Positions 1 through 64,000 of a DNA stretch of 64,000 nucleotides are shown here, in pieces. Made by a program: the position numbers and the translations under genes. The stretch lies in contig OZ024740.1 in the NCBI GenBank assembly GCA_964016885.1, positions 376,278,001 to 376,342,000 on the forward strand, read 5' to 3'. Source of the DNA: Eledone cirrhosa (lineage: Eukaryota). How positions within the stretch are numbered: position 1 is the first letter of the stretch; the number at the start of each line of letters is the position of its first letter. The notes beneath the pieces are model-generated. The model saw only the letters and a list, made by a program, of their open reading frames with translations. It had not been told where the DNA came from and did not search any database.

Positions 1-2
1 AG

Positions 3-345
3 CATATTTACATAGGAGCCACGTCGATGAGCTTCAAGGACAGGTGGTATTACCACCGCCATTCCTTTAATTGGATCGACAAAAGGAAATGTACGGCCCT
101 TTCCGAACTGATCTGAAAGTTAAAGCTGGACAAAGTCCCGTACTCTTTGGCTTGTCCAAAGTTAGCGATGCACCGCAAGACGGAGCCGGATCAGACATTT
201 GCAGCCTCTGCCTAAGTAAGACATTCCAGATATTCAGTGGTGGAATAAATCTAATCAATCGTTGGACAAATTTCTCTGGTAGACACCTAAGGAGGGGACT
301 TTGCCGAAGCTATACGGATAGAAACCCCACCACACTGAGTCATAG
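3..345 (+). pseudogene. C-terminal GIY-YIG endonuclease of a PLE (Hydra-clade-like), disrupted, cut by the window start
   Basis: Frame from nt 3 reads HIYIGATSMSFKDRWYYHRHSF...TALSELI*KLK; after a frameshift it continues DICSLCLSKTFQIF...LINR. This matches the endonuclease ends at 43536-43937 and 62190-62600. Confidence 0.8.
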
Positions 346-1483
346 AAACACCAACCCGGCCCACTGTACTTACCTCACGTCTCTCATCTCTTCTTGCCTC
401 GACTAACATTTAAAATACCACAGAGCAGCAATTACTTAGCGGCTAGGCCCGTGCCTCGCATTGCTGTGCTTCACCCTTCTTTCTCAGTTCCTTAGTTCAA
501 AACCAAGTTACCAGCTACTAGTTAATTAGCGAGTTAGTATACGTTTGCAGGGTCCTACTCTGGGGGATCTCAATGCACCCCACATTTCCATCTACCCCAG
601 GCAGTGATCCGGTTCTCGGAAGGACAATCTTCATCAAACCTAACCCCTTTCGCACACAACAGTCAGGTTTAACAGTGATAAGTAAATACGAAGCACCTAT
701 TATTTCTTTTCCCACCCCTGCAAAAGGTACATGTGTGTCTGTGTATGTGTGTACGTATATACGTATGTGTGTGTATGTATTTGTGTGTGTGCGTGTACAC
801 ATGTGTACACAGATATGCTTAGGTATAGATGTATGTGAATGTATAGATGCAAGTGTGTTTGTGAAAGCATGTATATATATATATGTGTGTGTACGTGTGT
901 GTGTGTGTGTGTGAACGTGTGGGGATATGTAGATGTGTGTATGTGGGTATGTACTAAATGTTTAAAATATCAATTATAATTTTTAACACTTGTTAATTTT
1001 TAACACTTATAAATGTTTACTGGTATAGGTTTTAACACCTCCAGTTATAATTCTAAAATCTACTATTCGGATATGGATAAACACTTACGCTCCCAGATGA
1101 ACCCATATCAGGTTACACGCATGAATTCTTCGCGAAAAATTACAATACCACCGAAAAAAAGAGATAGTGTCTGACCTGTTTACACCACTGCCACTATAGT
1201 AAAATTGGTCAACTAGACCAAAAAGCCGCAGTTAATATAGTTGATTGTTAGAATTAACCCTAGCAGGCTGACCGGCTTCAAGGACAACTGACCTGTTAAG
1301 ATATTATCGGACCAATGAGAAGGAAAGTATACCCTTCGGAAGCTCGAATTTGTTAATTTTAGTTCATATGCCACCAGCTCTTTGAATAAACAACACCTCA
1401 TTTCAGATCTTGGCATATCAACGAATTAACATGGTAAACTTTATTCGACCATTATGTTTCCCTGTTTTTTCTATTTAAGTCTA

Positions 1484-1542
1484 GCTGTCTGATGAGGTCA
1501 TAACTGGTGAATAATGGTTATCACCGAAATATATATTGCAGT
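1484..1542 (+). ncRNA. Type I minimal hammerhead ribozyme in the 3' pseudo-LTR of the upstream PLE
   Basis: gctgt-CTGATGA-ggtcataac...gttatcacc-GAAA-tatata-TT-gcagt; stem I uses G-U pairs, stem III is palindromic, and AATAAA follows. Confidence 0.65.
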
Positions 1543-2379
1543 GAGTATGAATAAAGGAAGTTAATTTTAACCTGTTGGATTCACATGTCTTCTGACAACT
1601 ATATAATGCAGACCAAGCAACCGCATAGAAACACCCAAATTAGCTAGTCCTTGAGGACTTTCACGGGGATAATCGGATAAACAGGAGCATTAAGGTGTCA
1701 AACTAAATGCTTTACAATATGTACGGCCCAGTACGTTTTAGCTTTGAATCCCACCGATGTCATCCTTCTTTCTCATCGTTCATGGGTCTACAATATATTT
1801 GGTTGGTTGCTTTCCCGTAATAGAATCGATGAAATCCCTTTTCTCCATTTCCCCGAATCTGGAAGTTTCTGCTAAAGATGGAATTAGTATTTCAGTAACT
1901 CTGAATCTTTTTTGTGACAAAATCACAACGTCAATGGTGATGATTACTTCTAAGATAAAATACCCAGATAGTTATTTTTAGAAACAATCACCCCTCCCGC
2001 CCCGGTCAACTCTAGGGTCATCCAACCTTTCAAATCAATCCTGCCTTTGTAGCCATTGTTGAATGTGGCTTTCACCGCAACAGACTGCCACCACACCCTT
2101 CTCCTGTCTTCTTCTCCTTCTTATTCTTCCCTCTCCTCCTCCTTCTCCCTGCTCCTCTCCCCCATCTACTACCAGTCAAAAGCAAAAAATCAAAACTACT
2201 ACTTCTGTTAGCCAACTAACAGAGAAAGAAGGACAAAAAAAAACAGAGGTATGAACTCTCCCCTCAAAATATGTATGTAAAAATTAATAATTTTTCTTCC
2301 CCTTTTTATTATTATTAACTGAACCATGCTATCCATATCCGCAGTTGACAATGCATATAATGATGAAACCGGTACCATT

Positions 2380-2556
2380 GGATTAGCAGTATCGGTAGAG
2401 GGTCGGACGCCATGCTTTGCAACAAAGTGTTACGGCCCTTTATAGTCTGAGTTCAAATCTCACCGAGGTTAACTTTGCCTTTCATCCTTACGGGATCGAT
2501 AAAATAAAGTAGCAGGGATAATTGCTAGCCTTGTGTCAAAAGTAGAAACAATTATT
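2380..2556 (+). mobile_element. tRNA-derived SINE (family with 6 copies in the window)
   Basis: A-box-like TAGCAGTATCGG, B-box GAGTTCAAATC, shared core gaggttaactttgcctttcatccttacggg..cgataaaataaagta, and an ATT-rich tail. Confidence 0.85.
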
Positions 2557-2664
2557 AAATACGGAAATATCCTCTTTATAAATAAATAAATGTTTTGATA
2601 TTATACTGAATGAATCCCTTCAGCATGTTCTACTGAAAAAATATTTTTCCTTTCTACTATTTGT

Positions 2665-2712
<48 letters not shown>

Positions 2713-2769
2713 TTATATTTTTATATATTTTTCATTGTTAACTGTTTTTGTTATTGTGTATTTTTACTC

Positions 2770-2853
2770 GATTTTATTGTAAACGTCACTGTCCCTGTCT
2801 TTGTATTGTCCCCTATACGTCGTCCCTTGTGGCCAATAAATGAATTCATTATT
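2770..2853 (+). mobile_element. Isolated 3' terminus related to the Tx1-like LINEs at 24.7-30.7 kb
   Basis: ctttgtattgtcccct...cccttgtggccaataaa resembles their 3' end cccctttgtatttgtcccc...tgtggctaataaag. Confidence 0.5.
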
Positions 2854-2854
2854 A

Positions 2855-2965
2855 TCCCGCCGAGGTTAACTTTGCCTTTCATCCTTATGGGATCGATAAA
2901 ATAAAGTACCAGTAATACCCTGGTATAATTGCTGACCTTGTGCCAAAAGTAGAAACAATTATTAT
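2855..2965 (+). mobile_element. 5'-truncated SINE copy
   Basis: Core and tail match the 2380-2556 family. Confidence 0.8.
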
Positions 2966-3249
2966 TGTTTATATTTTAATTGCCATGTTTTAGAATTCCT
3001 ATTGCACCACAATGCTGGCTTTTGTCCTGTGTTATAAGCAGCACATCATTTTGGATAAAGAATCCGATTGAAATTCAATCTTTCCATTTTTTTTGGGGGG
3101 GGGGGGGTAGTGGTTTTATTAACATTATCACCACTAATATTATTAACAGTATTGTTATCTGTGTTACATGATTCTGTGTGGAAATTTAATTTAGCACCAA
3201 TTGTATGTTACTTGAGATATGTGCTTTGACGATATCTACCGTATTAATT

Positions 3250-4450
3250 GCAATATTGTAGTGTCAGTATCTCTATTGAATATATGCTTCGTCTTGAGCG
3301 GCTATTTTCTTTGAAGTGTCCCGTAATTGTATTTTTTGAAGGTTTTTTCTTCATTTTCTCCTTTACATTTTCCTTGCTCGACAGTTTTTATTGTATCCTT
3401 TGTGCTCTTATTTCACGCAGTCCAATCATTTCCATTTCATTCCATTTTATGATTTATTGCTTTTTGTTGGTATATTTCCGCCTAAGAATTAATCTTGTGT
3501 AGGTATAATCAGGCAATTTGTTTTGTCTATAGTCTAGAATTTTCTAATTTATAGTTCCATCCTGTTTATTTATTCCATGACATCCGAATCTTGCAGCACA
3601 TTGAATATGGGGATTTTTTCCCCAATGATTTTCTTTTGTATATCGTAGAATTGTGTTTGTAACTTGTATTTTTTCTTTTACTTTATTTTGTTTTGTCAAA
3701 ATATTTTCACATTTTCTTTCAATTTGCCTCTCCTTAGATCGTAAACATTTGTTTAATGCTATAACCATTATGACATCACAATTGCATGCAACGAATAGAT
3801 GAATTCTATTTCTACTCTTGTCTAGCATGTTAGAATATTTCTTTTATTCTCTTACACTTTCAGGGTTTCGTCTAATTCGGGGTCTTACATCATGTTCAAT
3901 TTCGTTCGAATTTCTCTTATTTATTTCATAGGTACACTTGCGATTGCGATTGGTTTTACAATTTACAATGTTATCCATTTACTTTGTGAGTCTTGTTAAA
4001 TCCAACCATTGATCCAAAGAGAACGTTATTTGATAGTTACTGGGTAGGAAGTTTGTCGATCCATATCAATTTGCGATTGCATATATTTTGTTTTATTTAT
4101 ATTAAGATATATACACTTCTATATTATAGTAGATTTCCCACTGTGCTTGTGTATTTTGTTTATTGTTAAACGCGGAAGATTATATTTTTGTGCGTCGTGG
4201 TATTTTCTTAGGTTCTTGTTCGTTTTTATCTATATGACTATTGTTTCTATTAATCTTAAGCCTCGATTTTCTATTATTTTTTTAGGACTACTATGTTATA
4301 TTCGCAATTTATTATGTTACCTCATTTTGTTTCTTTTGTTGCAACATGTGTGATTGTGTGTAGAAGATAATGTGGCGCTCTTTTCAATGTCTTGTGGATA
4401 TTTATATTTCTAAGTGTAGTCGGCTGTTTTCTTTTATTATCAATATGTTT
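3250..4450 (-). pseudogene. Heavily decayed L1/Tx1-type ORF2 N-terminal (APE endonuclease and linker) remnant
   Basis: Minus-strand DFN-like and SRNRIHLF (SRID-like) motifs plus a GE..EKPSK-like linker; many stops and frameshifts. Confidence 0.35.
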
Positions 4451-5164
4451 ATTTGTATAACGTGTACTTTAAAATAGACAACGTAAAGACCCATTCAGTT
4501 CTGATTGCTTTCACAACTATATAGCGTACGTCATTTTGAGAGAAGATGTTTTCTTGAAGTTCGTGTTCTGGCTTAAAAGCTCTAGTACGAAGCGCAGCGT
4601 TGAGATTGTCGAAATGCTCGCGGTTACAACAATGGTAGGTCAATTATACATGCTGCCTTGCGTGACAGTATTAACGTCACGCTCATGTATTTATCTTACG
4701 TGATGTGCCGCTGAACATGATTGTCATACCTGATTATATCATTTGGCTCAGTCCTCTGTATGTCACCGTTGTGTGACCAGTATTTGATACGATGTTGTTG
4801 TGTGACCCTATACAATGACGTATTGTCCTAGCATCCTAGCTGTGACCATCGCATCCTTTGTCAAAATTATTTATCGAGGATATCAATACACATATTGTAC
4901 CAAATGGCTCATAAAAAGTGGGAAATGTTTGCAGATTGAGATAGAAGAAACTACTATTCGACGGGGAATTACCCATTACGCCACCGATCATTTTCACATA
5001 AAGTAATGCAATAATCAAGTTCCATATGTACAATAACCATTTCTAACTTAAACATTGTATGACATTAATGAGATTAAATATTCTAGAAATATGTTTGGCT
5101 TTTCTGATGAAACTAAAAGTCTGTATTAAGTAGATAAGGATAAATACAATAAACCCTTAGTAGT

Positions 5165-5348
5165 TTGTCAGTATCGGTAGAGGGTCTGACGCCATGCTAT
5201 GCAGCAAAGAGTTATAGCCCTATATGATCTGAGTTCATATCCCGCCGAGGTTAACTTTGCCTTTCATCCTTACGGGGTCGATCAAATAAAGTACCAGTAA
5301 TACACTGGGATAATTGCTGGTCTTGTGCCAAAAGTAGAAACAATTATT
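5165..5348 (+). mobile_element. tRNA-derived SINE
   Basis: Same head, core and tail as 2380-2556. Confidence 0.85.
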
Positions 5349-5489
5349 TACAAATACCAGAAAACTAAAAAATAGTAACGAAAATAAAATTAATAACGAA
5401 ACTAAAGACATCGAAAAATGTTTAAAGCCTAGCAAAATGTAATGCTTATATGGCATTGACGGTTAATATATAAGACTTAAATAACAACA

Positions 5490-6480
5490 GACAGTGCAGT
5501 TTTGTGAGATTTGGTGGAATTATTCATCCTTTATATCCCTAAAGGAATGGTTTGGCAGTATCCGTAACTGCAACGAATATTCCCAACCTAAATACCGAAG
5601 GAGCAAATACAGATCTTTACTAATACAGGACTTAAAATAACTGTAGATACTAATCTAACTAATTCCACCATCTTAGATGATAACCTCGATTTAGCTCCAG
5701 TTACCCATAAAACCTTCTATAGACATAATCAAAAACTAAGATCTATTAACAGAGGGAACTGTCACCTTCCACTAATCTTTAAACATCTGGTGACTTATAT
5801 TCCCCATGGAATCTATAACTTATCATCCTTCAAAAAGATATTTAAGAGGGTATCTCCGTACTATACCACAGCACTTGCTGATGGCGGCGTCGTAGATAAA
5901 ATTAAATATATGCCCAATACCACCACTCAAAATATACGTAGCAAAATAAATATATTTTGGTTTACACCTCCTTACTCCCGAGCAGGGAAGATTAACATAC
6001 GCAAATATAGACGTATTAAACAAACATTTCGCCCTGAACATAGGTGTAGGAAAAGTTTCAACAGGCAATCACTGAAAATCAGCTACGCATACGGACCTTC
6101 CATAAAGGAAAAAATAAAAATAAAATTATTTTAATCTAATGTAAACCCGAGGTGTACATAGCGCAGGAAAGGTGAATGCCGTCTGCAACAAAATTAAAAT
6201 GTCAGGTCGATCGTCTACAAAACAGCCATCACACCAATTAAAATCAACTATACAGCGAGGGTCAAACAATAGGTTGGTATGAACCTATACCGGTTTAAAC
6301 AATGGAATACTAATGTAGCTCCTCTTTCAAACACCAATAATGACATAGGAATAAACGATTAAATGGATTAACCAGGAAAATTCCTGCCTTATTATTAAAA
6401 GAACAAAGTTATTCCCGTTGCCTAAATGAAAATTTAAGAATACTGTAGGGTCTCAAATCCACAACCGAATGGCTCAAATC
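5490..6480 (+). pseudogene. Decayed PLE RT-thumb, linker and endonuclease fragment (Hydra-clade-like)
   Basis: ORF 5790-6134 (SPYY...IFWFTPPYS...FNRQSLKISY) aligns by eye with IIWFTPPYS...FNRNCVKISY at about 43250-43400. Confidence 0.8.
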
Positions 6481-6856
6481 CCTCAATATGGATAATTTAA
6501 TGATACCCACATATACATTTATAACTTATCTCGGCATGGAAGCATACAGCTAAATTGGGTTAAGATGCGTAGCTTTTGAGTGTCAGTGCCTGTAGCGTGC
6601 ACATATGCTACACTGCACCCAAATACGGTTAAATACATAAGATATATAAATAATATTCAAATAAATAAAATATACACCATTTAAAATCACATATCAACGA
6701 TATTAGTATTATACACATAAATATTTACACTCAATTACACAAATACACAACATATTAAAAGCTAACAAAACCCTAGTAAATATACGCATTCATTAGTAAA
6801 TATACGCATTCATTACAATAATCCATACACAGGAACGAATACGCACACATATACAC

Positions 6857-6900
<44 letters not shown>

Positions 6901-6931
6901 GATTTAATGCTCTGAAATAGCGATATATATG

Positions 6932-7193
6932 TGAAGACAAACATAGAATATTCGAAAATATTCTGTATGTTTATAATAAACATTTTGAAGACCCAATCGC
7001 TATAGAATAGAATACGTCACGTATTACAATTTGGGATTCTCGATAAAAGTAACTTCCTTTACTTCCCTTACTTCCCTTACTTTTATCGAGAATCCCAAAT
7101 TGTAATACGTGACGTATTCTATTCTATAGCGATTGGGTCTTCAAAATGTTTATTATAAACATACAGAATATTTTCGAATATTCTATGTTTGTC

Positions 7194-7197
<4 letters not shown>
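6932..7197. repeat. Perfect 121-bp inverted repeat with a 24-nt spacer, between (TA)n tracts
   Basis: 6932-7052 is the exact reverse complement of 7077-7197; the spacer is made of CTTCCCTTA-like tandem units. Confidence 0.95.
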
Positions 7198-7237
<40 letters not shown>

Positions 7238-8227
7238 GTGTGTGTATATATATATATATTTGAAAAAAAGGAAAAGAATGACTTCACTTGTAGTTCTAAA
7301 CAATTTGATTTAATTTTATAATATTATGAGTTGGTAGATCTATCTAGTAAGTTATTTGTTAACTGCGGTGGGAAGATTTTTAAAGATTCCTGTTTAACTT
7401 TCCTGGAGAACTTTCTCACATTCGTCGGTGGCGATTGTCAATCTGAGATTAGGTTGTGTTGTGATGTGTGACTCTATATATAACTGAGAGATTTGGATGT
7501 GTCTGGGGGTGGGGTGCGGTGTTAATGAGTGTGGGGGTGAAGGAATTATTATGAAGATTTAAAGAAATTAAAGCACACACACGCGCGCGCGCGCACATAA
7601 ACACACACATCCATATAATATATACACAGAAAATGGTGAATGTTGACCGTAAGATAATCGGATGGGAGTGTTTAAGAAAGAAGCTGTAAAAGTCCCCCCC
7701 CCCCCCCCCCCTGCTGGTTCCATTTCAATAAATGAACTTTGATGAATATAATGGCAGGATATTTTTCAAATTCGTATCTTATAGCTGAATCAACTCTCTT
7801 AAATTTATAAAGAATACCTTGAATAATTTTCTATATTAAAGATGAATTTAGGTGCATGTCTGGTGGTGGTGGTGGTGGGGTTAATGAGGTGTAAGATATG
7901 TCTTTTGATTAGAACAGGATGACAGCAAAAAGAAAACTAAGGATAGTTTTGGAATATTTATCAGAAATGTATGATGTTGATATTGGTTTGGGGGTGAAGT
8001 GTATGTGTGTCGGGGGGGGCAGGCTACCTCACATAATCGGTTCCCTATATGTAAATATACTTACCCCCATATATATTACATACATACATATACACACGCA
8101 CACACATACACACACACACATATATATATATACATACACACATATATATATACACATACACACACATATATACATATACACATGTATACATAAATATGCA
8201 TACATATATGTGTGTGTATATATGCAG

Positions 8228-8269
<42 letters not shown>

Positions 8270-8301
8270 ATGTACATATATGTGTGTGTGTATATATGTA
8301 G

Positions 8302-8451
<150 letters not shown>

Positions 8452-8497
8452 CTACATATATACACACACACATATATGTACATACACATACATATAA

Positions 8498-8543
<46 letters not shown>

Positions 8544-8624
8544 ACACGCACATACATATACATATATTCATATACACACACACGCATGCACACATACATA
8601 TACATATGTTCCTTTTGGTATGTG

Positions 8625-9940
8625 AGCACTTAGGAATTGAAGCTGTTGACTTCTGGATTACAAAACACCCAGATTACATTTCAGACAGATTCTTCAAAAA
8701 ATGTATTTTGGAAGGACTCAAATTAGTATTGGAGAACAACCACTTTCTTTTTGATAACGAACTGTATTTACAAATAAAATGAACAACCATAGGCACTAAA
8801 ATGGCCCCAACATATGCAACACTCGTTACGGGTCACCTAGAGGCAAAATTACATTCCAAACTGCAGAAAACATTCAGTCTTGAATTCGCCACCTACATTA
8901 ATCACAACTGCAAACGCTACCTAGACGACTGGTTCACCTTTTGGAATAGAAGACAAGAAGACCTGCAAAGGTCCCATTCCATCATAAACAATATTCACGA
9001 AGCAATACAATTTACCATGGAAATGTAATAAAAAGAAACAGCCGTTTCTGGATATCCTTATCATTAAAGAAGGGGAACATATCAAAACCGACTTATTTTA
9101 CAAACCAACAGACACACCAATACTTGAATTTCCGATCAGCACATGCCTCACATACCAAAAGGAACATTCCCTTTAACATGGCAAGACGCATCTGCACCAT
9201 AGTAACACACCCCACACTACAGGAAAAAAGCTTATATGAACTAAAAAGGTTCCTTAAAAGACAAGAATATCCGGTGAACTTCATCAACACGGCCATCTCC
9301 AAAGCCCAGAACATCCCAGTGACAACACCGAGGAAAACAAAGCAACAAAATAAAATAGAAAAAACAGTTATCCCTTTTATCATCACTCACAATCCAAGGA
9401 ACTTCAACATTGTGAAAGCCGCAAAACAATATCTCCCAATTCTCCAGCAGTCCCCCAAAATGAATGCACTCATAAAGGATGCACAAATAATATATAGTAG
9501 ACACCAAGCACCCAACCTAACGAAACTGCTTACCGAGGCAAAATGTACGTCTAATAATGAAGCAATGCAAGTTAAGAAATACGGGGACCCTCGATGCCGG
9601 ACTTGTGAACACATTGAAGAAGGTGGGCAAATCTCCTTTAAAAACAACCAGTTTTTCAGAGTTAATGCAAACATGAATTGGAAAATCAAAAACTTGATTT
9701 ACTGTGCAGCCTGTCCTTGTGTAAAGAATACTACAATGGTGAAACTGGAACGGGTCTACATGACAGAGTTCGAGTACATAAACAACAAATTAGAGATCCC
9801 TCTGTCAGAAACACCACATGCAGTGAACACTTCGCAAGATGCAGAAAGGGAAAATTTACAATTTTCCCCTTCTTTACGAACATTTCCGAAAATATAAAGA
9901 ATTCTTTATTAGAAAGTACAAACCACTACTGAACAGACAA
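8625..9940 (+). pseudogene. PLE RT (C-terminal half) plus GIY-YIG endonuclease, with stops and frameshifts
   Basis: GTKMAPTYA, KRYLDD, FLDILI, HTKRNIPFNMARR, GDPRCRTC, KNLIYC..C..C..YNGETG, CSEHF. Confidence 0.9.
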
Positions 9941-10301
9941 AAAAAAATAATATTCCTTCTTCAAATAATGGGATTCTCCCCCACCCCCACCCCCCTCACT
10001 CTCTATTCTTTAAAAAATCTCATATTGGAAAAGAAAAATATCGAAATAGAAGTTGATGACACCCGCACTTTCAAACATTGGATCGTTGAAGAGAAGAAAA
10101 AAACCTCAGAGGTACACTAATATTTCATTAATTCCCCCTTCCCCACCCCAATGTATATGTGAACTTAAATACTTGAGTGTGTGCAGATGTCTCTGTATGT
10201 ATGTTTATAGGTGGACAGGTATATGTATGTGTGCATGTCTGTGTGTATATATATGAATATATGTGTATGTATGTGCGTATGTGCGTATATATATGTAGGT
10301 G

Positions 10302-10367
<66 letters not shown>

Positions 10368-10429
10368 CATATCTATATATGTGTATATATATGTATATAT
10401 GTGTATATGTGTGTGTGTATGTGTCTATG

Positions 10430-10464
<35 letters not shown>

Positions 10465-11064
10465 ATGTGTGTGCGTGTATGTATGTATGTAAAATATATG
10501 GGCTGTAAGTATATTTACATATAGGGAAGTGAATATGTGACCTATCCTCCCCCCTCCCCCCATACCAATATCAACAACATACATTTCTGACAAATATTCC
10601 AAAACTATCCTTATTCTTCTCTTTGCTCTCATCCCATTCTAATCAAAAGACATATCTTACACCTCATTAACCCTACCACCACCACCACCAGACATGCACC
10701 TAAATTCATCTTTAATGTAGAAAATTGTTGAAGGTATTCTTTATAAATTTAAGAGAGTTGATTCAGCTATAAGATACGAATTTGAAAAATATCTTGCCAT
10801 TATATTCATCAAAGTTCATTTATTGAAATGGAACCAGCAGTAGGGGGGGGGGGACTTTTACAGCTTCTTTCTTAAACACTCCCATCCGATTATCTTAAGG
10901 TCAACATTCACCATTTTCTGTGTATATATATGAATATTGGTGTATGTGTGTGTGTGTGCGTGCGTGATTTAATTCCTTTAAATCTTCACCAAAATCCCTT
11001 CACTCCCACACTCATCAACACCGCACCCCACCCACACCCCGCAGACACATCCAAATCTCTCTTA

Positions 11065-11104
11065 TATATAAAGTCACACATCACAACACAACCTGATCTC
11101 AGTT
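11065..11104 (+). promoter_or_regulatory. Putative TATA plus initiator (TCAGTT) in the PLE pLTR
   Basis: TATATAAA at 11065 and TCAGTTTGAC at 11099; the same arrangement recurs at 38534-38568. Confidence 0.45.
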
Positions 11105-11311
11105 TGACAATCACCAACGACGAATGCGAGAAAGTTCTCCAGGAAAGTTAACCAGGAATCTTTAAAAATCTTCGACCGAAATTAATGAACTTACTAGATC
11201 TACCAACTCATAATATTATAATATTATATAATTAAATCAAATTGTTTACAAGTGAAGTCATTATTTTCCTTCTTTTCAAATATACCTAACTGTACCAAGG
11301 ATCTCACACAT

Positions 11312-11371
<60 letters not shown>

Positions 11372-11392
11372 ATATGTATATATATATATATA

Positions 11393-11755
11393 TAGAAAGG
11401 ATAAAAAGGACAATTGATTATTCCTTCATTGCATTTATTGATAGGTGACGCGCATTTCGCCAATGCATCTTAAAATGCTATATAGCATTTTAAGATGCTA
11501 TATAGCATTTAAAGAGGGTCCGTCGAGCTGCCGATTATTGAGTCGGGTAGGATCGATATAGATCGAACCTTGAGCTGATCAGTGGCGAAACGCGCATCAC
11601 CTATCAATTAATGCAATGAAGGAATAATCAATCGTCCTTTTTATCCTTTCTATATTTTACACTCTGTATAGCTCTACACATCATCACAGAAGTGAACCTA
11701 AACATCGAGTGCTCACCCGGGTGAACCTGCAGTAACTCCTAGTTACACCCACTGG
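11393..11755 (+). mobile_element. Short fold-back pLTR fragment with the 3' half of an HHR and an unpaired tail
   Basis: 11393-11466 is inverted to 11580-11653; the arm contains ggc-GAAA-cgcgcR-TC-acctat. Inserted in (TA)n. Confidence 0.7.
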
Positions 11756-11824
<69 letters not shown>

Positions 11825-12157
11825 AGCTAGTTTTACACGATAAAATGGTAGATATACTATACTTCCCACCTAAATTGATAATGTGATTATTTCAAATAAT
11901 TTATTGCTAGCATTGTTAGCATTGTTGTTATTGTTCTGATTGAAGCCATTACTACTATATATAGTAGCCATGCCTGTATATTCCTTTCATTCTCGCAAGT
12001 TCCGATGAATTGACTGGTTATAACTTTGTATTGGTGATCGAATGACGTGAAAACAAGCGGGTGGCGATCTCTAGACCTACCAGTTCAGAGGAACAATTGT
12101 CAGCAATGAGATTAAAAACCTTTTTTGTATAGCAAACCGTGTCATTCTTCTTTCCTG

Positions 12158-12209
<52 letters not shown>

Positions 12210-12215
<6 letters not shown>

Positions 12216-12850
12216 GACGTAAAATAAGAAAATTATAAAGATTAACTTACTTAATAAAATTTCACTCCAACTAATTAGTTTCTGAAAGGGAATAAACATG
12301 GTTTCCGAATGGAACGCATGGAGAAGCCTTTCGTCATCAGGAAGTTCGTTCTCAGCTAAGTTACCAGGCGATGCGTGGACACAGAGAACTTATACAAAAA
12401 TAATTCAGTGGATGGAAAAAAGCAAGCGTGGACTAAATTCCAAGACATTGAAAAAATCACTGCCTACTTGGTCGGTGGCAAATTCAAAAGAATCAATCAC
12501 GTGACATCGAGGTTACTCACTGAATTTAGCCACCGACCAAGTATGCAGTGATTTTTTCAATCTCTTGGAATTTAGTCCACGCTTGCTTTTTTCCATCCAC
12601 TGAATTATTTTTGTATAAGTTCCCTGTGTCCACGCATCGCCTGGTAACTTGGCTGAGAACGAACTTCCTGATGACGAAAGGTTTCTCCATGCGTTCCATC
12701 GGGATCCATGTTTATTCCCTTTCAGAAACTAATTAGTTGGAGTGAAATTATAGTAAGTTAATTTTTATAATTTTCTTATTTTACGTTTTTCATATAATTG
12801 TTCTGCATCCCCTTGCATTGAACCACAAAGTTACTAAGACAAACCTATAT
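12210..12850. repeat. ~275-bp inverted repeat (12210-12486 / 12521-12793) plus tail, PLE-pLTR-like
   Basis: Arms are reverse complements with a few substitutions; (TA)n lies on the left. Confidence 0.85.
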
Positions 12851-12921
12851 ATTTGCTAGCATAGGTATGCATCTGTATATATATGTTGGTGGATATACTA
12901 ATTCTTTATATATATATATAA

Positions 12922-13092
<171 letters not shown>

Positions 13093-13101
13093 TATATATT
13101 T

Positions 13102-16452
<3,351 letters not shown>

Positions 16453-16500
16453 CATATATATATATATACGTATGTTCGGAAAGCGGATAGAGAAGTTTGC

Positions 16501-16695
16501 AATAGAAGGCTTCGCTGTAATATTTGACTAAAACAAAACTAGCCTAATAACGAGGCGTATAAACCCACTGAACGGAAAAAGATGGTTATTAGCATACATG
16601 GGAATCGAACGCACACATCCCGTTTCCATCATTTAGTTTGTTTGTATGGCCCGTCATATTATATTTAGTTATATATTACGGCGAAGCCTTCTATT
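16501..16695. mobile_element. MITE-like element with 23-bp TIRs
   Basis: aatagaaggcttcgctgtaatat / atattacggcgaagccttctatt. Confidence 0.55.
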
Positions 16696-17189
16696 TCTAT
16701 TTCAATTTTCAAACTTTGTTCGTCGTTTTCTAAACATAATTGTTTACATATCGCTATAAAGTTATAGGTCCTTACAATAACAGAAAATATGGGTGGGTTC
16801 AATGGTCCAACCATAGCGTACTTTTCCGTCAAACGAGAAGCGTTGGTTTGACATCATGTGATCTAATAACCATATCTTTCCTTATACGCCCTGTCATTAG
16901 ACTATTGTATATAGTTAAATGTTACAGTAAAGCTTTCCATTTATATAGACCTGGTTGTAGTTAATTATGTCTCCGAGGAAACATTTACCAAACACTTGTT
17001 ACCTACGATTATAAATAAAACATGTGAAATTAAAAATTCAATTCCTCTTTCTTAATACAAATATATTGCATATTACCACAACAACGAACAAGTGCCAATT
17101 TTAGCATGGACTTTTTAATACAGATTGACCAATTCACGGTAAAGCAAACATTGTTCAAGCAGGTGCCCCCTATAGTTATCGTATTAACC

Positions 17190-17244
<55 letters not shown>

Positions 17245-17323
17245 TTTTTTTTTTTTTTTTTACAGAATTAAAAATAACCGGCGTTCTACACGAGTGAAAG
17301 TATGAAGAAAAAAAGATGAAATC

Positions 17324-17430
<107 letters not shown>

Positions 17431-17435
17431 TAGAT

Positions 17436-17776
17436 TTTTTTTTTTCAGAATGAAAAATAACCGAGGTGTCCTACACGAGTGAAAGTATAAAGAAAAAAAG
17501 ATGAAATCGAAAATGCAACTGGAGTCTTATTTTTAAAAACATATATATATTTATTTGGTTCCTTTACCGGTTTCGCAGTTCTTCTGCTTTTCAAAAGTGG
17601 AGTTAAGATGGAGGGTCTGTGGTTTTTCTCTCATCTGATGTGAGAAAAACCACAGACCCTCCATCTCAACTCTACTTTTGAAAAGCAGAAGAACTGCAAA
17701 ACCGGTAAAGGAACCAAATAAATATATATATGTTTTTAAATAAGACTCCAGTTATATTTTCGATTTCATCTGTTTT

Positions 17777-17780
<4 letters not shown>
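17436..17780. repeat. Fold-back (~140-bp arms) carrying a degenerate minimal HHR; its end is duplicated at 17262-17325
   Basis: Arms 17493-17634 / 17637-17780 contain ttgaaaa-gcag.aagaa.ctgc-GAAA-ccgg-TA-aag. Confidence 0.75.
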
Positions 17781-17814
<34 letters not shown>

Positions 17815-17892
17815 TGTGTTACCTTTTCAACATATTGTATTTTATATATATACATATCTATCTATCTATCTATATATATATATATATATATC

Positions 17893-17948
<56 letters not shown>

Positions 17949-20057
17949 ACTTCGTTTTTCGAATTCGGTTTTATCTTTTTTAGATAAGTATTTATAACAT
18001 TGCCATTCAACATTTATATCGCTGGATAAAAATGCAAATATATCTATGTATTTGCATTAACAATGCAAATCCTATATTTTGTTGCTATCACCAATAATTA
18101 TTTGACATTCATACTATTATATACACATCAAATTCCAGTAATATATACAAACATAATTACATAATACTTGTTTCAACCAAATCTAACTAAAGTCGAAATA
18201 CGTGGTGATGAAATAAATTATAATTTAGTTACGGTCATCAAGCATTCAATATATAGGTCAATATCATGAGGCTACACCTCATTGTTAAATGGTTTGCTTA
18301 TTGACTTCTGCTTTCTTTGAAAACAATATGGGCCTTATCTTTGAATAGATTAAGGGTAGTTGCATATATAATTTATTTGACAGAGATGAAATCAATACAA
18401 ACGCAAGAATGTAGAAGCATTTTCTGCATTATAAACGCGAATTATAGTAGGGACAGATAAGGAGTTATTGCAGCTAGCTTATCACCATGAAGTAAATGAT
18501 GTAAGTGGGTCATCTGACGTATGCAACTTCTGTTTAGTTTTGAAGACAATTAGACGTGAGAGATGTGTATGGTATGCGTCAGCTGAATGAGACTCGTGTA
18601 ATATGTTCCATCTTTATTCGTATTTTCAAATCAATTGTTTCCCTATTTCGGTTTGAATTATGAAATGTTTTAGCCATCAATCTATATGACCAGTTGAATC
18701 AAAGCATATACAACATAGAGTTCATACAGACTGAGAAAATAGCAACCTTATCTACGTTTCCTTTGAAATTTAACACAAGGAAATCTTAATATTTTTTCTT
18801 TTATGTTGCTTTACGTAATGTCTCAGCTGAACACAAGTAGTCTTTTTACGTGCAACATTATCAATCGAATATTGATTATTTACGCAAGTTGTAAAGATCT
18901 GGGAATGTCTACATCTCAGAACAGAATGTATCTAAAATAAACGTTTTATGAAACATATATCTTTGTTGGTTGCTGTATACACTTCATAGTTTCTTTAAGG
19001 AGAGATATTTGCCTGTATTTATTTCGTCTCGCTCTATTCATTAATTGTAATATACTTGTTCTAAACTTAGTATATTCTTTGTTTGTTATGTAATCTGGGC
19101 TCTATGCACCAGACTGTATATTCCGGCAAGTAGTAAAGTGTTCGGTATATATGCTGGTTATCTATTTTTATTTATTTCTATATGGATTATAGTGGTATGA
19201 AATAAGATCACTTATAAATTCGGTAAAAAAGCTGAACTCGTTCTACATCGGTAATTGTTGTGGATTGATAGACTCAGGAATTATTTCTAGCTTCACTGGA
19301 TTTTGAGTGGCGGAATGGGTCTGTGTCATATACTAAATGAAAGGTATCTTGCGACAGCTTTGTGCTTCTCCTTGCTTTCGGTGAATTTCAGTTCTTAATT
19401 TCAAAAAGTGCTTCGATCAGTGAGTTACACGAGTGAGTGATGCTGGGAAATAATTTCCATAATTAAAGAAATATCTTCATTTTTTTCTAAAAGATAGTGT
19501 TATAAAGAAGATTTTCCAAGAATGTCTATTATTCGTTAGAAAGTATATTTATCATATTTACATTTAAACCTGTTTTCAATAAATCTGGTCTTAAACTGTT
19601 TTCAGTTGTCTTGCCTCCGATCACAACTAGGAGCATGTCTGGATTAATATAACATAACATTTGAAAATGCAGGGCGCATGTACATGTAAAGGTTTGTTGT
19701 CTAATAGTTAGAGGATTACGCTCACAGACCCAAGAACGTGGGTCAGATTCTGGATGGATGGTGCGTTGTGTCCCAGCGTAGAACACTTAACGTAACTACA
19801 TTACTAACAAAATGGTGTATGGCATTACTTTTCTTTTGAGCAATAACGGTGGCGTGAAGTGGAAAGACTGACGAGCATCTCTGGCATGACTGACTGGGAA
19901 AGCAATATTATAGTCCGGAAAACGGAGGTTTGGTGTCAACACTGACGGGTGCTGATAATCTTTTGTTTCCATAGAAGGGGGCTTATATGCCCTATTATTA
20001 GACTATTTTATGTACTAAATGAATATGGCAAAATCTTCTATCCAGGTGTAAACTAAT

Positions 20058-20134
<77 letters not shown>

Positions 20135-20256
20135 GGAGGTGAGTTTTATTGTAGTACAATAAAGCAATGCAGATATCGGATAAGAAGCACTCTACAGTTT
20201 GTAGGACTGGAGTACACATAATATAAGATCAAAAGATGGTTAAAGGAGTTCCATGT

Positions 20257-20325
20257 ATTTTATTATGCGCATTTCAAAAACAAACATCATCATGCAATAA
20301 TATTTGTGTTTTCATCAGATAAAAC
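20257..20325 (-). ncRNA. Intact-looking type I HHR
   Basis: gttttat-CTGATGA-(~16-bp stem II)-GAAA-tgcgca-TA-ataaaat; 7-bp stem I and palindromic stem III. Confidence 0.8.
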
Positions 20326-21006
20326 AGGAGAACATGATATGAAGGCTAAAAAACACTTGTGGATAGTGCAGTTTTAAATCAACATATGAAAAGTGGTTTT
20401 AGATTGATGTGTGATATTGGGAAAAATATTTTATTTAGAGAGGGGGGGGGTGAAAAAGGGGAGGAGATGAGAGGGAGAGATGGGTGATAGAGAGAAAGAG
20501 ATAGTTTTTATAACTGAGAGAAGATATATTGTTTTACATAGAGAGGTTGAAAACCGTTGGAAGATAATGTATAAATTAAAAGAATTTGAAAATTAACGAA
20601 GGGAAGATATGTACGAGGAAAAAATATTTTATTTAGGGAGGGGGGTGGAAAGGATGAAAAAGGGGGGAGGAGATGAGAGTGAAGGTGGAGAGGGAGAGAT
20701 GGGTGATAGAGAGAAAGAGAAAGTTTTTATAACTGAGAAAAGATATATTGTTTTACATAGAGAGGTTGAGAACCGTTGGAAGATAATGTATAAATTAAAA
20801 GAATTTGAAAATTAACGAAGGGAATTTATGTATGAAGATAGAGAGAAAAAATAATAATTGTGGATGAAATGCGCATAATAAAATACATGGAACTCCTTTA
20901 ACCATCTTTTGATCTTATATTATTTATACTCCAGTCCTACAAACTGTAGAGTGCTTCTTATCCGATATCTGCATTGCTTTATTGTACTACAATAAAACTC
21001 ACCTCC

Positions 21007-21036
<30 letters not shown>

Positions 21037-21040
<4 letters not shown>

Positions 21041-21227
21041 AACCAGTAAGACCCCGACAGCTGAGCTCAAGCCGTTTCGACGGCTAATTCCGTCCAGAAT
21101 TAGCCGTCGAAACGGCTTGAGCTCAGCTGTCGGGGTCTTACTGGTTCCTATTACCCACTCTACTACCTCAAGTATTGAGTACTTTGGTGCGTTATGGTCC
21201 ACCTGGTTCCTTACCACATTTCCTTCG

Positions 21228-21229
<2 letters not shown>
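21037..21229 (+). mobile_element. Fold-back element family F1, copy A: perfect 54-bp hairpin plus ~78-nt tail
   Basis: Arms 21037-21090 / 21097-21150; the right arm contains GAAA-cggct.tgagctc.agctg-TC. Inserted in (TA)n. Confidence 0.85.
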
Positions 21230-21296
<67 letters not shown>

Positions 21297-21297
<1 letters not shown>

Positions 21298-21450
21298 TTG
21301 AACAGCTCTCTATCTAAAATCTGTAATCTCTGCCTAAATGAAAAATTTACCATTATCTCTAATCTAGATTCCATAATAAATAGACGTACAGATTTGTTTT
21401 CTATCTGCCTGCATAAATTCCATAGGACTTTTCACAATGTATACAGTTAA
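21297..21450 (+). pseudogene. PLE GIY-YIG endonuclease C-terminus
   Basis: KICNLCLNEKFTII...IINRRTDLFSICLH. Confidence 0.75.
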
Positions 21451-22402
21451 TATTCAATTCTTTATCAATTTAGAATCTTTTCTCAAAGGCACATATACAT
21501 ACACCTCTTTAAAATATACCCATCTTCCTACCTTACTTCAAAGGGCATTATACACTCTATAATACTTGTTTACTTATTACCCTCTTTCTATCTTCACCTT
21601 GTAAAATCCTTCATAACATATACATTTGTTTTTTTGACGTTAGAATATTCATCCGCAATTATTATTATTTTTTCTCTCTATCATAAAACTTTTTAATCTC
21701 AATTTCATCCTTAATTTATTATTTTTTTCTCCCCATCAACGAACTCATTCTTAATACATATTAACTCTTTATTCGCACGTATCATCAATTCCTTCAATAT
21801 ACAAACTTTAACTTCACATTATTTTTCTCAAATCCTTCTACACACAAACTTTAATAATTTTTTCTCTTCGTTAATTTTGAAATTGCCACAATACTTATCA
21901 ACATACACTTTTTTTGACGTTAGAATATTCATCCACAATTATTATTTTTTCTCTCTATCTTCATACATAAATTCCCTTCGTTAATTTTCAAATTCTTTTA
22001 ATTTATACATTATCTTCCAACGGTTCTCAACCTCTCTATGTAAAACAATATATCTTTTCTCAGTTATAAAAACTATCTCTTTCTCTCTATCACCCATCTC
22101 TCCCTCTCCACCTTCACTCTCATCTCCTCCCCCTTTTTTCATCCTTTCCACACCCCCCTCCCTAAATAAAATATTTTTTCCTCGTACATATCTTCCCTTC
22201 GTTAATTTTCAAATTCTTTTAATTTATACATTATCTTCCAACGGTTTTCAACCTCTCTATGTAAAACAATATATCTTCTCTCAGTTATAAAAACTATCTC
22301 TTTCTCTCTATCACCCATCTCTCCCTCTCATCTCCTCCCCTTTTTCATCCTTTCCAATGCGCATAATAAAATACATGGACTCCTTTAACCATCTTTTGAT
22401 CT

Positions 22403-22462
<60 letters not shown>

Positions 22463-23380
22463 ATATATCAATGATATTAATAAATGGAAACTATATTTAT
22501 AAAACCATATATATTCTATTATATATATTTCAAGGGTACCAAAACTTTGGTACGCCGTCATGAGATAAAATACAAAGTTTGTTTTATAAATATTGACATA
22601 TCCATTTATTAATATAGAAGTATAGTTATACATAATTTCCACATGGTTTTATTTCGTACAATAATTATTCTGTCCTTCTAGCTACAGATATGGTTCACAA
22701 GATTAGTTCATCCGTTTTTGTAGTGGAAGCATATCACAAATGGCAATATCACGTTTCTTTATATTGTCCACTTACATGTGCTTTGGGCGTTATTCTGAAA
22801 TCCTATCGAATGGCAAAGTTCTTCGATGAAAGGAAATAAGAGATATAATTGTCTGTTGATTGAAGCAACAAAGGAGAATTTAAAATAAATAATTGCTAAG
22901 ATTTCAAATATGTTTACTTTAATGACAATGACTGATATGTGTGTTTGTATATGTGTGTGTTCATGTGTGTTTGTGTGTATGTCCGAGTGTAGACTTGTGT
23001 GGAAGTATGGTTGTCTTGGTGTATTCACGTGCGCACGCCTGTGTATGTATTGGAAAATAAATATGTGTAGTATAAAATCATATGAGACGATATTTAGTAT
23101 TGAAATGTAAGATTCTTGGGACTCCAGCAGATGTTTTGGAAATAACATAGTGTGTATAATAGCAGTTCGAGTGATGATTGCCATCCATCACCAGATTACG
23201 GTCTTAGACTCAGCAATTCACGGGTTTTAGAATAAGCGAAGGAAAGTAAATGAAGAAGACATTACCTTCTGCATAAATAACATGCTAAGACATGCGCACA
23301 AACACATTAAATTCGAAAAGACACACACACAGACATACATACTTACTCGCTTACACCCCCCCCCCTACACACACACACAT

Positions 23381-23438
<58 letters not shown>

Positions 23439-24958
23439 TCGTAATACAGAAACTTCGAGAAAGTACTGTATTGAGTGCATGATATATTTGCCCCAAGTAC
23501 AAATAGCCTTTACTAGAAACCAAACTGACCATTAAAAGATCAAACACGATTATATTAGCTTCAACAGAATATTTTTTAATCAATACTTATCCCTCCATCG
23601 GAAGAATTTGTAACAAAGTAATAAAAATGTGTAACACCACATAGAAGCTGTTATCAGTAGCACAAAAACATAATGGGATTAGATAAAGTCTTTAAATAGA
23701 AGACTGAAATAAGTTAGAAATATTTCAGAATAGATGGAAATCTTGTGGCTATTTAGAAGTCAAATATGTTAAGAGGAAACTTAGAAATGTACATAGCAAA
23801 AATGCACGCACGAATTCCTTTTGATTCCTTAGATTCTGAAGATAAATTCACACATATATCTAGTGCGCACGGCATTAATTTTTGATTGTCAAATAAACGA
23901 TTTCAAAATATCCTTCTGAGGCGGAATAGTAACATGGGTATTAACACATTTGCTTTAGACAGTTTATTGCCTTGGTAAATATTGATGTTATAAAATGTAA
24001 TATTTTCTGGGAATACATTGAGTACAATTGCCCAAATGCCATTTCCATTACATAATGCATTCTACTGAAAGTAGAAGCGAATAAATCAATTCGTTTGGGT
24101 CTATTGTTATTAGTTCTTAAGATGTAAGATATATGTTAAAATCGTAAAAGGTTCGCGAATACAATCTTTGGTTTCATGGATGATTAAATGCGACATTATG
24201 TATGTACGGAATGTACACACACGCACACGCACACACACAAACATGAACACTCACGCCCACACCCACCCACACACACGTATATATATGTATATATATATGT
24301 ATATATATATATGTATATATATATATGTATATATATATACATGTGTGTGTGTGTGTGTATAAATATATATTTATGTGTGCAACTTGTGTGATTCTCTATA
24401 ATGTTCAAGAGTGTGGCAAAATATAGAATGGAGTATGTTCCTATGCTAATACTAACACACACATGAAAAGAGTATACAGAAAACAGACACAGAAAGAGAA
24501 ACAGATTGAAAGTGAAATAAATTGAAGAGTAAGATAAATAAAATAAGGTAGGAAGTACACCAATAGAGAAATGTAATAAATAAGGGTATATATACGAATA
24601 TATATATTTATACATATAAACATACCACGTAAGCACATTATCGACTTTGTCCAAAAATATTTCAAATGCATTTGTAATCTCTTCTTTAACTTTGTTCACA
24701 TAGCCCACGATCACTCACAAATGCATGCCTATAGATAGATAGATATATTTCTTTATTTACCATAAAGGCATAAAAAGAAGGGACAAATACAAAGGGGGAG
24801 TTTACATACAATCGAGTAAAAAGGGTATAAAATGAAAATAATCGAAAATAACCCCAAAAGGGACGGGACGTTATGGGGGTTGCACACACCCCCGAAAAAG
24901 TGTGCAATCCTTTGCCCGGGGAGCACATGTAAAAGGTGCTCCCCTCTCCTTTACTTCT

Positions 24959-25564
24959 TTACCAGTACAATCTAGATTGACCACTGTGGTTTCTCCAAGT
25001 CCAGGTATGCACAGTTGGAAAATCTAGTCGATATCTATCGACCAAGTTAAAATGGTCGGGTAACCCCTTGAGGCTGTTACACCCCCCTCTATTAGGACAT
25101 GCACCTGCATAGTCCCAACGTGCATCTAGGATGTCATTCCAATCCCCCGCTAGAAGCAGGGAACGTGACGTTCCCAGAAAAGTCTCCAAACACTGGAAGA
25201 AATCGGGCCGTTCAGCTCCGAAAGGGGAGTATACGGCGACCAGTCTCAAGGCCGCACCTTCACTACTGCCAACGTCTAGCACCAACAAACGACCCTCCGC
25301 GTCCGAGTGCACAACCTGTACGGCAAGACCCAGGTGTTTTTGCAGCAGTACGACAACCCCACCCTCACCTCCAGGTTGACAGAGAGATGCTTGCACCTCA
25401 AAGTCATCGAAGGTAGGGGTCAGCTGCCGCACGACGCTGATCCGAGTCTCACAGATAACCATTACATTTATACTACATGACCTGAGGTCATTTAGAAGCT
25501 TTGCTTGCTTCCAAGTTGAGCCCAGGCCACGTGCATTCAAACATCCTACTCTTAACACATCCAT
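24959..25564 (-). CDS. LINE ORF2 APE-like endonuclease, truncated
   Basis: CLNARGL, ICETR, GGVVVL, VAVYSP, LAGDWN, LVDRYR, TWTW..SRL. Confidence 0.9.
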   Translation of the reverse strand: MDVLRVGCLNARGLGSTWKQAKLLNDLRSCSINVMVICETRISVVRQLTPTFDDFEVQASLCQPGGEGGVVVLLQKHLGLAVQVVHSDAEGRLLVLDVGSSEGAALRLVAVYSPFGAERPDFFQCLETFLGTSRSLLLAGDWNDILDARWDYAGACPNRGGCNSLKGLPDHFNLVDRYRLDFPTVHTWTWRNHSGQSRLYW

Positions 25565-25754
25565 GTGGGCGGCAGAGCCAAAGGAGAGTGTAGAGACCTA
25601 CCTTTCCGCTTCCCGGGGTTCGGGTTGCACGACTTCCATGGGGTCGGGGTGTTGGGTGAAGGGATGTCTTGTGGTGGTGTGGGGTCGTCAGTGTGTAGTG
25701 GGGGTGGGGTGTTTGGAGTTGTGTTGGGGAGGGGAAGGGGAGGGGGAAAGCTTT

Positions 25755-27495
25755 TTAGTAGGACGCGGTTATGGGTTTGACAGAGGGTGGTCCTACGTCC
25801 TCCTTAAAATCCTTTTTTAGTTTTTGGTAGAGGTTCATTGGGATCTTAATTAGTTTTAAATGTGGGTAGTTTTCTGACGAAACAAAGTTTACACCTTCGG
25901 TTTGTACCGAAGGATTATTGTATATGAGTTCATTTAATTTATTATTGTTTCTGTTGATGTAAGTATAGTGTAATGTCTTTTTTTCCGATGGTGTGAGTGT
26001 TTCGAAGAGGGGAGGGGCAGGTTTGGTTTTGTTTGTTGCTGGAGGGGTGTTTTCTGTTTTGTTGGATTGTGTTGAGATTTGGGTGGGCGTTGTTTGTCCT
26101 TGTGTGTTTTGCACATGTTTTCTTTTTTTCCTTTTAATCTGTCTGAAGGACTCCGTTTCTTCCTCCGAATTCGTTGGGGTTATCTTCAGTGTTGGAGGGA
26201 AGAGGTATGTTTGCTGGTAATGTTTCCGTGTTGGTTTTCTTTGTGGGGGAGATGGATGTCACTATGTTAGACTGTGTTGTGTGTTGTGTCTGCGGTGGTT
26301 GTGTTGTTTTATTGAGTGAGAGGTTGGGTGGGCCTGTATTTTGTTTTGGGGTAATGTGTTGTGACTGTTTGTGTTGTGGTGGTGTTGTGGTTTTACTGAG
26401 GGACGGGTTGGGTGGGACTGAGTTTTGTTGTTTGTTTATCTGTTGTGGTGGTGGTGGTGGAGCTGGTGTTGGTAGCAGGGTTTTCTTTTTGTTGAGTTGG
26501 GGACAAGCGGCCTTCAGGTGCCCTCTGCCTGCACAGATATGGCAGGACGGCCTTCTCCCCACCACGCTAATGTTTATATACCCGTGGTCCTCTAATAGGA
26601 TTCTGTCGGGTATTTGGGCGATGCGTTCAGGCTTCATTTGTACTACCAGTTCTATACCTGTTCCACTGAACGCATTGCCTGTGGTTTTCCCAATGGAAAT
26701 CACGTTGTCGTTCACTGGATCGATGAAGCCAGCTATGAGCCAGCAGTAGTCCACATCTGGCATCATTGCATCCAGCCATATGCGCTGAGTTCTTTTCCCC
26801 ATATAAGATGGATAAAAGGTGAAATTTTTTGAACGAATCGGTGACAAAGCACATTTTTTTGCCGCCGATTCGTTCTTCATGATAATTGCTAGGCCTCCAT
26901 ACAGTCTGTCTTTTCTTATGAAAGTTGTTTCATTCAGTACTTCTGTGAGTACTGTTTTGATATCTGCTTGAGAAGGCTGTTCAGGTTTTTTTGTACTGTT
27001 GTTGATGGTCCGAAACTTGACCGTTCGGCTTTCAATGTCTTTCGTGAATTCTTGAGGCATTTTTACCGATAAAATGCCATTCTCTCCTTCACTTATGTAT
27101 TGTTTGGCGTCCGTGATCCTTCGTACCACATCTGAAATGTTTTCCGCTATATAAGTCAAAGATTTCTTTGTTTTCTGTGCAAATGAAATCTTGTCGTCTG
27201 CTTTGTTTTCTATGGTGTTATTTTCAACTGTTATTTTTTTGTTTGTTGTGTCTTTGTTTGTGTTATTAGTATTGTCATGCAATTTTTCAAATTTTTTTTT
27301 TTCGTTGTTGGAATCCAAGTCCAGATTTATGTTTACGTCATTTAATTTTTTCTCCGCAGATTCGTCCGTTTTTATTTTAATTTTTCCTTCCTTTTCTATG
27401 ACGTTAGTTGGGAAGGAAGGGAGGACTAAAGCGTGCGAGCTTACAACTCTTACCGCTGTCCCCCCACCACTATTTTCGTTCGCTGCGTTTAACAT
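25755..27495 (-). CDS. LINE ORF1 (gag-like, zinc knuckle), probably with one frameshift near 26170
   Basis: 453-aa ORF 26134-27495 with CHICAGRGHLKAAC and a Pro/Gln-rich tail; an alternative frame continues SEEETESFRQIKRKKRKH into ORF 25755-26114. Confidence 0.8.
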
Positions 27496-27730
27496 TTCTG
27501 TTAGACGATTGAAATTTTTTACACAAAATTTTTTAAAACAGGTTTTTCACCTCTAGGAGGGGTAAAGATGAGCTGACCCACCGCCTGACAGTTCAGACGG
27601 AGGGTCAAGCTACACAATTGTATCAAAATTAAGTTTGAACTCACAAAATTTCCTCAATAAATTTGAACAAAACTTCTGTGCGAAGTGAATGACATCCACA
27701 CTGTAGAACAGACGACAGCTAGATGACAGC

Positions 27731-27844
<114 letters not shown>

Positions 27845-27869
27845 TATTGATAGAATGTTAGGTAGATAG

Positions 27870-28410
27870 ATTTCTTTATTTGCCACAAGGTTGTACAAAA
27901 ATGGGACATTACAAGACGTGACGACGGGAGTTTAACATAAAATCTTTAACAATAATGAATGACAATAAACTATATTTAAAATGAAACAATCGAAATCCCC
28001 AATAGTGGGGAACGTTACTGCGGGTTTGTTTTACACCCCGTGGATAGAACAACCCTCAACACACCAGGAGCACGTTTTGTATGTGTTTCCGTCTTCCCTC
28101 TGTTTGTTTTCCTCAACCTACAGGTTTATATACAGAGAAGGCCCATTCACTCGGGCCATTTTCGCCACATTCACCCACCTTTCAACACATTTACTGGGGT
28201 GTAGCACCTCTCTATCCACTCTCACTTTCCTTCTGAAGTGGTATTTAAAGAAGGGGATTAGTTGTTGATCGGAGGGAAAGGTGTTTGCCCTCAGTCCTTT
28301 TAACTTCGTCCACCATATTACCTCTTTCGCTATAGCCACCAGACAGGAAAACCACCTGTCATTCATTCTTAAATGAAAGCGGAGGGGTGATCCTCACGAT
28401 GGACTTGGCT
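27870..28410 (-). mobile_element. 5'-truncated Tx1-like LINE (ORF2 C-terminus plus 3' UTR)
   Basis: AKEVIWWTKLKGLR...VNGPSLYINL is homologous to the end of ORF 29164-30633. Confidence 0.9.
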
Positions 28411-28448
28411 GATAGATAGATAGATAGATATATAGATAGATATATATA

Positions 28449-28670
28449 TTTCTTTATTAGCCACAGGGGCACAAAAGAAGGGGACAAATACAAAGGGGGA
28501 AGTTTACATACAATAAAAACGTGTAAAATGTTATCACAGATGGAATTTAAAAGTTAGTCGATTTTCCCCAATAGAGGGAGACAGTTTATATGGGTAACAC
28601 AGACCCCCGAAAAAAATGTGCAACCCTCATCTCCAGGAGTACGAAGAGCTTGTACTCCTTTCCTCTCCTC
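28449..28670 (-). mobile_element. Tx1-like LINE 3' UTR-only copy
   Basis: Same stem-loops and AATAAAG terminus; bounded by GATA repeats. Confidence 0.85.
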
Positions 28671-28671
28671 C

Positions 28672-28718
<47 letters not shown>

Positions 28719-28734
28719 GAGATAGATAGATATG

Positions 28735-28807
28735 TTTCTTTATTAGCCACATGGGCACAAAAGAAGGGGACAAATACAAAGGGGAAGTTTACATACAATA
28801 AAAACGT

Positions 28808-28808
<1 letters not shown>
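28735..28808 (-). mobile_element. Tx1-like LINE extreme 3' fragment
   Basis: Nearly identical to 28449-28522. Confidence 0.8.
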
Positions 28809-28853
<45 letters not shown>

Positions 28854-28860
28854 CAGATAG

Positions 28861-28891
<31 letters not shown>

Positions 28892-29163
28892 GATAGATAT
28901 ATTTCTTTTATTTGCCACTAGGGCATCAAAAGTGGGACAAGTACAAAGGGGGGAGTTTACACAAAAAGGCGTCCTCAATAAGGAGGAGGCAATAACAAAA
29001 TATAAAAATAAAATAAGATATAACAAAAAATAAAATTTTTAACAAAATCCTCAATAGAGAGGAGGCGCCTTGGGGGGTCGCACACACCCCCGAAAAAAGT
29101 GTGCAACCCTTCTCCTCAGGAGCACAGAGAAGGGGTGCTCCCTTGGTCTTTCATCTTCCTCAC

Positions 29164-30666
29164 CTATAGTCTGATGTAGAGTGAAGGCCCATTCACACGG
29201 GCCATTCTCGCCACTTTCACCCATCTTTCATAAAAACGACTGGGGTGCAGCACCTCTCTCTCCATCCTGATCCTTCTTCCGAAATGATATCGGAAGAAAC
29301 GGACCAGTTGTTGGCCAGAGAGAAAGGTGCCTGACCTCAGTCCTTTCAGACGCGTCCACCATACAACCTCTTTCGCCATGGCTATTACGCACAGAAACAC
29401 CGCCTCTGCTTCATCTTTGAAGGGGGGAGGCGGCTTGATCATTACAATAGACTCGGTGGTCAACCGGATCGGTCCCACCCTTGACAGCAGTTGTTCGACA
29501 TAGCCCCACAGATCGGCTACGCCCGAGCAGTGTACCAATGCGTGTGCAACGGTTTCCTCGTCGCACACGCATCTGGGACAGATCTTTTTGGCGGGGTCCC
29601 GACCCGGGCGCCCGTGTCTGTAGAGCCTTTCTCGAACGGGTAAAGCCCCTCGGTAGCACTGCCAGGCCAGGGACTTCTGGAAGTTGTCCATAGGTCCTGG
29701 GCTGAATGTCCTACCGAACAGGCTGGCCAGTTCGTCCTCCTCCATGTCTAGGGCTTCTCCGAGGGCGTCGTCGCACCTGCTGCGTACCAGCCCTCTATAG
29801 AATGTTGCGGTGGAGTCTCCACTGATAACCGGATCCGCCTGCCAGAGGGCGGTGAGCGCCTGGGCACACTCAGTGTGCCAGGCGCCCAGTTTTCTCGGTC
29901 TTTGCTTGACCCAGGATTGCAGCTCGGTGAGTGAGACGAGTCTGGGAAAGGTTCGTCTCACAAACGAGGCCCACACCGGTTGTCCGGTGAGGAATACGTA
30001 GAGGTGCCGTAGCCTTAATGCGTGTTTACGCATCATTAGCCACGGCATCCCCAGCCCTCCTTTCGAAGGATGTTGACAGCAGATGGATCTCCTCACCATA
30101 GGAGCCCGCCTCTTCCAAAGGAATTGGAAGAGCGCGCGCTCCATCTTGGTGAGGGTTTCCCTTGGGCAGGGCACTACGGTCAGGCGGTAGTAGATGACGG
30201 ACGCTATGTAGGTGTTCGCCACTTCCGCCCGACCTTTCAGGGATAGTTTGCAACTGGCCCACTTCTGGGTCAGTGCAAACACCCTGTTCGTAACCTCCGC
30301 CCAGTTTTTCTCCACCTGGAGGTCCGGTCCGAACCAGACCCCGAGCAACTTCACCGGGCCCTCCGTCCAGCGTCCGACGACGCTATCGGAGGGCATCGGT
30401 CTGCCCCTCCACGTGCCGAGTTGCAAACCGATCGACTTGTCCCGGTTCAGCTTAGCCCCTGTGAACCTTTCGTACTCCTCCAGTAAGGTGCCGACCGCCT
30501 CGATTTCGGAGGCCGTCGACACCATTACTGTTACGTCATCGGCGTAGGCCGACACCGCTTTCCGCAATCCCGGTTCCAAGGGGATGCCCTGCAACAACTC
30601 CAACTTCCGCAGTAGTGGCTCGAGAGTCAACACATACAGAAGGGAGGAGAGAGGGCACCCTTGTCG

Positions 30667-30667
<1 letters not shown>
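29164..30667 (-). CDS. Tx1/L1 ORF2 RT plus C-terminal zinc finger, 5'-truncated but open
   Basis: RQGCPLSPLL (read upstream of the called ORF start), SAYADD, KLLGVWFG, LSLKGR, KGGLG, CPRC..ETVAHALVHC. Confidence 0.93.
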
Positions 30668-30721
<54 letters not shown>

Positions 30722-31073
30722 GGAGTGAGAGAAAAATAACAGACAGATATCCATTCATGTCATTTAAAACACAAATGCTGTCCAACTTGGTATATTTTTC
30801 TAATTTTGTAGTCTTCTCTTTTCTTACTTTAGTTTGATAAAGTGTTTAATCCGAAAGGTCAGAGCCCTTCTTCCCTTTCTATTCGGCGGAATATGTTCAC
30901 TGTCCACACGTTGGTTATATTTTTGTGTATATATTTTATCATTCTCATGTCCCATTTTTCAATATTTTTCCCTTTATGTCTCTGTTCTTTTATTATCTGA
31001 AGTGAGCTCTTTTTTTCCTTTCGTGTTCACTTTGCCTACACACAATCACAACCACATGCAAACCACATGAGCA

Positions 31074-31150
<77 letters not shown>

Positions 31151-31154
31151 ACAG

Positions 31155-31192
<38 letters not shown>

Positions 31193-31193
<1 letters not shown>

Positions 31194-32087
31194 AACGGAA
31201 AAAATGAAAAGAAATTTCATTTCCCACTCTTAGTACGGCTGTTACTTAAATATAAGTATGTACACGTACATACATATATGTATACAGACGTACAGTAGTA
31301 TGTATATATATATACATACATGCACACATATATATATATGTACGTATGGATTCACCGAACATTTATTATAATGCTCGGTGTGTTTGTAAACAAACATCCC
31401 CTATTAAGCCGTAGTGTCCAGCAACCATCGTTGCTCGTTTGTTTAACACTGGCAGTGTTCCTTTGTCAGTGTTGAACAAACGAGCAACGATGGTTGCTTG
31501 ACACTACGGCTTAATACGGGATGTTTGTTTACAAACACACCGAGCATTATAATAAATGTTCGGTGAATCCATACGTACATATATATATATATGTGTGCAT
31601 GTATGTATATATATATACATACTACTGTACGTCTGTATACATATATGTATGTACGTGTACATACTTATATTTAAGTAACAGCCGTACTAAGAGTGGGAAA
31701 TGAAATTTCTTTTCATTTTTTCCGTTTATCGTTTTCGGTGCACCCGGCCGATTAACCCACTCGATATGCAAATTGGGCTACTCAGCCGTTAATATGCATA
31801 AGGTAAGTATATACGTTCAACAATCTGGCAGGAAGGTATACGTTGCTGACGATAGCTAATAAGCTTGAAACTAGTACAGCGTTCCTTTGTTAGTGTTGAA
31901 CAAACGAGCAACGATGGTTGCTGGACACTACGGCTTAATACGGGATGTTTGTTTACAAACACACCGAGCATTATAATAAATGTTCGGCGAATCTATACGT
32001 ACATATATATATGTCTGCATGTATGTATATATATATATATACATACCACTGTACGTCTGTATACATATATGTATGTACGTGTACATA

Positions 32088-32090
<3 letters not shown>
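31193..32090 (+). mobile_element. Retrozyme-like family R1: inverted arm (31193-31454) plus 1.5 tandem units, period 424 bp
   Basis: 31453 repeats at 31877; non-coding; HHR at the unit junction; flanked by (TA)n. Confidence 0.85.
31841..31881 (+). ncRNA. Type I minimal HHR (family R1), predicted cleavage after 31876
   Basis: cgttg-CTGACGA-t-agct.aata.agct-t-GAAA-ctag-TA-cagcg. Confidence 0.85.
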
Positions 32091-32156
<66 letters not shown>

Positions 32157-32160
<4 letters not shown>

Positions 32161-33085
32161 TTAATATAGATGAGATTCTACATGACTAGAACTGTTTCAT
32201 TCATTAGAAATCATCAGGAATCTGGGTATCAAAAAATAAATATGGTATTTATAGGTCTCTACAAGTGGTAGGAGAGGGTGGGGAGTGGGATGGGTGCAGA
32301 TCATTGGTTGATAGAAAAGGGGATTCATTAAAAGCTAATTCTACAAAGCTATAGTTTATTTTTATTTTTATTTATATTTATTTATGTGTGTATATGTGTT
32401 TGTGCGTGTGTTTATGGTTGCGCGTAAGTGTGTGAGTGAGTATGTGTGATTTTTTGTTTTTTTGATGTTTTGTTTTTTTGTGAATGTGTCTGTTGATTTT
32501 TGGCATATAGTTGATTAGTTTAAGAGAAGTTCGAAGATAATAGTAAGATATGCACTCAGTATTTTGAATCTGTCTGCAGAATTCTCTAGACCTTTGTCAC
32601 TTAGTAGAACCTTAATGACTTTAGCTTTTAAAGAATCTCCCTTTTCTTTAATTCTATCGACCATGACTGACCCCCCACTGATTTTATAGACACCTGTTAG
32701 CTTAAGAGAAACTTATTGACAAGGAATGGTATGCCATCCGGAACCTGTTTATAGAATTCTGTCTGCCTTTGTTACTCTAAAAACATAAATAAATATAAAT
32801 ATAAATAAAAATAAAAATAAACTATAGCTTTGTAGAATTAGCTTTTAATGAATCCCCTTTTCTATCAACCAATGATCTGCACCCATCCCACTCCCCACCC
32901 TCTCCTACCACTTGTAGAGACCTATAAATACCATATTTATTTTTTGATACCCAGATTCCTGATGATTTCTAATGAATGAAACAGTTCTAGTCCTGTAGAA
33001 TCTCATCTATATTAAAACTGTTATACTCTGCTATGTATTGAGTACCTTACTTACTGTGGTTACCTCCGATTCAACCCGGAATAAC

Positions 33086-33088
<3 letters not shown>
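32157..33088 (+). mobile_element. pLTR-like element with an inverted 5' arm and a 3' tail; same family as 63560-64000
   Basis: 32157-32390 is inverted to 32785-33018; tail at 33019-33088. Confidence 0.8.
32953..33003 (+). ncRNA. Type I HHR (mirror copy at 32173-32223 on the minus strand)
   Basis: agattc-CTGATGA-t-ttc.taat.gaa-t-GAAA-cag.ttctagtc.ctg-TA-gaatct. Confidence 0.75.
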
Positions 33089-33158
<70 letters not shown>

Positions 33159-33273
33159 TGTGTATGTTCTGTATCGAGTGCGTGTATGTGTGTGTATGTA
33201 TATATGTATATATGTATATATAAACATTGAGGACCAAATGAATTAACTGTGGAGATATAAAAGATACAGAAGC

Positions 33274-33371
<98 letters not shown>

Positions 33372-33499
33372 AGAAAAAATGGCTTCACTTGTGCTTTCAA
33401 CAAATTTATTTTTTTCACAAAATCCAAAAATAATTTTTTTTATATAAATTAAGTTGTTTGTTGTTGGTTAGGTCTTAGGAGTTCTTGGTTAACGTAGGA

Positions 33500-35790
33500 A
33501 CAAACGAGCATTATAATAAATCTCTCACCTGACGAGAAAGAACCAACCGAACCAAAAATAATCAATATATCAGTCAAGAAATTAACACAAACAGAAATAC
33601 AACTGTTAGAAAATCGACTGAAGTTCACTCCCACTCCGAAAGCAGATACAGCCGATGTTATAAAAGACACAGAAGAATACTGTCGAAAATTACGCTTAGG
33701 AGAATTCCTCCAGGGTTTACAATACGAGGAAGAATCACTGGTGAAAAACAAAAAGAACTTCACACCCCCGCTAAATAGAGATAAATACCTGGAGGAGTAC
33801 ATAACCTGCCTTCGCCGATCAGCACGTACACATACGGCCGAGACGAAACACAAACGCAACATCCCTACAGACCAACTACTAGCATTGAACAAGCTACAAA
33901 GGGATTCCTCAATAATAATAAAAGAAGCGGACAAAGGTGAAGCAATCGTCATCATGGACATAAACCACTACAAAGATATGGTTCTAGCACACTTGAATGA
34001 CGAAAAGTTCTACAGGAAAATCACTAAAAACGAAGAAAGGAAATCAAGGAACCAAATAGGCAAACTAACAACAATGTACCAAAACAACCTAACACCAAAA
34101 GAAGTAGATTACCTAACCAACTTCGAAATGAAAACCAGCAACTTCTATGGATTACCAAAAATTCACAAATCCATAGAAATCCAAAACAACATAAAAGGGA
34201 AAAATACATCATACATCGAAGCACCAAGACCGACAGACTTAAAATTACGCCCCATTATTGCTGGCCCAGCCTCAAGCACACAACGTCTAAGCAACCTATT
34301 AGACATCATACTCAAACCCCTATGTAAAAAAGTTCCAAGCTACATCAGAGATGATATGGAATTACTTAACTATATCCCCCAAAAATTACACCAGGATACA
34401 ATCCTAGTCAGTTTTAATGTAATAAGCCTGTACAATAACATCCCACACGACCTAGGGATTGAAGCTGCGGACTTCTGGATTACAAAACACTCAAGTCACA
34501 TTTCAGAAAGATTCCCCAAAGAATTCATCTTGGAAGGACTTAAATTAGTATAGGAAAACAACCACTTCCTCTTTGACAACGAACGTTATCTACAAATAAA
34601 AGGAACAGCCATGGGTACCAAAGTGGCCCCAACATATGCAACGCTCGTTATGGGTCACTTAGAGGCAAACTTATATTCTCAACTACAGATAACATTCAGT
34701 CACGACTTCGCCTTCTACATTAATAAAAACTGGAAACGTTACCTAGATGACTGCTTCATCTTCTGGAACAGAAGCCAAACAGACCTACAAAAATTTTCTT
34801 CAGTCTTAAACAGGCTTCATGAAGCTATACAATTCACTATGGAATGTAACGAAAAGGAACTGCCCTTTCTAGATATCCTCATCATTAAAGAAGGGGAACA
34901 TATCATAACGGACCTATTTTGCAAACCCACTGACACACACCAATACTTAAATTTCCGGTCATTACACCCCTCACATACGAAAAGGAACATTCCCTTCAAC
35001 ATGGCAAGGCGCATCTGCACTATAGCAACACACCCCGTACTACAAGAAAAAAGATTATGTGACCTGAAAAAATTCCTTAAAAAACAAGAATACCCGATGA
35101 AACTCATCAACGCAGCCATCTCCAAGGCTAAGAACATCCCAATAACAACACTGAGAAAACCAAACCCACAACATAAAAAAGAAAACCCTGCTATCTCTTT
35201 TGTCATCACTCACAACCCAGGGAACGTCAACATTGTGAAAACTGCTAAGCAGTATCTCCCGATTCTATAGGAATCTACCAAAATGAATGGACTGTTAAAA
35301 AACACAGATAATTTATAGCAGACGCCAAGCACCCAACATTAAAAAACTAATTACCAAGGCAAAATTTACGACCAACATGGAATCAATGCAAGTGACGAAA
35401 TGCGGGGACCCTAGATGTGGAACCTGTGAACTCATCGAAGAGGGCAAACAGTTGTCCTTCAAAAACCATGATAATTTCAAGGTCAATGCAAACATGAACT
35501 GCAAAACGAAAAACCTAATATATTGCGCAACATGTCCACATTGTAAAGAGTGTTACATTGGGGAAACCGGAACGGGACTACATGATAGAGTCCGGGTACA
35601 TAAACAACAAATTAAAGACCCCACAGTCAGAAATACCACATGTAGCGCACACTTTGCATCATGCGGGAAGGGAAAATTCACAATCTTCCCTTTCTTCAAG
35701 ATATGGTAGGATAACGAACATTTCCGCAGATATAAAGAAGAATTCTTCATTGAAAAATTTAAACCACTACTGAACACGAAAAAATGAATT
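33500..35790 (+). pseudogene. Near full-length PLE RT plus GIY-YIG ORF with a few stops and frameshifts
   Basis: IINLS, KFTPTP, IIKEADKG, FYGLPKIHK, LRPII, SLYNNIP, GTAMGTKVAP, RYLDD, CGDPRCGTC, NLIYCATCPHCKECYIGETG. Confidence 0.95.
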
Positions 35791-36058
35791 AACACTCGGA
35801 GGTAAAATTCCATTTCACTACCCCCCCCCCTCTTCTTATGTGTTCACTTGAATATCTGAGTGAACGGTGGGACACACACATATATATGTGTAGGTATGTA
35901 TGGATGTATGTAAGTGTGGGTATATATGTATGTGGGTGTGTGTATGTGTGTGTATATAAATGTATGGACGTGTGTATGTTTGTATGTGTGTGTGTATATA
36001 TATATATATATATGTGTGTATATATATGTATATGTATATGTATGTATGTGTATATTTG

Positions 36059-36090
<32 letters not shown>

Positions 36091-36249
36091 TATATGTTTA
36101 TATGTGTGTGTATGTATATGTATGTATCTATATATGTGTGTGTGTGTGTATGTATGTGCATATATGTATATATGTGTGTACATATATGTATGTTTCTGTA
36201 TGTGTATATGTATGTATATTTGCAGATGTATATATATATATATATATAT

Positions 36250-37450
36250 AAACAATTAAGTTAAAAATGTACATCTACATATGCATACTAAAATACTAGT
36301 GTGTATATGAATACACACACGTATACATATGTAGGTGTAACAAGTCTTTCACTGGTTGCTTTACTGTGAGCAACCCAGCTATTCTGTATGTAAACACACA
36401 GAGAAACCGGTTTTTAGAGTCATACTGGTTTTCGAGGGAACACCTTCCCTCTATTCTCCAGAAAGCCAGACAAGGAATATTGAACTAGTTTCGTTGTTGT
36501 TACAACTCATCAGCAATATTTACCTATCTAATTTGCATAGAGTGTGAGTACGCACAGGTTCAGCGGAGACGATAAAAACAAATAACGAAACGAAATTAAA
36601 TTTCGTTTCGTTTGTAACTCACTTTTGTATGACTGACGCTTAAACAATTAAGTTAAAAATGTACATCTACATATGCATACTGAAATACTAGTGTATACTA
36701 GTGTATTCTGGAGAATAGAGGGAAGGTGTTCCCCCGAAAACCAGTATGACTCTAAAAACCGGTTTGTCTGTGTGTTTACATACAGAATAGCTGGGTTGCT
36801 CACAGTAAAGCAACCAGTGAAAGACTTGTTACACCTACATATGTATACGTGTGTGTATTCATATACACACTAGTATTTCAGTATGCATATGTAGATGTAC
36901 ATTTTTAACTTAATTGTTTAAGCGTCAGTCATACAAAAGTGAGTTACAAACGAAACGAAATTTAATTTCGTTTCGTTATTTGTTTTTATCGTCTCCGCTG
37001 AACCGGTGCGTACTCACACTCTATGCAAATTAGTCTGCCCACTACTAATTTTCATAGAAAAAGCATATAACGATATGTGCTTTTACAATTCTCCAGAAGG
37101 GCCGGTAGATAGGTAAATATTGCTGATGAGTTGTAACAACAACGAAACTAGTTCAATATTCCTTGTCTGGCTTTCTGGAGAATAGAGGGAAGGTGTTCCC
37201 CCGAAAACCAGTATGACTCTAAAAACCGGTTTGTCTGTGTGTTTACATACAGAATAGCTGGGTTGCTCACAGTAAAGCAACCAGTGAAAGACTTGTTACA
37301 CCTACATATGTATACGTGTGTGTATTCATATACACACTAGTATTTCAGTATGCATATGTAGATGTACATTTTTAACTTAATTGTTTAAGCGTCAGTCATA
37401 CAAAAGTGAGTTACAAACGAAACGAAATTTAATTTCGTTTCGTTATTTGT
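36250..37450 (+). mobile_element. Retrozyme-like family R1b nested in the PLE 3' microsatellite: inverted plus tandem units, period 467 bp
   Basis: 36706 repeats at 37173; 36250-36695 is an inverted, partly deleted tandem. Confidence 0.85.
37116..37160 (+). ncRNA. Canonical-core type I HHR (mirror copy at 36476-36520 on the minus strand)
   Basis: aatattg-CTGATGA-gttgt.aaca.acaac-GAAA-ctag-TT-caatatt; stem I is extendable by ccagaagg/ctttctgg. Confidence 0.9.
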
Positions 37451-37488
<38 letters not shown>

Positions 37489-37545
37489 ATATGTGTCTTT
37501 ATGTGTTTGTGTGTACATATATATATATATATGTGTATGTATATG

Positions 37546-37576
<31 letters not shown>

Positions 37577-37735
37577 GTATGTATATGTATGTGTATATAT
37601 GTATGTGTGTATGTATGTGCCTGTATGTGTATGTGTATGTGTATGTATATATATATATATATATGTGTGTATATATATATAAATATATATATATGTGTAT
37701 ATATATGTATATGTGTGTATGTGTCTGTATGTGTT

Positions 37736-37824
<89 letters not shown>

Positions 37825-38533
37825 ATGTGTATGCCTCTCTATATATATATATATGTGTGTATGTGTGTGTGTGTATGCATGTATATGTGAACGGATGTAT
37901 ATATACGGACATATGTATATGTGTGTGTACACGATAGTGTGTGTGTATGTGTATATATGTATATTTATTATGTATCCTTATGTGTGTATATGTATGTATA
38001 TGTATGTATGTATATATATATATATACCCATGTGAAGGTATGAGTACATATTCGTGTGTGTACGTATGTGTATATGTGTTTTTATATGTCTTTATATGCT
38101 TTTATGTATGTATGTGGATGTATATGTACATGGGTGTGTGATTGATGGTGTGTGCCTATACATTCCTACATATGCCCGTGTGTGTATGTACGTATATACG
38201 CACATATGTGTGTGTTGAACAAAGGACTAATTTTGGGATGGACGTAGAAAAATTCTTCAGAAAAAAATAATTGTTTACAAGCTTGGCATGTGCGGTTTGC
38301 CTATGACCATTTTCCTTACAAAGGAATACTAAAAGCTTTTTCCCCTGAATAAAGGAATTTTTCGAGAATGACCGGGGCAGGCCGCACTTGCTACATTTCT
38401 CCCCACCCAACCCTACTCACTGTCTCAACTCATTACTGCTATTAACATTTTGTTCAAAACACCTACACCCCTACACTTATTAAAGGGGGAGAAACAAAAA
38501 AAGCCCCACCACACCACAGACATGTTAAATCCC

Positions 38534-38568
38534 TATATATAGAACAACACACCACATACACATCAGTT
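38534..38568 (+). promoter_or_regulatory. Putative TATA plus initiator in the PLE pLTR
   Basis: TATATATAG at 38534; TCAGTT with its A at 38565, 31 nt downstream. Confidence 0.5.
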
Positions 38569-38926
38569 TGACAAGCGCACCTCAGCGTGAAAGGTCTTTC
38601 TAAAAACGAAACATTACCTCCTACGTTAACCAAGAACTCCTAAGACCTAACCAACAACCAACAACCAACAACTTAATTTATATAAAAACATTTTTTTTAA
38701 GAAAAATTTTTTTATAATCCGGAAAAAAATTATTTTTGGATTTTGTGAAAAAAATAAGTTTATTGAAAGCACAAGTGAAGCCATTTTTTTCTTCCCCCCT
38801 GTCTTAATATACCTAACTGTACCAAGGATTACACACATTTTCCAATATATATATATATATATATAATTCAAATTCTCCCTAGTTTTCTCTGTGAAACAGT
38901 ACTGCTATGATTATTAATTAATCCAA

Positions 38927-39118
38927 AGGGTGGTGAATTGGCAGTATCGGTAGAGGGTTGGATTATGCTTTCCAGCATAGTTACGTCCCTTTACGATCTG
39001 AGTTCAATTCCAACCGAGGTTAACTTTGCCTTTCATCCTTACGGGGTCGATAAAATAAAGTACCAGTAATGTACTGGCATAATTGCTGGCCTTGTGCCAA
39101 AAAGTAGAAACAATTATT
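38927..39118 (+). mobile_element. tRNA-derived SINE
   Basis: A box TGGCAGTATCGG, B box GAGTTCAATTCC, family core. Confidence 0.85.
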
Positions 39119-39953
39119 AATTAATTCACCTTAAGTATATATATTTTTACCTGAATATTATTAGTATTAAATATGTGTACAAAATAGGATGTTTCTCAAA
39201 CGATATATGACTCCTTCTCTCGCTCTCTCTCTCTCACTCTCTCCTCTCTCTTTCTCTCTCTCATTCTCCCTCTCTTTCTGTCTCTCTCTCTCTAAATATA
39301 TCTTTTGTAAATGAATTGTTGATGCTCAGAACTAAGATCCATTGAGTTTATTTAAAAAGAAACCCGATTACCATCCATATTAAATATGTTTTGGTAGCTT
39401 AACAGTGTGTATATGTGCTCAAAATTAATTAATTAGTCGAGCTGATTCGATGGTTACTGGAACCTCGCTGCTCTTTCTAGCAGATGATGCCTCCAGTGCT
39501 ATTTATATATCCACTCTCCGTTAAACGTTTATCGGTACCATGTCGTTTGAAGCGCATTCAGTCTCTCACCTCTCAACAGATTTTAAGGTAGTTTGTACAA
39601 AGTGGGTTATATCTAAAGACAATGACTCTGACGAGTAGCTCCTTGTGTTTCGCTAGATTTTACCTGAATCGATAATCGGTAATCGATTATTTGTATCGAT
39701 TTCAACTGTGAAACAGTTCTGTCATTACTTATGCCACTTGGGTGTATATTATGTATATGTTTCCTGAATATTAGTTGTATTAAATATGTCTACAAACAAT
39801 ATGTTTCTCAAAGGATATATAAATCTTTTGCTCTCTCTATCTCTAATATTTTTTGAATTTGAAATATAGATGGTCTGAACTAAGACCCATAGACTTATTT
39901 AAAGAGAGAAACGATTTTCATACATATTAAATATGTGTAAATACCTTCATATA

Positions 39954-39990
<37 letters not shown>

Positions 39991-40570
39991 GTGTGTGTGC
40001 GTGTGTGTGTGTGTGTGTTGTATAAAGTTAAGAAAATTAAGAAAGTTAAGAAAGTTAAGAAATGACATGATAGTGAATGGAAACAAAACGAAAAAAACAT
40101 TTTTATGGGAAAATCCTAAAAATGTTATTTTCTTAAAATAAATATGCAAACGAAGGACACAGAACTCCATGGTCATCAAGCGTTGATATGGACCCGGGCA
40201 GTTTCGACACCTCCTAACGTACTGTTGGTCCATCCAGAGTCACAGCGTCTGACAAAAGCCAAACGCAGTCCAAAGGAGTAAAAGATGAAAGACAAAGCAT
40301 TAATTTATAACTGTTAAGCTACAAAAATATATACAATTTTGCTTGACGTATACATATATACACACAAATATATAATAAAATGTTATTGTTTACTAGACGC
40401 ATTGTATATAATATATAACGTTGAAAGAGATAGAAGGCTGAACAATGGAAAATGGAAAATGGACTGAAAAGTAAAGGTCATCTGGTAAACTTTGTTTCGT
40501 TTTGTTGTTCTTTTTTTATCTATCCAATATTTCGTGACATAAAATCATATATATATATATATATTTATTT

Positions 40571-40762
40571 ATAGTAAAAGAGTCAGGACTCCGTAGGCTG
40601 AGCTCCAGCCGTTTCGACAGCTGCGTTCGGATCTAGCTGTGGAAACGGCCGGAGCTCACCGTCGGAGTCCTTACTCTTTTACTATTACCCACTCTACTAC
40701 CCTACGTATCGAGTACTCTGGTGCGTTATGGTCCACATTGTTCCTTACCACACTTCCTTTGC
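40571..40762 (+). mobile_element. Fold-back family F1, copy B
   Basis: Imperfect hairpin 40571-40685 plus the conserved tail ttacccactctactacc...gagtactctggtgcgttatggtccac. Confidence 0.8.
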
Positions 40763-40782
40763 TATATATATATATATATATA

Positions 40783-41939
40783 TCTCATAAAATAATACAA
40801 CTGGTTTTTCCACATGATACATATTGTTAGCACCCCAAACACTTAAATTGGGTTTATATTTAAATATAACCTAATGTTTGTTGAGTGAGATGGTTACCAG
40901 TCAGAGTTTAGCTTTAAACTATCTCTGTTATTGTATTAAATATTTACTCTTGATTGGCCAGAGGTGTTTATTTCCAGGTACCTTATGAATTTGACTTTCC
41001 GTATTTGTTACTGTTGTGAAATGTTGTGGCTTTTTTTGGTTGTAACTTCTCTCTTTTTTAGCCTAAGAAAATATATATATATGCCTACGTATATAATTAC
41101 ATGCATACATTTATTTTATATTATTAATTGAGTTCTTTACACGAGGAATTAATATTGGTTTTGAAATAACTAATTAACCCGCATGTGTTTTATATTTTAC
41201 TCTTAATTCGGCCGGAGATTTACATTCCCATTTGCCCTTTAAAGCATAACTTTCTGCATTTGCTACGGTTATGAGATGCGGTTCTTATTCGGGTACAACT
41301 TCTGATTTAGCCTAAGAAAATATCTATATGCGTGTGTAATTTATACAAGCATATATTTATTTTTTATTTTCAATTGAGTTCTTAACACGTTGGATTGATA
41401 ATGTTTTCAAAAAAACTAATTAACCCGCGTGTATATTATTTTTTTTCCTCATTTCGTGGATAGTGGGTTGTCTCCCCTTCCCGCTTCGTGTCGCTATGAT
41501 ACTTCCTCAGTCAAAAACTGCTGGAATTTCAAATTTGGCGGTCATTTGAGGCGAGAGGGAGCAACTTTACAGACACGATTTTTGACAGCGGTAAGAAATT
41601 ATTTTCTTATATCAAAGTTTAACGGGCTTCCACTGATGATTTATAAGTGCCCACTTAAATATATTCTTACATGAATATATATTAGGCTTCTACATAAACT
41701 GGAAATATTCTCCCAACTTGTAGAAAACTTATAATGAAACAATTGTTTGGAAAGAGAGATATACTTTATCTTTAATTATATCTCATAAAATAATACAACT
41801 GGTTTTTCCACATTATACATATTGTTAGCACCCCAAACACTTAAATTGGGTTTATATTTAAATATAACCTAATGTTTGTTGAGTGAGATGGTTACCAGTC
41901 AGAGTTTAGCTTTAAACTATCTCTGTTATTGTATTAAAT
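40783..41939 (+). mobile_element. Non-coding HHR-bearing unit (R2), period 998 bp, with a ~158-bp terminal direct repeat
   Basis: 40783-40940 recurs at 41781-41938; diverged internal ~245-bp duplication; inserted in (TA)n. Confidence 0.8.
41628..41752 (+). ncRNA. Type I HHR with a large stem II insertion
   Basis: ttcca-CTGATGA-t-ttataag...cttataa-t-GAAA-caattg-TT-tggaa. Confidence 0.8.
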
Positions 41940-42019
41940 TATATATATATATATATCAAAGGAAGTGTGGTAAGGAACAATATATATATATATATATAGA
42001 GAGAGATAGATAGATATAT

Positions 42020-43937
42020 ATAGACCTAGTTAACCTAATCAACAATATCAATTTTCGTAAGTACTCTAACCCTTTTCAGTCTAAACTATCTAATGATATT
42101 TCAACTTTCGAATCTTCTAATAATAAGTTCATCTTCTCCGATAAAACTAAAAACCTATATGAAGTTAATAATAATTCACACGACCAACTATTAATAGATA
42201 GTATCACCTCTAAATACCAAATAGCTAATATAAATACGTATCATAATATAAATAAGGAAGCTATAGAATTAGCTGTTTCTTTAAAAATAGATAATAGCAC
42301 AGAAAAACTTGCTAAACGTAATGAGTACATCACCCTTAAAGATCATAAACCCGACTTTATTAATCGTCCTAGTTGTAAATTAATCAACCCTGCTAAGACT
42401 GATATTGGTCTTGCCAGCAAAAAAATGTTAAATAATATAAATACACACATTAGAAGTAAGTCTAAATTACTCCAATGGATAAATAGCTCTTCCGTAGTAC
42501 ATTGGTTTAATAATATTAAAAACAAAAATAGTTCTAGATTCACCCAATTTGACATTGTAGATTTCTACCCATCTATCACTCAGACACTTTTAGCGAAAGC
42601 TTTAAATTTCGCTAGAGAGTTTACTAATATCTCCGATATTGAAGAGAATGTCATCTTGCACGCTAGAAACACTCTACTCTTTAATGATAATGACACTTGG
42701 GTAAAAATATCTAACCCAGAGAACCCATTTGATGTCTCAATGGGCTCTTACGACAGTGCTGATTATTGTGATCTGGTCGGCCTATTCCTCCTACATACAC
42801 TTAAAGAAAAATTTCCTAACCATATTTTTGGGCTTTATCGCGACGATGGTCTAATACTTTCCCATACCACCATAGGCCATAACTTAGATAGATTAAGGAA
42901 AGACTTAATAAAAACCTTCGCTAGTTTTAATCTTAAAATTACTATTCACACTAACATTTCCAATGTAGATTTCCTAGATATAAACCTAGATTTGCCTACT
43001 GCTTCTTATAAACCATACCATAATCCTAATGAAAACTTAAAATATATAAATAAAGGCTCTTGCCATCCACCTATAGTTTTTAAAAACCTTATCCCTAATA
43101 TTAGCCGTAGGATCTCCAGCCTCTCTTCCTCAGAAGCTATTTTTAATAAGGCATCCCCCTACTATAATAGCCCTCCAAAATAGCGGTTTTAGCGAACCGA
43201 TTAAATACATACCCAACTATACTAACTCTATTAAACATAAAAAGAGGAAAAGAAAAATAATCTGGTTCACACCCCCCTACTCTCTAGCAGTTAAAACTAA
43301 TGTAGGCAAACAATTCCTAGAGCTCCTAGATAAACATTTCCCTAGAACACATAGATACTATAAGATCTTCAACAGAAACTGTGTCAAAATTAGCTATTCC
43401 TGCGGTCCCCCTATTAAGTCCTATATCATCAACAAAATATCACCTAGAGAAAATCAAACTTGCTCCTGTAGAATCAAAAGTGAATGCCCATTACAAGGTA
43501 AATGCAACACCAAAGCCATTGTATATGCGGCTAAAGTGACAACCATCAGCAACAACCATCCAGCCACCAGTGAACGATATGTGGGTATGACGCAAGACAA
43601 ATTCAAAACGCGTTTTTACTCAGATGTCGCATCCTTTCGACATCCAGAAAAAAGATTTACAACTGCTCTGGCTAGCAGAATTTGGGATTTGAAAGACCAA
43701 GGCATCCAATATGAATTAGATTGGTCAATTTTGAACCAATCTAAAGAATATGCTAGAGGAACAAGAAAATGCACGCTCTGCATAAATGAAAAATATTGGA
43801 TATTGCAAAATCTAAAATCACCAAAGACCTGCCTGAACACAAAGACGGAAATTTTAACCAGTTGCCCACACATGAAATCACACCTGCTTTCCAGCTCATA
43901 TAAACTTAACACACTTTCAGATACTTATCCTCCATAA
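42020..43937 (+). pseudogene. PLE RT plus GIY-YIG (Hydra-clade-like), frameshift near 43175
   Basis: ITLKDHKPDF, LINPAK, FDIVDFYPSI, SMGSYDSA, LYRDDGL, IIWFTPPYS, CSCRIKSECPLQGKC, IVY..YVG, CTLCINEK, SCPH. Confidence 0.92.
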
Positions 43938-44369
43938 ACTCTTATTATTCTCTTTATAATTACCCTTTCTGATTTACTTTCATTTTTATCCTTATCATTT
44001 ATTTTTATTTATATATTATTATTTTATTATTTTTATTTTTTTTATTTTTACTTCACATCCACCAATAACCCCCCCCCCCCCTTTATTCTCCGATTCACTT
44101 ACCTAATATCTTCACTTTCCATTTCTTACTTCCCTATTTCCTTCACTAACTGATTACACAGTCATTTGCGGTTTCCACTCCAGATATATTTTTTATCTTT
44201 ATTTTTATTTTTTTATTTTTGCGCAGCCAATCGTACAATTTTATAATTTTATATTTGTACTTACTTATCCACAAGTATTTTACACCCTGTATCAATGTGG
44301 CTGAACGCCTTAATGTGTGTATACTTACTACATATGTACATGGGCGACTACGTATGTGCGCGCGCGTGC

Positions 44370-44403
<34 letters not shown>

Positions 44404-44517
44404 AGATTTGAATGGATACAGTTTAGTTGAAAGGAATTTATTGACACGTGTTTCTATAACAGTTACATAACCTAAAACAATGTGTGTAATATTTATATTA
44501 CAACACAACGGAAAATA

Positions 44518-44574
<57 letters not shown>

Positions 44575-45274
44575 CGTATGTGTATGTGTCTTTATATCCG
44601 TGTTTTTTACATCTAGATTTTATGTTTTGCTCCTTTTTTCATCTCCCCCTTTTTTTACTTACTCATTTTTATGCGTGTGCATGCAAAGCGGTCAATATGC
44701 GTGAGTGTAAGTATGTGTGTGTGTGTGTGTGTGTGTACGTATCGAACGTATGGATGTGTAAGTGTGTGTGTGTATATAAGCATGTATATTTTTGCGTTTC
44801 TTTTGTGAGATATACGTGTGTGTGTATGTATGTTTGTCTTCTTTTCTTTAATTTTTTCTTTCTAAATTATTGTTCCATTTTTATAAATATATCGACATTG
44901 ATACTTTCCTTTAATTATTACACTCCCTTACCTCTTTCACTTCCGCATCTAAGTGAATGTGTATGTAGGTGTGTTTATGCGCGTGCCTTCATACTCTTAT
45001 GATGTATCTATTCTGTCTGTAGATTACAGACATACAGATACATTTGCCCTAAATTATACATTTACGTACACTTTTTCACTATACGTATACATATGTGCAT
45101 ACACATATATGCACATCTGTGAGCGTATATACATATATATACACACACCTAACTATATTTCTTGAAAGATTATTATATATTTCATATTCTAATTCATTTG
45201 TCTATATCTTTTTTTTTTTTTTTTTTTTTTGCTTTTCTTGATGAGACTTTCCAAGTATTTACCCATGTTTTATA

Positions 45275-45354
45275 TTGCCTCGTCTGACGAACGAACGAAT
45301 GAAGACGTTTCTTTCGTATTCGCCTCATTCGGGAAACCTCTGGTAATGAGGTAA
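45275..45354 (+). ncRNA. Type I HHR at the end of that PLE's 3' pLTR
   Basis: ttgcctcgt-CTGACGA-acgaa...ttcgg-GAAA-cc.tct.gg-TA-atgaggtaa; 9-bp stem I. Confidence 0.8.
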
Positions 45355-45452
45355 TTATATTGTATTGATTTTTATACATTAAATTTTGCTCTGATACTTA
45401 CATAGAGCACTCTTCACTTCTATGACCTTTTCTGTTTTCAACGGAAATTTCA

Positions 45453-45500
<48 letters not shown>

Positions 45501-45506
<6 letters not shown>

Positions 45507-46750
45507 ACAGGAGGCTAGGCTGGACTGGTGTAAATTCTTGAAAGGTTTATAATACTCATTTCAATGACGGGGCTCCATATGAATCCGGTGATATCATCAG
45601 GTATTGGAATATAACAAAGGAATATGTAAAAAACCATGGGTCCGAAAAATCAGAGACAGAGACAAAGAGGACGACGGACCAACTAGCTGCTTTCACCACG
45701 GCCACTCGCCCTCAAAATGATGGCAACTCAATCTACTAATGGCCATCTGGTGAGGGGGCGATGGCTTATAATGCACTACCACCTCTCCGTCAAAGAAAAA
45801 GAGTAAGAAAGAAAGAAAGAAAGAAAGGAAGAAAAGAGGAAGAAAGAAGTCAGCGTAAGGGTCACACTACAGTCATGCTAGAAAACGCCGCGAAAAATGC
45901 TACTCCAAAGAATCTATATTTAACAAAGGCATATATAATGGGTGTCTGTATGGTCTAATGTGTGAACCGAAAATGGGAACGTTAAATTTATGTTACGAGT
46001 TATAGGATGAAATTAAATAAAAAAATATTAAATTGCAAAATGATAAATAAATTATTAGAAAATTAAAGGTTAAGGTAGCGAGATTTATATAATGAACTTA
46101 CAGAGAGAGTCTTATATGAAAAAGTTAATATTGATAAGATATCAGGATGGGATATAGAGTAAAGATTTCGATTGTGAATCCCAGCCACACCTCCTAACCA
46201 CTAGTCAGCCGGTTACGAGTGGTATCGTCCAGCGAAAGAAATGGAAATTAATTTTTCCGAGTACTCTAGGAACGTAGCTACCTTAGGCCCCGGGAGCGCT
46301 AGCGGGAAGTCTACAATTTCGACAAGCCATCGTCTATACCAAATGTATATTATTAATTCACACATGAGGGTTTTTTTTACGTGCCAGTAGAGGCATGATA
46401 CAGCTAACAGTTATGCCTAAGCCTGGAGTTTATAGGTATAAGTATAATATGGCGGCCAAAACAGGCGGCGCGGTGGGACCGGGACAAAGTATCCGCTCCG
46501 AGTAATTTCGTTTACCGAAAGAGGAGAAATTTATTTTTCCAAGCACTCGAGGAAGGCTGAACTTTCCGAGTACCCACACCAGTCCAGCCTCCTGTTATTT
46601 TATTTATAATTAACTCCGTATTCGCAACACCAAGTACGCAAACGAAGACGGGTGAACTGCACTACGTTGAGTACTCTCCACAATATCACACCAAAATTGA
46701 CCATACGGAATGACCAACTCTATCCAATGGTGAACCAACAAACCTAAAGT
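45501..46750. mobile_element. pLTR-like element with a short inverted terminus and tail; HHR remnant at 45551-45605 (minus)
   Basis: aaaataacaggaggct..ggactggtg is inverted to 46577-46601; homologous to 58245-58430. Confidence 0.65.
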
Positions 46751-46773
46751 TATATATATATATACATATATAT

Positions 46774-47759
46774 ACATTATGAAGAGAGAAGAAACATTTA
46801 GATATAATTAGTAATAAAATGTATCATACCTAAACTGCTCCTAAATTCCTCGACTACGTAGTTTCGTGGCATAAACAAAAACAATATATCATAAAGATAT
46901 AGAGTCCTTGCGAGGTCTGCCGACTTATCAAGAGGATACCTCATTTTACTAGTCTCAAGAACGCGTCTACACGACGTGAGAAAGAATCCCAAAAGGCGGA
47001 GGGGGAGATAGTCACGCGATATAACGGTCGAGAAACAGAGCTAAGCCTCTTATAACCCCGAAGAAAATACCACGGAGGCGGAGGGGGTATTTATATCGAG
47101 GCCGCAGAAGAGCATGTATATATGTGTGTGTCCGCATGTATCTGTGTGTTTCTAAATATATTGTTAATAACTCCCTCTGGTCGAGCAATCTTTGAAGTGT
47201 GGGGACAGCTGGAAAGCTTCCATTACTCATACTTCTCGCCTTCTTCACCACCTCTTCTGCGGCCTCGATATAAATACCCCCTCCGCCTCCGTGGTATTTT
47301 CTTCGGGGTTATAAGAGGCTTAGCTCTGTTTCTCGACCGTTATATCGCGTGACTATCTCCCCCTCCGCCTTTTGGGATTCTTTCTCACGTCGTGTAGACG
47401 CGTTCTTGAGACTAGTAAAATGAGGTATCCTCTTGATAAGTCGGCAGACCTCGCAAGGACTCTATATCTTTATGATATATTGTTTTTGTTTATGCCACGA
47501 AACTACGTAGTCGAGGAATTTAGGAGCAGTTTAGGTATGATACATTTTATTACTAATTATATCTAAATGTTTCTTCTCTCTTCATAATGTATTTTTAACT
47601 CTGATACTGGTTCAGTCTAGTTCAACTGAATTGGTCTGTCCCAGTCATTCATTGAGCAACATCGGTGAAATTGGCACCCTTAACTCACAGTTGGGTGCGG
47701 ATGCATTCATGTATATATGTGTGTGTCCGCATGTATCTGTGTGTTTCTAAATATATTGT

Positions 47760-47761
<2 letters not shown>
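46774..47761 (+). mobile_element. Non-coding HHR unit (R3), period 595 bp, with a ~338-bp near-perfect inverted arm
   Basis: 46774-47111 is inverted to 47252-47591; 47113-47166 is repeated at 47708-47761. Confidence 0.85.
47428..47517 (+). ncRNA. HHR with altered core TTGATAA (mirror copy at 46847-46936 on the minus strand)
   Basis: tcctc-TTGATAA-gtcggca...tgccac-GAAA-ctacgtag-TC-gagga. Confidence 0.7.
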
Positions 47762-47789
<28 letters not shown>

Positions 47790-47793
<4 letters not shown>

Positions 47794-47980
47794 AAACAGT
47801 ATGACCCCGACGGCAGAGCTCAAGCCGTTTCGACGGCTATTTCTGGACTGAATAGCCGTCGAAACGGCTTGAGCTCTGCCGTCGGTGTCATACTTTTTCT
47901 TATTTCCCACTATACTACCCATATGTATTGAGTACTCTGGTGCGTTATGGTCCATCTGGTTCCTTACCACAATCCCTTTG

Positions 47981-47981
<1 letters not shown>
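47790..47981 (+). mobile_element. Fold-back family F1, copy C
   Basis: Hairpin 47790-47902 containing GAAA-cggc...gccg-TC, plus the conserved tail. Confidence 0.85.
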
Positions 47982-48060
<79 letters not shown>

Positions 48061-48485
48061 ATACAGAGAAAGAGACAGAGAGAGAGAAAGAGACAGAGAG
48101 AAAGAGAGAGAAATAAAGAGAAGCAGAGAGAGGTAGAGAGATAGGGAGGAGACAACGTGACATAAACACTTTGCTAAGTAAATCCTAAACCGACGGTAGT
48201 CGGTTTAGTAATATTGTTGTCTTAGTGATTTCGTTGGCAATCGTCTCTTTACAGCATTATTAGAATGTCTTCCGATTATCAAAATCACATGAAAGTTATA
48301 TGAGCATGGAGAGTAAATCATTGCACATCTCTTAAGCTAAAAATCTCGAAATTTCGTTCAGCACAAAAAAAGTTATGATCAAAGTTTGCTGAAAAAAACT
48401 GTGTTCAAGTGAGTAAGTGAGTGAGTAAGGGTGACGCTCTGTGCATTTGATGCATCTCTTGGGACCGGTCAGAGGAGGATAAGGG

Positions 48486-49053
48486 GTTATTCGGGGTGCG
48501 GCGCTTATTCGAACCCTCCCCCAGTGACTGCGATTATTCGGGGTGAGACGCTTATTCGAACCCCCCCCCCGCTTATTCGAACCCTCCCCCCAGTGACTGC
48601 GATTATTCGGGGTGCGGCGCTTATTCGAACCCTCCCCCCAGTGACTGCGGTTATTCGGGGTGCGGCGCTTATTCGAACCCTCCCCCCAGTGACTGCGATT
48701 ATTCGGGGTGCGGCGCTTATTCGAACCCTCCCCCCAGTGACTGCGGTTATTCGGGGTGCGGCGCTTATTCGAACCCTCCCCCAGTGACTGCGATTATTCG
48801 GGGTGAGGCGCTTATTCGAACCCCCCCCCCCCCCCCCCCCACAGTGACTGCGGTTATTCGGGGTGCGGCGCTTATTCGAACCCCCCCCCCCCCCACAGTG
48901 ACTGCGATTATTCGGGGTGAGGCGCTTATTCGAACCCTCCCCCAGTGACTGCTGTTATTTGGGGTGAGGGTCTTATTCGAACCCCCCCTAGTGACTGCGG
49001 TTATTCGGGGTGCGGTGGTTATTTGAACCCCCCCCCCCAGTGACTGCGGTTAT
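48486..49053. repeat. GC-rich minisatellite, ~48-bp unit, about 11-12 copies
   Basis: ttattcggggtgcggcgcttattcgaaccctcccccagtgactgcg repeated. Confidence 0.95.
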
Positions 49054-49379
49054 TTTTTTGAATTTGAATTTTAAATGTTGATACAATGTGGCAGTAAACA
49101 TTAATCATTGAGCTAATTAGGAGCTATTATGTTCTCCTATCTCGCGATAAGTGGTCACACGTTGCAAACTAGTTGAGGTTGTCTTCTATTTATATTCAAA
49201 TGAGTAATCACTCACTGCATTGTTCTCTTTCAAAGCAGTCGCTGATTGATATACTAGAAATTCAGAAAATCATTTGGATTTGTACTAATAGTTGTGAATA
49301 GTTGTGCTATTTTTTGTACCGATAGGTGCGAGTAGTGAACTCATTTGCGATAGGTGCGAATAGTGTGCTCATTTGACAT

Positions 49380-50042
49380 ATGAAAATGACGTCTCTCGGC
49401 TTTTTTATCGGCTTATTTATTTTGACTATTACAAATGAAAAATTTGTTTCCCTGCAAAAGTCTCGCCAAAATGGTCGCAAAAAAAATCGCAAAAGGTCAC
49501 TTCATACGTTTCGCGGCTTTCGAAAAAAGTCACCATATACGTTTCGCGGCTTTTTGATCGGCTTATTACTTTTTTGCCTGGCGCGAAAATGCAATATTTC
49601 CATTTCGAATGAAACAATTCCACAATCGGGCAATTCGAATGATGAAATTCACATTCAGGCGGCTTTTTACAAATCCAATAAACGAATTTACCCGATTTCC
49701 AATCAGAAATATAGAACACGTGCACTGATCTTATCATTGCTTATTATCGGTTGTGTTGAATTAAATCCTGGACCTGAATTTGAATTCAATGAGACTGATA
49801 GTGCTTCCGAATGTCCCAAAGATCAAAAAATTCATAAAGAGAATGAAAAACGGAGAAAAAATGCCATTAGGAATAGGGAGTATAAAAAACGGAAAGCTGC
49901 TGAAATAAAAGAAAAAAGACAATCAGAACAAGCAAAACATATGAATAATGCATACCAAAAAGCGCGTGAAGAAAATACAAAAATCCAAAAAAAATTATCA
50001 TGTGAAAAATTGACAAAAAATCGACAAAAATGGCGTGCGTGA
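49380..50042 (+). CDS. Putative transposon ORF N-terminus with a 2A-like motif and a charged helical region
   Basis: RALILSLLIIGCVELNPGP followed by a Lys/Arg/Glu-rich segment; runs into the tandem repeats. Confidence 0.5.
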   Translation: MKMTSLGFFIGLFILTITNEKFVSLQKSRQNGRKKNRKRSLHTFRGFRKKSPYTFRGFLIGLLLFCLARKCNISISNETIPQSGNSNDEIHIQAAFYKSNKRIYPISNQKYRTRALILSLLIIGCVELNPGPEFEFNETDSASECPKDQKIHKENEKRRKNAIRNREYKKRKAAEIKEKRQSEQAKHMNNAYQKAREENTKIQKKLSCEKLTKNRQKWRA

Positions 50043-50584
50043 AGAAAATCCAAAAATCCAAAAAAAAATTATCATGTGAAAAATTGACAAAAAATCGACA
50101 AAAATGGCGCGCGTGAAAAAAAATCAAAAAAACCCCAAAAAATTTGCATGTGAAAAATTGACAAAAAATCGACCAAAAATGGCGCGCGTGAAAAAAATCC
50201 CAAAAAAATTTGCATGTGAAAATTGATATTTGCCTTCTATTGCATTAGAATTTGTCATGTTTATGAATAATGCATACCAAAAAGCGCGTGAAGAAAATAC
50301 AAAAATACAAAAAAAATTATCATGTGAAAAATTGACAAAAAATCGACAAAAATGGCGTGCGTGAAGAAAATCCAAAAATCCAAAAAAAAATTATCATGTG
50401 AAAAATTGACAAAAAATCGACAAAAATGGCGCGCGTGAAAAAAAATCAAAAAAACCCAAAAAAATTTGCATGTGAAAAATTGACAAAAAATCGACCAAAA
50501 ATGGCGCGCGTGAAAAAAATCCCCAAAAAATTTGCATGTGAAAATTGATATTTGCCTTCTATTGCATTAGAATTTGTCATGTTT
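49942..50584. repeat. ~322-bp tandem duplication built from ~70-bp A-rich subrepeats
   Basis: atgaataatgcatacc...gtcatgttta occurs twice; subunit catgtgaaaaattgacaaaaaatcgac. Confidence 0.9.
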
Positions 50585-51013
50585 AATTAAAATGTTATTT
50601 TCAACTAAATGCAAATGGTGCAAATTTGCTCCATTTAGATTCAGTTGTTAATGCTCACCTACTAATTTAAAAAAATTGTATTTTCTTAAATGACTCTTAT
50701 TTATCATAAGTTAATATTTTTAAGATAGGTGAGTGCTCCACGATCTGACCTATGTCCCCGCCATGTGGAGTGGATGCTTGTACCAATTAGATAAAATATC
50801 TCAACTTATTTCTGTGACTCCAATGCACAGGCTGACACTGTAGCTTGAATTAAATTCAAAATTGGTACAAGTAACTAAGAGGTCACAAAAGAATAGCTTC
50901 ACTTTCACCTATAGTTTTCATTAACATCATTTTTGGGATTTTTTGATAGAAGTAACTAAAGTAATAACTATTTAATTAAGTAGTTGTTGTTTGCATTGCC
51001 TTGAAAAATAGGA

Positions 51014-52132
51014 AACTAGCTAGAAAAATGCGTACAGCAAAAAAAAGTAATATTGTTGGAACAAACCTTTAAAAATACAGGACAAGGAAGTAAGATAAAC
51101 CTTTAAAAATACAGGACAAAGAACTAAGATAAAACTTTAAAAGAATAGGACAAGGAATATAAATTTTTACAATAATATTAGTGGCAAAAATTTTATTGGA
51201 AAAATAGATAATTGATCAAATAAAAGTGATTTATTTGAGTAACATGAAATTACTTAATGAGAAATATCAATACAATGAAATTGATCCCTGTCTTGTGTTC
51301 CTCCTCCAAGTCCGAGTTGTACCAACTGGTTCATTGGTTCATGAGGAAGTGGGCCAGGAAAAATGTAGGAAAAGTCATCATGGTTCATTTCTGTTCTTCC
51401 CTTCTACTCGAGCCCCCTCAGCGCCTGCATCCCCCAGCTACAATGACTCCCAAATCAACAGTCTGTTGCTCCTGCACCAACGCCTCCACCTCCTCCCCCC
51501 TCGTCGCCTGCTTCAACTTTCATCATTGCTGCGCCAACATGCCCAGTGCTGTCTGGAAGTGGTTCAACGAGTCCGGCGCCGGCTTCACCTGCTTCAAGTG
51601 CTCTCCCAGGAAGAAGCACTCTGCCCTATCCACCTGCCCTTCTACCACTGCCCATGAAGCCAGTCCGGAACCGTCAACCGTGCCTCAAAGTGTCATCGAG
51701 GACCAGCAGGATTCCGAGTCGAACACGGGCCCATTCACCTTGGTCACTCGCCGTCATCGTCCCAGAGTCAAGACCCGTACCCCTCCCTCTCCCCCTCCAG
51801 TTCCTGCTCCGACCCAGTCCGAGTTGCGCCGGGTCATCCGCGAGGAGTTGGACCGGGAAAGATGACAGACAAGTGATCATGGTTGGAGTGGATGCATGCG
51901 GAACATCATAGTTGTAATTGGTGTAATGATGGAAACTCAATTTTTTACCAATTGAATTTTGCCACTAATATTATTGTAAAAATTTATATTCCTTGTCCTA
52001 TTCTTTTAAAGTTTTATCTTAGTTCTTTGTCCTGTATTTTTAAAGGTTTATCTTACTTCCTTGTCCTGTATTTTTAAAGGTTTGTTCCAACAATATTACT
52101 TTTTTTTGCTGTACGCATTTTTCTAGCTAGTT
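51014..52132. mobile_element. Long-TIR (~176 bp) element enclosing a GC-rich LINE ORF1 fragment
   Basis: 51014-51189 is the reverse complement of 51957-52132; the TIRs contain ~33-bp subrepeats. No clear TSD. Confidence 0.8.
51440..51900 (+). pseudogene. PHD finger plus coiled-coil fragment of a CR1/L2-type ORF1
   Basis: VCCSC...ACFNFHHCC...FTCFKC, then LRRVIREELDRER* and, shifted, RQVIMVGV. Confidence 0.6.
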
Positions 52133-52389
52133 AAGACATTCACGGGACGCAAGAACACATTTTCAAATGCAATCACTTTCACGGATAATTAACAAACGTT
52201 TCGGACTAACCGACTATATATATATGGGTGTGGGTGGAGGGTTCTGTGTTTGCCAGTTTGTTCATGCGCGTTGTGGCTTAGTTATATACTGATTCGATAA
52301 AAGTATCCTTTGATAGCGACGTTCACTAAAGGAAGAGAACTTTATTAACAAGCAAAAAAACCGACCCATGTACACATATACTCACAATT

Positions 52390-52449
<60 letters not shown>

Positions 52450-52764
52450 GGAAAAGGATCAAGGATTCAGTGTTGCATCATAATATATTTAATAACATAT
52501 ATATGTTTCACTATCGATCAGCTCGAGGCAAGACCTATTAAAAATCGAAGCTGCCTCTATAATCGAAAAGTCTTCAGATATGCTAATATATGAAATCGTC
52601 TCCGGTCTGAGTGTTCAAATCTCTAGTTATATATATATTTGTGTGTGTGTGTTTAAAAGTTAGAAGAAATAGAAAGATAGATGTGATTAAGAAAAGGATG
52701 AAATAGATTTATTTTACAACTTTATATTTATATGAACAGTTCGTATTGGTCAGCATTACTGTGG

Positions 52765-52944
52765 ATTGGCAGTATCGGTAGAGGGTCGGACGCCATGCTT
52801 TCCAGCATAGTTATGTCCCTTTACGATCTAAGTTCAAATCCCGCCGAGGTTGACTTTGCCTTTCATCCTTACGGGGTCGATAAAATAAAGTACCAGTAAT
52901 GCACTGGGTAATTGCTGGCCTTGTGCCTAAAGTAGAAACAATTA
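52765..52944 (+). mobile_element. tRNA-derived SINE
   Basis: Family head, core and tail. Confidence 0.85.
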
Positions 52945-54042
52945 CTTTAAGATTTTGTTACAAAATTTCTCCTAAAGTAATTTTTACAAATTATTTTCAA
53001 GACACTCATGGACGTGTACGTATTAAACAATATAATACATATGTTGATCACAGATGAATAAATTTGTGTGGATTGATACGAATTCACTTCCTTCGGGAGG
53101 AGATATTTGTAACATCTTGCATATTTTGTCATTTTCACATGCTTAATAATGATAATGCATGGTAATAAATATGGAACTATAAAACTGCTGCTGGTGGCAA
53201 TATAACAAGGAAAATCATATTTTTGCTATTACATTTTATGAAAATAAAGTTTCAAATATGACTCTATCTTGGAGGAAGAAATATTCAGTTATTGACTAAG
53301 TCAACTTGGCACCATATTAAACGTATTTGGGCAAGTGCCTAATTGGTGAACTAATAAATTATTTAACAAGTATCGTTTCTCAACTATATATCGATATATA
53401 TTTAGCAGTTTTACAATTTTGATTGTCACCAATCATATGTATGGACATTTATATTAATCGTTTTCGTGATTTTCTGTTTACATTTCGTTAGTTTACTTCG
53501 TTTAGAAACACATTTGTTATATAAACACTACACATGATTGATGTCATTCAATAAATCAGTTAGTATGTATTTGAGTGTCGATACAACATACTGGATATAA
53601 TAATATCTCTCTACCCAATGATAACTCAGTAGACTCCACTTTCAAATTCCGGCTTTGAAACTGTTGTTAAATAATAAAGTATATATATGGCTTTAATACG
53701 TTCTACCTAAGCATATATTGCAGTTTACTATAACATTATATGTGCAATAAATTGCTGTTTGTATTCGAAAAATATGACTTTGTACTAGAGAAAGTGGGAA
53801 TGGAATGAATACATGCGTAATAGTGTATCTCCGTCCCCTGAAGGATATTTAAATTATATAATTTTGAATTGAAACAAGAAAGCAAAGATAAAAAGTATAC
53901 GAAACCTTATTATTTATTTTTTTCCATTAATTTGATTGAAATATATGATGCAATGAAACTTAAGTCGAACATATATTGAACTGATGTAGAATTTTCAGTG
54001 CTGCATGTATGTTCATTATATTATTAGAACGGTTATATTATT

Positions 54043-54231
54043 AGGGCGGTGAATTGGCAGTATCGGTGGAGGGTCGGACATGCTTTCCAGCATAGGTACG
54101 TCCCCTTACGATCTGAATTCAAATCCTGCCGAGGTTAACTTTGCCTTTCATCCTTACGGGGTCGATAAAATAAAGTACCAGTAACCTACTAGGTAATTGC
54201 TGGCCTTGTGCCAAATGTAGAAACAATTATA
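54043..54231 (+). mobile_element. tRNA-derived SINE
   Basis: Begins gggcggtgaattggcagtatcgg; family core. Confidence 0.85.
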
Positions 54232-54789
54232 ATATTAGAACTTGTTACGTTTATTATAAATACAATTATTTGAACATGCTATATAATCCAAACTGTATTA
54301 ACAATTTGTTGGAATGGTTTGCCATTGTATTTGCTATGATTTGTGTATGTTTATTCATATTAATGATAATTGATATACTGAATTAGATTTTGACCTAAGG
54401 CTTGGAAAAAAATATGGAAAAGATATAGTTTATCCATTTGCAGGGATAATATTTTCCAGTTTGTACTATTATAAAGGATATCTACATTTGTATAGGTTCT
54501 CTGCGCTTTTACATATTGGGTCAAGTTATAATAATCATTTTATTGACAACTGCATTATGGTATACGGTTAAGTAGTTTTACTAGCAATCTCACTGTCAAA
54601 GTCAACAGCACAATTTCCATCATTGTTCACGTAATCAAAAGGAATGTTGTATTACTTTTTAAGTGATTGAAATGGAACCATAATATAACTTTGACATTAA
54701 TATTATGATACCACTGAAAACATAATGTATTAAAAGGTGATTGCATGAAACGAATAGTAACACATATTAAAATAAAATAAATATTTCAT

Positions 54790-56080
54790 GTCTTTACATG
54801 TTTACCACCTGCTTCAATGCATCTCCACTTACATGTAGTGTACACTGCGTAGGATTCCTCAAGATGAGGAGTGTCTCAACCATCACAGCAATTAATTTCA
54901 TTCCAACCGTGCAGCACTCGGCATCAACCATATCAAGTGCATATCGGATTTCATGTTCCGACCTGTTAAGTAATACTAGGTTGTTTGTAGATCCAGTCGA
55001 ATGAGCCTACGCAATTCAGTCGTAATAAAAACCACCAACGCGGCTGCTTGTGTTAAGCCGGTTCATGATGATTATGAACAGGGGAGGAGACAGATGACAC
55101 ACTTAGCGGAGTCCGACTCCCCTACTGAATGGTTTCGATTTAGCACCTTTTATCCGAACACTCACACTCAGGAACTCGTATACAGACGTCTAGGCAACAA
55201 GAAGCTGTCCATTGATACCATTCTCTCGCAGATATTTCCACAGCACATCCCGTGAAATAAGGTCATATAACACTTCAATGTTTATGAAGTAAGAATACAT
55301 ATCTTGGCAGTACTCCCACGATTCCTGAAAGAACTGCCGCACTTTGAATATTTGGTCGGCTGTGCTGCGTCCGGAGCGAATACTGCACTGTTCATCAGTT
55401 ATCTTGGTCACGACAATCTCCCTACATCTCTTTGCCAGACACTTAGCCTAGACTTTAGAGGTGAGGTTTAACAAGGAGATCCCAATTTAATTGAAACAAT
55501 CTCTCTTTTCTCCCTTTTTGAAAATTGGCGTTATCACTCCCGTTGTCATTGCTTAGTGTGTACCATTGTTTAGTGTGTACCGGTTGTCGCTTTTCTAAGA
55601 AGTGTAGAGAAGGGCTTCCTATAACGAAGTCGGTGAATCGTTTACGAGATCTCTATATTTGCAGATCTGAAGTCGGATTTCAGGATATCCCCAAAGTGCT
55701 CGCATGTCCTAAATTTGGATGACTTATTGTATCTGCTCCGACCTTTCAAACCTGCTTGCACTGCAAGTCCAAGAAGGAGGACTTATTTTCAGGCCTCTTT
55801 CTGTGTGCAGATGTTATCCTTCACCTTTTGCTTGTACCAAGTACTCTTCCTGCCACCCGGTGCAACATCACACGGAAACAGAAACTACTGAGCTGAACAC
55901 TCTGCAATCTGTGTCAACATCAATAGTTTGCGTGCTCAAGTTCTCTGAATTTGGATGCAATAGTATTCGCCTATCTGGTCCTGACTTACTTATCCACCAA
56001 CGATTCCTACTTTATCGTGTAGCCCGATCTGGATCTGCCGTGGTTTGACATTAGGTAGTCTTAAGATGCAGATACCTAGA
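54790..56080 (-). pseudogene. Decayed RTE-clade LINE RT
   Basis: EQCSIRSGRSTADQIFKVRQ...WEY...YDLISRDVLW. Confidence 0.75.
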
Positions 56081-56372
56081 TAGTGTGTACCATTTAAAAT
56101 TCAACTCACTGTATTATATATATCGTTTGTTACATATAGCTTTGTATTAAAATAAGTCAAGTTGTCGTAATTAATAAAGAATATGTTACCAAACCGAAGT
56201 TTACTCGTGGAGATATGTAGTAATTAACACATTAGATTCTTGATAAGTCTCAATGCCTGTCCCATGTACTGAGGCTTTCTCTTGTGGTATTGTACAGGAT
56301 ATAAGGTTGAAGGAAACTGATATCCTGCTGTTGATGATCGTACCTAATTATGTATTTTTATATGTATGTACG

Positions 56373-56449
<77 letters not shown>

Positions 56450-56506
56450 GAGATTTTATAGTAATAAAATATATGGAACTTTTTTAACCATCTTTTAATT
56501 TCTTAT

Positions 56507-58222
56507 ATCATCATCATCATCATCATCACCGTTTTACGTCCGTTCTTCCAGGCTAGCATGGGTTAGACGGGTTGTCTTGTTGTGGGCAGTGTCTGGTCGG
56601 CTGACCATGCCTTGCTCATACAGGAACTGATTTGGCTGATTTCTACAGCTGGATGCCCTTCCTAACACCAACCTCATTTACAGTGAGTGCTGGGTGCTTT
56701 TTCGTGGCGCCTACACGTCCACTTTACAGTGTGGGTTGGGTGCTTTTTTGCCGTGGCACCTCCACGACCACCTTGCGGTGGGGGGTGTGGGGGCATATTG
56801 TCTATATGCTTCAGCTTGTACCCATGGGAGGTCGGGTACTCTGTATTACTGCGTGACGCCAGAGGTCACGGTCGTGTGTCATTGCCTTTGAGAGGTGTAA
56901 TTGGGTAAGGTCCGCTTTTATCACCTCATCCCAGGTCATCTTGGGTCTCCCCACTCCGCGGTTTCCATCAACTTCTAGTGCTCTGCACCTTTTTATGCAG
57001 CTGTCATCCTTTATACGCATCGCATGTCCATACCAGCGCAACCGCCTCTCCTGCACACAGCATTTGATTCCTCTTATGCTCAGTCTCTCTCAATTTATTT
57101 ATGCTTTGTCGTTCACGTATATTACTGTTACACATCCATCGGAGCATGCAGGCTTCGTTTCTCTCTAATCTACGTAAGTCTTCCACCTTCAGCGCCCAGG
57201 TCTCACTACCATGCAGCATTGCTGTTCGGATACACGCATCATACAGTCTGCCTTTCATTCTGAGGGAGAAGCCTTTTGCAGCTAGCAGTGGTAGTAGTTC
57301 CCTAAACTTCTTCCATCCCGTTCTTACCCTAGTTATTGTACTTTCTGAACACCCACCTCCGCTGCTAATTCGGTCACCTAGGTAGCAGAAGCTGTCTACT
57401 GTTTCTACAGAGCCCTCCCAGAGATTGGTGGTATTTGTTTTCTGTGGCTGTTTGCTGCTTGCTGTCCCAGCACAGCTGCTGCATGTGAAGCCTACATTCT
57501 TAATTAAGCTTCCTGAGATCCCGCTACATCTCTTGTGTACCAATTGTTTGCATTTGGGGCAGAGAATGGAGTTCCTACCTACTGAGCAAGGCCATTTCCC
57601 TGAGGGGATGTGGGTTCTGTTTTCTCGTCTACTTACAAGGACCTTAGTCTTTGTCACGTTGACTTTAAGACCCTTTCTTTCTAGTCCCTGCTTCCAAGTT
57701 TGGAATTTATTCTCTAGTTCTACCAGAGATTCATCTATGAGTGCGAGGTCATCAGCATACAGGAGTTCCCATGGGCATCCGGTCTTAAACTCCTCCGTTA
57801 TTGCCTGCAGGACTATGATGAACAGGAGGGGGCTAAGAACAGAGCCCTGGTGGACCCCAACCTTTACGCTAAATTCCTCGCTATACTCATTGCTAATCCC
57901 AACTTTGCTGACTGCTCCTCTATACATGACTTGTACCGCTTTCACAAGCCATTCATCTACTCCTAGTTTTCTAAGAGCCCACCAGATTACAGCACGTGGA
58001 ACTCTGTCAAAGGCTTTCTCAAGGTCGACAAATGCCAAGTAGAGTGGCTTACTTTTAGCTAGGTACTTTTCCTGTAACTGCCTCACAAGGAAGAGGGCAT
58101 CAGTGGTGCCTCTTCCTGGTACAAACCCAAATTGCACCTCGTCTATTTTCACCCGGTCCCTAATCAACTGTGCTATAACCCTTTCTGTCACTTTCATGAC
58201 CTGATCCATCAACTTTATACCT
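56507..58222 (-). mobile_element. RTE-clade LINE, 5'-truncated, with a (GAT)n tail
   Basis: ORF 57004-58212: QFGFVPGRGTTDA, FVDLEKAFD, GVHQGSVLSP, LYADD, FCYLG, HGSETW; then RLRWYGH..GRPKMTW; (ATC)n at 56507-56527. Confidence 0.95.
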
Positions 58223-58298
58223 ATATATATATATATATATATATTATAATTATAAAAAAACAGGAGGCTGGACTGGTGTAATTCCTTAAAGGTTTATT

Positions 58299-58356
58299 AT
58301 GCTATGAACATTTCAATAACCGGATTCAGTATGAATCCGGTGACATCATCAGGTAT
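58299..58356 (-). ncRNA. Type I HHR in a pLTR fragment (58245-58430)
   Basis: atac-CTGATGA-t-gtcaccggattca.tac.tgaatccggttat-t-GAAA-tgttca-TA-gcat. Confidence 0.65.
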
Positions 58357-58940
58357 TTGAAATTTAACAAAGGAATATACTCCAAGGGGCTGAAAAGGGA
58401 GAGAGACAAGAAAGCGGCCACACATTTAGAGTTTCTAGTTGATTTATTTATTATTTAACAATGGCATTTATTTATCTATTTATATATTTAATTATTGTCT
58501 ATTACCGGTTTCAGCATTTTTATGCATTATCAAATGATAGTGAAATGTATTAGTGAGGTGTCGCACATGATAAACAGAAGGTGCAGAAAGAATAATGTTA
58601 TTTACAAACAAGGTTTAAGAAGTGAAAAGAAAGAAGAAAAAGGAAAAAAAAACGTGCATGATGTAGAGCATAAAAAGTCAATGTGGAAGGAAGCATAATG
58701 TTATTTACAAGCATAGTCATTGAAGTTAAGCTGATCAAAATGTGTTAATATAGCAAGATGCTTAGATAATCCATGATTCCATGATGGTGGACGGAGGTTT
58801 CATATGATTTCCCTTTTTAGAGAGTTAATATGCAGGGGGAAGCAATTCATGCCGGATGATATTTAATTTATTTCAGAAAAAGGATTAGGTAGGGTGTGAG
58901 GCAGGTAACTCTTGTAAATATTTGATTGTTTGTTGCAGTT

Positions 58941-61115
58941 TTAAATTTTTAGAGCATTAAGTAGAGGTTGGAATTTGTTAATGAAATATGTTTCCTTATT
59001 GGTACGTTGGATGAAAGTAATGTTGTCTATGAATTTGTAAATGGTGACATTTTTAAAGTTTGGATGTTGGTTGTGAACACAATTGGCGATATGTTCACTA
59101 AATGCAATCTTTCTGTATTCCTGTATTTTAATTTGTGATTTATGGACGGTCATACGTTGACGGAGGCTGTTTTTTGTCTGTCCTATGTAGTGCTCTTGAC
59201 AGCCTGAGCAGGTTAAAACATAGATTAGGTTTTCAGATGCACATGTAAAGTTGTGTTTAACTGTGAAACGCTGTCCTTGTTTAAAATGGAATGTTGAACC
59301 TTCTATTAGATTTATGCATATGCCACAATTGGGCCTTCCACATTTTGTTACTGTAGGGTTTATTGCGAGGGTTTGTTGGATTTTGGCTTGTGTGAGGTTG
59401 TTTTCTATGGATTTAGGTTGTCTTTTGCTCTTTATGATGTTGTGTGTTTGGAGGATTTTGTTCATTCATGAGTCTCTTTTTAGTAAAGGAATGTTCTGGA
59501 GGATGGTGTCGAATGCTTCATTGTTGAGGGGGTTGTGTGGAGATGTATGGTAGAGTTTTTTGTTGCGGTTCATTCCTGGGTTTGGAGTGTCTGAGTTCCT
59601 GGATGTCTAGTTTTAGAGCACGTTAGAATCCATTGGTGATTAGGGATGGTGGGTAGTTTATGCTGATAAGTGTGTCTTTGATTCTTCTAGTCGTGTGTAG
59701 CATGTGTATTTATCTGAAACTATTGTGCAGAACCTTCTGGCTAGGTTATAAGGAATTGCCACTTTAGTGTGTCTAGGGTGGCACGAGTTGAATGGAAGGT
59801 ATTGTTTGGAGTCTGTGGGTTTGTCGTATATGTCTGTTTCTATTTTGTTGATTGTTTTCTTGGTGAGGATGTCGAGGAAAGGGAGTTGTTCATGGCTGTA
59901 ATCCATTGCGAATTGTAAGTTTGTGTTGAGTCCATTCAGAAGGGTTTTAAACTCAAACAGTCTATTTATACTTTCATGCCAGAGGATGAAGTAGTCGTCC
60001 AGATATCTCTTCCAGTTCTTTTCTATGTGTTGGTAGAAGTGGTTGCCGTATTTGTCTAGAACTTTGCGGTAGAGAATGGTTTCCAAATATCCCATGACAA
60101 AGTTGGCGTATGAGGGGGCCACCTTCGTTCCCATGGCAGTCCCAGATTTCTGACTGTAGTATTTGGCATTGAATTTGAAGAAATTGTTTCCCAAGATGTA
60201 TTTGACTCTTTCCAACACAAATTCTTTATGGATGCGCTGTGGGAGTTCACTTGGAACATGTTCCATCCAGAATTGTATTGCCTCTATACCTAGGTTGTGT
60301 GGGATATTGGAATATACATTGATGACATCAAAGGTTACTAGCAGGGTATGTTCGTTATTGAGTGTTGTTGGGAGGTGTTTGTGCATGTCAAGGTGGTCCC
60401 TTATGAAGCTTTTTGTGTGTTTTAGAAAAGGTTTAAGCAGAATATCTTGGTAGTTACTTAGGCGGTGGGTTTCACATGTGTACCCAGCTATTATGGGTCT
60501 TAATTTAAGGTCATCAGGAGGGGTTCTGCTTTTGAAATTGGTGATGTAGTTGTATTACTTGTCTGTAAGGCCTTCTTTGTAAAGGGTTGTTAGGGATTTT
60601 AGGTTTCTCATTATTTTCTGTTGTGTGTAGTGTTGGTCCTCTTCATAATATGTTTGGTTTTCTATAGTTGAGAGTACTAGATTTGTGTAATAATCTGTCT
60701 CCATAGGGACTACTGCACTCCCTTTATCTGCTCTTTGATTGTTAGGGTTTTGTCGTTTTTCAGACTGTTAAGGCCATTGCATTCTTTTTTGCTTAGGTTT
60801 GGTTTTTGTTTATGTCTGTGTAGGTGGTGGTATGGATAATTAGTAATGCGTTCGCAGAATTGATCGAGGAATTTATTCTTGCTTTTTGGTGGGGTGTAGT
60901 TGCTTCTATTTCTGGCTATTGAGACATCCTCATTGTATTTGGCGTTCAGTTGTTCGCTGAGTCTTAGTTTTCTACAGAATTCTGCAATATCTTCCTTCAT
61001 TTCGGGGTAGTTTGGTTGTTGGGGAGTTGGTGTAAATTTTAGACCTTTGGAGAGTATGTTGATTTGGTCTATTGTTAATTCTTTAGATGTTAAATTGACA
61101 ATTTTTATTGCATCT
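58941..61115 (-). pseudogene. Neptune-like PLE copy 3 (RT plus GIY-YIG), disrupted
   Basis: IVNLT..KGLKFTPTP, GTAMGTKVAP, RYLDD, CGRPNCGIC, NLIYVLTCSGCQEHYIGQT. Confidence 0.93.
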
Positions 61116-61329
61116 TGTGTCTCCTATATATGTAGATAAATCTACCAAAATAAACGGTAGTGTCCAACCCGTATGAAGAACTCAATGTAATCCAAATATA
61201 GAAGTATCATGAAAAGAGAAAATGCGTTCAAAATTTAACGATAAAAATCATAGGAAAAACAGAGTCAAGATAAATTAATAAAAACAATGAAATAAAAACA
61301 AAGAACATGTTCCTTATATTAAAACAATT

Positions 61330-61468
61330 ATCATTTTACGATCGTTTCGGGGATATATATGTGTATGTTGGTATGTATATCATATTAAAGATCTGTGTAA
61401 AAAAATATTACAAATTATCAGAGGAGATATACATACCTTCACTTATATATGCCATCTTCAGAAATGAT
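61330..61468 (-). ncRNA. Type I HHR with a long structured stem II
   Basis: atcattt-CTGAAGA-...ggtatgtatatc/gatatacatacc...-GAAA-cgatcg-TA-aaatgat. Confidence 0.8.
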
Positions 61469-62189
61469 GAAGTATGCTTATTAAAAGAAAGTATTAATAC
61501 AAAATGTATGTTTGGGAACAGGTTTTGAATTGACCAATACAAAAATTAGAGATCAAGTTGATAGAATAACCGTAGTAGAAATTTTATGCTAGGAGTGGAG
61601 GAATGTAAATTTATGCTTTAAATGAAAAGAATGGGGAAGAGAAAGGTACGGATTAGAATGAGGTCAAGTTAATGAGATAGTGAGGGATCCTCAAAAAAAT
61701 TGATGTTATTAAAGAATGTTGTTAAAAGCATAGGGAAAATAATTTTTTGTGGGATGAGAGTGTTGTGAAAAATACTACTCCTGTTTAAATTTTAAGGAAC
61801 CTAGTTACATAAGAGGAAATTAAAATAATTGATACTTACAGAGTTAAAATTATATTAATTATTATGGGTGTGATAAAAAAAGAAGTAAAAGAAATAAAAA
61901 ATTAAAAAATGTATATAGAAAGACTGAAATAAATAAAATATCGTAATATTAAAGATATTAATTATATTTACTAATCCTAAGTATTGAATGTGATAAAAAG
62001 GGGATGCGGTTAAAAGAGGTAGTGAGGTTAAAGATAACTTTAGGTAAAGTGAGCTGCAAGAGGGAAATAAAATTATGAAATTCTTTGTAGTAAATATTTA
62101 AGTACAGGTAAACTAAATTTAAAAAATTATAATAATTTGTAAAATATAAGAGTGATGTATAAATTAATTAAGTTTATAGTATTTGAAGG

Positions 62190-62620
62190 TTTTTCTAATT
62201 CTATGATTGCATGATATAATAATTCCTGTCGCTTATTTAATAGGATATCATTAGATTTCATGATTTCAAATAGTTCTTGGGAGCATAACCTACACTCATA
62301 TCTACTATTTTGATAACGAGTTGTCCTTTTGAGCACGCTCCAGATCAGGTTATAATCAATATCCTTCTTTCTATAATTATAAATTGCTTCAGCCAAGGAG
62401 GTTGTATTAGCAAATGCGCCATTTTTAAAACTATGTTTGTGGGTATTAAATTTTACTTTAAATTGGTTAGACGTAGCTCCTATATAGGTTTGAGTGGAGT
62501 CCTTAGTACTAACTATACATTTATAGACTATATTAATAATAAGACAATTTCCCTTTAATGGGCAAATTCTTTTGATTCTACAGTTACAGACATTCGTAAA
62601 TATTGCGTCAGGAGAGTTAA
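62190..62620 (-). pseudogene. PLE GIY-YIG endonuclease (Hydra-clade-like); its 3' pLTR runs down to ~61130
   Basis: CNCRIKRICPLKGNCLINNIVYKC..TYIGATSNQFK..HKHSF..WSVLK..CRLC..LLNKRQEL. Confidence 0.9.
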
Positions 62621-62664
62621 TTGTGTTATCGATAGTGGTATTAGTGTTACTATTTTAATTAATG

Positions 62665-62941
62665 TTTTCGGTACGCCCGTCCGACAGACTCGCTCGATAT
62701 GCAAATTAGGCTGCTCAGCCGTTAATATACATAAGTAAAGTATATACTTTCAAACATTCAATCGAATGACAGGAAGGTCTACGGAGCTGATGACAGCTAA
62801 TAAGCTAGAAACTAGTTCATCGTTCCTTTTTCGGTGTTGAACAAAAGGGCAACGATGGTTGCCAAACACTGTACCGCTAAATTCGGGCTGTTTGTTTACA
62901 AAGAAACCGAACATTATAATAAATGTTCGGTAAACCCATAC

Positions 62942-63030
<89 letters not shown>

Positions 63031-63094
63031 CATCTATGTATGTATATACATACTACTGTATGTCTGTATACATATATGTATGTACGTATACATA

Positions 63095-63100
<6 letters not shown>
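62665..63100 (+). mobile_element. Retrozyme-like family R1 monomer with an HHR at 62782-62822
   Basis: Homologous to 31731-32090; CTGATGA-c-agct.aata.agct-a-GAAA-ctag-TT-catcg. Confidence 0.8.
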
Positions 63101-63128
<28 letters not shown>

Positions 63129-63277
63129 TAGATTTTGAATTTATGTTGGTTGTATACCAACACCTCGGTATGCAGGCTGGAGCACTCGACGAAGTGCGCA
63201 GGTTGGTTTGGTTACTCCGGAGTAGTGTAAAATAAAGTTTAACAAAGTCAAATGATTAAAATTTAGCTTCGTTTATT

Positions 63278-63332
63278 ACTGCTATATATATTTCAGTGAC
63301 AGCCATCTTTGGCTGTGACCTCTTCAAGTCGC
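63278..63332 (-). ncRNA. Degenerate HHR related to 1484-1542
   Basis: TTGAAGA-ggtcacagcca.aaga.tggctgtcact-GAAA-tatata-TA-gcagt; stem I is poor. Confidence 0.45.
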
Positions 63333-63430
63333 TGGCTGGACTAAAAAGTCACACTCGTTCAGCACATCGGTAGGGATTCTCCTACATGGGTATAAAGTAG
63401 TGGCCGTACTCGAAAACGAGTTGGCAGCCA

Positions 63431-63523
<93 letters not shown>

Positions 63524-63559
63524 TATATGTGCGTGGGGGGGGTGTCAATGTGTCTGTTG

Positions 63560-64000
63560 ACACCTGGAATATAGCTTAAGAGAAATATGACAATAATGAT
63601 ATGATAGGCACCTAATATTTGAACTGGTTTATAGAATTCTTTTGGCCTTTTTGACTCTAAGTAGAGCTTTAAAGAATTAGCTTTTAAAGAATTTCCATTT
63701 TCTTTAAATCCATCAACCATGACCGACCCCCAACCATCTTATAGACACCTGAAATATAGACATTTTTAGCTTAAGAGAAACTTAAAAATAAGGAGTGGCA
63801 CCCCATTCTGAACTTGTTCATAGAATTCTTTCTGCCTTTCTCACTCTAAATATAAATTATAGCCTTAAAGAATTAGCTTTTAATGAATTTCCTTTCCTTT
63901 CAACCAATGACCTCCACCCATCCCACTCCTTACCCTCTCCTACCACCTGAAAAGATATAAATACCACAACATTTATTTTCGGAAAGCCAGATTCCTGATG
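63560..64000 (+). mobile_element. Second copy of the 32.6-33.1 kb pLTR family, cut by the window end inside its HHR
   Basis: Shared sequence ending ccagattcCTGATG. Confidence 0.8.

Follow-up and report, generated by a model that had tools for sequence, protein, structure and literature searches.

Head-to-head insertion of a hammerhead retrozyme in Eledone cirrhosa starts at the predicted ribozyme cut and probably records a self-cleaved template

A 64,000-nt stretch of the Eledone cirrhosa genome (positions 376,278,001 to 376,342,000 of contig OZ024740.1, assembly GCA_964016885.1; hereafter the window) contains an insertion composed of 1.5 tandem copies of a 424-nt unit (unit A) and a head-to-head inverted arm within (TA)n, and the tandem part begins directly after the predicted cut of a hammerhead ribozyme motif. 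We judge it probable that this is a hammerhead retrozyme insertion that was twin-primed at cut (TA)n by an enzyme like the one found in Penelope-like elements (PLEs) and that, in this instance, the 5′ end of its template had been made by ribozyme cleavage. The insertion has the following parts:

31453..31876, plus strand: retrozyme unit A, 424 nt, numbered from the predicted cut so that u1 is 31453
31191..31454, minus strand: inverted arm, from u277 back to u12, with an outer end of the "long" fixed type, which includes the tail
31453..32094, plus strand: plus arm, u1-u424 followed by u1-u218, with an outer end of the "short" fixed type
31441..31470, no strand: head-to-head junction, u12-15 joined to u424-u3, a mutated form of a recurrent ACA junction
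31671..31729, plus strand: 59-nt "tail", u219-u277, by which the two fixed 3′ ends differ
31191-31249: inverted counterpart of the 59-nt tail
31171..31190, no strand: left (TA)n target tract
32095..32157, no strand: right (TA)n target tract
31840..31882, plus strand: candidate type I hammerhead motif, predicted cut at 31876/31877 (GUA^C)

That the tandem opens at 31453, with the base that directly follows the predicted cut, head-to-head with an inverted arm with which it shares a CA, had been noticed in a first-pass annotation and holds on re-examination; 9 nt lie between the two arms. Position u4 of this copy is a T, a letter found in 3 of 81 copies, and yields the local palindrome AACACTG-G-CAGTGTT at the junction, so that the first 7 nt of the plus arm may be templated. 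Taken alone, a single locus that hits one particular position out of 424 is no evidence, because at least 12 such loci exist genome-wide.

The motif at the end of unit A combines a stem I (ACGTTG/CAGCGT), the core CTGACGA (31846-31852), a stem II, GAAA (31867-31870), a palindromic stem III and the triplet GTA directly before the predicted cut, and thereby has every part of a type I hammerhead (CUGANGA, GAAA, NUH, and stems I to III), with a U-U mismatch at the first pair at the base of stem II as a deviation that is fixed in family A, the relatives of unit A. Across 430 motif places in the sampled loci of family A and of a second family, B, the pairing of stems I and II is kept by compensatory changes, for example a swap of T-G to G-T in stem I or GTTGT/ACAAC versus GATGT/ACATC in stem II. 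Searches against Rfam gave no hammerhead match at the gathering score and, for family B only, a sub-threshold match to HH9 (E 3e-7); microRNA matches from the same search were discarded as TA-repeat noise. Single-strand folding of four hammerhead motifs gave no significant z-score, which is expected of motifs that work as dimers, and hammerheads that depend on dimers and are weakly active are described as usual for PLE and retrozyme elements in the accessible text of PMC4209133.

Both families form tandem arrays throughout the 3.0-Gb genome. The 24-mer that follows the cut in family A (u1-24) has 8,962 exact copies and 4,525 exact matches were counted for a 23-nt anchor (u23-45), while the u1-22 motif of family B is matched 7,258 times. 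For mapping, we took from family A the 100 matches to this anchor that come first on contig 1 and from family B the first 100 of 362 matches to a young anchor. Unit A has a GC content of 0.37 and a longest ATG-started open reading frame of 71 aa, and at 424 nt it lies within the range of about 150-450 nt and below the 50% GC that characterize retrozymes, while the 467-nt unit of family B is slightly above that length range. No LTR-like layout was seen in the maps of the sampled loci, and unit A has no long open reading frame that could hold the reverse transcriptase (RT) and GIY-YIG endonuclease of an autonomous PLE. Metazoan non-LTR retrozymes, as the available parts of the literature describe them, likewise have non-coding, low-GC tandem units of 150-450 nt in thousands of copies, with one type I hammerhead and a short palindromic stem III per unit, and have been proposed to be passengers of PLEs (Cervera and de la Pena 2020, PMC7229834; Li et al., 10.64898/2026.07.22.740005). 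Cleavage and circular RNA are demonstrated for the published retrozymes in these texts, whereas for unit A the cut is predicted from the genome sequence. By its testable features, the element is a metazoan non-LTR retrozyme that has the insertion layout of endonuclease-bearing PLEs, namely a partial tandem with an adjacent inverted and 5′-truncated copy. Older relatives of unit A with 76-81% identity lie at 62664-63134 and at 15.7-16.4 kb of the window, and the one at 62.7 kb retains a hammerhead core at 62787.

The 3′ ends of the copies are sharply fixed at two sites per family, u277 and u218 in A and u303 and u229-234 in B, and TA-rich DNA follows these ends in 74/78 (A) and 61/65 (B) cases. 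Paired ends of this kind are the tail signature of Penelope. Head-to-head insertions number 43 among 91 arms in family A and 33 among 71 in family B. Divergence is lower within an insertion than between loci (4.1-4.2% versus 5.4% in A; 1.5-2.0% versus 3.2% in B), and 28 family-B variants are common to all segments of an insertion, 6 occur in a subset and 94 are singletons, a segment-wide sharing in line with a circle or with a homogeneous donor array. A single template thus underlies the two arms and every tandem unit of an insertion. Family-B arrays of 20-30 units were seen at 5.74 Mb and 30.83 Mb of contig 1 (G000:C1), some of them head-to-head with many units in both arms.

The outer ends of the paired arms follow a simple rule. 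Wherever both could be classified, a long end in one arm was paired with a short end in its partner in 30/30 insertions of family A and 24/25 of family B (54/55 together; an end was unclassifiable in 13/43 and 8/33 insertions, respectively, and two of the family-A pairs seem to be duplicates). Both ends are short at a control locus (L176). This rule points to twin priming. Either arm can be the longer one, inverted arms are present wherever along the unit the junction falls, and the inner junctions, at which microhomology is enriched, show 0-12 nt of it or short templated inserts. In LINE-1 twin priming, both target strands prime cDNA synthesis, and an inverted 5′ segment that is joined via microhomology results. 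The insertions studied here likely share these features and differ from those of LINE-1 in that both primers would use fixed internal sites and the arms overlap in sequence by hundreds of bases. For a PLE, two internal RT start sites and the tail were shown in vitro, according to the accessible text of PMC11167929. The two arms of such an insertion are therefore likely to represent two cDNAs that started from the two ends of the target and were joined at their 3′ ends.

The first-pass annotation had instead proposed that reverse transcription of an RNA with a self-cleaved 5′ end was followed by fold-back or a template switch. In the fold-back model, the cDNA would run off the cleaved 5′ end and copy itself into the inverted arm, and several details of the window locus would suit that model: The inverted arm covers no part of the unit that the plus arm lacks and differs less from unit 1 (4/205 positions) than from unit 2 (11/205), the loop would measure 9 nt, and self-priming has been proposed for palindromic junctions of Penelope (accessible text of PMC3846280). 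Yet the closer identity would also be explained by later conversion between adjacent arms or by a shared template, and the inverted arm of the window ends exactly at u277 in (TA)n, as all other long ends do. At no fewer than three loci (L326, L360 and L369), moreover, the arm that starts at the cut extends only to u218-221 and its partner, tail included, to u277, and such a partner is not a copy of the cut-site arm because it alone bears the tail. Given also that inverted arms sit at junctions all over the unit and that either arm may be the longer one, we consider this full fold-back model very unlikely for the window locus. As a general source of inverted arms, simple fold-back was rejected on the strength of the two fixed outer ends, with one site per arm, and of the tail-bearing partners, so that this part of the original proposal is left without support.

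Mapping of 5′ junctions across the family, by which a start made by cleavage was to be recognized as a peak at the cut, gave no such peak. In family A, stops no more than 2 nt from the cut were seen in 0/95 units at risk where 1.7 would be expected, and 0/100 first matches to u1-24 stop within 3 nt upstream of it (the two samples overlap in part); in family B, 0/92 units stop at the cut. Partner arms end there in 1/43 (A) and 0/33 (B) insertions. A genome-wide pattern for family-A units that lack both bases before the cut, with a base other than A demanded in front of it, returned 21 matches of which 12 were true junctions, compared to 24 matches with 16 junctions at control position u7 and 13 matches with 7-9 junctions at control position u415 (p about 0.5-0.6). 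These junctions were curated by eye, whereby one locus (L163) was dropped from 13 script-called at the cut and another (L171) from 17 at u7; 2 of the 9 script-called junctions at u415 are same-strand jumps. The corresponding search in family B gave 7 matches and 4 junctions, two of them identical. A family-wide peak was thus rejected, and the cut is not where most copies begin because the inner ends are scattered in all of these counts, in family A as in family B.

Among the junctions that do fall on the cut, the partner arm often starts only 10-34 nt further on (3/8 in family A and 2/4 in family B). A second search was designed after this hint and looked genome-wide for tight head-to-head junctions near the ribozyme, with u17-28 in both arms and a gap of 10-40 nt. 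It found 65 tight junctions, of which 50 were examined; 7/50 were set aside for inserted bases and 43 insert-free ones were kept. For 21/43 of these, the interval of possible start positions that the microhomology allows includes u1, compared to an expectation of 4.3 under a flat model and of 5.6 and 6.7 with microhomology weighting (p 1e-10 to 3e-7), where the null is a model of independent uniform ends and only the region near the ribozyme was searched. Counts by position are 3 at u423, 19 at u424, 21 at u1, 17 at u2, 11 at u3 and 4 at u4. Both arms are able to start at or after u1 in 27/43 junctions versus 9-13 expected. When one locus that had been seen before the test is left out, 20/42 junctions remain at u1 (p 1e-6). 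The 21 cut-site junctions represent 12 junction classes in three subfamily variants, and their flanks, when compared, had no more in common than four short stretches of 76-165 nt. In the most frequent class, which occurs at six loci, u12-15 and u424-u3 are joined via the 3-nt microhomology ACA; the first pattern had missed it because the base before the cut is an A there. The window junction represents this same class with later point changes, in addition to the 6 other loci, and stands outside the set of 43 because its arm carries a mismatch.

We had at one stage read the coincidence of start and cut as chance alone, a reading that was revised once the microhomology-bearing cut junctions surfaced in the tight-junction search. 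In its stronger form, chance would be combined with a microhomology bias, such that the window junction is a random truncation and the surroundings of u1 happen to offer favored joints. The overall distribution of junctions is uniform, microhomology is enriched at them, 10/21 cut-site junctions belong to two recurrent types with 3 nt of microhomology, and the palindrome made by the rare T at u4 of the window could be templated. Family B also demonstrates that local sequence alone can create a hotspot. The relevant insertion of the window is this:

36249..37454, no strand: family-B insertion, 467-nt unit, hammerhead core at 37123, predicted cut at 37153/37154
36706-37454, plus strand: plus arm, starting at u20
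36249-36697: rearranged inverted arm

The tandem of this 36.7-kb copy does start 19 nt after the cut (36706 is u20), as had been pointed out; its junction also has a 10-nt templated duplication. The 44 matches for the u20 cluster of family B divide into 25 indel variants within arrays and 19 junctions, 18 of them distinct. The position opens the palindrome TTCT-GG-AGAA, at which a cDNA that ends at u20-23 can snap back and add TA, and the predicted TA is found at 12 of the 18 distinct junctions (p 1e-5), some of which have longer fold-back copies. A processed RNA end at u20 was therefore rejected in favor of this snap-back sequence effect, which is no sign of cleavage, and the 36.7-kb copy does not speak for a start made by cleavage. 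At the family-A cut, by contrast, the excess survives microhomology weighting as well as restriction to junctions with microhomology of 2 nt or less (10/24 at u1 versus 2.1 expected, p 2e-5), and the other eight classes with microhomology of 3 nt or more occur 0-3 times each in the main variant versus 6 times for the class of the window. Coincidence with a microhomology bias is thus a decidedly unlikely account of the window junction.

The excess could also arise by twin priming on uncut RNA if the pile-up at u1 came from a barrier to the enzyme, with the core of the folded ribozyme, a dimer's palindromic stem III or a bound protein as candidates, or from transcription that starts at u1. Stem III adjoins u1 on the upstream side and is able to form between two units, and a stop at u424 would also suit 19 of the 21 cut-site junctions. 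In addition, 10/100 family-A units stop 26-37 nt upstream of the cut, at u388-u399, where 3.6 would be expected (post hoc p 0.004); this zone corresponds to the 5′ strand of stem I and the CUGA box, and its excess of stops suggests that the ribozyme region may affect where copying ends. A helix of 6 AU-rich base pairs would, however, be a weak barrier, most cDNAs read through the cut site, and no position except u1 is contained in every one of the 21 intervals, with u424 outside three of them and u2 outside four. We therefore regard a barrier on uncut RNA or a transcription start as unlikely.

A few further structures also involve the cut site. In an echo of the family-A excess, two family-B loci share a junction of u1 with u10, and a third (L274:1503-1968) contains u1-233 twice in a row, each time from the cut onward. 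At L272:1084-1962 and L160, the ribozyme core is affected by deletions that have the cut site as their 3′ edge, and control positions show deletions, too; these two structures and that of L274 may be template jumps from a cleaved end. One insertion (L155/L156, at G000:C2:365.19 Mb) carries a 19-nt insert exactly at the cut, which was present in the template because both arms carry it and which is possibly the trace of a mis-ligated circle. Monomer-only templates were considered for the cut-site class, whose arms cross a ribozyme site in 4/32 cases, compared to 9/38.

What remains of the proposal that self-cleavage made the RNA 5′ end is thus a rare class of tight junctions that includes the window, and not a property that shows as a peak across the family. 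The sharp excess of tight junctions and the match of junction class make a cleaved 5′ end likely for a small subset of insertions, and the window locus is likely to be a true footprint of a cleaved template within this rare class. The cut-site subclass amounts to tens of insertions and well under 1% of the more than 8,962 units. Under the reading that we prefer, a cleaved template copied by twin priming, each target 3′-OH would prime reverse transcription at one of the two internal start sites and both cDNAs would extend toward the 5′ end of the RNA. The usual template would be a circle or an uncleaved multimer, two forms that the data do not separate, on which the cDNAs would stop randomly, whereas on a rarer, linear template cut by the ribozyme both would reach the end at u1. 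The two cDNA 3′ ends would then be trimmed and joined via microhomology (ACA/CA in this case), so that one arm would start at u1 and its partner at about u3-u19. Since the plus arm of the window crosses one internal ribozyme site, its template may have been a partly processed dimer, or the enzyme may have jumped between monomers.

Several other elements share the window with these insertions. Directly adjoining the unit-A insertion, a 237-nt inverted repeat (32157-32391 and 32783-33019) has a degenerate hammerhead-like core in each arm (at 32217 on the minus and 32959 on the plus strand) and a relative at 63.5-64.0 kb, and resembles another head-to-head insertion of the PLE type. A broken Penelope-like element with RT and GIY-YIG pieces and several stops lies at 33498-35790 on the plus strand, with a second partial copy near 8628-9950; its repeat differs from unit A, and its CX4CX2C linker presumably places it in the Neptune clade. 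The minus strand of 29400-30666 is a GC-rich fragment that ends in (GATA)n and resembles, by eye, a non-LTR reverse transcriptase gene, and a 48-nt minisatellite and a nested tandem repeat of 74/322 nt are found at 48502-49054 and 49940-50585.

With endonuclease-bearing PLEs, as portrayed in the accessible parts of three papers (PMC8557442, PMC3846280, PMC11167929), the insertions share partial tandems, a truncated arm in inverse orientation, a tail that only one end has, targets that are AT-rich or (TA)n, a repeat with a hammerhead and, likely, two internal RT start sites. They differ in that unit A has no open reading frame and in that the tail measures 59 nt (A) or about 70 nt (B) instead of 30-40 nt; set against these partial descriptions, the rule of one long and one short end is counted here. 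In vitro, cleavage was dispensable for a lizard PLE and no reads started at the cut (accessible text of PMC11167929), whereas here a minority of insertions marks the cut, and a review calls the function of PLE hammerheads unclear (PMC8557442, in the part available). The self-cleaving HDV-like ribozyme of R2 sets the 5′ end of its RNA, and genomic 5′ junctions reflect that cut, with the same link of junctions to a ribozyme and joining via chance microhomology as observed here (PMC3774820, likewise in part). R2 nevertheless belongs to another class of retroelements with another ribozyme, and its cut defines the end of the full-length element, whereas most retrozyme copies of this genome read through the cut and a small share stops. 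For the main texts of the two retrozyme papers, term look-ups returned no account of head-to-head insertions, paired long and short ends or junction mapping: "inverted" occurs 0 times in that of PMC7229834, and "junction" and "tail" occur 0 times in that of 10.64898/2026.07.22.740005. Mapping of junctions to the hammerhead cut of PLEs or retrozymes was not found in print, supplements and subscription papers aside.

More broadly, we give roughly even chances to the view that hammerhead cleavage in the germline has left a base-resolved fossil record in this genome, alongside a fixed rule of insertion, by which a PLE enzyme primes one cDNA per RNA start site from the two target ends, mostly on ligated circular templates and on freshly cut linear ones in less than 1% of events. 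A lone junction at a cut site proves little, as the signal is rare, masked by microhomology and mimicked by snap-back hotspots. The surplus of junctions precisely at the predicted cut indirectly supports the view that hammerheads of the PLE type cut in vivo on RNAs that become inserted, and the rule of one long and one short end offers a concrete and testable origin for the inverted arms of PLE insertions. If this view is true, the share of tight junctions at the cut site would provide a measure of ribozyme activity from genomes only, for any family of PLEs or retrozymes.
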